From the NCBI GenBank assembly GCA_963796055.1, contig CAWCKH010000004.1, positions 2,848,001-2,912,000 of the forward strand: DNA of 64,000 nucleotides, written 5' to 3'. The DNA comes from an uncultured delta proteobacterium (lineage in GTDB: Bacteria; Myxococcota; Myxococcia; Myxococcales; Myxococcaceae). Shown piece by piece: positions 1 through 64,000 of the stretch (position 1 is the first letter of the stretch; every line of letters begins with the position of its first letter). Made by a program: the position numbers and the translations under genes. Under the pieces are notes generated by a model, which searched no databases, was not told the DNA's origin, and was given only the letters and a program-made list of their open reading frames with translations.

Positions 1-144
1 TCGTCACCGCCGCCCACCGTCCAGGTCCCGGGCTCCAGCGCGAGCTCCGAGCCCATTCCGCGTGCCTCGAACCGGACGTGCATGGCAGGCCTCGGTCGCA
101 ACGGACGTGCCAGCGTGAGCCGTCGAGCGAGTAGGGTGCGCCGC

Positions 145-1317
145 GTGAGTCGTTTCCCTTCGACGACCCTCCTCTGCGTGGCGCTCCTCGTCCCGGCCTG
201 TCGCGACGAGCAGGCCGGCCCCCGTCCGCGGGCACGGGCGCCGGCGTCCGCGGCGGCGGAGGCGCCGGGCGCGGTGCAGGGCACCTGGGCCGGCGGGGCC
301 ATCAAGTACCTCGGCACGCGGGTGGAGCGCGGACGGAACGAGCACGGTCAGGACGCGGTTCGCCTCACCCACCGGTTCGAGGCGACCCGGCGGCTCGAGC
401 CCGGGTGGCAGATCTTCGTCCACCTGGTGGACGCCCGGACCGGGCAGATGCTGGCCAACGCAGACCACCCCCCGCCGATGCCGCTCGAGCAGTGGCCGGT
501 GGGGCAGCCGGTGCAGGACGTACAGGTCCTCGTGCTGCCGCCTGGCGCGCCGGAGATCCAGGTCCTGCTCGGGTTCTGGCACGACGACCAGCGGCTCCCG
601 GTGGATCAGCCCGCGGCGCAGGACGGACAGCAGCGGATGCGCGGACCGGTCATCGGTGGCGGTCCCCCCGTGCCCGAGGCGCACGTCCGCCGGACGTCCG
701 TCCCTCCGAGGCTCGACGGCGTGCTCGACGATGCCGCCTGGCAGGGCGCGACGCCGTTCACCCTGGTGGACAGCCTCGACGGCCGGCCGGCGCCGTTTCG
801 GACGACCGCACGCCTCGCGTGGGACGACGAGGCGCTGTACGTGGCGTTCGAGTGCGAGGACCCGGACGTCTGGGGCACGTTCAGCAAGCGCGACGAGCCG
901 CTCTACACGCAGGAGGTGGTGGAGATCTTCCTCGACGCCGACGCCGACGGACGGACCTACGACGAGATCGAGGTGAGCCCCCACAACGTCGTCTTCGACG
1001 CCTACTTCCCGGCACGCCGCCAGGGCATGGACCTGTCGTGGGACTCGGGGCTGCAGAGCGCGGTGAAGGTCTCCGGGACGCTCGACGATGCCTCGGACCG
1101 TGACCAGGGCTGGACGGTGGAGATGCGCATTCCGTTCGCCCGGCTCCACGCCGTGCCGCACCTGCCGCCGCGTCCGGGCGACCGGTGGCGGTTCAACCTG
1201 TACCGGCTCGAGCTCCCCGACCGGAAGCACGCCCAGGGGCAGGCGTTCTCCCCGCTGTTCGTCGGCGACTTCCACGCCGTCGACCGATTCGCCTGGCTCG
1301 TCTTCGACGGCGGCTGA
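145..1317 (+). CDS. Putative lipoprotein with C-terminal carbohydrate-binding family 9-like (CBM9/DUF1083-like) domain
   Basis: ORF 82..1317; GTG at 145 precedes a lipobox-like LLCVALLVPAC. C-terminal half has PRLDGVLDDAAW, LAWDDEALYVAFEC, EVVEIFLD, GWTVEMRIPF and WRFNLYR motifs typical of CBM9-like domains. Start uncertain. Confidence 0.75.
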   Translation: MSRFPSTTLLCVALLVPACRDEQAGPRPRARAPASAAAEAPGAVQGTWAGGAIKYLGTRVERGRNEHGQDAVRLTHRFEATRRLEPGWQIFVHLVDARTGQMLANADHPPPMPLEQWPVGQPVQDVQVLVLPPGAPEIQVLLGFWHDDQRLPVDQPAAQDGQQRMRGPVIGGGPPVPEAHVRRTSVPPRLDGVLDDAAWQGATPFTLVDSLDGRPAPFRTTARLAWDDEALYVAFECEDPDVWGTFSKRDEPLYTQEVVEIFLDADADGRTYDEIEVSPHNVVFDAYFPARRQGMDLSWDSGLQSAVKVSGTLDDASDRDQGWTVEMRIPFARLHAVPHLPPRPGDRWRFNLYRLELPDRKHAQGQAFSPLFVGDFHAVDRFAWLVFDGG

Positions 1318-1326
1318 GCAGCCGAC

Positions 1327-1578
1327 TCACCCGGTCCGGAAATCCCACCGGCTCTCGGCCTCGCTCGGCGCGCGCGGGTCGCCCAGGAAGTGGAGGTAGC
1401 CCTGGAGCTCCAGGGTATCGACCACCGACTCGGCCTCCAGCTGGCTGAAGCCGTGCAGGTCCACGAGCGCGTCGCGCATCATCGACTTGCCACGCAGGTA
1501 TCCCACTGGCTCGCCCGGGCCGAGCGCGCGGTGGAGGTCCCGGCTGAGGGCGGCGAGGTCGAGGTCCTCGGGGATCAT
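1327..1578 (-). CDS. Small hypothetical protein (83 aa), probably co-transcribed with comEC
   Basis: C-terminal part of the long spurious ORF 1327..4548: MIPEDLDLAALSRDL...RWDFRTG. ATG at 1578 overlaps the comEC stop; coding-like codon usage. Confidence 0.65.
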   Translation of the reverse strand: MIPEDLDLAALSRDLHRALGPGEPVGYLRGKSMMRDALVDLHGFSQLEAESVVDTLELQGYLHFLGDPRAPSEAESRWDFRTG

Positions 1579-3998
1579 CTGTGCGACGGTGTACTCGGGG
1601 CGCCCGCGCCGGCAAGCGGCCGGGCCACGAGCCGACCGGCACGCCCCCGGAACGTCTCCCACCGAACGCTGCGCCGATCGAGCACGACGCGGATGGCCCC
1701 GTCGACGTCGGTGCGGAGGATCACCGCCCCGCTCTCCCGCCAGCGCGCCACCACTTCCGGCGCGGGGAGGCCGAAGCGGTTGGCGCGCCCGTCGGAGAAC
1801 AGCGCCAGCCACGCCTGGCTCACGGAGACGAGTCGGGGCGTGCTCGAGGAGCGCGAGCCGTGGTGGGGCACCTTCACCACCGTGCTCTCCAGTGGCGGAA
1901 GCGCCTCCTCGGCCGCGGCCCCGGCATCGCCCGGGAGCAGCACGGAGCGGCCCGCGGCGCTCAGGTGGAGCACCAGGCTGCGGTCGTTGACCGTCCGGAG
2001 AACGCCCGTGTCCCGGGGTGGAGAGAGGACCCGCACCGTCGCTCCGCCGAGCGTCCGGACCTCGCCCGCCGCGAGCCACTCCACCCGCGCGGGTCCGGCC
2101 GCGGCCAGCAGCGCATCCACCAGTGGCCCGCGCTCCACCCCGGCCGGGAGCCAGAGCCGGTCCACCGGGAGCTCGCGCAGCACGGCGAGGAGCCCGAGCG
2201 CGTGGTCCGGATGCGGATGGGACAGCGCCACCACATCGAGCCGCCGGATGCCCCGCTCGCGGAGGTAGGGCAGCACCACCCGTGCACCCGGGTCGATGCC
2301 ATCGGGCACGCCTCCGCCGTCCACCAGGAGGTTCGTCCCGGCAGAGGAGGCGAGGAGCGCGTCGCCGTGACCCACCGGGAGCACGGTGAGCTCGAGGGGC
2401 GCTCGGGGCTCGACGAGGGGTCGGGCGAGCACGGCAGCCACCGCCAGGGCGACGACCCACCCTGAGCGTCGCACGCCCAGCGCCACGCCGAGGAGCCCGA
2501 GCGCGAAGGCCGCCCCCGCCGGCCAGGAGAACGACGGCGAGGGGAGCACCCCGAGCGGCACCGCCGCACCGGCGCCCACCAGGGCCAGCAGCGCCCGGGC
2601 CGCCAGGGACGCGACCAGCAGCGGCGCGGCAGCGAGCGCCGGGGAGAGGCAGAACGCGCCGGCGGTCACCGCGCAGGCGAGGGTGAGGACGGAGGCGACG
2701 GGGAGGGCCAGCACGTTCACCACGCAGCCCACCAGCGAGATGCGATGGAAGGCGGTCGCGACCAGGGGAACGGAGGCCAGGGTGACCGCAGCGCTCGCGG
2801 TGAAGACGCCGAGCAACGCCTCGCGGACCTGCTCCACCGCCCGGCGCCAGCGATGGGGGCACCGGGGGTCCGGCGGTCGCACCGGGACCAGGGCGCGGAG
2901 CCGGGGGGCGAGCAGCACCAGCGCCAGGACGGCGGTGAAGCTGAGCTGGAGCGAGAGGTCCCGGACCGACGCCGGGTCGGCGACGAGGAGGAGGCCGGCG
3001 GCCAGCGCCAGCGCGTTCAGGGCGTCGGTGTGGCGCTGCAGCGCTCGACCGGCGAGGACCAGGGCGAGCATCAGCGCCGAACGGACCGCAGGAGGCTGGT
3101 TGCCGGTGAAGACGACGTAGCCCCAGACGAGCGGCAGCGCGGCGAGGGCCGCCGGCCGGCGCGCGTCGAGCCGCAGGACCAGGGCCGGCACCCCCCGCAG
3201 CATCCCCGCGAGCAGCGCGGCGAGCACCAGCGCGAGCGCGGCCACGTGCAGCCCGCTCACGCTCAGCACGTGGGCCAGCCCGCTGCGGGCGAAGCGGTCC
3301 TCCCACTCGGGCGCGAGCTCCGAGCGCAGCCCCGCGGCGAGCGCGCAGACCAGCGCCGCGGCATCGGCGTCGGCGAGGCGCCCGCGCGTCCACCGCCCGA
3401 AGGCCTCCCGGCGCTCCGACACCCAGCGCCGCCAGTCGTCGGGCGCCGAGAGCGGCACCAGGGAGCCAGGGAGGATCCGGCCGGAGGTCAGAAGCCCCCG
3501 GGCCCGCGCTGCAGCGCCCAGGTCGGGCTGGCCCCACGACTCCGGCCCGACGTCGGCCCGGAGCTGGGTCCGGAGCCTGACCCGCTGTCCGGCCCAGGGA
3601 TGACTCTCGGGGTCGCTCCACCACAAGCGCGTCCGCGCCCTCGCGGTCTGGTCGTCGACGCGGGAGACCTCGAGGACGCCCCGCCCCCCGCGCGCGTGGG
3701 CCTCCGCCGAGGCGAGGCGGCCCTCCAGCAGAACCGGTCTTCCGACGGGGAGTGGGGTGGAGCGTTCCGCCCGCGCGGCGAGCACCGCGCCGGTGAGGAT
3801 CGCGGAGGCGAGAAGCGCGAGGTGCGCCCCCTCTCGGGCCCGCAGGGCGAACGCAATGGTTGCCAGGGCAGCAGCCAGGCAAGCGATCACAGCGGGAGCC
3901 GGACGGGCCAGGGCAGGCAGGGCACTGCCCAGTCCGAGCGCGAGGACGGGAAAGAGGAGCGGGCGGATCCCCAGGTCTTTCCAGCGCCAGCAGCCCAT
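1575..3998 (-). CDS. comEC: DNA internalization competence protein ComEC/Rec2
   Basis: Competence domain motif GLAHVLSVSGLHV, SLQLSF, multiple TM helices, and a C-terminal metallo-beta-lactamase domain (VGHGDA, DGGG, SHPHPDH, LPGD, PHHGS). Confidence 0.95.
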   Translation of the reverse strand: MGCWRWKDLGIRPLLFPVLALGLGSALPALARPAPAVIACLAAALATIAFALRAREGAHLALLASAILTGAVLAARAERSTPLPVGRPVLLEGRLASAEAHARGGRGVLEVSRVDDQTARARTRLWWSDPESHPWAGQRVRLRTQLRADVGPESWGQPDLGAAARARGLLTSGRILPGSLVPLSAPDDWRRWVSERREAFGRWTRGRLADADAAALVCALAAGLRSELAPEWEDRFARSGLAHVLSVSGLHVAALALVLAALLAGMLRGVPALVLRLDARRPAALAALPLVWGYVVFTGNQPPAVRSALMLALVLAGRALQRHTDALNALALAAGLLLVADPASVRDLSLQLSFTAVLALVLLAPRLRALVPVRPPDPRCPHRWRRAVEQVREALLGVFTASAAVTLASVPLVATAFHRISLVGCVVNVLALPVASVLTLACAVTAGAFCLSPALAAAPLLVASLAARALLALVGAGAAVPLGVLPSPSFSWPAGAAFALGLLGVALGVRRSGWVVALAVAAVLARPLVEPRAPLELTVLPVGHGDALLASSAGTNLLVDGGGVPDGIDPGARVVLPYLRERGIRRLDVVALSHPHPDHALGLLAVLRELPVDRLWLPAGVERGPLVDALLAAAGPARVEWLAAGEVRTLGGATVRVLSPPRDTGVLRTVNDRSLVLHLSAAGRSVLLPGDAGAAAEEALPPLESTVVKVPHHGSRSSSTPRLVSVSQAWLALFSDGRANRFGLPAPEVVARWRESGAVILRTDVDGAIRVVLDRRSVRWETFRGRAGRLVARPLAGAGAPSTPSHR

Positions 3999-4030
3999 CC
4001 CCCGCCCCCCGTCCAGCCCCGCCCAGAACC

Positions 4031-4490
4031 GTGATTGCAGCCTCCTGGGCGGGTCCTACTGCAAAAGCCGGGCAATCCTCTCTGTCGATCCGTCTGCGGC
4101 CGCCCGCCCCGTGATTGCGGCCGCCTGGCGGGTCCGACTGCAACCCCGCGCATCCTCTCTGTCGATCCGTCTGCGGCCGCCCGCCCCGTGATTGCGGCCG
4201 CCTGGCGGGTCCGACTGCAACCCCGCGCATCCTCTCTGTCGATCCGTCTGCGGCCGCCCGCCCCGTGATTGCGGCCGCCTGGCGGGTCCGACTGCAACCC
4301 CGCGCATCCTCTCTGTCGATCCGTCTGCAGCCGCCCGCCCCGTGATTGCGGCCGCCTGGCGGGTCCGACTGCAACCCCGCGCATCCTCTCTGTCGATCCG
4401 TCTGCGGCCGCCCGCCCCGTGATTGCGGCCGCCTGGCGGGTCCGACTGCAACCCCGCGCATCCTCTCTGTCGATACGTCTGCGGCCGCCC
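4031..4490. repeat. Tandem repeat, 77-bp unit x ~6 (first unit degenerate, last truncated)
   Basis: Unit GTGATTGCGGCCGCCTGGCGGGTCCGACTGCAACCCCGCGCATCCTCTCTGTCGATCCGTCTGCGGCCGCCCGCCCC starts at 4111, 4188, 4265, 4342 and 4419; diverged 80-bp copy at 4031-4110. Confidence 0.97.
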
Positions 4491-4547
4491 TGACAAAAAT
4501 GGCGCGACAGCCTAGTCGGGGCTGCACCGCCGGGTCAAGACGACGCA

Positions 4548-4576
4548 TTGCACAAAGCGAGAATCCGTGCTAAATT
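4548..4576 (+). promoter_or_regulatory. Probable primary-sigma (sigma70-type) promoter of cdnL
   Basis: TTGCAC (4548-4553), 17-bp spacer ending in TGC (extended -10), then TAAATT (4571-4576), ~45 bp upstream of the cdnL start. Confidence 0.6.
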
Positions 4577-4620
4577 GTTGGACTTTGCGGCGTTCGAGGC
4601 CGCGAGGAGGCAGCTCCCAA

Positions 4621-5115
4621 GTGCAGACCAGCTTCAAGACGGGCGACAAGGCCGTGTACCCCGGCCAGGGCGTGGGCGAGGTGATGGGCATCGAGCACAC
4701 CGAGGTCGCCGGCCAGCGCCAGTCGTTCTACGTCCTCCGCATCCTGGAGAACGGGATGCGGATCATGATCCCGATCAACAAGGTCGGCTCGGTCGGCCTG
4801 CGGGAGATCATCAGCGAGGACGACGTGAAGCAGGTCTACGCCATCCTCCGGGAGAAGGACATCTCGGTCGACTCCACCACCTGGAACCGGCGGTACCGGG
4901 AGTACATGGAGAAGATCAAGACCGGTTCGGTCTTCGAGATCGCCGAGGTGCTCCGCGACCTGTACCTCCTCAAGGGCGACAAGGACCTGTCCTTCGGGGA
5001 GCGGAAGATGCTCGACACCGCCCGGGCCCTGCTGATCAAGGAGCTCAGCCTCGCCAAGGAGTGCACCGAGGACGAGATCGAGGCCGACCTCCGGAAGATC
5101 TTCAGCATCACCTAG
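4621..5115 (+). CDS. cdnL: CarD-family RNA polymerase-binding protein CdnL
   Basis: GTG start after AGGAGG; (M)QTSFKTGDKAVYPGQGVGEV...WNRRYREYMEKIKTG is the CarD_CdnL_TRCF family and closely resembles myxobacterial CdnL. Confidence 0.95.
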   Translation: MQTSFKTGDKAVYPGQGVGEVMGIEHTEVAGQRQSFYVLRILENGMRIMIPINKVGSVGLREIISEDDVKQVYAILREKDISVDSTTWNRRYREYMEKIKTGSVFEIAEVLRDLYLLKGDKDLSFGERKMLDTARALLIKELSLAKECTEDEIEADLRKIFSIT

Positions 5116-5131
5116 GTCGAGGGAGGGCCCC

Positions 5132-5818
5132 TTGGCGCGCCCCCCGAATTCGGCCGAGGAAGCCCGTGACGAGCGGATCCGCCAGCTCGAGCGGAGCACC
5201 CGCCGCCGGGTGACTGGCGTCCAGCTCCCGGTGGCGGTGCTGTGCTTCACCGGAGCGCTCTTCCTGCTCGCGCGCGAGGCGCCGGACGTGGCCTACGTCT
5301 TCGCCAGCCGCGAGCCCATCACCCTCGGCAGCGAGGGGAGCTACCACCTCGACCGCCTGCGGCCGAACGTGTTCGCCCAGGTGCACGGGGTGCCGCTGGG
5401 CACCGCGTTCTACGGTGTGGAGCGTGGGGCGCGCGTCGTGCTGGTCCCGATGCAGGACACGCCGCTGCTGGTGCGCCGGCCGGTCCTCCCCAGCGAGGAC
5501 TGGGTTCCCGGCAAGCGCCCTCCGCCTCCCGATCCGCGGCCGTTCGGCGTGCGCGGGCGGCTGCTCCCGCTGGAGGACGTCGCCGGCTACCGGGACTCGG
5601 CGCCGCAGCTCCGCGGACTTCAGGGACTCCGGCCGGTGGACGGACGACTCTGGGTGCTCCGCGAGGGCGAACGGCCCGGGGAGGACCGGGGCCCGCTGAT
5701 CATCGCCCTGGTGCTGCTCGGCTTCGCCGGGCTGAATGCCGTGCTCGCCGTCCGCGGCGCGCAGGCGATCCTCCAGGATCGCGCGGCCCGTCGCCGGCCC
5801 AATCTGCACTCCGTCTGA
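5132..5818 (+). CDS. Hypothetical membrane protein (two TM segments)
   Basis: 228-aa ORF directly after cdnL with hydrophobic segments near both ends; GC3-rich codons. Confidence 0.65.
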   Translation: MARPPNSAEEARDERIRQLERSTRRRVTGVQLPVAVLCFTGALFLLAREAPDVAYVFASREPITLGSEGSYHLDRLRPNVFAQVHGVPLGTAFYGVERGARVVLVPMQDTPLLVRRPVLPSEDWVPGKRPPPPDPRPFGVRGRLLPLEDVAGYRDSAPQLRGLQGLRPVDGRLWVLREGERPGEDRGPLIIALVLLGFAGLNAVLAVRGAQAILQDRAARRRPNLHSV

Positions 5819-5852
5819 GGGTTCGAAGAGGGCGCCGACCGGTCGCGGCGGC

Positions 5853-6584
5853 TCAGCGCGGCGGCGCCTGGGACGCCGGAGGCGAGATGCGCAGCCAGGC
5901 CGGATGGGTCTGGACCGTCCAGAGCGCCAGCGCGGTGGCCAGGAGGAACCCGGCGGTGGCCGCGAGCACCGCGACCCGCACGGGACGCACGGCGGTGTCG
6001 CGCTCCGGCCTGGTCGACCGGCGGCGGGGGCGATCCGTCCGCGCGTTTCCGCCGGGCACCCGGAGCCTCAGGACTGCCGGACCGATGTGGATCCGCTGGC
6101 CTATCTGAAGCTCGCAGGGTCCAGCGAGCCGCTCGTCGTCGAGGAAGGTGCCGTTCTGGCTGCCCAGGTCCTCGAGGAACAGTCGCTCGCCCCGGCGGGT
6201 GAGCCGGGCGTGGCGCCGGCTGATGGAGGCGTGCGGCAACCGGAGGTCGCAGCTGCTCGAGCGGCCGAGGATGAGCGCGCCCTCGCTGATGGGGAGCAGC
6301 TGGCCGGTGCCGGGTCCGTGCTCAGCGTAGAGGAAGATCTCCTGGTTGCCCGGCCCGGCGACGGTGGAGACCATCGACGCCGCTCCGATGGTGTCCCGCC
6401 CTGCGCGACGCTTGCGACCCGGCCGGACCGGATAGGTCGTCACCCGCTGCGGCGCGGGGTCGTCCGCGTTCAGAGGCGTCGCCTCGCGCTCGTCGAACGG
6501 GAGCTCGCCCGTGTCCTCGGAGTCCTTCGTGCCATCCTCGGGGGGAGGTCGCCGCGGAGGTCGCTTGGGGTTGGATGGCGCCAT
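5853..6584 (-). CDS. FHA domain-containing membrane-anchored protein
   Basis: FHA motifs LILGRSS, SISRRHA, LEDLGSQNGTF; C-terminal TM helix. Confidence 0.85.
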   Translation of the reverse strand: MAPSNPKRPPRRPPPEDGTKDSEDTGELPFDEREATPLNADDPAPQRVTTYPVRPGRKRRAGRDTIGAASMVSTVAGPGNQEIFLYAEHGPGTGQLLPISEGALILGRSSSCDLRLPHASISRRHARLTRRGERLFLEDLGSQNGTFLDDERLAGPCELQIGQRIHIGPAVLRLRVPGGNARTDRPRRRSTRPERDTAVRPVRVAVLAATAGFLLATALALWTVQTHPAWLRISPPASQAPPR

Positions 6585-6620
6585 GCTCGTTCGCGGGGTC
6601 CCTCATCCCTCGCCCGTGCA

Positions 6621-8129
<1,509 letters not shown>

Positions 8130-8236
8130 ACGGGCTCAGCGTCCCTGCGTGATGCGGATGGTGAAGTCCGCTCGCGCTGTCCAGCCGTCCCCGGGTGTGG
8201 ACGCAGGCCCTCGCCCCGGGGCAGAACGGACCGGGT

Positions 8237-9901
8237 ATGGTCACTGCCGCCCTCGCGCTGGCGCTCGCCGCCGCGCCCCCCGCCCGGACCTCCGCGGTCG
8301 CCGAGCGGGCGATCACCGCCGACGCCATTCGCGCCCACGTCCGCTTCCTGGCCTCGGATCTCCTGGAAGGTCGAGGACCGGGTACCCGGGGCGACGCGCT
8401 CGCCCAGGGGTACATCGCCGCGCAGCTCGAGGCGCTCGGGCTGCGGCCCGCCGGCACGCAGGGCTTCCTCCAGCCGTTCGACATCGTGGGCGTGGACGGC
8501 CACGCCGAGACGGTGCAGTTCACCCGCGGCCGGGAGTCCCTCGTGCTCCGCCATCCCGACGAGGTGATCGTCGTGGCAGGAGACGCTGCCGCGCACACCG
8601 CGCTCGAGCGGGCGGAGCTGGTCTTCGTGGGCTACGGCATCCGCGCCCCCGAGTACGGCTGGGACGATTTCAAGGGGCGCGACCTCCGGGGCAAGGTGCT
8701 GCTGATCCTCAACAGCGATCCCGAGGATGACCCGGCGCTGTTCGCCGGCCGGACGCGTCTCTGGTACGGACGCTGGGACTACAAGTTCGAGATGGCGGCC
8801 AAGGTCGGCGCGGCAGGAGCCATCATCTTCCACACCCCGCACAGCGCGGGCTACCCCTGGCAGGTGGTGCGCAGCTCCTGGACCGGCCCGCAGTACTCGG
8901 TGCCGACGAGCGAGCGCCGCGTGCCGCTGCGAGGCTGGGTGGCGGAGGACGCCTGCCGCGAGCTCGCTGCGCTCGCGGGGAGAAGCCTGGAGGAGCTGGT
9001 GCGCTCGGCGAACCGACGCGAGTTCCAGCCGGTCCCGCTGGGCATCACCGTCAGCACCGCGTTCGATAGCCGGGTCGAGCGCACCCGGACGGCGAACGTG
9101 CTGGCCCTGCTGCCCGGGAGCGACCGGCGCCTGTCCTCGGAGGTGGTCCTCTACACCGCACACCACGACCATCTCGGCATGCGGACCGGTGCCGCCCCCG
9201 GGGAGGACGCCATCTACAACGGCGCCGAGGACAACGCCTCCGGGGTAGCCCTGATGCTCTCCATCGCCCGCGCCTACGCCGCGCTGCCGGTCGCCCCGCG
9301 GCGGAGCATCCTCTTCGCCGCGGTGGCCGCCGAGGAGCAGGGGCTGCTCGGCTCGGAGTACCTGGCCCGCCACCCGCCGGTGCTGCTCGGCCGGATCGCG
9401 GTGGACATCAACATCGACGGGGCGAACGTCTTCGGCCGTACCCGGGACGTCACCGTCATCGGGCTGGGGAAGACCGACCTGGACGTCACCCTCGGCGCCC
9501 TCGCCCGGGCGCAGGGTCGGGTGCTCCGGAGCGACCAGCTTCCGGACCGCGGGTACTTCTACCGGAGCGATCAGTTCAGCTTCGCCCGGGCGGGGGTCCC
9601 TTCGGCGTACTTCGAGAGTGGGCTCGACTACCGCGGCCGCCCGCCTGGCTGGGGCCGGGAGAAGCGCGAGGCATGGGAGGAGACCCGTTACCACCAGCCG
9701 TCGGATGAGCTGACCCCTGACTGGGATCTCGCCGGCGCGGTGGAGGACGCCCGTCTGCAGTTCGCGCTCGGATACAGCGTCGCCCAGGCCACGGCCCTGC
9801 CTGCCTGGACAAAGGGGGACGAGTTCGAGGCACCCCGGCAACGCTCCCTGGAGGCGGTCCGGCAGCATCCGCCGGGCGCCACGCCGGCCAGCGGACGGTG
9901 A
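8237..9901 (+). CDS. Secreted M28 family metallopeptidase with PA domain
   Basis: Signal-peptide-like N-terminus; LASDLLEGRGPGT, TAHHDHLG, NGAEDNASG, AEEQGLLGS, RSDQFSF, YHQPSD. Confidence 0.9.
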   Translation: MVTAALALALAAAPPARTSAVAERAITADAIRAHVRFLASDLLEGRGPGTRGDALAQGYIAAQLEALGLRPAGTQGFLQPFDIVGVDGHAETVQFTRGRESLVLRHPDEVIVVAGDAAAHTALERAELVFVGYGIRAPEYGWDDFKGRDLRGKVLLILNSDPEDDPALFAGRTRLWYGRWDYKFEMAAKVGAAGAIIFHTPHSAGYPWQVVRSSWTGPQYSVPTSERRVPLRGWVAEDACRELAALAGRSLEELVRSANRREFQPVPLGITVSTAFDSRVERTRTANVLALLPGSDRRLSSEVVLYTAHHDHLGMRTGAAPGEDAIYNGAEDNASGVALMLSIARAYAALPVAPRRSILFAAVAAEEQGLLGSEYLARHPPVLLGRIAVDINIDGANVFGRTRDVTVIGLGKTDLDVTLGALARAQGRVLRSDQLPDRGYFYRSDQFSFARAGVPSAYFESGLDYRGRPPGWGREKREAWEETRYHQPSDELTPDWDLAGAVEDARLQFALGYSVAQATALPAWTKGDEFEAPRQRSLEAVRQHPPGATPASGR

Positions 9902-9929
9902 GCCGGCGCGTTAGGTTCCATCGCTTGCC

Positions 9930-12074
9930 ATGGCCGGGTTCGAGCTCGTCACCGATTACAAGCCGCAGGGAGATCAGCCGCGGGCGATCGCCGAGCTGGT
10001 GGAGGGCGTCGTCCGGGGCGACCTGCACCAGACCCTCCTCGGGGTGACCGGTTCGGGGAAGACCTTCACCATGGCGCAGGTGGTGGCCCAGGTGCAGCGG
10101 CCCACCCTGGTCATCGCCCACAACAAGACCCTGGCGGCGCAGCTCTACGGGGAGTTCAAGGAGCTCTTCCCTCGGAACGCCGTCGAGTACTTCATCAGCT
10201 ATTACGACTACTACCAGCCCGAGGCCTACATCCCTTCCTCGGACACGTACATCGAGAAGGACTCGTTCATCAACGACGAGATCGAGCGGATGCGGCACTC
10301 GGCGACGCACTCGCTCCGGACCCGCGACGACGTGCTCATCGTGGCCTCGGTGTCCTGCATCTACGGCCTGGGCACGGCCCGGAGCTACATGGCGCTGGCC
10401 GCGACGGCGCAGAAGGGCGCCGAGCTGGGGCGTGACGTGCTGATGCGCCGGCTGGTCGACGCGCAGTACACGCGCAGCGACCTGGACTTCCACCGGGGCA
10501 CCTTCCGGGTGCGGGGCGACACGGTGGAGGTCTTTCCCGCCTACGAGGAGGAGCGGGCGGTGCGGATCGAGTTCTTCGGCGACACGGTGGAGCGCATCGC
10601 CGAGTTCGACCCCCTGCGCGGGCAGTCGCTGTCCGAGGTGGAGAAGATCGTCATCTTCCCCGCCAGCCACTACGTCACCGAGGAGGAGCAGAGGGCCCGG
10701 GCCATCCGCGACATCCGGGACGAGCTGCGCGAGCGGCTGCAGTGGTTCCGGGCCCACGGCAAGCTGCTCGAGGCCCAGCGCCTCGAGGAGCGCACGATGT
10801 ACGACCTGGAGATGATGGAGCAGGTCGGCTTCTGCAACGGCATCGAGAACTACAGCCGGCACCTCTCCGGCCGCGCCGCCGGCGAGCCCCCGCCCTGTCT
10901 CCTCGACTACTACCCCAAGAACCTCCTGGTCTTCCTCGACGAGAGCCACCAGACGGTGCCCCAGATCGGCGCGATGTACCGGGGCGACCGGAGCCGCAAG
11001 GAGACCCTGGCCGAGTACGGCTTCCGGCTCCCCAGCGCGATGGACAACCGCCCGCTGAAGTTCGACGAGTTCGAGGCCATGGTCCCGCAGGCCGTCTACG
11101 TCAGCGCGACGCCGGGGGAGTACGAGCTGCAGCGGAGCCACGGGGTGGTGGTGGAGCAGGTGATCCGCCCCACCGGCCTCACCGACCCGCTGGTCGAGGT
11201 GCGGCCGGCGCGGAACCAGGTGGAGGACCTCCTGGAAGAGGTGCGCCAGCGGGCGGCGGCCAAGGAGCGGGTGCTGGTGACGACGCTCACCAAGCGGATG
11301 GCGGAGGACCTCACCGAGTACTTCGCCGACGTGGGCGTGCGCGTCCGCTACCTGCACTCGGACATCGACGCGCTGGAGCGCACGGCGATCATCCGCGACC
11401 TCCGCCGCGGCGAATTCGACGTGCTGGTGGGGATCAACCTCCTCCGCGAGGGGCTGGACATCCCCGAGGTGTCTCTGGTCGCCATCCTCGATGCGGACAA
11501 GGAGGGCTTCCTCCGCAGCCAGGTGAGCCTCATCCAGACCATCGGTCGGGCGGCCCGCCACGTCGGCGGGCGGGTGCTGATGTACGCCGACCAGGTGACC
11601 GAGTCGATGCAGCGGGCGCTCGACGAGACCCAGCGGCGGCGCGAGCTGCAAGAGGCCTGGAACCGCGCGCACGGCATCACGCCCCAGGGGGTGAAGAAGG
11701 CCATCCTCGACCTGAGCGAGGTGCTGTACCGGTCGGATGGCCTGTCCCTGCCGAAGGCCGCCGAGGACGAGCTGCTCACCGCCGAGGAGATTGGCCGGCT
11801 GACGCGCGAGTACTCGGCGGAGATGCACCGCGCGGCGGACGAGATGGAGTTCGAGCGCGCGGCGGCGCTCCGGGACAAGGTGCTCGTGCTCAAGGACATG
11901 GACCTCGGCCTGAAGCCGCCCTCGCGCTCGCTGCTGGAGACCGGGGCTCAGAGCGAGGAACGGTCCGCTGCCCCCGGGGGACGGCCGCGGGGCCGGCGCC
12001 GGGGCGCGGGCGTCGAGCGGGCTCAGCCCCAGGGAGGCTGGAGGGCCGCCGGGCGGGGCAGGAAGCGGCACTGA
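9930..12074 (+). CDS. uvrB: Excinuclease ABC subunit B
   Basis: [48 protein letters not shown]-terminal UVR coil. Confidence 0.99.
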
Positions 12075-14029
12075 TGCCCTCGGCAGCGCTCGAGGAGAAG
12101 CTGGAGCGGCTCCCCACCGCCCCTGGCGTCTACCTCATGAAGGACGCCCGGGGAGAGGTCATCTACGTCGGCAAGGCGGTGAACCTCCGCTCCCGCGTAC
12201 GCTCGTACTTCGGGCGGAGCAGCGACACCCGGGCCTTCATCCCCTTCCTCGATTCGTGGCTCGCCGACGTGGACACGGTGGTGGTGAGCAACGAGAAGGA
12301 GGCGCTCCTCCTCGAGAACGAGCTCATCAAGCGGCACCAGCCGCGGTTCAACGTCCTCCTCAAGGACGACAAGAACTTCATCTGCCTGCGGCTGGACCCG
12401 GGCGGCGAGTGGCCACGGCTGGAGGTGGTGCGCCGGTTCAAGCGCGACGGGGCGATGTACTTCGGTCCCTACGCGAGCGCGAGCAGCATCCGGGAGACCT
12501 TGCGGATCATCAATCGCTACTTCCAGCTGCGGACCTGCTCGGACCACGTGCTCCACCACCGGAAGCGGCCCTGCCTTCTGTACCAGATCGGCCGATGCCC
12601 GGCGCCGTGCGTGTACGACGTCTCGCAGCAGGAGTACGCCGAATCGGTCCGGGAGGTGGCGCTGTTCCTGGAAGGGAAGGGTGGGGAGCTGCTCGGTGCG
12701 CTCCGGGCGCGGATGAAGGCGGCTGCGGACGCCCTCCGCTTCGAGCAGGCGGCGCGGCTCCGCGACCAGCTCTTCGCCATCGAGCGATCGCTGGAGCGGC
12801 AGAAGGTCGCCACCACCGAGCCCATCGACCAGGACGTGTTCGGCTACCACCGCGAGGCGGACCGGCTGGTGGTCTACGTCCTGTACGTCCGGCAGGGGCG
12901 GCTCAACGGCGGCCAGGCCTTCCCGTTCACCGGGCAGGAGTTCCCGGACGAGGAGCTCATCGGGAGCTTCGTCAACCTCTACTACGGCGAGGACAACGTG
13001 CTGCCGGACGAGGTGCTGCTCCCGCTCCGGCCGGAAGGCGGCGTGGAGCCGCTGGCCGAGCTTCTCACCGAGAAGCGTGGACGCCGCGTGCGGGTGGTGG
13101 TGCCCCAGCGGGGCGAGAAGCTGCGGCTGGTGGAGATGAGCGCGGCCAACGCCCGGCAGGCGCTGCTCGACCAGCGGCGGAGCAAGGACGAGCTGGAGAA
13201 GGTCCTGGATCGCCTCGAGGACCGACTCCACCTCACGGCGTTGCCCCGCCGGATGGAGTGCTTCGACATCTCACACTTCCAGGGCAGCAGCATCGTGGCC
13301 AGCCAGGTGGCGATGACCGAGGGCGAGCTGGACCGGTCGCGCTACCGGCGCTTCCGGATCAAGAGCGTGCAGGCGCAGGACGACTTCGCCTCGATGTACG
13401 AGGTGGTGAGCCGGCGGCTGCGGCGGGGGCAGGAGGCGGGCGATCTCCCGGACCTCCTGGTCATCGACGGCGGGAAGGGGCAGCTGGCCTCGGCGCGGGC
13501 GGCGATGAAGGACGTCGGGGTCAGGGTCGACGTGGTCGGGCTGGCCAAGTCCCGCGAGCTGGACTCGGATGACCAGGCCGGCGCGGTGGCCCGGAGCCCC
13601 GAGCGGGTCTTCCTGGTGGACCGGAGGGACCCCATCGTGCTGCCGCAAAACTCCCCCGAGCTGTTCCTCCTGGTGCGGCTCCGCGACGAGGCGCACCGCT
13701 TCGCCATCACCTACCAGCAGAAGCTGATGCGCCGGCGGAATTTCAAGAGCGTGCTGGAGGACGTCCCCGGCGTGGGCGAGGGCCGGAAGAAGGCTCTGCT
13801 CCGGGCCTTCGGGTCGCTCAAGCGCATCCGGGAGGCGAGCATCGAGGAGCTGGCCTCCGAGGCCGGGGTGGGGACGACGCTTGCCGAGCGGATCCACGCC
13901 CATCTGCACGCCACCGACGCCGAGCTGCGCCGGGAGGTGGCCGAGGGACAGGTGGACGGGGACGCCGTTCGTGAAGCCTCGCTGGAAGACGCTGCGGCGG
14001 CCGAATCGTCCCCCGGACGCGGTGCCTGA
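12074..14029 (+). CDS. uvrC: Excinuclease ABC subunit C
   Basis: ATG overlaps the uvrB stop (TGATG). GIY-YIG (GVYLM...YVGKA), [28 protein letters not shown], HhH (VPGVGEGRK). Confidence 0.98.
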
Positions 14030-14062
14030 GGGCTACGCTGCTGCGGAGGCCGGAGGTATCGC

Positions 14063-14596
14063 GTGCGACTTGCCCCGAGGGTCATTCCCGCCATTTCTCG
14101 CGAAACGATCCAACAGCTGATGCAGGATGGGGACATCGAGGTCGAGCCGATGCGCGTCGCCGACGCGGAGATGGACCTCTCGGCCATCATGCGCGAGTAC
14201 CTCACCAACGAGGAGCGGGTGAATCAGGCGACCCGCGAGGCCCTGGAGCGCCGGGGTTACGACCAGAGCAGGTTCGACCAGGTAAGGCGGGAGATGGCCG
14301 ACGCCCGCGGCTTCAAGATGGGCGACGAGGGCGTCGCGCACGTGGTCAACCAGATGATCGAGTTCCTCCTCCTCAGCCGCAACGTCGAGGAGGTCTTCGC
14401 CGGCGACGACGTCCTCCGCCCGAAAGTCCTCGCGGTGATGAAGAAGTACCTAGACCTCGAGGAGAGGCCGCCCCCCGGCCACTCGGGTGGGATGCCGACC
14501 GAGGCCCGCGTGTCGGATGCGCCGCCGCGCCCCCAGCCCCCGGAGGACCCGGATCGGCGCGAGCCGCACGCCACGGACGGAAGCGACGTCCACTGA
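14063..14596 (+). CDS. DUF507-like protein, paralogue 1 (divergent Pro-rich C-terminus)
   Basis: First ~130 aa nearly collinear with the neighbouring ORF 14770..15288; family name from recall. Confidence 0.7.
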   Translation: MRLAPRVIPAISRETIQQLMQDGDIEVEPMRVADAEMDLSAIMREYLTNEERVNQATREALERRGYDQSRFDQVRREMADARGFKMGDEGVAHVVNQMIEFLLLSRNVEEVFAGDDVLRPKVLAVMKKYLDLEERPPPGHSGGMPTEARVSDAPPRPQPPEDPDRREPHATDGSDVH

Positions 14597-14769
14597 AGGG
14601 CGGGCGGTCGCTCCCGGGCCCAGTTGGTCGCCCGGCCGCCTGCTGATGCGCGCGAAAAAAGTCCCTGATTTCGTTGCGGCGCGGACCCCGCCCTGATGTA
14701 TAGCGGGGGCTTCCACGAGCGACGCCGGCAGTCAATCTTCGGGGGCACCGCCGGTACCCAGGAAGGCTT

Positions 14770-15288
14770 ATGAGGCTTTATCCCAAGGTGATTCCCGTCA
14801 TCTCCCGCGAGACGATCCAGCTGCTGATGCAGGACGGGGACATCGAGGTCGAGCCGATGCGGATCGCCGACGCCGAGATGGACCTCTCGGCCATCATGCG
14901 TGAGTACCTCACCAACGAGGAGCGCGTGAACCAGGCAACCAGGGAGGCGCTCGAGCGCCGGGGCTACGACTACAGCAAGTTCAACCAGGTGAAGCGCGAG
15001 ATGGCGGACGTCCGCGGCTTCAAGATGGGCGACGAGGGGATCGAATACGTCATCAACCAGATGATCGAGTTCCTTCTCATCAGCCGGAACGTCGAGGAGG
15101 TCTTCGCCGCCGACAACGTGCTCCGGCAGAAGATCTTCGCGGTGATGAAGAAGCACCTCGACGTGGACGAGGAGATCGATCGCGAGGCCCGTGCCCGACT
15201 GAAGCACCTGCAGGAAGGCACCAGCGCCTTCGACATCGAGTACAACAAGACGGTCGAGCAGATCCGCCGCGCCCGCGGGCTGATCTGA
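14770..15288 (+). CDS. DUF507-like protein, paralogue 2 (full length)
   Basis: MRLYPKVIPVISRETIQ...FDIEYNKTVEQIRRARGLI; family name from recall. Confidence 0.8.
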   Translation: MRLYPKVIPVISRETIQLLMQDGDIEVEPMRIADAEMDLSAIMREYLTNEERVNQATREALERRGYDYSKFNQVKREMADVRGFKMGDEGIEYVINQMIEFLLISRNVEEVFAADNVLRQKIFAVMKKHLDVDEEIDREARARLKHLQEGTSAFDIEYNKTVEQIRRARGLI

Positions 15289-15387
15289 CGCGCGGGCGCT
15301 CCGGCCCGGCGAGCGCGCAGACCCCCCTGGCACGCACCTCCCCCGACATGGCTTCCCGCGCCGCTGCCGGAATCTCCCGCGCCCGAC

Positions 15388-15834
15388 GTGCGGGTGCGCG
15401 CGAGCGTCCGCGGTTCACCGCGCGCGACTCGAAAATTGACCCGTCAGGCCAGCCGTCTACCGTTCGCCTCCGTGTCCAGCTCCGAGCTCGCGCCCTCGAT
15501 CTCTCCCGGAAATTCTCTCGAGTCGCTCTCGCGGACCGCGGGTGATGCGCTCCGCCGCGCCCTGGCCTCCTCGGCCATCGGCGGCGTGCTCTCCACGCAG
15601 GTCGAGGAGGATCTGCGCTCGGCGCTGACCGGTCTCGAGGCGCTGCACGCCCACCTCGAGGATCTCGTGTCCACGCTTCTCGAGCCGCGCCCCACGCCGC
15701 TCGCCCTGGTCGAGGCGGCGGACGATGCCCGCGCCCAGGCCGCGCTGCTCTCGCTGGAGGAGACGCTGACCTCGCTCCGCCGCCGGCTGGGTCAGGCCGC
15801 GGCGCAGCTCCGGGTCCGGCCCGAGCCGGCGTAG
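15388..15834 (+). CDS. Hypothetical alpha-helical protein
   Basis: Coding-like codon bias in the 3' two-thirds; start uncertain. Confidence 0.5.
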   Translation: MRVRASVRGSPRATRKLTRQASRLPFASVSSSELAPSISPGNSLESLSRTAGDALRRALASSAIGGVLSTQVEEDLRSALTGLEALHAHLEDLVSTLLEPRPTPLALVEAADDARAQAALLSLEETLTSLRRRLGQAAAQLRVRPEPA

Positions 15835-15838
15835 CAGC

Positions 15839-17170
15839 TTACAGACCGGCGAACGACAGCCCCAGCCGGGCCAGGCCCCCGACCACCAGCAGCCACGCGG
15901 GGTTCAGATCGAAGCGCACCGCGGTGAGGGCGGTCGCCGCGGCGATGCCCACCTCGACCTTCGCGTCGAAGCTCCCGCCCAGGGTGATGGCCGCCCCCGC
16001 CATCAGCCCCACCACCGCCGGAGTGAGCCCGCGCAGCGCCGCGCGCACCCAGCGCCGCGAGCGGACGCGATCGAGCCAGGTCCCGAGCAGCCCCACCAGT
16101 GCGAACGGCCCTGAGAAGATGGCCACCGTGGCCACCACGGCCCCCAGCCAGCCGTGCTGCAGGTACCCGATGAAGGTTGCCATCAGGAGCACCGGGCCGG
16201 GGGTGATCTTCGCGATGGCCACCGCATCGGCGAACTGGCGATCGGTGATCCAGTTGTGGATGTGCACCATCTGCCGCAGGTGGGGGATGATCGCGAACCC
16301 GCCGCCGTACGCGCCGAGCCCGGTGCGGAAGTACACCACCGCCATCTCGATGAGCTTGGCGTCGAGCCCGGTGGCGTGTACCACCGCGGCGACCGTCCCC
16401 AGGGTTCCGATCAGCAGCGGGGTGTGGAGGGTGGTGGACTCGGTGGACGGAGCCGACGGCGGAGCGGAGGGGCGGTCGGTGTGCCGCGGCGGATCCAGCG
16501 GCGTGCCTTCCTCGGGCAGCGCCACCGGTGGCCGCCGCGTGACGAGCCCGCGCGCCCGGGCCAGCGCCCGCCGCGCGCCGAGGTCGACGGCAAGCCCGGA
16601 GCAGATGGCCAGCAGCACCACCTCGGCGGGGGAGGCGCTCCCCAGCACCGAGAGCAGCAACGCGCCCGCGGCGACGCCCATCTGCCACAGCTGGTTCACC
16701 CCGGTACGGACCATCTTCAGGGTGATGGCGCAGATGATGCCCACCACCGCGGCGTTGAAGCCCGCCAGCAGCCGGTCCGCGGACGGCACGGTCCCGAAGC
16801 GCACGTACACCCAGGAGAGCACCCCCACCGCCAGCGCTCCGGGAAGCACGAAGCCCACGTATCCGGCCAGCGCTCCGGCCCAGCCGCCGAAGCGCATCCC
16901 GATGTAGGCCAGCGCATTCGCCGCGGCCCCGCCCGGCAGCATCTGCGACACGGTCATGGTGTTGGAGAACTCACGCTCGGTGAGCCAGCCGCGCTTCTTC
17001 ACCACCTCGCCGTCGATCTGCGACAGCACGCTGATGCCGCCCCCGAACCCCACGCAGCCCAGCCAGAACGCGGTGGTGAACAGGTCTCGGTGGGAAGGAC
17101 GTTCGCGGGCTGTGGAGCGCGCGGTGGCCCGACGGAGCCACTCCGCGGTGCTGCCGAGGACACTGCTCAT
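15839..17170 (-). CDS. chrA: Chromate efflux transporter (CHR family, long chain)
   Basis: Two homologous halves with GFGGG/AYGGG and SQMLPG/AKITPGP motifs; ATG at 17170. Confidence 0.9.
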   Translation of the reverse strand: MSSVLGSTAEWLRRATARSTARERPSHRDLFTTAFWLGCVGFGGGISVLSQIDGEVVKKRGWLTEREFSNTMTVSQMLPGGAAANALAYIGMRFGGWAGALAGYVGFVLPGALAVGVLSWVYVRFGTVPSADRLLAGFNAAVVGIICAITLKMVRTGVNQLWQMGVAAGALLLSVLGSASPAEVVLLAICSGLAVDLGARRALARARGLVTRRPPVALPEEGTPLDPPRHTDRPSAPPSAPSTESTTLHTPLLIGTLGTVAAVVHATGLDAKLIEMAVVYFRTGLGAYGGGFAIIPHLRQMVHIHNWITDRQFADAVAIAKITPGPVLLMATFIGYLQHGWLGAVVATVAIFSGPFALVGLLGTWLDRVRSRRWVRAALRGLTPAVVGLMAGAAITLGGSFDAKVEVGIAAATALTAVRFDLNPAWLLVVGGLARLGLSFAGL

Positions 17171-17186
17171 GGGAGCACCGACGACT

Positions 17187-18911
17187 CTAGCGCGCCCGGG
17201 ATTCTGTGCGAGTCCCGGCCGGAGCACCGTCCCTGGCTGGACGGTTGCCGGGCGGAGCGTCCGAGGCTGCAAGATCGAGCAGTGCATCATGGACCTCCGT
17301 CCAGGTCGCACCGTCCTCGGTGATCTCCCACCCGCTCCGGGCAAGCCGCCGCCCGAGCGCCTCGGCTGCCGCCCGACCACGCCGCGCGGCGACGAGGGTG
17401 AGCAGCTCGTAGTCCTCGAGCCCATCGCGCACCGTCTTCAGCCGGAGCGAGGGGACGAGCAGGGGCGCCTCGTCCCCCACCTGCGCGCGCGTGCCGGGAT
17501 AAAAAAAGGTTCCGTCCCCGTTGCCACCGAAGCGCCACACGTCACGCCACGGCTGACCGTCCTTCTCCCAGGCCGTCAAGGTGTCGAAGTACAGCTCGCC
17601 GTCGATCCGCTCCAGAAAGGCGAGGACTCCCATTGCGCGGTTCCGCGGACCGGAGTGGTCGATCATGTACGACGCCCACCCGGTCATCGAGGCCGCGAGC
17701 TTCCGGTCCTGGGGTGGCCCGTCACAACCGTGCGTCATGCAGCTCTGGTACCACCACAGCTGCTTGCCCGGGGGGAGGCGTGGCCGGACGCCGGACACCG
17801 GCTGCGCACCGGGGCAGAGCGGGCGCCCCGGACGCGGGAAGAGGCACACCAGCACCGGGGCGACGATGTCCGCCGCGTCCCACAGGCTGGAGCGGAACGA
17901 GGTCACGAGGATCGGCAGGTTGCCGACGGCGTGGGTGAGCGCCGACTGTGCCCGAACCAGCGCGTCATCGGCCGGCGCTGGCTCGTCCTTCGCGTAGTAC
18001 CAGAGGAGCTGTGGCCACCCTCGCGCGGCGAAGTGGGCCTGCCAGGCGCGGAAGTAGGCGACGCGCTCGGCGCGGCTGAGTCGCGGGTCGTCGCGGACCT
18101 CGGCGGTGGTGAAGCGTGCCCCGGACGGCAGCGCGGTGCCGCCGAGCACGTCCGCCATCTCGGCGTCGTATCCGCCGAAGTCCACCACCCGCGTGCTACC
18201 GGGCCCGGGCCGCGACGGCAACGGGTCGATGCCCATCTGGAAACCGCTCAGCCGGTGCTCGAGCAGGGCGCGACCGGCGGCCCGGAGCAGCGCCACGCCC
18301 TCCGGCGAGTCCCGGGGCACGCCGAAGCCGTGCGCCAGCACGTACACCCCGAGGCCCCAGGTGTTCTTCAAGGTGGAGGTCGCCGGGATGTTCACCGGGG
18401 CGACGGCGAGCTCGAGCGGCAAGGTCGCGCCAGGGCCCTCCCGGAAGGTCACCGCGAGCTGACCCCGGTAGCCCCCGGGCTCCACCCCGGCCGGGACGCA
18501 GGCCTCGAGATAGAGCACCAGCGGCCGCTCCGCGGTCGAGCGCGCCGGGAGGACGGCCGGGTTCGTGCCGCCGCGGGCGCGGTGCACGGGGAGCAGTGGA
18601 TCCGGCCACGGACCGGCTGCCCCCCCGCCTTCCGTCGACCGGGTGAGCTCCATCCAGACCTCGCGATAGACGCGTACGCGGAGCTCGTCGGCTGCGGGCC
18701 CGCGCAGCGGCGCGACCTCGGCCGACAGGACCTCGGCCGGGGGCGCGACGTAGATCTGGAGTCCCTCGCACTCGCCGCGCGCGGCCCTGAGCTTTGCCGC
18801 CCCGAGCACCTCGAGCGGGCGCCCGGGCCGTACCTTGGCCAGCGCCGGCACCGGGACCAGCCGGGGAGGCGCGACGAGCGCGACGAGCACGAGGACGGGG
18901 AGCGGGGACAC
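17187..18911 (-). CDS. Secreted glycoside-hydrolase-like protein with C-terminal DUF4091
   Basis: Signal peptide; ARGECEG, WPDPLLP, YAKDEP, GNGDGTFFYPG, SLRLKTVRDGLEDYE typical of DUF4091/GH123-like proteins. Confidence 0.75.
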   Translation of the reverse strand: MSPLPVLVLVALVAPPRLVPVPALAKVRPGRPLEVLGAAKLRAARGECEGLQIYVAPPAEVLSAEVAPLRGPAADELRVRVYREVWMELTRSTEGGGAAGPWPDPLLPVHRARGGTNPAVLPARSTAERPLVLYLEACVPAGVEPGGYRGQLAVTFREGPGATLPLELAVAPVNIPATSTLKNTWGLGVYVLAHGFGVPRDSPEGVALLRAAGRALLEHRLSGFQMGIDPLPSRPGPGSTRVVDFGGYDAEMADVLGGTALPSGARFTTAEVRDDPRLSRAERVAYFRAWQAHFAARGWPQLLWYYAKDEPAPADDALVRAQSALTHAVGNLPILVTSFRSSLWDAADIVAPVLVCLFPRPGRPLCPGAQPVSGVRPRLPPGKQLWWYQSCMTHGCDGPPQDRKLAASMTGWASYMIDHSGPRNRAMGVLAFLERIDGELYFDTLTAWEKDGQPWRDVWRFGGNGDGTFFYPGTRAQVGDEAPLLVPSLRLKTVRDGLEDYELLTLVAARRGRAAAEALGRRLARSGWEITEDGATWTEVHDALLDLAASDAPPGNRPARDGAPAGTRTESRAR

Positions 18912-18924
18912 GCCGGAGGCGTGT

Positions 18925-19680
18925 CTAGCGGCCGCGGGCGAGCGTGGAGAGGTCGATCAGGCGACCGGGCTTGTATTCCGTCCACTCGGCGACGACTGGT
19001 CCGAGCGCAAAGTCCGCCTCCATTCGCATCGGGACGTGGGCGTCGTCGTCGCTGAACCAGATGTGCAAGGTGCGGGCGGAGAGCTTGCCGGAGAACTCGG
19101 TCCGGAGCCGCACCCGGACGGCCTGCCTCTCGCCGAGCGGGGTCTCCACCGGCCCGCGGCCCTCGACCTGGGCAATGCCCCTGAACAGCTTCGAGCCGGT
19201 GAAGATGGGGATGGACAGTTCGTCGCCATCCTGGAGCCGGGCGGTGCGGATGAGGAACACCGCCGAGGCGACGTCGACCGCGCCGGGCGGCACCTCGACC
19301 TGCGCCTCGCGGGGGGACTCGCCCTCGGTCTGGCGGAAGACGTGGGCCTTCCCCGCGCCGGCGTCGAACTCGATCTTCAACCGCCGCCGCTTCCGGTTCT
19401 CGTCGGAGTACATCTCCAGGCCCCGGGAACGACCGCTGGCCGGGTCCCACCAGGAGATGATCTTGTTCCGCATCGGGTAGACGACCAGGTCGCACCGCCC
19501 GTTGGTGACGATGGGAAGGCTGCCGGGTCGCGCGGGGGACTCCGCGCCCACACTGACATCGGCCGTCCCGGCAGGGAGCCCCAGCCAGCTCACCCGGTAG
19601 GTGATCTGCTCCCCCGGACCGAGGGCGCCCGGCGACGAGGTCGGGGCGGCGAGCATCAGGGCGAGGACCACGGCGGACAC
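18925..19680 (-). CDS. DUF3108 domain-containing secreted protein
   Basis: GEQITYRVSWLG, VETPLGE, IWFSDD..HVPMRM; signal peptide after GTG at 19680. Confidence 0.75.
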   Translation of the reverse strand: MSAVVLALMLAAPTSSPGALGPGEQITYRVSWLGLPAGTADVSVGAESPARPGSLPIVTNGRCDLVVYPMRNKIISWWDPASGRSRGLEMYSDENRKRRRLKIEFDAGAGKAHVFRQTEGESPREAQVEVPPGAVDVASAVFLIRTARLQDGDELSIPIFTGSKLFRGIAQVEGRGPVETPLGERQAVRVRLRTEFSGKLSARTLHIWFSDDDAHVPMRMEADFALGPVVAEWTEYKPGRLIDLSTLARGR

Positions 19681-19791
19681 GCAGTGAAGTCTAGCTGCGC
19701 CCGGGGACGGATGCTCGGCCCGCTGCGGCACCGCGCCCTGGCGGGCCGGTGCTCGAGCGCCGGTTCGGCGTAAGCTCCGGTGTGTCCAGCG

Positions 19792-20001
19792 ATGCCGATC
19801 GACAAGAATGCAGAGGAAGAGGATCTGCGCGAGGAGCGCGGGCGGCGGGCGTACACCGACTACGACTGCCCCTCATGCAACGCCAACAATCCCACCGAGA
19901 TGGCGCTCCGGGACGGCGACGAGACGCGGTGCAACTACTGTGGCACCGAGTACAAGGTGCGCATCACCGGCGACGGACGGCTCCGGCTGAAGGAGCTGTA
20001 G
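19792..20001 (+). CDS. Small zinc-ribbon protein (69 aa)
   Basis: CPSC...CNYC motifs; strong coding bias. Confidence 0.7.
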   Translation: MPIDKNAEEEDLREERGRRAYTDYDCPSCNANNPTEMALRDGDETRCNYCGTEYKVRITGDGRLRLKEL

Positions 20002-20005
20002 GTCA

Positions 20006-20209
20006 GGGCGGCCGCAGTCGAGGTCCGGGTCAGGGTATCGCCAGGTGGGCTGCAGTCGGGGGGTCAGTCCGGGCGGCCGCAGTCGAGGTCCGGGTCAGGG
20101 TATCGCCAGGTGGGCTGCAGTCGGCGAGGTCCGGGCGGCCGCAGTCGGGTAGTCCGGGCGGCCGCAGTCGAGGTCCGGGTCAGGGTATCGCCAGGTGGGC
20201 TGCAGTCGG
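20006..20209. repeat. Three identical 54-bp direct repeats between convergent genes
   Basis: GGGCGGCCGCAGTCGAGGTCCGGGTCAGGGTATCGCCAGGTGGGCTGCAGTCGG at 20006-20059, 20071-20124 and 20156-20209, separated by 11 and 31 bp made largely of repeat fragments. Confidence 0.95.
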
Positions 20210-20881
20210 CTAGGCCGGCGTCGGGCGCTCTCCGAAGATGGCGGTCCCCACCCGGACCACCGTCGCCCCCTCCTCGATGGCCACCTCGAAGTCGTGGGTG
20301 CTCCCCATCGACAGGCCGGGCAACCCATGCGCGCGTCCGAGGGCGGCGAGCGCGCGGAAGAGCGGGCGCACCTCGTCCGCGGGGGCGAGCGGGGGCATGG
20401 TCATGAGGCCCACCAGCGCCAGACCGGGCAACGGGCGCACCGCTTCCAGGAGGGGGCCGAGTGCCTCCGGTGCGACGCCGCTCTTCGACGCCTCTCCGGC
20501 CACGTTCACCTCCACGTACACCGCCAGCGGCGTGCCGGTGCGACGACGGGAGAGCTCCTGCGCGACCTCCACCCGGTCGAGCGCATGGAAGACGTGCGCC
20601 GAGCGCGCCACGTACCGCGCCTTGTTGGTCTGCAGCGGGCCGATAGCGTGCCAGCGTAGACCGGGGAGGTCGGAGAGCGCCTCCGCCTTGTCCCGGAGCT
20701 CCTGGGCGTAGTTTTCCCCGAAGGCGCGGGCGCCAGCGGCGTACGCGGCGCGGATGGCTTCGGGTGGCTGCAGCTTGCTGACCGCCACCACCTCCACCGA
20801 CTGCTCGGGACGCCCGGCCCTCGCCGCCGCGGCCCGGACCCGATCCAGCACCGCGCTCCAGCTGGCCGCCACGTCGGTCAT
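20210..20881 (-). CDS. yggS: PLP homeostasis protein (YggS family)
   Basis: [47 protein letters not shown]. Confidence 0.95.
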
Positions 20882-21459
20882 CGCTGCTCCCAGGGGAGGA
20901 TGTAGCCGGCCTCTCGGAGGAGCGCGAGCGTCTCGACCAAGGGCAGCCCCACCACCGCGCTGTGCGAGCCCTCGATGCGCTCCACCAGGAAGCCGCCGAT
21001 GCCCTGGACGGCGTAGGCCCCTGCCTTGTCCATCGGCTCACCGGTGGAGACGTACCAGCGGAGCGCCGCCTCGGTGGCCCCGGCGAAGGTGACCGCGGCG
21101 GTGACGAGCCGTTCCCCGGCGCCGGCAACGGCCACGGCGGTCAGGACGTGATGGGTGCGGCCGGACAGCGTCCGGAGCATCGCCAGCGCCTCGTCCGCGG
21201 TGGCGGGCTTTCCCAGCACGACCCCCTGGAGCACCACGCTGGTGTCGGCGGCGAGGACCGTGGCGTGGGGATGGCGGGCATGCACCGCCTCGGCCTTGCC
21301 GCGGGCGAGCCGCAGCACGTAGCGCTCCGCCGGTTCTCTCTCTCGAACGCTCTCGTCGATGTGGGCCGGATCCACGCGCAGGGGAATCCCCAGCTGCTCG
21401 AGCAGCACGCGGCGGCGCGGGCTGGCGGAGGCCAGCACCAGGGCGGGGGACGGGGGCAT
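20878..21459 (-). CDS. maf: Maf-family nucleoside triphosphate pyrophosphatase
   Basis: [38 protein letters not shown]. Confidence 0.95.
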
Positions 21460-21585
21460 CGCGCACCCACCTATACCGTACATGGTGTGCGTCCCTGTAC
21501 GATGGCTCCCGAGCCTGGGCGGCGGCAGGAATGGCCGGAGTCCGGTGTTCTGGCCGGACGAACCGGTGAACTGGAGCCCTCGGAG

Positions 21586-22632
21586 ATGAGAGCCACAGAT
21601 CTGCTATCAGCGCTGCGCCGGACGGTGGAGCAGCTCGCCGCGTTCAACGAGCTGGCCAAGGCGCTGACCTCCACGCTCGAGAGCCGGGAGGTTCTGGGGC
21701 TGGTGATGCAGAAGGTGTCGGTGCTGCTCCGGCCGGCCAACTGGTCGTTGCTGCTGCACGACGAGGCCTCCGACAGCCTCTACTTCGAGATCGCGGTGGG
21801 GGCCGGGGCCGACCGGCTGCGCAGCGAGCGCATCACGGTGGGCGAGGGGATCGTGGGGACGGCGTTCCGCAGCGGGAAGCCCCGGCTGGTGGACGACGTG
21901 CGCGTCGCGCCCGACTTCTCGCCCCGTTTCGATGCCCTCACCGACTTCCGGACCGGGTCGGTGCTCGCGGTGCCGCTCATCTTCCGCGGACGGGCGCTGG
22001 GGGTCATCGAGCTGGTGAACGGGGAAGGAGACCCGCGCTTCACCGAGGAGGACCTGGCGGCGGTGATGGCCATCGCCGACTTCGCCGCCATCGCCATCCA
22101 GAACGCCCGCGACTTCCAGCGGGTCCAGGAGCTCACCCTGGTGGACGAGCACACCGGCCTGGGCAACGTGCGCTCGCTGCGGAAGCAGCTCGACGCCGAG
22201 GTGACCCGCGCCCGGAGCCTTGGCCATCCATTGTCGCTGCTCTTCCTCGACCTGGACCACTTCAAGACGGTGAACGACAGCCACGGACACCTGGTGGGCA
22301 GCGCGCTGCTCCGCGAGGTAGGAGGGCTGCTGCGCGAGGAGCTGCGCCCGGTGGACGCGGCGTTTCGCTACGGCGGAGACGAGTTCGCGGTGATGCTGGT
22401 CGAGGTGGATACCCGCAGTGCGGTGCAGACCGCGGAGCGGCTGCTGGGGCGCTTTCGTATGCACCGCTTCGGCAAGCCCTCCGGTCTGGACCTGAGGGTG
22501 ACGGCCAGCGTGGGGATTGCCGCCTGTCCCGAGCACGCCTCGCAGTCCACCGAGCTCATCGAGGCCGCCGACCGGGCGATGTACCTGGTGAAGGCGCGCG
22601 GCCGGGACGGGCTCGCGGTCGCGCCCGGCTGA
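21586..22632 (+). CDS. GAF + GGDEF diguanylate cyclase
   Basis: GAF domain, then [14 protein letters not shown]-site RPVD and intact RYGGDEF. Confidence 0.92.
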
Positions 22633-22668
22633 GCCGTCGCAGGCGCCTCCGAGGCCGGTGGCGCCGAC

Positions 22669-24237
22669 TCAGCCCTCTGCGCTGGTCGGGGCGATCAGCT
22701 CCTCGTTCTTGACGATGTTCGCCGACTTCTTCAGCGCGGCGACGTAGGACTCCTGGATCTGGCCCTGACGCTGGCGGAGGGCCTCCTCGCGGAGCTCGGC
22801 CTTCTTTGCCTGGTACTGCGCCTCGTCGGCCTTCTCCCGCGCGGTGAGCTCGGCGACCACGAAGGCGTCTGCTGCCCGGTACGTTCCGGGCAGCGGGCCG
22901 GGCCGGTCCATGGCGAACGCGGCGGCCTGGAGGTCGGGTGCGGGCCCCAGGCGCGGGATGGACGCGGCGCTCTTCGGGAAGCTGCCGGTGTCGATGGCCC
23001 GGGGCTGGTCTCCGGGGTCGACCGACTGGGCGTCCTTGTCCTTCTTGTCCGGGAACTGGGTGGCCAGCGAGGTCCCCTTCTGCAGCGCCAGGGCCGCCTT
23101 CCTCGCGTCCGCCTCGGCGAGGGCGGCGGCGCGCTGCCGCTTCACCAGCACCTGGGCAATCTCGCCCGAAACCGAGGCCAGCGGCTTCTCCTCGGGGGCC
23201 TTCTTCTCCTCCACCTGGATCAGGTGCCACCCGAAGGGGGTCAGCACCGGCTCGGACAGCTCGCCGATCTTGAGGTTGAACGCCGCCTGGGCGAACGCGG
23301 GCACGAAGCTGCTCCGCTCGTTCCAGCCCAGCTCACCGCCCTGGAGCTTGCTGCCGGGGTCGTCCGAGGACTCCCTGGCCACCTGCGCGAAGTCCTTCCC
23401 GTCCTGGATCTGCTTGCGGAGCTCGAGCGCCCGTGCGTGCGCCCTGGACTTCTCGTCCTCGCCGGGGCTCCTCCCCATGCGGACCAGGATGTGACGGACC
23501 CGCACCTGCTCCCCCTTGGAATAGGTGCGCTTGTTGGCGCTGTAGTAGGCGGCGATCTCAAGGCCGTGGGCCTTCTCCCAGGCCGAGACCTCGGCCGGGG
23601 TGGGTTGCTTGATCTTCCCGGCGTAAGCGGCCGGGTCGAACCGGACCAGGGAGAGGCTCACCGTGTCGCCCTCGCGCTGGAACCGGGTCCGGACCTCGTC
23701 CTCGGAGACCTCGGCGGTGTCGGCCACCATGGCCAGGAGCCGTCCGGCCGCGAGCCGCCGGCGCAGCCCGGCCTCGTAGTCCGGCGCGGTCTTGCGCAGG
23801 TAGGTCTGGAGCACCTGGGTGTAGGTCTCCGGGTCGAACTGCCCGTTCTTCTGGAAGCTCGGGTCCTTGCGCAGGTACTCGAGCAGATCGGGGTCCGACA
23901 CGGTGATGCCGTGGGACTCGGCGGCCTGCTCGAGCAGCTCGGTGGTGATGAGCTCGTCCAGGACGCGGCCCGGGATGCCGAACTGGCGGGCCAGGGCCTC
24001 GGGGAGGTCGCTGCCCCCGCGCTGGCGGAGGGCCTCCAGCCGGAGGGCGTAGGCCCGGCGGAACTCGGTCAGCGAGATCTCCTGGCCGTTGACCCGGGCG
24101 GCCGCGTCCTTCACCGAGGGAGTGAGCGGCGCGTTGCAGCCACGGCTCCCCGGACCGAACTGGAGGATGAAGACCAGGGCGATGGCGAAGATGAAGAGGT
24201 AGGAGAAGAAGCGGCGGGCGTCGAATCCGGAGCTCAT
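22669..24237 (-). CDS. SurA/PpiD-like membrane-anchored peptidyl-prolyl isomerase
   Basis: N-terminal TM, SurA N-terminal domain, parvulin domain (VRHILV, FAQVARESSDD, GGELGW, TPFGWHLI). Confidence 0.9.
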   Translation of the reverse strand: MSSGFDARRFFSYLFIFAIALVFILQFGPGSRGCNAPLTPSVKDAAARVNGQEISLTEFRRAYALRLEALRQRGGSDLPEALARQFGIPGRVLDELITTELLEQAAESHGITVSDPDLLEYLRKDPSFQKNGQFDPETYTQVLQTYLRKTAPDYEAGLRRRLAAGRLLAMVADTAEVSEDEVRTRFQREGDTVSLSLVRFDPAAYAGKIKQPTPAEVSAWEKAHGLEIAAYYSANKRTYSKGEQVRVRHILVRMGRSPGEDEKSRAHARALELRKQIQDGKDFAQVARESSDDPGSKLQGGELGWNERSSFVPAFAQAAFNLKIGELSEPVLTPFGWHLIQVEEKKAPEEKPLASVSGEIAQVLVKRQRAAALAEADARKAALALQKGTSLATQFPDKKDKDAQSVDPGDQPRAIDTGSFPKSAASIPRLGPAPDLQAAAFAMDRPGPLPGTYRAADAFVVAELTAREKADEAQYQAKKAELREEALRQRQGQIQESYVAALKKSANIVKNEELIAPTSAEG

Positions 24238-24371
24238 GGAGCGTGTCTGGAAGGGTGCTTTCCCGTGGCAGCAAGAGGCCGGCCAGCCTCGGGAAGCATC
24301 CTTGACCCTCTAGGGGAGCGACTGTGAAAATACAAGCGCTTCGGCAGCAATGAGAAGGACCCCCCGACCAA

Positions 24372-25235
24372 GTGCTGTCTTTTCTCCGGCGTCACCGTGA
24401 GCCACTGCTGGTCTGCATCATCCTCGCGCACGCGCTGGGGATGTTCCTCGGCTCGAGCCGCCGGGTGCGGGAGCCCAACCTCGTCGATCGGATCGCGCTC
24501 GCGGTGACCGCGCCGGTGCAGCAGGCCGCGGTGGCCACCATCGATGGCACGGTGAACGCGTGGCAGCAGTACGTGTCGCTGCGGAACGTGCGGCGCGACA
24601 ACGCGCGTCTGCTGGATGAGAACTCGAAGCTGCGAGCCGACGTGGTGGGCCTCGCCGAGGCGCGGGCGGAGAACGAGCGGCTCCGCCGGCTGGTGCACTA
24701 CGACGAGAGCAATCCCGGACCCAAAGTATTGGCCCGCGTCCTGGGCATCAACCCCGACCCCAATCGGCTCACCTTGCGCATCGACCGGGGGGAAGGGGAT
24801 GGGGTGCGGCGCGGACAGGCGGTGGTGACCGCGGACGGGGTGGTGGGCCAGGTGCTCCGGGCGACGGCCAGCGCCGCCGACGTGCTGGTGGTGTTCGACC
24901 CCAACTGCCGGCTGGGCGGCCGCATCCAGCGGACGCGGGCCCGGGTGGGCATCTCCGGCGCCGGCGATGATCAGGCGCTGAAGCTCGAGTACCTGCTGCG
25001 GACCGAGGACCTGGAGGAGGGAGATCTGGTGGTGACCGCCGGGACCGACGGGGTGTACCCGCCCGGTCTGGTCGTCGGCCGGGTCACCGGCGTGCAGCGG
25101 CAGACCAGCGGCATGTTCCTCAATGCCGGCATCCTCCCGGCGGTGAACTTCGGCAAGGTGGAGGAGGTGCTGGTGCTCGCGCCCCAGCCCGCGGCCGCGT
25201 TTCCCACCCGAACCGACAGCCAGGGGCGCCGATGA
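24372..25235 (+). CDS. mreC: Rod shape-determining protein MreC
   Basis: N-terminal TM, coiled coil ENERLRRL, IDRG..DGV, GVVGQV, GD.VVT.G.DGVYPPGL.VG. Confidence 0.95.
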   Translation: MLSFLRRHREPLLVCIILAHALGMFLGSSRRVREPNLVDRIALAVTAPVQQAAVATIDGTVNAWQQYVSLRNVRRDNARLLDENSKLRADVVGLAEARAENERLRRLVHYDESNPGPKVLARVLGINPDPNRLTLRIDRGEGDGVRRGQAVVTADGVVGQVLRATASAADVLVVFDPNCRLGGRIQRTRARVGISGAGDDQALKLEYLLRTEDLEEGDLVVTAGTDGVYPPGLVVGRVTGVQRQTSGMFLNAGILPAVNFGKVEEVLVLAPQPAAAFPTRTDSQGRR

Positions 25236-25735
25236 GGCTCGCGCTGACCCTGGTGCTGACCCTGCTCTTCCTCGCGCTGGAGTCGGTGGCCGTGAAGTAC
25301 CTGGGCCTCGGGGTGGCCCGCATCGACGTCACAGTGGCAATCGTGGCCTTCCTCTCGCTGCGCGCCGGGCTGCTCGAGGGCGCCGTGGCTTCGTACGGGG
25401 TGGGCTACCTGCTCGACCTCATGACCGGCCGCCCCACCGGCCTCTACACCTTGCTGGCGGTGGTCACCTTCCTGCTCGGGCGCATCGCCGCCTCGCTGGT
25501 GGACGTGCGGAGCGGGAAGTCCTTCGCCCTGTTCGCCATGGCCGCCGACGCCACCCACGGGCTCCTGGCCTGGGGCATTGGCTCGGTGAGCAGCAAGCAG
25601 ATGGCGCTCTCCGGGCTGTCCGGGCTCCCGGCGGAGGTGCTCCTCACCGGGCTGGCTGCGCTGCTCCTCTATCCGTTGCTGAAGCGCTTCGGGCTCGGCG
25701 CCGAGAAGCGTGAACCGGGGCTGCTCTCTCCATGA
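25232..25735 (+). CDS. mreD: Rod shape-determining protein MreD
   Basis: Hydrophobic 167-aa protein between mreC and mrdA with overlapping ATGA junctions. Confidence 0.85.
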   Translation: MRLALTLVLTLLFLALESVAVKYLGLGVARIDVTVAIVAFLSLRAGLLEGAVASYGVGYLLDLMTGRPTGLYTLLAVVTFLLGRIAASLVDVRSGKSFALFAMAADATHGLLAWGIGSVSSKQMALSGLSGLPAEVLLTGLAALLLYPLLKRFGLGAEKREPGLLSP

Positions 25736-27762
25736 CGCTCGGGCAGAACAGCGCGGGGAAGGACCTCAAGGCGCGCTACCTGTGGCTGGGCCTGGTGATG
25801 ATCGCCGGCCTGCTGCTCCTGGCCGGACGGCTGTACCGGCTGCAGATCGCCCGCGGCGACGAGTATGCGGCGAAGTCGGTCGCCAACTTCGTGAAGGAGA
25901 TCCGGGTCAAGGCGGATCGGGGAATCATCAAGGATCGCCGCGGGGAGATCCTGGTCGACAGCCGTCCCTCGTTCGACGTCTTCATCACCCCGGCGTTCTG
26001 CGAGCGCTGCACCGAGGAGGTGCTCCCGCGCCTCTCCGGGTGGCTCGCCTGGGACGAGGAGCAAGTGAAGCACGTGGAGCAGCTGCTCCGCGCCGCGCGG
26101 CGGACCGCACCGTTCCAGCCGGTGCCGGTGCAGCTGGACCTCAACCGGGACGAGCTGGACACGCTGAACGCCCACAAGCTGGAGCTGGCGGGGGTGGACT
26201 GGCCGGCGGTCCCCCACCGCAATTACCGCACCGGTACCGTGCTCCCCCACGTGGTGGGGTACATGAACGAGATCACCCAGGACGAGCTCGACCGGCTCAA
26301 CGCCCAGGGTGAGGGCTACGCGCTCGGCGACTTCATCGGCCGGCGCGGGGTGGAGCGCTTCTTCGAGCGCCGCCTCCGCGGCAAGGACGGGAGCCGCAAG
26401 GAGGTGGTCAACGCCCGCGGCGAGAGTATCCAGGAGCTGAGCGACCTCATCACCGGGGAGGCCACGGTCTCCAGCACGCCGGGCGACAACGTGGTCCTGA
26501 GCATCGACATGCGGCTGCAGGCCGAGGCCGAGCGGGCGTTCCCCGGGACTGCCGGGGCGGTGGTGGCGATGGAGGTCCGCACCGGGTTCATCCTGGCCAT
26601 GGTGTCGCGCCCGGGGTTCGACCCCAACGTGCTCACCGGCCGGGTGACGCCAGCGCAGCTCACGGCGCTGAACAAGGACCCGCTGCAGCCGATGATCTTC
26701 CGCCCCGCGCAGCAGCACTACAGCCCCGGGTCGACCTTCAAGGCAGTGAGCATGTTCGCCGCGCTGGAGAGCGGCAGCTTCAACGCCCACAGCTCGGTCA
26801 GCTGTGCCGGGGGCTACCACCTCGGAGCCCGGGTCTGGAGATGCTGGAAGCCGGCAGGCCACGGGTACGTGGACGCGCGGCGCGCGCTCCGGGAATCGTG
26901 TGACACCTGGTTCTACCGGGTGGGTGACACCCTGGGGCTCGACCCGATCGCCCGGATGGCTCGGAGCTTCGGGCTCGGCGCGCCCACCGGGATCGCGGTT
27001 CTCGCCGAGGTACCGGGCATCATGCCCGACACCGTGTACCACGATCGGGTCACGCCGGGCGGTTACACCAAGGGCCTGGCGCTCAACAGCGTCATCGGAC
27101 AGGGCGACGTGAACGTGACGCCGCTGCAGCTGGCGATGGTCTACGCGACGATCGCCAACGGTGGTCATCTGTACCGGCCACAGCTGGTCCGCCGTCTGGA
27201 AAGCCCGGACGGGCGGACCCTCCAGGAGTTCCAGCCCGAGCTGGTCCGTGAGCTGGATCTCGACCCTGGTGCGCGGCTGCTGGTGGTCGACGCGCTGACG
27301 GCGGTGGTGAACGAGCCCGGCGGAACCGCGTACCGGGCCCGGCTCCCGGACGTGAAGATCGCCGGGAAGACCGGGACGGCGCAGGTGATCGCCATCGGCA
27401 AGACGCGGTTGAAGAAGGAGGCGATGACCTACTGGCAGCGGGACCACGCCTGGTTCGCCTCCTTCGCCCCGGCCGAGGACCCGGAGATCGCGGTGGTGGT
27501 GCTCAACGAGCACGGCGGGCACGGGGGCATGGATGCCGCGCCCACCGCGACCGCGCTGTTCAAGAAGTACTTCGAGCTCAAGCGCGAGGACGCCAACGCC
27601 ACGATTGCTGCGTCCACCGCCCTTCCGGTCATGCCGGTGCGGCCGGTGCCGCCGCCACCAGCACCACGCCCACCTCCGGTCCCGGAGGAGGCCCCTCCGG
27701 CCCCGGCCGCCGCGCCGTCGGTGGCCCAGGTGCCGGCAGCCCCCTCGGAGGGCGCGCGCTGA
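25732..27762 (+). CDS. mrdA: Penicillin-binding protein 2
   Basis: RGIIKDRRG, PGSTFK (SxxK), SCD (SxN variant), KTGTAQ, DHAWF. Confidence 0.96.
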   Translation: MTLGQNSAGKDLKARYLWLGLVMIAGLLLLAGRLYRLQIARGDEYAAKSVANFVKEIRVKADRGIIKDRRGEILVDSRPSFDVFITPAFCERCTEEVLPRLSGWLAWDEEQVKHVEQLLRAARRTAPFQPVPVQLDLNRDELDTLNAHKLELAGVDWPAVPHRNYRTGTVLPHVVGYMNEITQDELDRLNAQGEGYALGDFIGRRGVERFFERRLRGKDGSRKEVVNARGESIQELSDLITGEATVSSTPGDNVVLSIDMRLQAEAERAFPGTAGAVVAMEVRTGFILAMVSRPGFDPNVLTGRVTPAQLTALNKDPLQPMIFRPAQQHYSPGSTFKAVSMFAALESGSFNAHSSVSCAGGYHLGARVWRCWKPAGHGYVDARRALRESCDTWFYRVGDTLGLDPIARMARSFGLGAPTGIAVLAEVPGIMPDTVYHDRVTPGGYTKGLALNSVIGQGDVNVTPLQLAMVYATIANGGHLYRPQLVRRLESPDGRTLQEFQPELVRELDLDPGARLLVVDALTAVVNEPGGTAYRARLPDVKIAGKTGTAQVIAIGKTRLKKEAMTYWQRDHAWFASFAPAEDPEIAVVVLNEHGGHGGMDAAPTATALFKKYFELKREDANATIAASTALPVMPVRPVPPPPAPRPPPVPEEAPPAPAAAPSVAQVPAAPSEGAR

Positions 27763-28907
27763 TGATGCTGCGGATCGAGCGCCGGATGGTGCTGAAGATC
27801 CCCTGGGGCCTGGTGGCGGTGACCCTGGCCATCGCGCTGCTCGGCATCTGGAACCTGGCCTCGGCCTCTCGGCCGCCCCACACCCCCCTCTGGGCACGGC
27901 AGCTGCTGAACCTCGGGGTGGGCGTGGCTGCCGGGGTCGCGGTCTGCCTGATGGACTACCGGTTCATCCAGCGGATGGCCTGGCCCATCTACGGGGTGAA
28001 CGCGGCGGCGCTGATGGCGCTCAAGCTGGTCGGGCACCGGGCGAAGGGCGAGGCGAGCTGGCTGGCGCTCGGGCCGCTGCGGATCGAGCCGGCGGAGTTC
28101 ATGAAGCTGGCGCTGATCATCGCCCTGGCCCGCTTCTTCCACGACGACTACCGCGAGGGCGAGGCGCCCTACGGGCCGGTTCGGCTGTGGAAGCCGATTC
28201 TCCTGGCGCTCCTCGCGGCGGGGCTGGTGCTCCCGGACCTCGGGAACACGATGATGATCCTCCTCACCGCCTGCACCATCCTGGTCTTCTCCCGGCTGAG
28301 GCTGTGGGTGCTGGGCGTGGGCGTGGCCGGGCTGGCGGCGGTGTCGCTGATCATCTGGAACGACTACGTGCGGGACCCCTCCGACGGTCACCCGACCGTC
28401 ATCCGGCAGGTCTTGAAGCGGCACCAGAGCCAGCGCATCGCCGGGTGGCTCTCGCCGGAGTCGGACCTCAAGGGCTCGGGCTACCACGCCGCGCAGTCGA
28501 AGATCGCGGTGGGCTCCGGCGGGCTGCTGGGGAAGGGCTGGCGTCAGGGGACGCAGACCGGCCTGTTCTTCCTCCCCGAGCAGCACACCGACTTCATCTT
28601 CTCGGTGTGGGCCGAGGAGCACGGGTTCCTCGCCTCGCTGCTGCTGCTCGGGCTCTACGGGCTGATCTTCGCCTTCGCGCTGGGGGTGGCGATGCAGGCC
28701 CGGGACCGCTTCGGGGCGTTCGTGGCGGTGGGCGTGGCGGCGATGATCTTCTGGCAGGTCTTCGAGAACATCGGGATGGTGGTGGGATTGCTCCCGGTGA
28801 CCGGCATCACCTTGCCGCTGATGAGCTACGGCGGCTCGTCGATGATGAGCGTGCTCCTGGCGCTGGGGCTCCTGGCGAGCATCGCCATGCGGCGGCACAT
28901 GTTCTGA
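27762..28907 (+). CDS. rodA: Rod shape-determining SEDS protein RodA
   Basis: EPAEFMK, PDLG, AVGSGGLLGKG, LPEQHTDFIF, GITLPLMSYGGSS. Confidence 0.97.
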   Translation: MMLRIERRMVLKIPWGLVAVTLAIALLGIWNLASASRPPHTPLWARQLLNLGVGVAAGVAVCLMDYRFIQRMAWPIYGVNAAALMALKLVGHRAKGEASWLALGPLRIEPAEFMKLALIIALARFFHDDYREGEAPYGPVRLWKPILLALLAAGLVLPDLGNTMMILLTACTILVFSRLRLWVLGVGVAGLAAVSLIIWNDYVRDPSDGHPTVIRQVLKRHQSQRIAGWLSPESDLKGSGYHAAQSKIAVGSGGLLGKGWRQGTQTGLFFLPEQHTDFIFSVWAEEHGFLASLLLLGLYGLIFAFALGVAMQARDRFGAFVAVGVAAMIFWQVFENIGMVVGLLPVTGITLPLMSYGGSSMMSVLLALGLLASIAMRRHMF

Positions 28908-29035
28908 CCCGCACCGCGGGTGCTCCCGGCGGATCTTGCGCTGGCTGAAGCGGCTGCCGGCGGGGCAGACTGTGCTGGTGGGGGACCTGCTGACCGGAGC
29001 ACTCTGATCCAGGCACTCGCTTCCCGGAGGTTCCC

Positions 29036-30184
29036 TTGAGGGCCGAGTCGATCACCGTCGCGCCCAGTCCCGTCGCGGTCCCCACCGAGTCGGGCCGGCA
29101 GCTCCCCTTCGACTGGCTGAGGGGGCTGGTGATGGTGCTGATGACCATCGACCACGCCTCGGGCGAGTTCAACGCCGGCCGGCTCTTCACCGACGCGACG
29201 TTCCTCTACCAGGCCGGCACGCCGCTGCCGCAGGACCAGTTCCTGACCCGGTGGATCACCCACCTCTGCGCGCCCACCTTCGTCTTCCTCGCGGGCTACG
29301 TCATGCAGCTGAGCGTGCGGCGCCGGCGGGAGCTGGGCGAGTCCGAGGGGAGCATCACCCGCTTCATCGTCACCCGCGGGCTGATCATCGCCGCGCTGGA
29401 CCCCCTCTGGATGCACCTGGTGTTCCGGCCGCCGGGGGGTGGCATCGTGCTCCAGGTCCTCTACGCGATCGGGATGAGCTTCGTGATGATGGCCTTCCTG
29501 CGGAAGCTGCCTCCGCTCACCGTCGGAGTCGTCGGGGTGCTCCTGGTCTTCCTGTCCGAGCCGTTGCAGGCCCTGGTCCGGCAGACGACGGGCGTCGTGC
29601 AGTATGTGGGTACGCTGCTGGTGGCGGCCGGGCCGGCGAAGCCCTTCCTTGTGGGCTATCCGCTCATCCCCTGGCTGGCGATCATGATGATGGGGTGGGG
29701 GGCGGCCGAGGTGGCGCGATTGGCGCCGGACCGCTTCCCGCGGCGAATCGCGGTCGCCGGTATCGTCGCCCTGGCGATCTTCTTCCTGGTCCGGGGGCTG
29801 AACGGCTGGGGCAACATGGGGCTGTTCCGGGAGGATGGCTCGCTCGTGCAGTGGCTGCACGTCTCGAAGTACCCGCCCTCGGTGGCCTACGACGGCCTCG
29901 AGCTGGGCATCGGCTGGCTGCTGCTGGCGCTCTTCCTGGTCTGGCGGCCCCCGGCCTGGGCGGACGCGGTGCTCCGGCCGCTCGGGCAGAGCGCGTTCTT
30001 CTTCTACCTTCTGCACGTTCATCTGCTGGCGGTGGCCTCGTACGCCCTGGGGATGCACGGCAAGGCCGGCCTGGGAACGACGTACCTGTCGGCGGCGGTG
30101 GTGGTGGCGGTGCTGGTGCCCGCGTGCAGCGTGTACCGGCGGTACAAGCTGGCGCACCCCAGGAGCATCGCCCAGTACATCTAA
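29036..30184 (+). CDS. DUF1624/HGSNAT-like multi-pass membrane protein
   Basis: D.LRGLVMVLMTIDH, TRWITHLCAPTFVFLAG, RGL, SKYPPS motifs. Confidence 0.85.
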   Translation: MRAESITVAPSPVAVPTESGRQLPFDWLRGLVMVLMTIDHASGEFNAGRLFTDATFLYQAGTPLPQDQFLTRWITHLCAPTFVFLAGYVMQLSVRRRRELGESEGSITRFIVTRGLIIAALDPLWMHLVFRPPGGGIVLQVLYAIGMSFVMMAFLRKLPPLTVGVVGVLLVFLSEPLQALVRQTTGVVQYVGTLLVAAGPAKPFLVGYPLIPWLAIMMMGWGAAEVARLAPDRFPRRIAVAGIVALAIFFLVRGLNGWGNMGLFREDGSLVQWLHVSKYPPSVAYDGLELGIGWLLLALFLVWRPPAWADAVLRPLGQSAFFFYLLHVHLLAVASYALGMHGKAGLGTTYLSAAVVVAVLVPACSVYRRYKLAHPRSIAQYI

Positions 30185-30199
30185 GCCAGTACATCTAAG
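30172..30199. repeat. Perfect 14-bp tandem duplication spanning a stop codon
   Basis: CCAGTACATCTAAG at 30172-30185 and 30186-30199. Confidence 0.9.
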
Positions 30200-30229
30200 G
30201 AGGTGCGCCGGGGGCGGAATGCCCGCGGG

Positions 30230-30964
30230 TCACGAGCGGCCGACGCCTCCGAGGACCGCCACCCCCAGCCCGAGGATGAGCAGCGAGACGATGGTCCTGA
30301 AGACCCGCTCGGGAATGCGTCGGAGGACGCGCTCACCGGCAAGGGTTCCAGCCAGCGTGCCTGCGGTCGCCACGGCGACGAGAACCCACGCTGGAGGAAG
30401 GAGCTCGTGCCACTCCAGCCCCAGGTACACGGGAAGGCGCACCGCATCCACGATCAGCCCGATCGCGGTCCCGGTGGCGACGAACGCCTCCTTCCGGATG
30501 TCGAAGCCCATGAGCGCGGCCGATCGGATCCCTCCCTGGTTTCCGACCAGTCCCCCGAGTCCACCGGAGAGGACGCCGGCCACCCACGCGGTGGTCCGGC
30601 CGAACCGGATCCGCTCCGAGAGCCTGCTGACGCCCAGGAGCCCGGCGAAGACCAGCAGGCACCCGAACACGACGGCGAGGCCGCTGCTCCGCACCTGGTT
30701 GTGGAGGAGCGCACCCGTGAGGCCACCCGCTGCGCTGGCGATCCCGAAGCGGACGAGGACGGTGCGGTCCACCTCGTGCCGCAGTCGCCATGCCCGGAGG
30801 AGCGTGGCCGCGAAATGAGGGATCGCCACCAGGACCACTGCGGTCTTCATCCCGTATCGCCAGGCGACGAGCGGTGTGAGCACGCTCCCGATGCCGAATC
30901 CGGCGACCGAGGCGATCGCCCCCGCGACGACGGCCACGGCGCCCACCAGCAGGACGAAGATCAT
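30230..30964 (-). CDS. TauE/SafE (TSUP) family membrane transporter
   Basis: AGAIASVAGFGIG.VLTP, GGLGGLVGNQGG; about 8 TM helices. Confidence 0.85.
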   Translation of the reverse strand: MIFVLLVGAVAVVAGAIASVAGFGIGSVLTPLVAWRYGMKTAVVLVAIPHFAATLLRAWRLRHEVDRTVLVRFGIASAAGGLTGALLHNQVRSSGLAVVFGCLLVFAGLLGVSRLSERIRFGRTTAWVAGVLSGGLGGLVGNQGGIRSAALMGFDIRKEAFVATGTAIGLIVDAVRLPVYLGLEWHELLPPAWVLVAVATAGTLAGTLAGERVLRRIPERVFRTIVSLLILGLGVAVLGGVGRS

Positions 30965-30977
30965 CGGTCGCCCTCGT

Positions 30978-31118
30978 TCAGGGATCCGGCGGCGACCAGC
31001 ACCGGGTTCCGATCAAGATCCCGTGATTTCGACCGGGGGCGTCGAGCCCGTAGACGCGCAGGTCGGTCCAGTCGAGCACCTGGTCGTGAATCGGGCCATC
31101 TGCGGTGTACTCACCCAT
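30978..31118 (-). CDS. Possible small protein (46 aa)
   Basis: GGAGG RBS 6 nt before ATG; MGEYTADGPIHDQVLDWTDLRVYGLDAPGRNHGILIGTRCWSPPDP; below the ORF-track length cutoff. Confidence 0.3.
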   Translation of the reverse strand: MGEYTADGPIHDQVLDWTDLRVYGLDAPGRNHGILIGTRCWSPPDP

Positions 31119-31169
31119 GGGCGTCCTCCCTCGACGAGGGCCCGCCGGAACCGTCCGCGCCGCCCCCGC

Positions 31170-32549
31170 CTACAGCAGCGCCCCGCGGAGGATCATGCTC
31201 GCCACCGTGAAGTAGATGATCAGCCCGCTGACGTCGACCAGGGTGGCCACGAACGGCGCCGAGGCCTTCGCCGGATCGAACCCCAGCCGCCGGAGCAGGA
31301 ACGGCAGCATCGAGCCGACCAGGTTCCCGTAGAGCACCACGCCCACCAGGCTCAGACCGACGGTGATCGCCACCAGGAGGTAGTGCTCGCCGTAGAGGTG
31401 AAACACCTTCGCCCAGATCACGATGCGGAGAAGCCCGATGGTTCCCAGGAGACACCCCAGCGCTAGGCCGGAGGCGACCTCCCGGCTCGCCACCCGCCAC
31501 CAGTCGCGGAGCTTCACCTCGCGGAGCGCGAGCGAGCGGATGATGATCGACGTGGCCTGCGAGCCGGAGTTGCCGCCGGAGGAGATGATCAGCGGCAGGA
31601 AGAGCGAGAGGACCACCGCCTTGGCGATCTCGTCCTCGAAGGCGCTCATTGCCGTGGCGGTGAGCATCTCCCCGAGGAACAGCGCCGACAGCCAGCCGCC
31701 GCGCTTCTTCACCATCGAGGCGAAGCCCACGTCGAAGTATGGGGCCTCGAGGGCCTCCACGCCGCCGAGTCCCTGGATCTCCTCGGTGGCCTTCTGCTCG
31801 GCGACGTCGAGGACGTCGTCGACGGTGATCATCCCCACCAGCACGCCGCGGGAATCGGTCACCGGGAGCGCGACCCGGTCGTACTTCTCGAAGGTCGCCA
31901 CCACCTCGTCGCGGGTCGCGGTCGCCGGGATGCTGACCAGGGTGGCGTCGTTCAGCTCCGAGACCTTCTGCTCCGGCTTGGCCAGGACCAGGATCGGCAG
32001 CCGAAGGTCGTCGAGCAGCACGCCCTTGTCGTCGGTGACGTAGATGACGTTGAGGGTCTCGACGTCCGTGCCGTGCTCGCGGATGTAGTCGAGCGCCTCG
32101 CGCGCGGTCCACTCCGGCCGGACCGCGACGTACTTGGGCGTCATGAAGCGCCCGGCGCTGCCCTCGGGATAGCCGAGGAGCTGCCGGGCGATCTTCAGCT
32201 GGTCCGGAGTGAGCGTGCTCAGCGCACGCTTGGTCACCTCGGCGGGGAGCTCCTCGAAGAGACGGGTCCGGTCGTCCGGAGCCATCCCGTTGAAGACCCC
32301 GGCCATCTGCCCGGTGCCGAGCGCGTCCACGACCTCGGTCTGCTGATCCACCGGGAGGTACTCGAACACCTGTGTCGCGGTGTCACGCGGAAGGACGCGG
32401 AAGATGACCCCCGAGTCCTCGGGTGGAAGGTCCTCGATGACCTCCGCGATGTCGGCTGGGTCCATCTCGGAGAACGCCTCGCGGATCGTGGCGTAGTCCT
32501 TCGCCTGGATCAGCTCCTCGAACTCCGGCTTCAGAAGATTGCCGAGCAT
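31170..32549 (-). CDS. mgtE: Magnesium transporter MgtE
   Basis: MgtE N domain, GYPEGSAGRFM, tandem CBS domains, SGGNSGSQA, PFVATLVDVSG. Confidence 0.97.
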   Translation of the reverse strand: MLGNLLKPEFEELIQAKDYATIREAFSEMDPADIAEVIEDLPPEDSGVIFRVLPRDTATQVFEYLPVDQQTEVVDALGTGQMAGVFNGMAPDDRTRLFEELPAEVTKRALSTLTPDQLKIARQLLGYPEGSAGRFMTPKYVAVRPEWTAREALDYIREHGTDVETLNVIYVTDDKGVLLDDLRLPILVLAKPEQKVSELNDATLVSIPATATRDEVVATFEKYDRVALPVTDSRGVLVGMITVDDVLDVAEQKATEEIQGLGGVEALEAPYFDVGFASMVKKRGGWLSALFLGEMLTATAMSAFEDEIAKAVVLSLFLPLIISSGGNSGSQATSIIIRSLALREVKLRDWWRVASREVASGLALGCLLGTIGLLRIVIWAKVFHLYGEHYLLVAITVGLSLVGVVLYGNLVGSMLPFLLRRLGFDPAKASAPFVATLVDVSGLIIYFTVASMILRGALL

Positions 32550-32618
32550 CGCTGTCTCGAGTCCCGCCTTCGAGGGTGTGCCGGGGCGGCATGGTGATAT
32601 GAAAGCGGGGCACAAGCC

Positions 32619-33239
32619 ATGGCCAAAGCGAACGACGGGACCCGTAGTCGCTCCGCGGCAGTGTCCAAGGGACCGGGGTCCCGGGAGGGACTCTCCACCG
32701 CACTCCACCGGCCGGACCTGGTCGGCCCGCGCATAGAGCTCGACACGCAGGACGACGGCCCGGAGCACCGCGCCTTTCCCCGCGCCAAGCTCGCCGTGCC
32801 CTTCGTGCTGTGGATCGGCGAAGGCGACTCCCGGCGCTTCTCGGCCACCCTGCTCTCGACGAACGTCAGCGTGAGCGGGGCCTTCCTCAGGAGCAGCTTC
32901 TTCCTCCCGGTGGGAACCGAGATGCTGGTCCGCTTCCAGGTGGAGCCAACCGGGCCCGCGGTCGAGGCCCGGGTGGACGTCCTGCGCCAGGAGACGGAAG
33001 CAGACCGCACCGGCCGGACCGGGATGGGCCTCCGCTTCCTGGAGTTCTTCCGCCAGACCGAGGTCACCCTGGCCCGGCTCTTCCTCGGCGAGCAGCTGCG
33101 GAAGTTCGCCGAGGGCTACCTCTCCTCCGCGCGGGCGCGCTCGCTCAGCTCGGAGCTGGACCGGGTGGTGGACGCGCTCGCTGCCTGGGAGCTGCTGAAG
33201 GTCACCTCGCCCAACGACCCCTGGCGGTTTGCCAAGTAG
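32619..33239 (+). CDS. PilZ domain protein
   Basis: RAFPR (RxxxR) and NVSVSG ([D/N]xSxxG) c-di-GMP-binding motifs, GMGLRF. Confidence 0.8.
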   Translation: MAKANDGTRSRSAAVSKGPGSREGLSTALHRPDLVGPRIELDTQDDGPEHRAFPRAKLAVPFVLWIGEGDSRRFSATLLSTNVSVSGAFLRSSFFLPVGTEMLVRFQVEPTGPAVEARVDVLRQETEADRTGRTGMGLRFLEFFRQTEVTLARLFLGEQLRKFAEGYLSSARARSLSSELDRVVDALAAWELLKVTSPNDPWRFAK

Positions 33240-33257
33240 CGGGCGCGCCGCCCCGGG

Positions 33258-33587
33258 TCAGACGTGCTTCTTGAAGCTCTCCTCGAGCTTGCTCTTGGGG
33301 ACCGCGCCGAGAATCTGGTCCACGACCTTCCCGCCCTTGAAGACCAGCAGCATGGGGATGCTGCGGACGCCGTAGTTCTGGGCCGTCTCCTGGTTCTCGT
33401 CCACGTTGAGCTTGGCGACCTTCATCTTCCCCTTGTAGCGGGTGGCCAGCTCGTCCAGCGCCGGGGCGATCGCCTTGCACGGCCCGCACCACGGAGCCCA
33501 GAAGTCCACCAGCACCGGCTCCTGCGACTCGAGGACCGTGACCTTGAACTCAGCATCAGAGACGTTGAACGTATCTACCCCAGCCAT
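33258..33587 (-). CDS. trxA: Thioredoxin
   Basis: VLVDFWAPWCGPCK, YGVRSIP; AGGAGG RBS. Confidence 0.98.
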   Translation of the reverse strand: MAGVDTFNVSDAEFKVTVLESQEPVLVDFWAPWCGPCKAIAPALDELATRYKGKMKVAKLNVDENQETAQNYGVRSIPMLLVFKGGKVVDQILGAVPKSKLEESFKKHV

Positions 33588-33702
33588 TTATCCTCCTAAT
33601 ACACCCGCCGAGGACTCTCCATCGCACTGCGGGCTGACAGGCCTGGATGTACAACGGACCTCCCCGGCGCGCACGCCTCGGTTTGCTAAGGTGCCGACAC
33701 GC

Positions 33703-34048
33703 GTGAAGCTTTTTCTTCCGCAGACCACCCTCGAGGAGTGGGCCAGCAGCGAGCGGGCCGATGTCCGCGAGGATGCGCTGGTCCTCACCGGGGAATCCGT
33801 GAGGTACCCGGTGGAACCGGCGGTCCACGTCCGGGCTCTGGTGTCGGGTCCGGACGAGCACCACCTGCTCCGCAAGGTGAAGACGGATGCGCAGCTGACG
33901 GAGCTCGGGGCCGAGCGCCTGGCGGATTCCGTCGTCGCCGGGGAGAGCGCATACGATGTGGAGAGCGGCTATGTGGTGCAGGTGCCCGACGCCTCCGCTC
34001 CCACCGAGACCGCCCTTCTCGCCGACTACCTCCTGAACAAGACTCTGA
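33703..34048 (+). CDS. Hypothetical protein upstream of ccsA (apparent +1 indel at 3' end)
   Basis: GTG KLFLPQTTLEEW...LLADYLLNK. As sequenced it reads on to 34164 over ccsA; removing one A at ~34042 gives ...LNKL-TGA ending at 34048, just before the ccsA ATG. Confidence 0.6.
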
Positions 34049-34049
34049 C

Positions 34050-34847
34050 ATGGTCCGCACCTGCTTCACGCTCGCCTTCCACGCCTACGCCCTGGGCGCC
34101 CTGGCCTACCTGGCGGTCCTGGCGCAGGGCTGGAAGGGGCTGGCCTGGGTGGCGCGAGGGCTGACCCTTTTCGGGTGGGTGCTGCACGGCATCGGGCTGG
34201 TGATGCTGCTGTCCACGCAACGATGGCTGCCGAGCGGGTTCGGTCAGACGGTGAGCCTGCTCGCGTTCCTGCTCGTCGCGGTCTTCCTGGTGGTGGACCT
34301 GCGGGCACGCGCGGCGCTCCTCGGGGCCTTCCTCTCGCCGGCTGCGGTGGCGGTGCTCGTCCCTTCGCTGTGGATGCGCGCCCCGGGCCCCGAGCTGACC
34401 GAGGGCCTGCGCCAGCCGCTCCTTCCTGTCCACATCGCCGTCGCCCTGGCCGGACTGGCGGTGTTCGGCGTGGCCACCGCCGTGGCCGGGGTGTACCTCG
34501 CCGCCGAGCGGATGCTGAAGGGCAAGCGCTTCGGCCCCTTCTTCAAGCGCGTGCCGTCGCTCGAGCTGCTGGACGATCTCAACCGGCGGCTCGTCGCCTG
34601 GGGCTTCATCGCCCTGTCGCTCACGCTCCTCACCGGCGCCTGGGTTCAGGCCCGGCTGCGGCCCGAGGAGCGCTGGAGCCCTGCCGAGCTGGCGGTGGTG
34701 GTGGCCTGGCTCGCCTTCGGGGTGCTGCTCCAGGCCCGCATCTTCGCCGGCTGGCGTGGGCGGCGGGTGGCCCTCCTCACCATGGCCGGCTTCGCGGTGC
34801 TGGTGGTCTCGTTCGTCACCCGCTACGGCCCGTGGGTGAGTCGATGA
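34050..34847 (+). CDS. ccsA: Cytochrome c assembly (CcsA/HemX-like) membrane protein
   Basis: Eight-TM pattern, LLPVHI, PSLELLDDLN, LLTGA, GWRGRR; lies upstream of hemA. Confidence 0.8.
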   Translation: MVRTCFTLAFHAYALGALAYLAVLAQGWKGLAWVARGLTLFGWVLHGIGLVMLLSTQRWLPSGFGQTVSLLAFLLVAVFLVVDLRARAALLGAFLSPAAVAVLVPSLWMRAPGPELTEGLRQPLLPVHIAVALAGLAVFGVATAVAGVYLAAERMLKGKRFGPFFKRVPSLELLDDLNRRLVAWGFIALSLTLLTGAWVQARLRPEERWSPAELAVVVAWLAFGVLLQARIFAGWRGRRVALLTMAGFAVLVVSFVTRYGPWVSR

Positions 34848-36118
34848 GCCCACCCCTGGTCTGCGTGGGGCTCTCGCACCACACCGCTCCGGTGGACGTG
34901 CGGGAGCGGCTGGCCCTTCCCGACGAACGGCAGACCGAGCTCCTCCAGGCGATGGCCCAGGCCCCGGCCGAGGCGCTGCTGGTCTCCACCTGCAATCGGG
35001 TCGAGCTCTACGTCATCGGCCCGGGGGCGGACCTCCAGGACCGGACGCGGATTGCGCTGGCGAGCGTCGCCGGCCAGGACCTGGTCCCGTACCTCTATTC
35101 CCACCACGGCGAGGCGGCGGTGCTCCACCTCTTCCGGGTGGCGGCAAGCCTGGACTCGATGGTGCTCGGCGAGCCGCAGGTCCTCGGCCAGGTGAAGGAC
35201 GCCTTCGAGCAGGCGCAGCGGCTGGGCGCCGCGCGGGGCGAGCTGGCCCGCATCTGCGCCGCGGCCTTCGGGAGCGCCAAGCGGGTCCGCACCGAGACCG
35301 AGCTCGGCCGTGCCGCCACCTCCATGGCCTCGGCCGCGGTGGCGATGGCCCGGCACATCTTCGACGGGCTCGACGGCAAGACGGTGCTCCTGGTCGGGGC
35401 AGGGGAGATGGCCGAGCTGGCCGGTCGTCACCTGGTCTCGGCCGGAGCATCGAAGGTCATGGTCGCCAACCGCACCTTCGAGCACGCCGAGGCGCTGGCG
35501 GTGACGCTCCAGGGACAGGCGGTCCCGTTCGACCGGATGGAGGAGAGCCTGGTGCTGGCCGACGTCGTGGTCTGCTCCACCGCCTCGCCCACGCCGGTCA
35601 TCACCCGGGAGAAGGTCGCCCGGGTCCTGAAGCCGAGGAGACACCGGCCGCTGTTCCTGGTCGATCTCGCCGTGCCCCGTGACGTGGACCCCGACGTACA
35701 CACCCTGGACGGCGTCTACTCCTACGACGTCGACGACATCCAGCGGGTGATCGACGAGAACCAGGCGGCGCGCGTCGCCGCCGCGGCCAAGGCCGAGGTG
35801 CTGGTGGCCGAGGAGGTCGCCCGGTACATCCGCGAGCGCGCGGTGCGCGAGCAGGTCCCGGTGCTGGCCCAGCTGCGGGCACGGGCCGAGCAGATCCGCC
35901 GGGCCGAGCTCGAGCGCGCCATCGGAAACCTCCCGGTCCCGCTCAGCCCGGCACAGGAAAAGGTCATCGAGGCCATGACCTCGGCCATCATCAACAAGAT
36001 GCTCCACCAGCCGACGGCCAAGCTGCGCGCGGTTCAGGCGCGGGACAGCGAGCTGGTCGACGCCGCCGCCGAGCTGTTCGGGCTGGACGGCGTGGGCCGC
36101 AAGGCCGGTGAGGGCTGA
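34844..36118 (+). CDS. hemA: Glutamyl-tRNA reductase
   Basis: [49 protein letters not shown]. Confidence 0.98.
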
Positions 36119-36140
36119 GGAAGGGGCTCGCCACGGCGCC

Positions 36141-37074
36141 ATGCCCCCGCTCCGGATCGCCACCCGCAAGAGTCCCGCTCGCGCTCTGGCAGGCGCAGCA
36201 CGTGGCCGGACTTCTCCGGGCCTGCTCGCCCGACACCGAGGTGGTGCTGGTCGAGCTGTCCACGGAGGGCGACCGGATTCTGGAGGTCCCCCTGTCGCGG
36301 ATCGGCGGCAAGAGCCTGTTCGTCAAGGAGATCGAGGCCGCGCTGCTCGACGGCCGCGCCGACCTCGCGGTCCATAGCCTCAAGGATGTGACCAGCAGCT
36401 TCCCCCCGGGCCTGGTGCTGGCCGCGGTGCCGGAGCGCGAGGACCCGCGCGACGCGTGGGTGAGCCCGCGGGGCATCCGCTTCGCCGACCTTCCCCGGGG
36501 CGGGCGGGTCGGCACGTCCTCGCTCCGGCGGGCCTGTCAGCTCCGGTCGCTCCGGACGGACGTGGAGGTCGTGCCGCTGCGGGGCAACGTGGGGACGCGG
36601 CTGCGGAAGACCGAGGAGCTGGGGCTGGCCGGCTCCATTCTCGCGCTGGCGGGGCTCCGGCGCCTCGGGCTGGAGGACCGGGTGACCGAGCTGCTTCCGC
36701 CGGAGGTGATGCTGCCCGCGGTGGGGCAGGGGGCGCTGGCGCTGGAGTGCGCGGCGGACAGCGCTCACCGGGGGCTGGTGGAGTCGCTCGAGCACCGGCC
36801 GACGCGCCAGCCCATCGACGCCGAGCGGGCCTTCCTCGAGCTGCTCGAGGGCGGCTGTACCGTCCCGCTGGCCGCGCATGCCATCCTCCAGGGCGACCAG
36901 CTCTGGGTACGGGGGCTGGTCGGCGCGCCGGACGGGAGCGAGGTGGTGCGCGCCGAGCGGCGCGGTCCCGCACCGGCTGCCCGCGCGCTGGGCCAGGAGC
37001 TCGCCGAGGAGCTGCTCCGCCGTGGCGCCCGGGCGCTGCTCGAGGCGCACGCCGGAGCGCGCTCCGGTGGGTGA
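36141..37074 (+). CDS. hemC: Hydroxymethylbilane synthase (one apparent +1 frameshift)
   Basis: [12 protein letters not shown] joins [10 protein letters not shown]...[11 protein letters not shown]...AVHSLKD...GTSSLRR...LEGGC after removing one C from CCC at 36174-36176. Confidence 0.95.
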
Positions 37075-37837
37075 CGCTCGGCGGCTGGCCGGGATGCGCG
37101 TCCTGGTCCCCCGCCCGCGCGAGCGGGCCGAGCCGCTCTGCTTCCTGCTCGAGGACGAGGGAGCGGAGGTGCTGGCCCTGCCGCTGCTCGAGCTGGAGCC
37201 ACCCACCGACGCTCGCCCGCTGCGGGCCGCGGCGGAGCTGCTGCGCCGCTTCGCCTGGGTGGCCTTCGCCAGCGAGCGCGCGGTGACCGCGCTGGTGGAG
37301 GCGGCGCGGACGGCGGGGACGGTGGACGTGCTCCGGACGCGAAAGCTCGCTGCGGTCGGCCCGGCGACGGCGGCGGCGCTCAGCGTTCACGGGCTAGAGC
37401 CGGCGCTGGTGGCGACGGTGTCGACCGGGGAGGGGCTGGCCCAGGCGCTGCTGCCGCGGCTCCAGGCCGGGGAGGCGGTGTTGCTCCCGGCGGCGGAGCA
37501 GGGGCAGCGGGCGCTCGAGGAGGGGCTGGCGGCGGCGGGGGTGACGGTGGAGCGGGTGGCCGCGTACCGGGCGAGCCCGGCCGGCTCGGCGCCACAGGGC
37601 TGGGCGGAGGTGGTCGCGCGTCCGCCCCGGTGCGTGCTCTTCGGGTCTCCACGCACGGTGGAGGCGTTCCTCTCTCTCCCCGGGGCGGAGGCGCTGGTCC
37701 CGGTGGTGCGGGCGGTGGCGGTGGGGCCCACCACGGCCGCGGCGCTGCGGGCCCGAGGGTGGGAGCCGGCGGCGATTGCCACCGCGCCGAGGCCTCCGGA
37801 GTGGGTGGAAGCGGCGGTGCGGGCCGTCGAGGGGTAG
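37067..37837 (+). CDS. hemD: Uroporphyrinogen-III synthase
   Basis: [30 protein letters not shown]; start GTG 37067 or ATG 37094. Confidence 0.9.
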
Positions 37838-37853
37838 ACTCCCGGCTCGCCCC

Positions 37854-39671
37854 ATGACCCAGGCCGCCGTGGCGCGCACCAGCGCCGATTTCACGCTGAG
37901 CTTCGTCCTCAACGCGCTGGTCCAGGCCAGGCTGCTCACCCCCAGCCAGGCCCAGGACGTGCGCTCCAAGGAGCAGGCCGCACGCGCGCGCGTCTTGAAG
38001 TCGGTGGGCGCGGACAAGGACGAGGCCCGCTACACCGTCTCCCCCGTCGAGGTGGTGGCGGCGTTCCAGGTCCCGCTGGCCGGTGGACGGGCGCTGGACC
38101 AGGACAAGATCTCCGAGGCCGTCGCCGCAGCGGCCGGGGTGGGCTACAAGAAGATCGACCCGCTGAAGCTGGACATGGCGCTGGCGACACGGACGGTCTC
38201 CAAGCCGTACGCGCAGAAGCACGTGCTGCTACCGCTGGAGCGGACCGAGGCCGGCGCGCTGGTGGTGGCGGTCGCCAACCCCTTCGACCGCGAGCTGCTG
38301 GAGAACCTCCACCGTCTGGCGGGGATGCCTATCGAGCCGGTGCTCTCGGCGAAGGCGGACATCCTCAAGGCCATCGCCGACATCTATGGCTTCAAGCGGA
38401 CCCTGGCGCAGGCGGCGACGGACTTCGCCCAGCCGACGGGTCCGCAGATCCAGAACTTCGAGCAGCTGGTCTCGCTCTCCGGCAGCACGGAGCTGGACGC
38501 CTCGGACAAGCCCATCGTCCAGGCGGTGGACTACCTGCTCCGCTACGCCTACGACAACCGGGCCTCGGACATCCACATCGAGCCGAAGCGGGACAGCACC
38601 GTGGTGCGCCTGCGGATCGATGGCGTGCTGCACCCGGTCTACACCCTGCCCACCGGGGTCCACCCGCCGATCGTGAGCCGGGTGAAGATGCTCTCCCGCA
38701 TCGACATCTCGGAGAAGCGCCGGCCCCAGGACGGGCGGATCAAGACCGAGCGGGACGGCCGGGAGATCGAGCTCCGGGTATCGACCTTGCCCACGGCCTT
38801 CGGGGAGAAGGTGGTGATCCGCATCTTCGACCCCGAGACGCTGGTGCAGGACATCGCCCAGCTCGGGTTCGACGAGGACGAGAAGGGGCTCTTCGAGTCG
38901 TGGATCGACGAGCCGCACGGACTGATCCTGGTGACCGGCCCCACCGGCAGCGGGAAGACGACCACGCTCTACTCGGCGCTCAAGGCGCTGGCCGGTCCCG
39001 AGGTGAACGTCACCACCATCGAGGATCCCATCGAGATGGTGTGGGACGGCTTCAACCAGGTGCAGGTGCAGCCGAAGATCGAGCTCGACTTCGCCAACGC
39101 CCTCCGCCACATCCTCCGCCAGGATCCGGATGTGATCATGGTGGGCGAGATCCGGGACCCGGAGACGGCGGAGAACGCGATCCAGGCCGCGCTCACCGGT
39201 CACCTGGTGCTCTCCACCCTGCACACCAACGACGCGGTCGGGGCGGTGAGCCGGATGAAGGACCTGGGGGTGCCGCCGTTCCTCCTCTCCAGCTGTCTGC
39301 TGGGGGTGATGGCCCAGCGTCTGCTGCGCCGGGTGTGCAGCCGCTGCGCCCAGGAGCAGAACCTGACCCAGGACGAGCTTCTGGCCCTCGGCGCGCCGCT
39401 GCCGCTGCTCCCGGGCGGAGTGCAGATCCTCCAGGGCGCCGGCTGCGTGCACTGCCGGGGAACGGGCTTCTACGGCCGGACCGGCGTGTTCGAGATCATG
39501 CCGGTGACGCCGGAGATCCGGGAGGCCATCGCCCACGGCGCGAACACGCCAGAACTGGTCGCGCTCGCGCGCAAGGTGGGGATGCGGACCCTTCGAGAAG
39601 CCGCTGTCCGGAAGCTCGCCGCCGGCCAGACCGCCTTCGCCGAGGTGGTCCGGATGACGGCCAGCGCCTGA
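37854..39671 (+). CDS. GspE/PilB-family secretion/pilus assembly ATPase
   Basis: ASDIHIEP, RIDGVL, PQDGR, TGPTGSGKTTTLY, EDPIE, LRQDPDVIMVGEIRD, GHLVLSTLHTN, CxxC...CxxC. Confidence 0.95.
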   Translation: MTQAAVARTSADFTLSFVLNALVQARLLTPSQAQDVRSKEQAARARVLKSVGADKDEARYTVSPVEVVAAFQVPLAGGRALDQDKISEAVAAAAGVGYKKIDPLKLDMALATRTVSKPYAQKHVLLPLERTEAGALVVAVANPFDRELLENLHRLAGMPIEPVLSAKADILKAIADIYGFKRTLAQAATDFAQPTGPQIQNFEQLVSLSGSTELDASDKPIVQAVDYLLRYAYDNRASDIHIEPKRDSTVVRLRIDGVLHPVYTLPTGVHPPIVSRVKMLSRIDISEKRRPQDGRIKTERDGREIELRVSTLPTAFGEKVVIRIFDPETLVQDIAQLGFDEDEKGLFESWIDEPHGLILVTGPTGSGKTTTLYSALKALAGPEVNVTTIEDPIEMVWDGFNQVQVQPKIELDFANALRHILRQDPDVIMVGEIRDPETAENAIQAALTGHLVLSTLHTNDAVGAVSRMKDLGVPPFLLSSCLLGVMAQRLLRRVCSRCAQEQNLTQDELLALGAPLPLLPGGVQILQGAGCVHCRGTGFYGRTGVFEIMPVTPEIREAIAHGANTPELVALARKVGMRTLREAAVRKLAAGQTAFAEVVRMTASA

Positions 39672-39711
39672 CGGGCATGCGGGCATCCTGCCACCCTCCG
39701 GGCGTGGCAGC

Positions 39712-40518
39712 TCAGCGGAGCAATCCCGCTCGCACCGCGCGGTCCAGCACCTCGGCGAGCACGTCCACCGAGCCTCGGGTGTCGCTGCGCCGCACCTCGG
39801 CGCCCCCGGCCCGGGCCACCTGTGCCCCGCCGAGCACGAACGGCAGGGTGCGCCGGCCCAGCCGGAGCAGCCGGTCGTCGTGAAAGGCGCGGGGAGCGTG
39901 TCGCTTCAGCTCCTGCGCGATGGTCCCCATGTTGGCCGCCCGCGCCGGCTGGAGCAGCGGACCGAGCCCGGAGAACTCGAGCGCGTGCTCGGCGAGGAGG
40001 ACCCGCTCGCCGTCCTCGGCGTGGACCAGGACGAACTGCTCGGACGCATCCTGCCTGTCCTGCACGGTCGAGGTCGTCTTCCTGGTCATCACCAGGCCGC
40101 CGGTGAGGATCGCCCGGCCCGGCGCGAACTTCCGGGAGGTCTCGGTGTGCTCGGTGGTGGTCTGGCTCGCTCGGACTCCCCGCAGCACGAGCCGCACCGC
40201 GTCCCACCGGACGGTGAGCGTCGACCCGCTCCGTGCAGTGACCCGCATCCCCTCCGGCTGGAAGGCGAAGCTCCGTGCCTGGAACCGGTCCGCGTCGGTG
40301 GGAACGGCCTCCTCGATCGAAAGCGCGGCCAGCCCAGCGGCCTCGAGCGCCCGGACGAGCGACTCGGCGCGATCGGGCGGGAAGCGGGCGAGCAGGGCGG
40401 GCGGCTCGGGCGCGAGGCGCATCCTCGCCTCGGCAGCCGGCATGCCCGCGGCGGCCACCAGCGCCGAGACCGCCGCCTCGACGTCCCTCGGCTGCAGAAC
40501 GGTCGCCACCAGGTGCAC
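39712..40518 (-). CDS. Hypothetical protein
   Basis: Coding-like ORF from GTG at 40518; no recognised motif. Confidence 0.6.
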   Translation of the reverse strand: MHLVATVLQPRDVEAAVSALVAAAGMPAAEARMRLAPEPPALLARFPPDRAESLVRALEAAGLAALSIEEAVPTDADRFQARSFAFQPEGMRVTARSGSTLTVRWDAVRLVLRGVRASQTTTEHTETSRKFAPGRAILTGGLVMTRKTTSTVQDRQDASEQFVLVHAEDGERVLLAEHALEFSGLGPLLQPARAANMGTIAQELKRHAPRAFHDDRLLRLGRRTLPFVLGGAQVARAGGAEVRRSDTRGSVDVLAEVLDRAVRAGLLR

Positions 40519-40576
40519 ATCCGGACGGTAGCAAGGGCAGCGGCCGCGCCGCTCGCGTGGCATCCTCCGCAGGACA

Positions 40577-41274
40577 ATGGATGGTTCGCCCCCCGACGTG
40601 GTGACCGGCATCGAGGTGGTGGAGGACGTGACTGCGCGCTCGCGCTGCGACGAGGGATTCCTCCACCTGAAGCGGCTGGTGTGCCGGAACCGCCACGCCG
40701 ACGGCTCCGCCTCCCGCGACTACCGGGTGGACGTGGTGGACCGGCCCGTCCCGGACGCGGTGGCGGTGCTCATCTGGCGGCGGGCTCCCAGAGGGGTGGA
40801 GGTGCTGACCCGGAGGACGCTCCGGCCGGCGGCGCACTTCCGTGCCACCCTGAGGCTTCCGGTCCCGGATCCGCGCCTGTATCTGCTGCTGGAGGAGCTG
40901 GTGGCCGGCGTCCTCGAGCCCGAGGACCAGGGTGAGGCCGGCGTGCGCCGTCGCGCGGCGGAGGAAACGCTCGAGGAGGCGGGCTTCCGCGTCTCGCCGG
41001 ACGAGGTGACGTCTCTCGGGGGAGCTTCTTCCTCGCCCCCGGAATCCTCTCCGAGAAGATCCACCCCGCCGCCGTGGAGGTCACCGGTCGGGCGCAGGGA
41101 GAGCCCCACGGCGACGGCTCGCCGCTCGAGGAGGGCGCGACACTCCACTGGTGGCCCATCGAGACCCTCCTGGAGGCGTGCCGGAGCGGCGAGGTCGAGG
41201 ACGCGAAGACGGAGATCCTGGTTGCCCGCTTCCTCGCCCCGGGGGTGGTCACGACCCCCACCGGGGCGCGCTGA
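40577..41274 (+). CDS. NUDIX hydrolase (ADP-ribose pyrophosphatase-like; apparent -1 frameshift)
   Basis: Nudix-like box AGVLE...RRAAEETLEEAG. Adding one G to the G5 run at 41018-41022 continues SFFLAPGILSEKIH...GDGSPLEEG...EDAKTE to the stop at 41274. Confidence 0.8.
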
Positions 41275-41338
41275 CCCACCCCCCACTCCAGAATTCCCGG
41301 ACCTTGCGGCCGGCCCGGCCGGTGCAGTGGCAGGAGGC

Positions 41339-41536
41339 ATGGCCGATCCCGCCAGCCCCCGTCCCGTCCCGGTGCTCGACCTCGTCGGTGCCATCCGGCT
41401 CGACCCGGACTTGCGGATGGAGGACGTGCTCCGCGCGCTGGACAGCATGACGCCCGAGGAGCTGGAGGAGCTGGCCACGCTGCTCGACGAGCACGACGCG
41501 GCGGTTCGCCGGCGTGCCCGCGTCCTGGCGAGCTGA
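41339..41536 (+). CDS. Small acidic hypothetical protein (65 aa)
   Basis: AGGAGG immediately upstream of ATG 41339; MADPASPRPV...RARVLAS. Confidence 0.55.
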   Translation: MADPASPRPVPVLDLVGAIRLDPDLRMEDVLRALDSMTPEELEELATLLDEHDAAVRRRARVLAS

Positions 41537-41584
41537 GTCAGGGGTGTCGACGTACCCGGGTCCCCGGCGGTAGAGGGGCCGGGC

Positions 41585-42334
41585 ATGCAGTTCGCGCCCC
41601 AGCCGGAGTGGCAGAGCATCCTCGCCGACATCCTCGTGGCCGCGCAGGCGGTGGGTCCGGCCGGCGTCATCGTCTTCGACCTCGACTCGACCTTGCTGGA
41701 CAACCGCCCCCGTCAGGCGGCCATCGTGCGCGACTTCGCGCGCCTGCACGGCATCCCGGCCCTGGAGGGATTCCAGCCCGAGCACCTGGTCACTGGATTC
41801 GACACCCGGGAGGCGCTGGGCAGAGCCGGGCTGGATCCCGACTCCGTCGCCCGATGGCTGCCGGACCTCCGCAAGCACTGGGTGGAGCGCTTCTTCACCT
41901 CCGAGGCGTGCCTTCACGACATTCCCATCCGGGGGGCGGCCGGGTACGCCCGCCGCGCGCATGCCACGGGGGTCCAGCTGGTCTACCTGACGGCCCGCCC
42001 GGAGCGGATGCGACCCGGGACCGAGGAGGTCCTCCGGCGCTTCGGCTTCCCGCTCCCCGGTCCGGGGGTCCTGCTGTGGATGAAACCGGACGATCCCTCC
42101 GTGGGGGACGATGCCTTCAAGCGCTCCGCCCACGCGCGGCTGGGCTCGCTGGGGCGGCTGGTGGCCGCCTTCGACAACGAGCCGGGTCACGTGAACGACT
42201 TCCGGACGACCTTCCCCGAGGCGGAGGTGGTGCTGGTCGCGACCGGCCACTCGGGCCGTGTGTCAACGCTCGCCCCACGGGTGCGCGTGGTTCCGCACCT
42301 CGCGCTGGAGGGGGAGGCGCCAGAAAACCTGTGA
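41585..42334 (+). CDS. HAD-superfamily hydrolase/phosphatase
   Basis: VFDLDSTL (motif I), YLTAR (motif II), FDNEP (motif IV). Confidence 0.8.
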   Translation: MQFAPQPEWQSILADILVAAQAVGPAGVIVFDLDSTLLDNRPRQAAIVRDFARLHGIPALEGFQPEHLVTGFDTREALGRAGLDPDSVARWLPDLRKHWVERFFTSEACLHDIPIRGAAGYARRAHATGVQLVYLTARPERMRPGTEEVLRRFGFPLPGPGVLLWMKPDDPSVGDDAFKRSAHARLGSLGRLVAAFDNEPGHVNDFRTTFPEAEVVLVATGHSGRVSTLAPRVRVVPHLALEGEAPENL

Positions 42335-42407
42335 AGGGGGCGCCGCGACGCGGCATGGGGCGAACGCTTGGAAAATCGGGCCTCGAGTGGATATGCAGCG
42401 GCCCGGC

Positions 42408-43541
42408 ATGGCACCTCCGTACCCCAAGGACCTGATCCTCTCGATGTACCGGAAGATGTACCTGATCCGCCGGTTCGAGGAACGGGCAGCGCAGGCCTAC
42501 ACCCAGGGCAAGATCAACGGCTTCTGCCACCTCTACATCGGTCAGGAGGCGGTCGCGGTGGGCACCACCGAGGCGCTGCGTCCCGACGACTACCAGCTCG
42601 GCGCGTACCGCGATCACGGCTATCCGCTGACCCGCGGGGCCGAGCCGGGGATGATCATGGCCGAGCTGTTCGGCAAGGCCACCGGCTACTGCAAGGGCAA
42701 GGGCGGCTCGATGCACATCTTCGACGTCGAGCATTACGTGCTCGGCGGCTACGGCATCGTCGGCGGGCAGATTCCACTTGCGGCCGGGCTGGGGTTCGCC
42801 TCCCGCTACCGCAACGATGGCCGGGTCACGGTCTGCTACTTCGGTGAGGCCGCGGCGAACCAGGGCGCGTTCCACGAGACGCTGAACATGGCGGCCAAAT
42901 GGTCGCTGCCGGTCATCTTCCTCTGCGAGAACAACCGCTACGGGATGGGGACTGCCTTCGCCCGTGTCTCCCCGATGCCCGAGGTCTACAAGCGCGCCGC
43001 GGCCTACGGCATCCGCGGCGAGCCGGTGGACGGGATGGACGTCCTCAAGACTTACGAGGCCGTCAAGGACTGCGCCGCCCACGCCCGTGCCGGGAAGGGG
43101 CCGGTGCTGCTGGAGGCCAACACCTACCGCTACCGCGGCCACTCGATGTCGGACCCGGCGACTTACCGGACCAAGACCGAGCTGGAGGCGGAACGGAAGG
43201 GAGACCCCATCCCCAAGCTCCGGCAGTGGGCGGTGGAGAGCCTGAAGATCTCCGAGTCCGAGTTCGAGAAGATCGACGCCGAGGTGAAGGCCACTGTGGA
43301 CGCGGCGGTGAAGTTCGCCGAGCAGTCGCCGGAGCCGTCGCTGGACGAGCTCCACGAGGACATCTTCGTCGAGCCGAGCGAGCCGGACGTGAAGCCACGC
43401 GAGCGGGTGCTGGGGATGAAGGTCGAGTGGCCGCACCACCCCGGGCCGAAGGACTACCGGGTGACCTGGGACCTCGAGCCGCGCGAGCAGGCCGAGGTGG
43501 CGGAGCAGCAGGCCGGCCTGAAGCAGCCGGCCCGGGCCTGA
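42408..43541 (+). CDS. pdhA: Pyruvate dehydrogenase E1 alpha
   Basis: GFCHLYIGQEA, YRDHG, GKGGSMH, GEAAANQG..HETLN, TYRYRGHSMSDP. Confidence 0.97.
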   Translation: MAPPYPKDLILSMYRKMYLIRRFEERAAQAYTQGKINGFCHLYIGQEAVAVGTTEALRPDDYQLGAYRDHGYPLTRGAEPGMIMAELFGKATGYCKGKGGSMHIFDVEHYVLGGYGIVGGQIPLAAGLGFASRYRNDGRVTVCYFGEAAANQGAFHETLNMAAKWSLPVIFLCENNRYGMGTAFARVSPMPEVYKRAAAYGIRGEPVDGMDVLKTYEAVKDCAAHARAGKGPVLLEANTYRYRGHSMSDPATYRTKTELEAERKGDPIPKLRQWAVESLKISESEFEKIDAEVKATVDAAVKFAEQSPEPSLDELHEDIFVEPSEPDVKPRERVLGMKVEWPHHPGPKDYRVTWDLEPREQAEVAEQQAGLKQPARA

Positions 43542-43570
43542 GACAGCGAGCGACGAGGGACGATCGATCG

Positions 43571-44560
43571 ATGGCTGAGATTGCGTGGCGCGAGGCGCTG
43601 AATCAGGCGCTCTCCGAGGAGATGGAACGCGACGTCAACGTCTTCCTGATGGGAGAGGAGGTCGCGCGCTACAACGGGGCGTACAAGGTCAGCCAGGGGC
43701 TGCTGGACAAGTTCGGCAGTGCCCGGGTGGTGGACGCGCCGATCAGCGAGCTGGGGTTCGCCGGCCTGGGCGTGGGCGCGGCGATGGTGGGGTTGCGGCC
43801 GGTGATCGAGATGATGACCTGGAACTTCGCGATCCTGGCGATGGACCAGATCGTCAACAACGCGGCCAAGCTCCGCCACATGTCCGGCGGGCAGCTGCGC
43901 TGTCCGATCGTCTTCCGCGGACCGAACGGCGCCGGTGGTCGGCTCTCGTCGCAGCACAGCCAGTCGCTGGAGGCGAACTACGCCCACTTCCCGGGACTGA
44001 AGATCCTCGCCCCTTCGACGCCGGCCGACGCCAAGGGGCTGCTCAAGGCGGCGATCCGCGACGACAATCCGATCATCTTCCTGGAGGCCGAGCTGCTCTA
44101 CGGGGTGAAGGGCGAGGTCCCCTCGGGTGAGCACGTGCTGCCCATCGGGAAGGCGGACCTCAAGCGGGAGGGGGAAGACGCGACGGTCATCACCTGGTCG
44201 CGGATGTACTACCTCGCCGAGCAGGCGGCGCAGCAGCTGGAGAAGGAAGGGATCCACGTGGACCTGCTCGACCTGCGAACGCTCAAGCCGCTGGACGAGG
44301 AGGCCATCCTGGCCTCGGTGCGGAAGACCAACCGGGTGGTGGTGGTCGAGGAGGGCTGGAGCTTCTGCGGGGTGGGCGCGCAGATCGCCGACCTCCTCCA
44401 GTCGAAGGCCTTCGACGACCTCGACGCGCCGGTGGAGCGGGTCACCGGCCTGGACGTGAATCGCAGCTACGCGGCGGTGCTGGAGAAGGCGACCGAGGTG
44501 TCGGCGGAGCGGATCGTCACCGCGGTGAAGAAGGTCATGTACCGGGAAGAGGGGACCTGA
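43571..44560 (+). CDS. pdhB: Pyruvate dehydrogenase E1 beta
   Basis: MGEEVARYNGAYKVSQGL, DAPISE.GF.G, QHSQ, DLRTLKPLD. Confidence 0.97.
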   Translation: MAEIAWREALNQALSEEMERDVNVFLMGEEVARYNGAYKVSQGLLDKFGSARVVDAPISELGFAGLGVGAAMVGLRPVIEMMTWNFAILAMDQIVNNAAKLRHMSGGQLRCPIVFRGPNGAGGRLSSQHSQSLEANYAHFPGLKILAPSTPADAKGLLKAAIRDDNPIIFLEAELLYGVKGEVPSGEHVLPIGKADLKREGEDATVITWSRMYYLAEQAAQQLEKEGIHVDLLDLRTLKPLDEEAILASVRKTNRVVVVEEGWSFCGVGAQIADLLQSKAFDDLDAPVERVTGLDVNRSYAAVLEKATEVSAERIVTAVKKVMYREEGT

Positions 44561-44562
44561 CG

Positions 44563-45894
44563 ATGGCCATCGAGGTGCAGCTTCCGGCGCTCTCCCCGAC
44601 GATGACCGAGGGGAAGATCGTGAAGTGGCTCAAGAAGGAGGGCGACAGCGTGTCCTCCGGTGAGGCCATCGCCGAGGTCGAGACCGACAAGTCAAACCTC
44701 GAGGTGGAGTCGTTCGACGACGGCGTGCTCTTGAAGATCCTGGTCAAGGAGGGCGAGACCGGCGCGGTCGGCGCGCCCATCGCGGTGATCGGCGCCAAGG
44801 GCGAGAAGGTCGAGGTGGCCGCACCGGCGGCGAAGGCCCAAGCTCCCGCGCCCGCTCCGAAGCCCGCGGCCCCGAAGCCCGTCGCCGCGCCCGAGGCCCG
44901 CCGCGAGCAGCCACAGCCGGAAGAACGCGGCCAGCGACCGGGTGCTCCGGCGCAGGTGGTGCCGATCCGCCGGACCGAGGAAGCGGCCCCGGCGCCGGTG
45001 TCCGATGACGGCCGCCTCCGCGCCTCGCCGCTCGCCAGGCGGATGGCCCGTGAGGAGGGTCTCGACCTTGCCGGCGTCCAGGGCTCCGGTCCCAGCGGCC
45101 GCATCGTGAAGCGCGACGTGGAGGCGGCGATGGGCCAGGGACAGGCGGCCACCGCCGCTCCGGCGCCCGCCCCGCGTCCCGGGCCCGCGCCGGCACCTTC
45201 CCCGGTCTTCGGCCGGCGCGAGCCGGAGGTCCTCCCGATCTCCGGGATGCGGAAGATCATCGCCCAGCGCATGGCCGAGGTGAAGCCGGGCGTCCCGCAC
45301 TTCTACGTCACGGTCGACATCGACATGGAGGAGGCGGTCAAGGTCCGGGAGCAGGCCAAGGCCGCGGAGGTGAAGGTCTCGATCAACGACCTCATCGTGA
45401 AGGCCGCGGCGATGGCGCTCCGCCGTCAACCGAAGGTCAACGTCTCGCTGCAAGGGGACCGGCTGCTCCAGTTCCACACCGCGGACGTGGGCATCGCGGT
45501 GGCGATCGAGGATGGCCTCATCACCCCGGTCATCCGGGACGCGGATCTGAAGTCGCTGGGAACCATCGCCGCCGAGGCGCGCGAGCTGGCCGAGCGGGCC
45601 CGGCGCAAGGCACTCAAGCCCGAGGAGTACTCGGGCGGCTCGATCACCGTGTCGAATCTAGGAATGTTCGGTGTGGACTCGTTCATCGCGGTCATCAACC
45701 CGCCGCAGGCGTCGATCGTGGCGGTGGGCGCGGTGGCGGAGCGGGCGGTGGTGCGCGACGGCAAGGTGGTGGTACGCAAGACGATGTCCGCGACGTTCAG
45801 CGGGGACCACCGGATCGTCGACGGCGCACTCGGGGCCCAGTACCTGCAGGAAGTGAAGGCGCTGCTCGAGCAGCCGACCCGGTTGCTGTTCTAG
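44563..45894 (+). CDS. pdhC: Pyruvate dehydrogenase E2 dihydrolipoamide acetyltransferase
   Basis: Lipoyl domain ETDKS, E3-binding ASPLARR...GSGPSGRI, catalytic DHRIVDG; its TAG stop forms the IS junction. Confidence 0.97.
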   Translation: MAIEVQLPALSPTMTEGKIVKWLKKEGDSVSSGEAIAEVETDKSNLEVESFDDGVLLKILVKEGETGAVGAPIAVIGAKGEKVEVAAPAAKAQAPAPAPKPAAPKPVAAPEARREQPQPEERGQRPGAPAQVVPIRRTEEAAPAPVSDDGRLRASPLARRMAREEGLDLAGVQGSGPSGRIVKRDVEAAMGQGQAATAAPAPAPRPGPAPAPSPVFGRREPEVLPISGMRKIIAQRMAEVKPGVPHFYVTVDIDMEEAVKVREQAKAAEVKVSINDLIVKAAAMALRRQPKVNVSLQGDRLLQFHTADVGIAVAIEDGLITPVIRDADLKSLGTIAAEARELAERARRKALKPEEYSGGSITVSNLGMFGVDSFIAVINPPQASIVAVGAVAERAVVRDGKVVVRKTMSATFSGDHRIVDGALGAQYLQEVKALLEQPTRLLF

Positions 45895-45944
45895 GATGGA
45901 GCGACCCGTCAAGTCAGCTCTCTCGTTCGTTGGTGGCGATGCGT

Positions 45945-46150
45945 CTGTTCGCTTCGCAGCTCCTCGTGGTTCGTACTTCGAGGCCTTCAGGCAGGGGACG
46001 AGCGAGGGAGCTGCGACGGTTGATCACTCTAGGATTCGCGGGTCGGCGGAGCCGCCGCATGACCGTGATTCGTCGGGAGGCTTTCTCGCTCTAGCGGCGT
46101 GGGTCGGCGGGTCGAGCCCGCCGCCACTTAGAACTGTCGAGAGTCCCTCC
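45945..46150 (-). ncRNA. Predicted bridge RNA / seekRNA of the IS110-family element
   Basis: Two homologous stem-internal-loop-hairpin modules sharing CCGCCGACCC(A/G)CG...CTAGAG. Loop 1 holds GTTCTA and GCTAGA (both strands of the target); loop 2 holds ATCCTAGA (circle junction); a 3' hairpin follows. Boundaries approximate. Confidence 0.8.
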
Positions 46151-46210
46151 TACGTTCCTGGCTCATCCACTGCCTGCCGGCTTCGAAGCGATGCACGTAC
46201 GTTGCTCCTT

Positions 46211-47306
46211 TCAAGCGGCGCGGGCGATGGCCCAGACAAAGCCGCAGAGCTCGCGAGCCACGGCGACGGCCGCGACCTGCGAAGGTTTGCCGCGGGAGAC
46301 GAAGCGGTGGAAGCGCCGGTGCAGCCGCTCCTGGGCTTTCCATGCGTGGGCTACGACCTTTGCATCCTGGCCCTCCCAGCGCTGTTTGATGACGCCGCTC
46401 TGGCGTGGCGGGCGCCGGTAGTGCCAGGCGGCCTCGACCAGTACGCGCCGGGCGTGTCCGTTGCCCGTCTTGGTGATGCTGCCCCGCCGCTCCTTGGCTC
46501 CGCTCGAGCGCTCGCTCGGGACGAGGCCGACGAAAGCCATGAACTGGTCGGGGTGCTCGAACCGCTGGAAGTCGCAGAATCTCGGCGATGAGGATGACGG
46601 CCGAGAGCGTGTCGATGCCGCGCAGGCAGCGGAGCTTCGCAACGGGAGTTTTATAGGGCTCCTTCTCGGCGGCTGTCGCGAGTTCCTGGTCGAGCGCCTT
46701 GAGACGTCCGAGCGTTCCCTCGAGGCGGGCCAAGTACTCGGTGAAGACCGTCTGTGCGATGGGGGCCTCGAACGTCTGTTTGCGAAGCCACTTCCAGTGC
46801 GGCATCGACCAGTTCTTCTTGCCCTCGGTAAAGCTGCGCCCGTGGCGCAGGAGGAACTTCAGGAGTCGGTCGCGCTCGCGGATGACGTCCTCGCGCGCAT
46901 CCTCTCGGCAGCGAACGAGATCCCGCAGCGCCTCCTCGGCCTCGGAGGGGACGCGAATCGAAGTGAGCTCGCCGGCGCGGTAGAGGCGAGCGAGCTTCTC
47001 GGCGTCGCGCCGGTCGGTCTTGACCCGATCGCCGGCGCGCACCGGGATGAGCGAGGGCGCGACCACGTCGCATGGGATCTTCATCGCTGCGAGCTGCCGG
47101 TAGACCTCGTAGCCGCAACTCCCGGCCTCGTAGCAGGCGCGGACCGCCCCTTCCTTTTTGAGCCTGCCGAAGCAGCGCTTCAGCTCGAGCGCATCGTTCC
47201 GGATCTTCACCGTGGGCCGAGCGCCTCCCCGGTCACCGGCCAGCACCGAGAAGGAAATCGACTCCTTATGCACGTCCATTCCGACGGTCAGCGTTGTAGT
47301 TTTCAC
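46211..47306 (-). CDS. IS110-family DEDD transposase/recombinase (one apparent +1 frameshift)
   Basis: GMDVHK, CYEAG, VKTDRRDA (DEDD RuvC-like domain); C-terminal LRGID...FVGLVPSERSSG..R.G.ITKTGN...AVAVAREL in a second frame; joined by removing one base at ~46578-46580 (AEI-CDFQRF). Confidence 0.95.
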
Positions 47307-47548
47307 TCGACCGGCTCCTCGTTTGCGGCTCTGGCCGCGGCGTTGCCGAGGCTAATCCGCGCTGAACGAGCGAGCCGGTCGCTCCATACTGTCTAGCTCT
47401 CGGGGCCCGGACGCGCGCGCCTCGAACGGCCGTCCCCCTGGTCTGAGCACTGCCCTCCAACACCCGGGGCTCCGCGTCCCCCGGGGCGCTTACGCACAAA
47501 TCGCGTCTTCAGAGGCCTGCGCTCGTCCAGGTTGAGTGACCGAGCGAT

Positions 47549-49642
47549 TCAGGCCGCGACGTCGCCCGAGCGGCCGGGCGTGGCGGGCGCGGCCAGCGCC
47601 GGCAGCAAGATCCGGAACGTGGTCCCCGGTCCCGGCTCGGACGCGACCTCGAGCGTTCCGCCGGCGCGCTGGACGATGCTCCACACCAGGGTCAGCCCGA
47701 GCCCGATGCCCTGGGTGCCGCCGCGGGTGGTGAAGAACGGCTCGAAGATGCGCGACAGGTGCGCCGCGGGGATACCCGGTCCCTCGTCCTGCACCTCGAT
47801 CACCACCGCGCCCTGCTCGTCGTGCGTCCGGACACGGAGCGTGCCCGAGGGCGCAGCGAGCCGCGCGTTCCGGATGAGCTGGACCAGCGCTTGCTCCAGC
47901 TGCCCCGGGGTCACCATCACCCGCGCGGAGCTCTCGGCCCGCAGCATCTCGGCCCCGGCCTCCCCGAGCTCGCCGCGGAGGACCTTGACCACGCAGTCGT
48001 TGGGGTCCACGGCCTCGGGCCGGGTCACATCTTGCCGGGCGAGCTCGCGCAGCCCCTTGACGATGGCGCCGATGCGCTGCGCGCCGCCCTCCACGTCCTG
48101 GAAGAGCTCGCGGAGGCTCGCGGCGAGATCGCGGATCTGCACCTCGGTGAGCGCCCGGACCGCGGCCGCGGCGTCGCCCTGCCCGCCGAGGCGCGCCGCC
48201 CGCTCGATGGAGTCGGCGCCGGACTCGAGCTCGGCGGCCACGCCGCGCAGTGCCGAGAGGCTGTCCAGCATCGCCCCGAGAGGCGTCTGGATCTCGTGAG
48301 CGGCGCCCTGCGCCAGCTGCCCGAGCGAGGCCAGGCGCTCCTGCTCCCGCAGCCGTGCTTCCAGCCCGCGCTGGGCGGTCACGTCGCGGTAGTGGACGAC
48401 CACCAGATCCGGGTCCCCGGCGGCCTCGGTCCGGAAGCCGCTGAAGCGCACCTTCCGGCCGCGGGGCAGGGAGATCTCCGCGGTGAGGTCCGGCGCACCG
48501 GTGGCGAGCGGGCAGCCCACGCACGGCGCCACCCGTCCGGCGAGCAGCTGATGACAGGTCTTCCCCGGCACCTGGGTGATCGGAAGGCCCGCCGCGTCGG
48601 CGTAGGCGAGGTTCGCCCGGCGGATGACGAAGCCGTCCTGGAGGGCGATGGGCTCGCGGATGGCGTCGAAGGTGCGCTCCCACTCGCGCTTGGCGTGCAC
48701 CACCGCCCGGGTGCGGAGCTCGATCTTCGCCTCCAGCGCGGCGTTGGCGGCGAGGATCTCGCTCTGTACCTCGTGGAGCCGGGCGGTGTTGAGCGCACCG
48801 GCGAGCGCGGTTGCCACCTGTGAGCCCCAGGCCGAGAAGCGCTGGCGGTCGGCGTCGGAGAACGCCGAGCGCCCCGGGCGACGAACCGCCTCCAGCACGC
48901 CCACCAGCTCTCCGGCGCGGACCAAGGGGACGGCGAGCATCGCCCCGGGTTCGGCACCGTCACGGCGACGTACCGCCTCACGCCACGGTTCGGGCAGCTC
49001 GCCCTCGGCGTGGCAGAGCAGCGCGGGTTCGGCGGCGCAGGCTCCGGCGAGCAGCTCGCCGATGGCCATCGACGCAGGGGGAGCGGGCAGCGCCGGGTCG
49101 GCCGCCCCAAGGGTCAGGGTGACCTGCTCACCGATGCGCCAGCAGAGCACCCGATCGGCCTGCACCAGCCGCCGGACGCGGCGCACCGCCTCCCAGGCGA
49201 TCTTCTCCGGGGTGGGCAAGAGGTGGAGCGCCTGCACCTCCGAGGAGAATCGCTCCGCCTCGGACAGTCGCTGCTCCAGCGTGGGCGCCACCTGGGCCGG
49301 AGCAGTGTCCAGCCCGCGGCGGGCGCGGGCCTCGCGGAGGGCTGGTGCCACCTCGTCGGTGCGGGTGACGGCGACCACCCCGGCGGGAAGCGCGCGGGGG
49401 GCCGGGCCCTCGCCCACGTGGAGGAGGGCGGTGGCGCCGGAGGCGACGACGCGGGAGAGCAGGAGGCGCCAGAACGGGACCGGTCGGGCGAGCACGGCCT
49501 CCGCCACGCCCGCTCCGAGCAGGCTGAGGACCTCGTCCGGGGTACAGGGCCGGGGATCGAGCCCGCCCGCACGGAGCTCGTCGAGCAGCGCCGGTGGGGG
49601 CGCGTCGGGGCCGACGACGAGGACCGGCAGGGTCGGCTCCAT
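47549..49642 (-). CDS. Multi-sensor histidine kinase (GAF, PAS-like, HisKA, HATPase)
   Basis: LAVPL..VGVLE (GAF), WERTFDAI (PAS start), AHEIQTPL H-box, DEGPGI, FEPFFTT, GIGLGL. Confidence 0.9.
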   Translation of the reverse strand: MEPTLPVLVVGPDAPPPALLDELRAGGLDPRPCTPDEVLSLLGAGVAEAVLARPVPFWRLLLSRVVASGATALLHVGEGPAPRALPAGVVAVTRTDEVAPALREARARRGLDTAPAQVAPTLEQRLSEAERFSSEVQALHLLPTPEKIAWEAVRRVRRLVQADRVLCWRIGEQVTLTLGAADPALPAPPASMAIGELLAGACAAEPALLCHAEGELPEPWREAVRRRDGAEPGAMLAVPLVRAGELVGVLEAVRRPGRSAFSDADRQRFSAWGSQVATALAGALNTARLHEVQSEILAANAALEAKIELRTRAVVHAKREWERTFDAIREPIALQDGFVIRRANLAYADAAGLPITQVPGKTCHQLLAGRVAPCVGCPLATGAPDLTAEISLPRGRKVRFSGFRTEAAGDPDLVVVHYRDVTAQRGLEARLREQERLASLGQLAQGAAHEIQTPLGAMLDSLSALRGVAAELESGADSIERAARLGGQGDAAAAVRALTEVQIRDLAASLRELFQDVEGGAQRIGAIVKGLRELARQDVTRPEAVDPNDCVVKVLRGELGEAGAEMLRAESSARVMVTPGQLEQALVQLIRNARLAAPSGTLRVRTHDEQGAVVIEVQDEGPGIPAAHLSRIFEPFFTTRGGTQGIGLGLTLVWSIVQRAGGTLEVASEPGPGTTFRILLPALAAPATPGRSGDVAA

Positions 49643-49656
49643 CGAGAGGCCGGGGT

Positions 49657-50196
49657 TCAGCCGACCGCGACCGCGGCTGCGGCCCGCTCCTCGGTGTCGT
49701 CGAGCAGGATCGAGCCGGTGGCGTCACGGATGACGTTCAGCTCGGGGTTCGCGCTGGCGATGGCCTGGCGAATCTCGCCCTTCACCCGGTCGAGCAGCTG
49801 CGAGTTCTCGCGCTCGCGGTAGAGCCGGTCCACGGCGGCCCGGACCACGCCCCGGAGCTCGACCCCGTCCCAGGGCTTCACCAGGAAGCGGTAGACGTCG
49901 CCGTGCTCCATGGCCTGGAGCGCGGTTCCCACGCCCGCAGGAGAGGTGAGCAGGACCCGCATGGTGGCCGGCTGGATGCGCCGAACCTCGAGGAGGAGCG
50001 CCAGCCCGGTACCGTCCGGCAGCGCGGTGTCGGCCACCACGACGTCGACTGGTTCGCGGGCGACGATGGCCAGCGCATCCTTGAGGCAGGAGACCTCGTA
50101 GAGGCGATGGGCCTCGTGGTCGAGGCTGTGGTGGAACGCGTCGGCGCTGCGAGCGTCCCCGGCGACGATCAACACGGTCCGGCTGGAGATGGCCAT
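49657..50196 (-). CDS. Response regulator receiver protein
   Basis: VLIVAGD, VVVADTALPD.TG, YRFLVKPW; no DNA-binding output domain. Confidence 0.85.
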   Translation of the reverse strand: MAISSRTVLIVAGDARSADAFHHSLDHEAHRLYEVSCLKDALAIVAREPVDVVVADTALPDGTGLALLLEVRRIQPATMRVLLTSPAGVGTALQAMEHGDVYRFLVKPWDGVELRGVVRAAVDRLYRERENSQLLDRVKGEIRQAIASANPELNVIRDATGSILLDDTEERAAAAVAVG

Positions 50197-50346
50197 TCTC
50201 AGGCTCCTCTGTCCCGACCGGTGGCCTGTACAAGCCCCGGGCCAGCGCGGACGCCCAGCAATGCCGCTGGGTTCCTGAGTGAGGGCCGGGGTGCACCCTT
50301 GGTCGTGGGGTCGGCGAGACCTTGCGAAGGCATCGGTAGAGGTGCG

Positions 50347-51519
50347 ATGCCGGGGGCCCTGATGCGCGAGTCGCCTCCCGCTGAGAGCCCGGCCCCCACG
50401 GTGGTCTACGTGGACGCCGATCCAGGACAGCTCCGGCTGTTCGAGACGCAATTCGGCAGACGCTACCGGGTGACGCTCTCCGCCTCCGGGGAGGAGCTCC
50501 TCGACCGGGTGGGGAGCATGGCACCGGTGGCGGCGCTGCTGGCGGATCATGGTTCGGGCCGCGGGCTGCTCGAGGCCGCGCCGGTGGTGCTGCCCGACAC
50601 CGAGCGGCTCCTGGTGGCCCGGACCGGGGAGCTCTCCCAGGCCCGGGCCGCGGTCGAGCGGGGCGCTGCCAAGCGCTGCTTCGTGAAGCCCTGGGTTGCG
50701 TCCGAGGTCGGTGCGGCGCTCGAGGACGCGGTGCGGATCTTCGAGCTGCGCTCGCTGCTGCGCACGATGCGGGTCCGCCTGGAGACCTCCGAGCGGCTCG
50801 CCACCCTCGGACGGGTGAGCGCGGGGCTGGCGCACGAGCTGTCCGGGCCGGCGGGGTACATCGCCCAGAACGCCGCAGCGCTGCGGAAGGAGCTGGCCGG
50901 GGTGGCGAGGTACGTGCGGCGGGTGGCGCGGATCCGCCCGGACCCGCGAGTGCTGGAACAGCTCCAGGATCTCTCGGAGATCGCCCAGGACGTCGAGGCC
51001 GGCGCGGAGCACCTGCGCCAGCTGTCACGCGGCCTGACCCGGCAGCTCCGGGACGAGGCGCCGATCGAACGGTGCGACGTGGCCGCGGTGGTGCAACAGG
51101 TCACGCGGCTGGTGCGACCGGAGCTCCAGGGCAAGGCGTTGCTCTCGGCCCACGGGGGCCCGCTCGACGTGTGCGCCAGCCCGCTCCGCCTCACACAGGT
51201 GCTGATCAACCTGGTGGTGAACGCGGGCCAGGCGGTGGGCGCGATGGAGCGGACCGACGTGGGGCGCGTCCAGATCATCTGGGCGCCGCGTGGCAGGCGC
51301 GCACGGATCGAGATCGTCGACGATGGGCCCGGGCTGCCTCCACGAGTCGCGGACGCCGAGGAGGATCTGCTCGTCACCACCAAGCCCCCCGGGATGGGAA
51401 CCGGCCTCGGGCTCCCGCTCTGCCGGGAGCTGGTCGCGGAGATGGCGGGAACCCTGGAGCTCCGCTCGCTCGACGGGGGTGGAACCACCGCCTGCATCGA
51501 GCTGCCTCTGGCCGCCTGA
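50347..51519 (+). CDS. Hybrid receiver-histidine kinase
   Basis: N-terminal REC (VVYVDAD, LLAD, VKPW), AHELSGP H-box, QVLINLVVNA, DDGPG, GTGLGL. Confidence 0.88.
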   Translation: MPGALMRESPPAESPAPTVVYVDADPGQLRLFETQFGRRYRVTLSASGEELLDRVGSMAPVAALLADHGSGRGLLEAAPVVLPDTERLLVARTGELSQARAAVERGAAKRCFVKPWVASEVGAALEDAVRIFELRSLLRTMRVRLETSERLATLGRVSAGLAHELSGPAGYIAQNAAALRKELAGVARYVRRVARIRPDPRVLEQLQDLSEIAQDVEAGAEHLRQLSRGLTRQLRDEAPIERCDVAAVVQQVTRLVRPELQGKALLSAHGGPLDVCASPLRLTQVLINLVVNAGQAVGAMERTDVGRVQIIWAPRGRRARIEIVDDGPGLPPRVADAEEDLLVTTKPPGMGTGLGLPLCRELVAEMAGTLELRSLDGGGTTACIELPLAA

Positions 51520-51705
51520 AGGCGCGGCGAGAGGTCTTCGACGCATCGTGTCGAAACGGGCAAGGCCGGCTCGACCTCGAAGCTCTCCCGGGCGGAGGCG
51601 GGACCGAGCAGGCGACGAGGATGGGCGCGCAAGCCCTGCGCTCTGGACAGTGACCCGCTCCCGGGTCGAGATCGGCCCCGGTTTCCGCGAGGAGGAACCA
51701 GAGCC

Positions 51706-52452
51706 ATGTCTTCCGATCGCATCGCGCTGGTCACCGGGGGCGCCGGCGGCCTGGGGTACAGCATCTGCACCAAGCTCCACGAGAAGGGGTACCGGGTGGT
51801 GCTGACGCATTCGCCGAACAACACCACCATCAAGGAGACGCTGGCCGACATGAAGGCGAGGGGCCACGAGTTCCACGCCTACCCGGTGGACGTCGCGGAC
51901 TTCGACTCGTGCCAGCGCTGCGTGGCGGACATCCAGAAGGACGTCGGCCACATCGACATCCTGATCAACAACGCCGGCATCACCCGCGACATGACCTTCC
52001 GCAAGATGACCAAGGCGGACTGGGACGTGGTGATGCGGACCAACCTCGACAGCATGTTCAACATGACCAAGCCGGTCATCGACGGCATGGTGGACCGGGG
52101 CTGGGGCCGGGTGATCAACGTGAGCTCGGTCAACGGGAGCAAGGGTGCGTTCGGGCAGACCAACTACGCCGCGTCCAAGGCCGCCATCCACGGCTTCACC
52201 AAGTCGCTGGCGCTCGAGGTGGCGAAGAAGGGGGTGACGGTGAACACCATCAGCCCGGGTTACATCGGCACCAAGATGGTGATGGCCATCCCCAAGGAAG
52301 TGCTGGAGACGAAGATCATCCCCCAGATTCCCATCGGCCGGCTGGGCAAGCCCGAGGAGGTGGCGGGGCTGATCATCTATCTGTGCTCGGACGAGGCGGC
52401 GTTCGTCACCGGAGCGAACATCGCGATCAACGGCGGCCAGCACATGCAGTGA
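51706..52452 (+). CDS. phaB: Acetoacetyl-CoA reductase (SDR)
   Basis: TGGAGGLG, NNAGITRD..FRKM, SSVNGSKG.FGQTNYAASK, SPGYIGT.MV, INGG.HM; GAGGAGG RBS. Confidence 0.92.
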   Translation: MSSDRIALVTGGAGGLGYSICTKLHEKGYRVVLTHSPNNTTIKETLADMKARGHEFHAYPVDVADFDSCQRCVADIQKDVGHIDILINNAGITRDMTFRKMTKADWDVVMRTNLDSMFNMTKPVIDGMVDRGWGRVINVSSVNGSKGAFGQTNYAASKAAIHGFTKSLALEVAKKGVTVNTISPGYIGTKMVMAIPKEVLETKIIPQIPIGRLGKPEEVAGLIIYLCSDEAAFVTGANIAINGGQHMQ

Positions 52453-52534
52453 CCGCCGCCGGGCTCAGTTGTTCGGCGCGCCTGCCCGGATCCACCACTC
52501 GAGCCAGCCCCAGCCCCCGTCGGCCTGAAGCCTC

Positions 52535-52759
52535 CTAGCCGCGCGGGCGGCGCGGCGTCTTCGAGGCAGAAGCGCCCGATCCGGAAGGGTCTTCCGGTTT
52601 CCAGGGAACGCCGCGCTTCCGCTCGATGTACTCGCGGATGAGCCGGCGCACCACCTGCGACGGAGTCACGTCCTCCTCGGCGCAGAGCTGCTCGAAGACC
52701 GCCTTCTTCCGCGGATCGATCAGGATGGTGAGCCGGGCGGTGCGATCCTCGATTGGCAT
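52535..52759 (-). CDS. CopG-like ribbon-helix-helix DNA-binding protein
   Basis: TARLTILIDPRKK..FE.LC...DVTPSQVVRRLIREYI: beta-strand followed by two helices. Confidence 0.8.
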   Translation of the reverse strand: MPIEDRTARLTILIDPRKKAVFEQLCAEEDVTPSQVVRRLIREYIERKRGVPWKPEDPSGSGASASKTPRRPRG

Positions 52760-52806
52760 CAGACGTTCATGGGAGTGACACTGGAGACGATTCTGATGAT
52801 AATACG

Positions 52807-54813
52807 ATGATCATGGGTTCGGCGCCATCCCTCTCCGTTCTTCTGGCGCTGATCGTCGGCTGGTTCGCGCTGGGCCTGGCAGGGCTGATCCGTCCGCACG
52901 CGCTCGGCTTCGTCGGTCGGGTCCTCTTCCCGCTGGGCGCGCTGATCGCCCTCGGGGTCGCGCTGATCGGTCTCGGTGCGCTGCGACCGGACCAACCGGC
53001 AGAGCAGCTGGTGCTCCCGCTCGGCCTCCCCGACCTTCCGTTTCACCTGCGGCTCGATGCTCTCTCGGGGTTCTTCCTGCTGCTGCTCGGAGCGGCCGGA
53101 GCGGGCATCTCCATCTTCGCCGCGGGCTACTTCCGCGCCGGCGAGGGAACCGCACCGGGATTGCTCTGCCTGCAGTACCACGTCTTCTTCGCCAGCATGG
53201 TCCTGGTGGTGGTGGCCAACGACGCCTACCTCTTCATGGTGGCGTGGGAGACCATGGCCCTCAGCTCGTACTTCCTGGTCACCACCCAGCACCGCATCCC
53301 CGAGATTCGACGGGCGGGTTTTCTCTACCTGCTCATCGCCCACGTCGGCGCGCTCAGCATCCTCCTCTGCTTCGGGGTCCTCCAGGGTGGCAGCTGGAAG
53401 TTCACCTTCGATGCGATGCGAGGGCCGACGCTCTCGCCGGACCGGGCGACCATTGCCTTCCTTCTGGCCTTGCTCGGGTTCGGAGCCAAGGCCGGACTGG
53501 TCCCCCTCCACGTGTGGCTGCCCGAGGCGCATCCCGCCGCGCCCTCGCCGGTCTCGGCGATGATGAGCGGCCTGATGCTCAAGACCGCCGTGTACGGCGT
53601 GCTGCGGGTGACCTTCGACCTGCTCCACACCGGCTTCTGGTGGTGGGGGGCGCTGACTCTGGGCATCGGGCTCTTCACCGGACTGCTGGGGGTGGTGTTC
53701 GCCGCGGTCCAGACCGACATGAAGAGGCTGCTGGCCTATTCCTCGATCGAGAACGTGGGGATGATCTTCTGCGGGATCGGCCTGGCGATTCTCTTCCGGG
53801 CCTTCGATCTCCGGCTCTTCGCCGCGCTGGCTCTGAGCGCCGCGCTGATCCATTCGCTCAACCACGCCTTCTTCAAGAGCCTGCTCTTCCTCGCCACCGG
53901 CTCGGTGCTCCACGCGACCGGGGAGCGGAACCTCGGAAAGCTCGGGGGGCTGATCCACGGGATGCCCTGGGTGGCGGTCCTGGCCCTCATCGGAACGCTG
54001 GCCATCGCCGGGCTGCCGCCGCTCAACGGCTTCGTCTCCGAGTGGCTCCTGCTCCAGGCGTTCCTGGTCACCCCGCGCATTCCGCAGACCTTCGTCAACA
54101 TGCTGGTCCCGCTCGGCGCGGCGGCCCTCGCCCTGACCGCTGCGCTCGCCGCCTACGTGATGGTGAAGTTCTACGGGGTGATCTTCCTCGGGCAGCCCCG
54201 GGAGCCTTCGCTGGTGAAGGCCCATTCTGCGGGGTGGCTCCAGCGGCTGGGACTGGGATGGCTGGCGGCCGGGTGCGTGGTGCTGGGCGTCTTCCCCCAG
54301 CTGGCCCTGACCGCCACTGCCGGGATCACCCGCGGCGCGGTGGGGGAGGCGGTGCGGCCGGGCTCCTGGCTCTTCATCGCCCCGCTGGCGCCGGAACAGG
54401 CCTCCTACAGCGGGGTGCTCTTCCTGGCCGGAATCGTCGGCGTCTTCGCGCTGACCTTCGTCTTCGTCCGGCGTCTGTACCACGGGCGGGTGCGCCGGAC
54501 GGCCCCCTGGGACTGCGGCTACCCGTGGCTGACGCCTCGGATGCAGGACACCGCGGAGGGTTTCGGGCAGCCGATTCGCCACATCTTCGGCTCGGCGTTC
54601 CGGATCGAGCGGGAGCTGCCCTCGGCCTGGGACAGCTCGCCGCGCTACCGCGTCCACATCGAGGACCGGATCTGGCGCGCGCTCTACCTCCCACTCGGTC
54701 GCGGCGTCCAGCGACTGGCCGACGCGGTGGCGGTCATCCAGGGCGGGCGGCTGGCCGTCTACCTCCTGTACGCCTTCCTCACCCTCGTCGCTCTGCTGGT
54801 GTTCGTGCTGTGA
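52807..54813 (+). CDS. hyfB: Hydrogenase-4 component B-like antiporter subunit (Ehr membrane subunit)
   Basis: NuoL/MrpA-type: WE.M.LSSY, GFGAKAGLVPLHVWLPEAHPAAP, KRLLAYSSIEN, NHAFFKSLLF, PPLNGFVSEW. Confidence 0.92.
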   Translation: MIMGSAPSLSVLLALIVGWFALGLAGLIRPHALGFVGRVLFPLGALIALGVALIGLGALRPDQPAEQLVLPLGLPDLPFHLRLDALSGFFLLLLGAAGAGISIFAAGYFRAGEGTAPGLLCLQYHVFFASMVLVVVANDAYLFMVAWETMALSSYFLVTTQHRIPEIRRAGFLYLLIAHVGALSILLCFGVLQGGSWKFTFDAMRGPTLSPDRATIAFLLALLGFGAKAGLVPLHVWLPEAHPAAPSPVSAMMSGLMLKTAVYGVLRVTFDLLHTGFWWWGALTLGIGLFTGLLGVVFAAVQTDMKRLLAYSSIENVGMIFCGIGLAILFRAFDLRLFAALALSAALIHSLNHAFFKSLLFLATGSVLHATGERNLGKLGGLIHGMPWVAVLALIGTLAIAGLPPLNGFVSEWLLLQAFLVTPRIPQTFVNMLVPLGAAALALTAALAAYVMVKFYGVIFLGQPREPSLVKAHSAGWLQRLGLGWLAAGCVVLGVFPQLALTATAGITRGAVGEAVRPGSWLFIAPLAPEQASYSGVLFLAGIVGVFALTFVFVRRLYHGRVRRTAPWDCGYPWLTPRMQDTAEGFGQPIRHIFGSAFRIERELPSAWDSSPRYRVHIEDRIWRALYLPLGRGVQRLADAVAVIQGGRLAVYLLYAFLTLVALLVFVL

Positions 54814-55760
54814 CCACCTCGGCCGTCCTCCGCCAGACGGGCGAGGTGGTGCTGGCCATCGCCCTGGCCCCCTTCTTCATGGGGTGGATCGCCCAGTGCC
54901 GGGCCTGGCTCCAGAACCGGTCCGCGCCGCCGCTGCTGCAGCCCTGGCGCCTGCTCCGCAAGCTCTTCTGGAAGGACGCCGCGCTGGCAGAGAATGCCTC
55001 GCCGCTGTTCCGGCTGACACCCTACGTCCTGTTCGGAACGATGGTCCTGGCCACGGCCATCATCCCCTCGGTGGCGATCGATCTCCCCTTCGCCTTCGTG
55101 GCCGACGCCATCGCCCTGGTGGGTCTGTTCGCCACTGCTCGGGTGTTCGTCGCGCTCGCGGCGATGGACATCGGCACCGCCTTCGGAAGCCTCGGCGCGC
55201 GGCGGGAGATGATGATCGGCTTTCTGGCCGAGCCGGCGCTGCTGATGGTCTTCTTCAACGCCTTCCTGATCTCCGGGAGCACGGCCTTGCCCAGCGTCGT
55301 CGAGCGCCTGGCCGCGCCGCCCTTCATCATCTATCCGAGCCTGGCCTTCGCCGGAGTGGCCTTCGTGATGGTGCTCCTCGCCGAGAACGGGCGGCTGCCC
55401 ATCGACAACCCGGCGACGCATCTGGAGTTGACGATGATCCACGAGGCGATGGTGCTGGAGTACTCGGCCCGCCACCTGGCGCTGATCGAGTGGGCATCGG
55501 CGCTCAAGCTCTTCAACTACGCCTGCCTCGGCTTCGCCCTCTTCGTTCCCTGGGGCGTGGCCACCAGGGGCGCCGGGCCGGGGGCGCTGGTGGTGGCCGT
55601 CCTGGCGCTGCTCCTCAAGCTGGGCGCGGCGGGCGCGGTGCTCGCCCTGGTGGAGACGGTCTCCGCCAAGCTGCGCATCTTCCGTGCGCCCGAGTTCCTG
55701 GCGATGGCGTTTCTCCTCGCCGTTCTCGGGCTGCTGGTTCACCTCATGCTGGGAGCCTGA
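54810..55760 (+). CDS. hyfC: Hydrogenase-4 component C-like (NuoH family) subunit
   Basis: LQP...L.KL..K, GSLGARRE, AENGRLPIDNP.THLELTMIHEAMVLEYS. Confidence 0.92.
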   Translation: MTTSAVLRQTGEVVLAIALAPFFMGWIAQCRAWLQNRSAPPLLQPWRLLRKLFWKDAALAENASPLFRLTPYVLFGTMVLATAIIPSVAIDLPFAFVADAIALVGLFATARVFVALAAMDIGTAFGSLGARREMMIGFLAEPALLMVFFNAFLISGSTALPSVVERLAAPPFIIYPSLAFAGVAFVMVLLAENGRLPIDNPATHLELTMIHEAMVLEYSARHLALIEWASALKLFNYACLGFALFVPWGVATRGAGPGALVVAVLALLLKLGAAGAVLALVETVSAKLRIFRAPEFLAMAFLLAVLGLLVHLMLGA

Positions 55761-55762
55761 AC

Positions 55763-56428
55763 GTGCCGCCGCCGAGCCTCACCGCGCAGCTGCTGAATCT
55801 CTTCGCCGCCGGCTTGCTCCTGATCTCCTTCGCCATGCTTTCCCAGCGAAGGACGCGGCGACTCATCGCGCTCTTCGCCTTGCAGGGGACGATCCTCACC
55901 GCCTCCACCACCCTGGTGGCCTACAGCGCCGGGCTCCATCACCTCTACTACTCGGCGTGGCTCACCCTGGTCCTCAAGGTATTGTTCCTGCCCTGGATCC
56001 TCCTCCGTCTGGTCGACCGGCTGGGGGCGCAGTGGGACACCGAGCCGCTGCTCAAGATCCCCACCACCATGCTCATCGGGGTGGGGCTGGTGATCTTCGC
56101 CTTCGGCCTGGCCCAGCCGATCAGCGCCCTGGCCACCACCATCACCCGGAACACGCTGGGCATCGCGCTGGCGATCATCTTCCTGGCCTTCGTGATGATG
56201 ATCACCCGGCGCAAGGCGGTCACCCAGGTGATGGGGTTCCTCTCCATGGAGAACGGCCTGTTCTTCGCCGCGACCAGCGCCACCTACGGGATGCCGATGG
56301 TGGTGGAGCTGGGCATCGCCCTCGACGTCCTGGTGGGCGTCTTCATCCTGGGCATCTTCTTCTTCCAGATCCGGGAGCAGTTCGAGAGCCTCGATCTGCA
56401 CCACCTCGAGAAGCTCAAGGAGGATTGA
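55763..56428 (+). CDS. hyfE: Hydrogenase-4 component E-like membrane subunit
   Basis: QVMGFLSMENG, MPMVVELG..LDV; position in operon. Confidence 0.9.
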   Translation: MPPPSLTAQLLNLFAAGLLLISFAMLSQRRTRRLIALFALQGTILTASTTLVAYSAGLHHLYYSAWLTLVLKVLFLPWILLRLVDRLGAQWDTEPLLKIPTTMLIGVGLVIFAFGLAQPISALATTITRNTLGIALAIIFLAFVMMITRRKAVTQVMGFLSMENGLFFAATSATYGMPMVVELGIALDVLVGVFILGIFFFQIREQFESLDLHHLEKLKED

Positions 56429-56429
56429 G

Positions 56430-57878
56430 GTGGAGCTACTCCTGGTCCTCGGGATTCCCCTGCTCGGCGCTGCGGTGCTCGCGGTGGTCGGCGCACGCCG
56501 TCATGCGGCCGAGGTGAACGCGGGGATGAGCCTGGCCACGCTGGGGGCGGCGGCGATGCTCGTCCTCCGGGTCATCCGCCACGGGCCGATGCTGGTCTGG
56601 CGCGAGCAGTTCTTCATCGACCCCTTCAACGTCTTCCTGGTGGCGCTCACCGCCTTCGTGGGCTTCACCACCGCGCTCTTCTCCCGTCCCTACATGCGCA
56701 TCGAGGAGCACAAGGGTCGGATCACCCCGCGGCGGCTGCGGCTGTACCACAGCATGTACCAGCTCTTCATGGCGGCGATGCTGCTGGCGCTGCTGACCAA
56801 CAACATGGGCATCCTCTGGGTGGCGATGGAGGCCGCGACGCTCTCCACCGTCCTCCTGGTCTCGCTCTACCGGACCCGGGCCAGCCTGGAGGCGGCCTGG
56901 AAGTACTTCATCCTCTGCGGGGTGGGGATCGCGCAGGCGCTCTTCGGGACCATCCTTCTCTACTTCGCCGCGGAGGGGCTGCTGGGCAGAGAAGGGATGA
57001 CGGCTCTCCTCTGGACCCATCTCGACGCGGTGAAGGGGCACCTCGAACCGACGGTGATCGCGCTGGCCTTCGTGTTCCTCCTGGTGGGCTACGGGACGAA
57101 GGTCGGTCTGGCGCCGCTGCACAACTGGTTGCCCGACGCCCACGCCGAGGGTCCGACCCCGGTCTCGGCGGTGCTCTCGGGGCTGCTGCTCAACGTGGCG
57201 CTCTACGCGGTCATCCGCTGCAAGGTGCTGGCCGAAGGGTCCCTCCACCAGCTCCCCGGCCGGATGCTGATGGGCTTCGGGCTGCTCTCGGCGATCCTGG
57301 CGGCGTTCTTCCTCTGGCGGCAGCGGGACATCAAGCGGCTCTTCGCCTACTCCTCGATCGAGCACATGGGAATCGTGACCTTCGCCTTCGGGATGGGCGG
57401 CCCGGTCGCGAACTTCGCGGCGCTCCTCCACATGACGGTGCACTCGCTGACCAAGTCGGCGATCTTCTTCGCCGCCGGTCACGCCACGCAGACCGCCGGC
57501 ACCCAGCGGATGGACGGCATCCGCGGTCTGCTCGTGCTCAGCCCCACCATCGGCTGGGGCTTGATGCTCGGGGCGCTGGCGATCCTCGGGCTCCCGCCGT
57601 TCGGGGTCTTCGCCAGCGAGTTCCTGATCCTCACCACCGCGATGCGCGATCATCCCTGGGCGACACCGATCCTTCTCGCTGCGCTGGGAGTGGCCTTCGC
57701 GGCGATCTTCGGCCGGGTCCAGCCGATGGTCTTCGGGGAGACGCACGGCCGGCCCCTGCCGCACTCCCCGGCGCTGCTCCCGGTGTTCGTCCACCTGGCA
57801 CTGGTGCTGCTCCTCGGTCTCTACATGCCGCCGGCCCTGGCCGAGTGGTACCGCCTGGCGGCGCGGTTGATCGGCTGA
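56430..57878 (+). CDS. hyfF: Hydrogenase-4 component F-like antiporter subunit
   Basis: WVAMEAATL, LEAAWKY, GYGTKVGLAPLHNWLPDAHAEGP, KRLFAYSSIEHMG. Confidence 0.92.
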   Translation: MELLLVLGIPLLGAAVLAVVGARRHAAEVNAGMSLATLGAAAMLVLRVIRHGPMLVWREQFFIDPFNVFLVALTAFVGFTTALFSRPYMRIEEHKGRITPRRLRLYHSMYQLFMAAMLLALLTNNMGILWVAMEAATLSTVLLVSLYRTRASLEAAWKYFILCGVGIAQALFGTILLYFAAEGLLGREGMTALLWTHLDAVKGHLEPTVIALAFVFLLVGYGTKVGLAPLHNWLPDAHAEGPTPVSAVLSGLLLNVALYAVIRCKVLAEGSLHQLPGRMLMGFGLLSAILAAFFLWRQRDIKRLFAYSSIEHMGIVTFAFGMGGPVANFAALLHMTVHSLTKSAIFFAAGHATQTAGTQRMDGIRGLLVLSPTIGWGLMLGALAILGLPPFGVFASEFLILTTAMRDHPWATPILLAALGVAFAAIFGRVQPMVFGETHGRPLPHSPALLPVFVHLALVLLLGLYMPPALAEWYRLAARLIG

Positions 57879-57881
57879 GCG

Positions 57882-59430
57882 ATGGCTCCCGCGACCTCAG
57901 CGGTGAAGGGAATGCCGCTTCTGGCCAACGTCCGGGGCAGGCGCCTGCTCGCTTCCGAGCGGGCGCAGTGGAGCGGCATGGCCGAGTCGATGAAGGCCGG
58001 GGGGGCAGGGCTCCTGGCCTTGTGGGGCACCGACGACCGCGACCGTGACGGGCATTTCCGGATCCACGCGACATATCTGCTCTCGGCCGAGGTGGTGCTG
58101 GTCGAGCATCCGCTGCCTGGCGGGGCCACGACCTACCCCAGCCTGGCGCCGCTCTTCCCGGTGGCGGGCCGGCTGGAGCGGGCGGTGGCGGATCTCCTGG
58201 GCTTGCGAGCCGAGGGAGGCGACGAGCGGGGATGGCTGCGGCACGGCGGCTGGCCCGAGACGTTCTTCCCTCTCCGGAGAGACAGCGCACCGACCGCGCG
58301 CTTCCCACCGTCCCCGGCCGCGTACCCGTTCGTGGCGGTGGTGGGCGACGGGGTGCACGAGATCCCGGTCGGTCCAGTCCATGCCGGGACCATCGAGCCG
58401 GGGAACTTTCGCTTCTCCGTGGTGGGGGAGAAGGTGCTCCGCCTGGAGGAGCGACTGGGCTACACGCACAAGGGCGTCGCCAAGCGCTTCGAGGAGCGGT
58501 CGCAGTCAGAGGGGCAGCAGCTGGCGGCGCGCGTCTCCGGGGACTCGGCGGTCGCCTTCTCCTGGGCGTACTGCGCGGCGCTGGAGGCCATCACCGGCAC
58601 CCAGGTGCCCCCGCGCGCCGCCGCGCTTCGAGCCCTGGCGCTGGAGCGCGAGCGGATCGCCAACCACCTCGGAGACCTGGGAGCGCTGGGCAACGACGCC
58701 GGGTTCGCCTTCGGCCTCGCCCAGTTCTCCCGGCTCAAGGAGGACCTGCTCCGGGCCAATGCCACCGCGCTGGGGGCGCGCTATCTGCTCGATCTCGGTC
58801 GTCCCGGGCGGCGTGGCGATGGACCTCGGCGCGGACAGCCCGCGCGTGCTGGTGCAGCAGTCCTTCGAGCTGGAAGTTGCCGTCGCCGGATTGCGTGCCC
58901 TCTACGACGAGCATCCCGGGCTCCAGGACCGCTTTCGCGACGCGGGTCGACTGGACGGGCAGCTGGCGGAGAAGCTCGGCGCCGTGGGGCTGGCGGCGCG
59001 CGCCTCGGGCATCCGGCGTGACCTCCGGCTCGACATGCCCTGGGCGCCGTATGACCGGCTGGGTCCGAGGCTGGTCGTCGAGGCCCGGGGCGACGTGGCT
59101 GCGCGGGTGCTGGTGAGATTCGGCGAGCTGCTGGAATCGGTCCGGCTCTGCCGGGCGCTGCTGGAGGAGCTCCCCGACGGTGCGGTCCGCGTCGAGGTTC
59201 CGGTCGCACCGCCGGATCGTCTGGGACTGGGGATGATCGAGGGCTGGCGCGGGCCGGTGCTGATCGCGCTTCATTCCGGCGCGGAGGGGACGATCCGGCG
59301 CTGCCACGCCCACGACCCCTCGTGGCAGAACTGGCCGCTCCTGGAGCACGCCATCCTGGACAACATCGTCCCGGACTTCCCGCTGATCAACAAGTCGTTC
59401 AACCTCTCCTACAGCGGGCACGACGGGTGA
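57882..59430 (+). CDS. hyfG: HyfG/HycE-like NuoC-NuoD fusion large subunit lacking Ni-binding Cys (EhrL-type); apparent +1 frameshift
   Basis: IPVGPVHAGTIEPG, RLGYTHKG, ERERIANH, GDVAAR, EGWRG, DPSWQNW, DFPLINKSFNLSYSGHD; frames joined by removing one G at 58797-58798. Confidence 0.88.
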
Positions 59431-59438
59431 GGTGATCG

Positions 59439-59963
59439 ATGCTCGATCTCCTGAGGCGCATCTTTCGCACCGGGGTGCTGAGTGAGCCGCTCCCTGTGCC
59501 GGCCGAGCTGCCGGTCGACGAGCGCCGGCTGCAAGATGAGCTGCTGGCGGTGCTCGGCCGTGCGCTCTCCATTCGCCACGTCGACGCCGGATCGTGCAAC
59601 GGCTGCGAGCTGGAGATCCACGCGCTGAACAACCCCTATTACAACCTCGAGGGAGCGGGGATCCGCTTCGTCGCCAGTCCCCGGCACGCGGATCTCCTCC
59701 TGGTGACCGGTCCGGTCTCGGTGAACATGGAGGAGGCGCTTCGCCGCACCTACGCCGCCACCCCGGACCCGAAGCTGGTGGTGGCGGTGGGGGACTGCGG
59801 GGCGTGCGGTGGAGTCTTCGGCGAGAGCTACGCCAGCCTGGGAGGGGTGGGCAAGGTGATCCCGGTGGACGTCACGGTCCCGGGATGTCCGCCACGCCCG
59901 GTGGCCATCCTCCAGGGGATTCTCGCGGCGACCCGGAAGGTCTCACCGCGAAAGGTCGGGTGA
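59439..59963 (+). CDS. hyfI: HyfI/NuoB-like Fe-S small subunit
   Basis: DAGSCNGCELE, ASPRHAD.LLVTG, AVGDC, PGCPP. Confidence 0.92.
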   Translation: MLDLLRRIFRTGVLSEPLPVPAELPVDERRLQDELLAVLGRALSIRHVDAGSCNGCELEIHALNNPYYNLEGAGIRFVASPRHADLLLVTGPVSVNMEEALRRTYAATPDPKLVVAVGDCGACGGVFGESYASLGGVGKVIPVDVTVPGCPPRPVAILQGILAATRKVSPRKVG

Positions 59964-60130
59964 CTCGCCCGGGTGCCCGGCGTCAGACGCACGGACGGGA
60001 AGCGGAGCGTAGGTCGTCACCGGTGACGCGGCCGTCGACTCCGCCCCTCGAATCTCCCCGAAAGGACGGCCGTTCGGGTACTTCGGCCAGAATGGCGGCC
60101 CACCAGAGCAGAAACCCGGCGGGCCGGAGG

Positions 60131-60769
60131 TCACGGTCCTTTGGCGGGTAAAGTGGCCACTGTCCCGGTCTCTCCCTCGGCGGCGACCAAGACATCGGCT
60201 CGCTGAATCTCGGCGCAGTTCTTAAGGATGATACAGCCCCGACGACGGAGCATGTTCACCTGGTCAAACTCAGAGTCGGCTTGGCTGAGAAGCTTCGTGA
60301 CGTCGACGGTTAAGTCACTGGCACGGGACTTCGCTTCGACAAGATCCTTCTCGAACCATGCCGACCGTGCCAACCATGCTTGCGGGACCGACCCGACATT
60401 CACGGTGATGGTTGCGACTAGCCGCTCCCTCACGGCGATGCCGTGACTATCCAACTCTTGACAGCGACGGCGCTGATCGAGGAAGGCATCGAAGCTCTTG
60501 CGCGCGCTACTTTCGGCACGTACGAGAGGAACGACGTTCGCGTAGTTTCGAAACATCGCTCTCTGGTGAGTGTCGTGGAGAAGCGAGAGCTTGCGAGCAA
60601 GGAGTTCACTTCGCTCGTCCAGGGCTCTCAGACACTTCTGTACTTCGACCTCGGTTCGCGAGAGTTCGGCATCCGAGCTGGCGAGAAGATCCGCGGTTGC
60701 CTTCGTCTTCGAATGGCACCCGAACAGCACCACGATCAGGAATATCGGCCCGATACCGGCTCTCATCAA
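60131..60769 (-). CDS. Hypothetical lipoprotein (helical) in island
   Basis: Lipobox-like IFLIVVLFGC; atypical, less GC3-biased codon usage. Confidence 0.5.
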   Translation of the reverse strand: MMRAGIGPIFLIVVLFGCHSKTKATADLLASSDAELSRTEVEVQKCLRALDERSELLARKLSLLHDTHQRAMFRNYANVVPLVRAESSARKSFDAFLDQRRRCQELDSHGIAVRERLVATITVNVGSVPQAWLARSAWFEKDLVEAKSRASDLTVDVTKLLSQADSEFDQVNMLRRRGCIILKNCAEIQRADVLVAAEGETGTVATLPAKGP

Positions 60770-60963
60770 CTCCTCCGTCAGGACGGTTCCTTCAGTCGTA
60801 TTCTACGCTGACCAAAGAGCGGAGTGAGTCCATGGTCCGGAATTGGAATCCCATCGCGTGCGCACGACGAGCTGAAGGTCTTCCGGAAGCGGGTCGAGTC
60901 GGGAAAAGTGACCGTCAGCGGGCTGGCGAAGAAGCTCAAGGTCTCCGTCCCGACCGCATGCAA

Positions 60964-61338
60964 CTACCCTCCACGAACTTCGCAATCCCGAAGTCGAGCA
61001 GCTTCACGTGCCCGTCCCGTGCGCCGCGGCCAGCCCCCTGGCCATCTGCGCCGCCCAATCCAGTGCCGTGGCCATGGGCACGGGGCCCTTCGCCAGCCGC
61101 TGGCGGGCGTCTCGCCCTGGAGCAACTCTGTGACGAAGTAGGATTTCCCGTCGTAGAGCCCGACGTCGCGCAGGGCGACGATGTTGGGGTGGTTCAGGGA
61201 GCCGGCGACCTTCGCCTCGCGCTCGAATCGTTCGAGCGAAGCTCCGTCACCCCCGAGGGCCTCAGAGACGACCTTGATGGCCACCTCGCGACCGAGGCGG
61301 GTGTCCTTGGCTCGGTACACCTCCGCCATGCCCCCCAC
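60964..61338 (-). pseudogene. Degraded Ser/Thr protein kinase fragment
   Basis: GGMAEVYRAKDTRLGREVAIKV...RFEREA...LNHPNIV...FVTELLQGET, then in other frames GLAAAH and HVKLLDFGIAK; the HRD catalytic loop and C-lobe are absent. Confidence 0.85.
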
Positions 61339-62038
61339 CTCGGGACGATCCGCGCCGCGGGCGAAGGCTGACGCATCCGAGGTGAATCGGAGAGCATTGT
61401 CGATTTGAGCCGGTCAGCCCTCATCGGGGTGCCCCCAGAACGACTCGAGGAAAATAGTAGGGGGATGGTACAGGCGCGCGCATCGGGGGCACGCGGTGAG
61501 CTCTGTGGGCGGGACTGCTTCGGCTGGTCTCGACATCGGTCGCTCCGTGGAACGGGAGCGACGAGGCGCCGCTCCTCACCGGGCGCGGGGAGCGGCGACG
61601 AGGAAAGCGGGCCTGGAGCTATTCCAGCGTCAGGTCTGGTCGGGAGCGACCGCCGGCGGCCGTGACGCGGTGCTGTTCCGCGGCGCGGTCGGAGAAAAAG
61701 GATCCGCGGTGTGCTCGTCAGAGCCTCAGCAACCGGCGTCTTCGGCCCACTTGGTGCGGCTTGACCAGACCCCGGAGCGGTGATCAGCGGCCTCGGAACG
61801 ACCGAGAAGATCCTGCCGTCAGCGTGCTTCGAGTCTCGCCTTCGCGGCCTCACGGGAAGCCCGTCGGCACCGCTCCGCTGCCCGGAACAGCCTTCCAGAT
61901 TAGAGGCTCGTGCGCTCGCTTGCAGGTCCCCTTCGACCACGGGCTTAGCCTCTGGTACTTGGCGACCCAGCGCTTCCCGTAGTGGTTTCTCTAGCTCGCA
62001 CGTCGCCAGCATGGTGTCAGCTCGCAGGAGGCGACAAC

Positions 62039-62917
62039 ATGCCGCCAGCACCAATCGGGACAAACGGAGGTGGGGACGGAAGCGGAGGCGTCGACGAACT
62101 CGAGGACGTGACGCTCGAACACTTCACCGCGAATCCAACCGCGATCGGACCCTTCGACCACAGCGTTCTGTCCTGGCATGTCAATGGGGTCAGGCCGCGG
62201 GTACAGATCCTGCTGAACAACACCCAGGTGACCGCCGTGGGCCAGGCTGTCGTCAATCCGGCAGTGACCGCCAGCTATACCCTGTCAGCCAAATCCGGGG
62301 CTGCCCGCAAGACCCTGGGTCACGTCACCGTGAACGTGGACACATCTACGTGTGACGAGGTGGAACTGATCAACTTGTTGGCTGTCCTGCGACAGCAGGT
62401 CATCCTTGCGATCGCCAACCGCACGGACACCTACTGGTCCAGCAATCTTAACGATTCGAACATCCTTTCGGTAGGGTTGAGCGACGAGCCCCTGCCGCGA
62501 ATCTTTGTCCGAGCGGTTTTCCGCCAGCGCTTGGCGAACTTCCCAGACCCGTGGGTCACACTCGAGCTCTCGTTTGGGCTCGCGATCCAGAATGGACTGT
62601 TTATCGCCGTCGCCCCCTCGTCGAAGGGTACCGTCGAGTTCGACAAGGTGACGTGGTTCCTCGGTGGGATTCTGCTCGGGCTCGCGCTTGCGGTGAGCAA
62701 CGCAAACGAAAGAGCAACAAAGGCGGGCACCGAACTTATAGCCGGACTGCTGCAATACATCAACGTCGTCCAGCTCCATCCGAGTGCTCACAAGGCGCCG
62801 AGATCGGCGGTTGTGACTCACCGCAACGGACAGCCCTTCATCGGATATGTGGAGTGCGCGGTCGGGAAACGCGGGGTGACCGTCATTCTCTCGGACGTTG
62901 GGTCCGCTATGTCATGA
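62039..62917 (+). CDS. Hypothetical protein in island (beta-rich N-terminus, hydrophobic segment near C-terminus)
   Basis: AGGAGG RBS before ATG 62039; 292-aa open frame with codon usage unlike the core genes. Confidence 0.65.
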   Translation: MPPAPIGTNGGGDGSGGVDELEDVTLEHFTANPTAIGPFDHSVLSWHVNGVRPRVQILLNNTQVTAVGQAVVNPAVTASYTLSAKSGAARKTLGHVTVNVDTSTCDEVELINLLAVLRQQVILAIANRTDTYWSSNLNDSNILSVGLSDEPLPRIFVRAVFRQRLANFPDPWVTLELSFGLAIQNGLFIAVAPSSKGTVEFDKVTWFLGGILLGLALAVSNANERATKAGTELIAGLLQYINVVQLHPSAHKAPRSAVVTHRNGQPFIGYVECAVGKRGVTVILSDVGSAMS

Positions 62918-63074
62918 TCCTTTCCGTGGGACCTTCACCGCCTCAGGGTGGCCCTCGTCGTGACTTCCCTCCCAACACTGGACGGTTCTCAGCTTGAGGA
63001 AGACGGGCACCGACGAGCTTCGCGAAGCATTGAGAGCCCAGCGCGCGCCCGAGCTCAGTCTTCGGATGGACGGG

Positions 63075-63281
63075 AGCGTAATTCGACCTCCAGTGGTAGA
63101 AGGTCGTGTCGCAGACACCGAACTGCCGGCAGACCTCCTTCGGCTTCGCTCCGCCGTCGACCTCCTGGAGCGCTCGACGATCTGCTCCTGCGTGAACTGC
63201 GACTTCCTTTCCATCCCATCCTCGGAGGCCATCATCGAAGGATTCCCGCTTCGGCGGGTCGAGTTTTCGTGGGGCAGGTCA
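63075..63281 (-). mobile_element. IS3-family remnant (left end plus frameshifted orfA fragment)
   Basis: End TGACCTGCCCC (63281-63271). ATG 63214 MERKSQFTQEQIV then, frameshifted, ALQEVDGGAKPKEVCRQFGVCDTTFYHWRSNY (HTH_Tnp_1-like). No orfB. Confidence 0.8.
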
Positions 63282-63474
63282 CCTGCTGGTGAGGCCGTCA
63301 GCGTGACCATCCGCTCGGCCAGACCTCCTCGAACAGTGGCTGCCGGGTGGGCAGCCAGGACCGGTCAGCCGGGCCGGGAGCTGCGACCGCGGGCGGTCGT
63401 GAGATCGAATCGAGGAGCGGAATTCCGTCAGCTCCGTCGCCAATCCGCTAAGCTGCTTGAGATATTGACGAAAA

Positions 63475-63546
63475 TGACCCTGCCGGGATTCGAACCCGAG
63501 TTTGTGCCGTGAGAGGGCACCGTCCTGACCACTAGACGACAGGGCC
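63475..63546 (-). tRNA. tRNA-Glu(CTC), CCA not encoded
   Basis: GGCCCTGTCGTCTAGTGGTCAGGACGGTGCCCTCTCACGGCACAAACTCGGGTTCGAATCCCGGCAGGGTCA: acceptor stem, anticodon arm GTGCC-CT-CTC-AC-GGCAC, T-loop GGTTCGAATCC. Confidence 0.97.
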
Positions 63547-63571
63547 GTCCTTTGCCGCGGAGCGCGCTTCT

Positions 63572-63976
63572 CTAGCGAGCCTTCCGTCGGACGTCAACGG
63601 AGGCGGGCTGAACGTCGGCGTCGAGCTCCAGCCAGGCATACCCGCAGACCGTGCACACCGCCTTTCGGCCCTCGGGGAAGGTGAGCCCCGTCTTCACCTC
63701 CACCGCATGCCCCTCCGTTGCCGGGCAGCGCGAGCACGGGCTCGACGGCGGACGCACCGGGTAATCCCACTGGTGCGGAGGGAGCCGCAGCACGCGGAAC
63801 CACTCGACGACCAGCGACTCGCTCCAGCCCACGTCCACCTTCCGACCAGCGGGCACGAGCCCCTTCGCCAGGCCGAGCCAGTACACGCGCAGCTCTTCCA
63901 CGTGCCGCTTCATCTCGCGGGCGGCGAAGGTCGTCCCCAGCATCTCGACCATCGCCATGAGCCGGGCCCGGTCCAT
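63572..63976 (-). CDS. Hypothetical protein with C-terminal CxxC...CxxC zinc finger
   Basis: 134-aa ORF with CSRC and CTVC motifs. Confidence 0.55.
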   Translation of the reverse strand: MDRARLMAMVEMLGTTFAAREMKRHVEELRVYWLGLAKGLVPAGRKVDVGWSESLVVEWFRVLRLPPHQWDYPVRPPSSPCSRCPATEGHAVEVKTGLTFPEGRKAVCTVCGYAWLELDADVQPASVDVRRKAR

Positions 63977-64000
63977 GACCGGAACATGCGTTCAGTAGAG

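Follow-up and report, generated by a model that had tools for sequence, protein, structure and literature searches.

The window, a stretch of 64,000 nt, carries on its minus strand an insertion sequence whose recombinase gene is followed by a long non-coding end, and the question raised by this locus is whether that end encodes an RNA that guides the recombinase to its target and to the termini of the element, as a preliminary description had proposed from the letters of the sequence. The element is very probably an IS1111-type member of the IS110 family encoding a bridge (seek) RNA behind its recombinase gene, with two loop-reading modules. This reading is based on sequence complementarity, covarying structure, covariation of the guides and five insertions at one 8-mer; by extension from IS621, ISEc11 and related work, the RNA would be made and bound by the recombinase, a circle with a junction promoter would form, and the cut positions are predicted on the same grounds. 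The anatomy first described is essentially right, and a candidate second donor guide, a probable long basal helix and a predicted junction promoter are added to it.

The element is 1,500 bp long (47392..45893, minus strand) and resides in a genome of 5.53 Mb with 70.7% G+C, assembled in 7 contigs. Its left end (47377..47392) consists of the extension ACAGT (47392-47388) and the 11-bp sub-terminal inverted repeat ATGGAGCGACC (47387-47377), which pairs with GGTCGCTCCAT (45906-45896) in the right end (45893..45912), where the repeat is preceded by a -35-like TTGACG (45912-45907) and followed by the extension CCT (45895-45893); the 11-bp repeats lie 5 nt (left) and 3 nt (right) inside the ends. 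Outside the element, the left half of the target and the core read G-CT-AG (47393..47397, minus strand, with the proposed core AG at 47394-47393), the left flanks of relatives ending in (T)AG, and on the right a core AG (45892-45891) leads into the right target half AAC (together 45888..45892, minus strand).

The recombinase gene, also on the minus strand, starts with GTG at 47306 and comprises an N-terminal part with a DEDD/RuvC-like domain and a coiled coil (46578..47306; PF01548, E = 1e-16) and a C-terminal part with the Tnp domain and the motif GLVPSERSSG (46211..46577; PF02371, E = 7.5e-16). In an alignment with IS621, D11, E60, D98 and D101 fall on its catalytic residues, and the SSG serine of GLVPSERSSG falls on that of the ESG motif (chain 8wt6_A); the excerpt of PMC11208158 used here identifies S241 as the catalytic serine of IS621. 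Moreover, the intact 364-aa open reading frame (ORF) of one copy of the element (L002) matches NF033542 with 253 bits (cut-off 140) over profile positions 1-339 of 343. The earlier assignment to the RNA-guided, IS1111-type DEDD recombinases is supported. The non-coding sequence amounts to 86 nt upstream of the gene (47392-47307) and 318 nt downstream (46210-45893). The long non-coding stretch behind the gene and the sub-terminal repeats of 11 bp place the element in the IS1111 group as defined in the excerpts of PMC11208160 and PMC11187229. Among the features expected of the group, the element shows sub-terminal inverted repeats of 7-17 bp (11 bp here), a long downstream and a short upstream non-coding region, an N-terminal DEDD domain with a C-terminal Tnp domain bearing a conserved Ser in GL-P----S(T)G, and site-specific insertion without duplication beyond the shared core (five copies at GCTAGAAC). 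A protein cluster look-up for the recombinase returned five members, none of them named. Upstream of the element and on the same strand, a 697-aa sensor-kinase-like ORF (47549-49642) ends at a distance of 157 nt, and read-through from it could transcribe the integrated element.

As assembled, the window copy has the two Pfam domains of its recombinase in two different reading frames, and it carries a single-base insertion in GATTCT (46581-46576), an extra T relative to the intact L002. Four of the five copies in the genome have a 1-nt insertion in the gene and only L002 shows an open frame of 364 codons, so that the window copy could be dead or non-autonomous, its RNA gene being a relic or being served by the recombinase of the intact copy. 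This reading keeps an appreciable share of the probability but is not the favoured one. The three distinct insertions are all confined to the only two GATCT motifs of the element (46581-46576; about 46920), and across the genome codon-phase shifts of +1 versus +2 stand at 15:1 for GATTCT and 15:1 for GAATCT, against 56:77 for GATCT; furthermore, the RNA region is identical in all five copies. On account of the GATCT location and the genome-wide phase-shift bias, the insertions look like a systematic basecalling or assembly error, which is somewhat the more probable origin of the frameshifts, and the window copy may in fact be intact. The earlier view of a transposase in need of repair holds for the window copy as assembled; it does not hold for L002, which is intact, and the frameshifts themselves resemble assembly errors. 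The indel-prone GATCT motif is possibly a methylated site.

The five copies are near-identical, and their flanks define the target. All four copies that have a left flank end it in GCTAG and all five right flanks begin with CTAGAAC, the flanks being otherwise unrelated, with the 8-mer GCTAGAAC as the sole sequence common to those of all five. From these shared flanks the conserved target is read as GCTAGAAC, which is exactly what the two target guides of the RNA spell, and all five copies sit at this 8-mer. Another 17 GCTAGAAC sites exist in the genome, all of them empty. Excision of the element in silico yields GCTGTTCTAGCTCTC on the plus strand, the empty site that had been reconstructed earlier in the same way, and a genome of the same genus (L118) holds the orthologous empty site GCTGTTCTAGCCCGG. 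On the plus strand, positions 45892-45894 form the TAG stop codon of an upstream acyltransferase-like gene; as the stop codon is kept after insertion, the host gene remains whole. The same arrangement recurs at all five occupied sites, where the element lies directly on the in-frame TAG stop of an ORF ending in ...TTC TAG, with at least 115 codons upstream and a matching GC3 phase, and such a stop is present at 7 of the 17 empty GCTAGAAC sites.

The RNA itself (46014..46150, minus strand, 137 nt) lies downstream of the recombinase gene and comprises two modules. Module 1, the target-binding loop (46076..46150), is built on the stems GGAGG/CCUCC and UCUCG/CGAGA, which enclose a 10x10 internal loop, and continues above the loop with GUGG/CCAC, a stem of 4 bp that is followed by a bulge of AC and by the apical hairpin. 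Module 2 (46014..46075) is the donor-binding loop and has the stems CGACG/CGUCG and AUCAC/GUGAU, a 6x10 internal loop and, above it, a 4-bp stem GCGG/CCGC, again with an AC bulge and an apical hairpin. Both modules contain CCGCCGACCC(A/G)CG; this shared motif, the module bounds and every string quoted in the preliminary description were found on the minus strand where they had been placed. Folding of 46215-45895 with RNAfold, a check that had been proposed, showed both modules at -138.2 kcal/mol (z = -3.83), a stability reached by none of 100 shuffles. In the minimum-energy structure the two target guides are paired with each other, since both read the same core on opposite strands, and the flanks of the modules form a basal helix that closes both of them, its 5' arm (46157..46197, minus strand) pairing with 46007-45965 and its 3' arm (45965..46007, minus strand) being delimited by the minimum-energy fold together with the pairing of flanks in relatives.

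The conservation of this RNA was assessed in 80 of 383 related stretches, kept after a search with the intact protein (38-55% identity) and derived from Acidobacteriota, Betaproteobacteria, Spirochaetia, Leptospira and others. A covariance model made from the window RNA alone, with its two-module structure, found a full-length match in 65 of the 80 loci (E <= 0.001), all of them on the gene strand and downstream of the gene, so that the proposed covariance-model check placed the same RNA behind the gene in these 65 loci; a family covariance model, tried on 13 of the remaining loci, recovered the RNA in 7 of them and also in the plasmid-borne ISEc45 of E. coli. Across 52 distinct RNAs, in an alignment that was fitted to the structure and takes in the refinement given below, pairing is preserved in 86.7% of cells compared with 73.0% after shuffling (0 of 500 shuffles reaching the observed value), and compensatory changes occur in 24 of 35 base pairs (slid controls, 32-48%). 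The helices 1-4 of module 1 are paired in 84-95% and show compensatory changes in 17 of 21 pairs, and in module 2 helices 5 and 7 are each paired in 95%, helix 6 in only 65%. RNAalifold applied to an independent MAFFT alignment (22 sequences with 60-nt flanks) recovered the module 1 helices and, within module 2, the 4-bp stem; because the flanks align poorly, it missed the outer module 2 stems and the basal helix, the latter resting on folding of the single sequences. It was RNAalifold that suggested the 4-bp stem with its AC bulge, which accounts for the motif common to the two modules. In every one of 51 distinct relatives the two 60-nt flanks of the modules fold onto each other (median 31 pairs, median z = -6.5), and they form 39 pairs in the window RNA, so that the RNA probably possesses a long basal helix, which was not part of the anatomy first described.

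Among the related loci, three copies of one betaproteobacterial relative (L016, L019, L023) carry about 190 bp more between gene and RNA than a fourth (L018), the elements measuring 1668 or 1665 with the RNA start at 2859 in the former and 1476 with the RNA start at 2667 in the latter. Two acidobacterial loci (L081:3754-3879 and L085:479-607, both on the minus strand) show, close to the first element but on the other strand, an additional RNA match, which points to two related elements lying close together; L085 has no RNA match behind its own gene.

The internal loop of module 1 presents the two target guides, named here after PMC11208160 (excerpt). The right target guide GUUCUA (46129..46134, minus strand), on the 5' side of the loop, pairs with top-strand TAGAAC, and the left target guide (46089..46095, minus strand), containing GCUAGA at 46095-46090, occupies the 3' side. 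Each side of the loop matches a different strand of the target, with the core common to both matches, and, as had been claimed for GTTCTA and GCTAGA, the two sides jointly spell GCTAGAAC; the top-strand match lies 5' of the bottom-strand match, the order that the accessible text of PMC11187229 reports for IS1111 seekRNAs and the reverse of that in IS110-type elements. In the window alone the two 6-mers are at chance level, and the proof is comparative. When the 137-nt RNA was shuffled 5000 times at the mononucleotide level, 2531 shuffles reached the 6-mer match in the sense direction and 1240 that in the antisense direction, and both 6-mers occurred together with the 8-nt donor match described below in 8. 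The weight of the 6-mers comes from their position in an internal loop, from the five copies at GCTAGAAC and from covariation throughout the family. For the latter, element boundaries were called from the inverted repeats, and 43 rows of canonical geometry were reduced to 30 distinct guide pairs after four rows had been dropped because their left flank does not end in AG and the boundary call is doubtful. The longest match of the reverse-complemented right target guide to the right flank averages 6.83 nt in cognate and 3.36 nt in non-cognate pairs, and that of the left target guide to the left flank 4.83 nt and 3.44 nt, neither value being reached in 10,000 permutations, counts that overstate the significance because the relatives share common ancestry and are not independent. 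The covariation of loop 1 with insertion sites, for which the preliminary description had asked, is thus seen for both target guides, each following the flanks of its own element.

The internal loop of module 2 reads the ends of the element. On its 3' side, the left donor guide AUCCUAGA (as DNA, ATCCTAGA; 46028..46035, minus strand) matches the stretch that runs from the right end through the core to left-end base 1, in agreement with the 8-nt match across the predicted circle junction noted earlier for 46035-46028; of the 5000 shuffles, 83 attained a donor match of 8 nt. Throughout the family this guide follows the 3-nt extension of the right end in four donor-end classes, ATC (guide AUAUCAG, most elements), CCT (AUCCUAG, the window element), GGA (AUGGAAG) and CTC (AUCUCAG). 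The preliminary description had found no convincing second donor guide; a candidate is now at hand in AC-G-GUC (46061..46066, minus strand), on the 5' side of loop 2, which pairs with G|AC-A-GT, that is, with the core G and the left-end bases 1-5 with one mismatch at base 3, and which is backed by covariation at the family level. Relatives repeat this split pattern (|||x||x), with pairing to the core G and left-end bases 1-2, base 3 skipped, and pairing to bases 4-5. Left-end base 4 covaries with the RNA in 19 elements (G:C in 7, A:U in 4, T:A in 4), and over left-end bases 3-6 the candidate forms on average 1.68 Watson-Crick pairs in cognate and 1.04 in non-cognate combinations (0 of 10,000 permutations). 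The second loop therefore matches both sides of the donor, as expected of a bridge RNA or seekRNA, the right donor guide being the weaker of the two: its 5 pairs include an internal mismatch and it overlaps the stem AUCAC/GUGAU, which is paired in 65% of the family.

This weakness, 5 pairs with one mismatch on the 5' side, leaves room for a reading in which only module 1 guides, as a seekRNA of about 75 nt, module 2 being a protein-binding scaffold and the ends being recognised through the sub-terminal repeats; a short seekRNA of 70-100 nt with target matches was reported to be sufficient for transposition of ISEc11 in the part of PMC11187229 consulted. Such a reading is improbable, since the 3' side of loop 2 changes with the right-end extension in the four classes ATC, CCT, GGA and CTC, the 5' side covaries with left-end bases 2, 4 and 5, and the two modules are alike in build, with the same 4-bp stem and AC bulge. 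A reading by coincidence, with the region taken as no more than a structured 3' untranslated region of a generic kind or as the terminator of the transposase gene, has very little to recommend it, for although 25-50% of the shuffled versions of the window RNA attain the 6-nt target matches and no family of Rfam 15 matches within the RNA (search of 45600-47700 at E <= 10, with weak and unrelated matches outside the RNA to CRISPR-DR28 at 22.5 bits and MS2 at 14.5 bits), the loop letters covary family-wide with the flanks of each element, all five copies sit at exactly the 8-mer spelled by the two guides, and a terminator scan gave two sites at chance level, none in the non-coding region of the element and only one on its strand (46256-46242), inside the end of the gene.

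As the crossover core, the preliminary description had put forward CTAG. Of 29 distinct related elements, 28 have a donor junction of the form ...ATC-AG-ACA (or GGA-AG-TCT) and a target of the form ...TAG..., and AG is favoured because these are the sole letters common to donor and target in relatives. The more likely core is consequently AG (CT on the other strand, as in IS621) rather than CTAG, although the crossover point cannot be fixed from sequence alone. In the window element the change of the right-end extension from ATC to CCT lengthens the donor-target identity from AG to CTAGA, and a CTAG core, rejected after the comparison of donors and targets in relatives, probably over-reads this coincidence. 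As a separate observation on junctions, a relative from the Holophagaceae (L020-L022) uses a repeated GGGGATGA-like motif as its insertion site and carries AA, not AG, at the right junction, and ten relatives with right flanks starting in AACG show the same AG/AA difference between their two junctions.

The letters next to the core follow a pattern of their own. In loop 1, the two letters 3' of the core on the 3' side equal left-end bases 1-2 of the element in 15 of 29 cases, among them both rare classes (AT, TC), and equal the next bases of the target in only one of 29; in loop 2, the single letter that follows the core on the 3' side agrees with left-end base 1 in 16 of 29 elements, and 12 of the 13 exceptions have the first base of the right target there instead. 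For the window RNA these letters are uninformative, as A fits both partners. The handshake guides of IS621 lie beside its right-side guides and take up the top strand of the partner DNA (PMC11208158, in the portion available). It could be tentatively suggested, with more doubt than confidence, that the handshake positions of this IS1111-type clade are the mirror image of those of IS621 and lie beside the left-side guides, with the letters behind the core on the 3' side of either loop taken from the other DNA partner. If so, the strand handed over by these recombinases would be the bottom one, as against the top one in IS621, and the window element would represent a natural re-programming of the donor, in which ATC/AUC gave way to CCT/CCU in the right-end extension and in its guide. 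An IS621-style handshake beside the 5'-side guides, where UAUGA is conserved, gave no match to the donor sequence by eye, and a partial literature search found no discussion of handshake guides in IS1111-type elements.

A candidate promoter would arise where the ends are joined. Joining would bring TTGACG (45912-45907) to a distance of 17 nt from the -10-like CAGTAT (47391-47386); the hexamer conforms to CANNAT (A2, T6) in 25 of 28 distinct relatives, and 12 of the 28 have TTGAC(A/G) at precisely this distance, most of the rest showing it, as judged by eye, displaced by 1-3 nt. A junction promoter formed by the joined ends is described for the family in the available text of PMC11187229, and the pattern seen here fits it as a predicted promoter; a promoter scan of the linear element sequence returned no promoter-like site.

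The mechanism that these features suggest would begin with the recombinase acting as a tetramer that, together with the RNA, brings the circularised element and the target site together. The guides of module 1 would jointly specify the target GCTAGAAC, the 3' side of module 2 (AUCCUAGA) would read from the right end across the core to left-end base 1, and its 5' side (AC-G-GUC) would read the core G and left-end bases 1-5, after which strand exchange would take place at the common AG (CT on the other strand).

The mechanism as such is not new: RNA-guided systems of this type have been known since 2024, and the protein family is already named RNA-guided by NCBI, the NCBIfam entry NF033542 ("IS110 family RNA-guided transposase") covering the protein only and neither the RNA nor the target. 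As in ISEc11, ISPa11, ISKpn4 and ISPst6 (Siddiquee et al. 2024, PMC11187229), to which the window element is likened by published description and not by sequence, a long non-coding region lies downstream of the gene; sub-terminal inverted repeats, the motif GL-P----SG, site-specific insertion, the order of the guides and a promoter expected only once the ends are joined are likewise shared with the IS1111 elements of that work. The window element differs from them in its target GCTAGAAC and in a recombinase of 364 aa, compared with the 330-350 aa quoted for the family, and whereas the excerpt of PMC11187229 describes target matches only, the window element has a supported second module that reads the donor.

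Like IS621 (Durrant et al. 2024, PMC11208160; Hiraizumi et al. 2024, PMC11208158), the window element has an RNA with two internal loops, each of which guides to both strands with guides overlapping at the core, an active site of DEDD and Ser, and the same core dinucleotide on the other strand (AG = CT). Conversely, the RNA of IS621 is located upstream of the gene, at the left end, and that of the window element downstream, at the right end; the order of the guides within each loop is reversed, and the inverted repeats measure 11 bp as opposed to 2-3 bp in IS621. A phmmer comparison of the two recombinases gave E = 2.8e-8, significant over a C-terminal stretch only. The annotated ISEc45-family element on the E. 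coli IncF plasmid NZ_CP083875.1 has a recombinase 44% identical over 98% of the length and, 25 nt behind its gene, a match to the family RNA model (L129:2332-2459, 39.4 bits); a single-sequence model of the window RNA gave no match at this locus. The loops of the ISEc45-family element match its own flanks and ends by eye, and it differs from the window element in target and ends (…ACGTAG | …AAG-A…).

To these systems the window element adds a fully readable, multi-copy RNA-guided IS1111 member with a short 8-bp target, drawn from a genome of high G+C (70.7%). The family alignment gained with it comprises 52 distinct RNAs, 30 distinct pairs of target guides and four donor classes, and displays all four guides, the conserved basal helix and possible mirror-image handshake positions. 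For the engineering of bridge recombinases, this amounts to another natural scaffold accompanied by natural re-programming events.

With respect to its distribution, the same element was not found in the 12 same-genus genomes searched, and a search of 60 relatives returned one left-end fragment of 86% identity, in a genome of the same order (G047), and otherwise weak matches. In G047, fragments 85-91% identical to the first 40-400 nt of the element (L088, L108, L115) are found mostly at contig ends, and a close relative of the element is probably present in that genome but unassembled.
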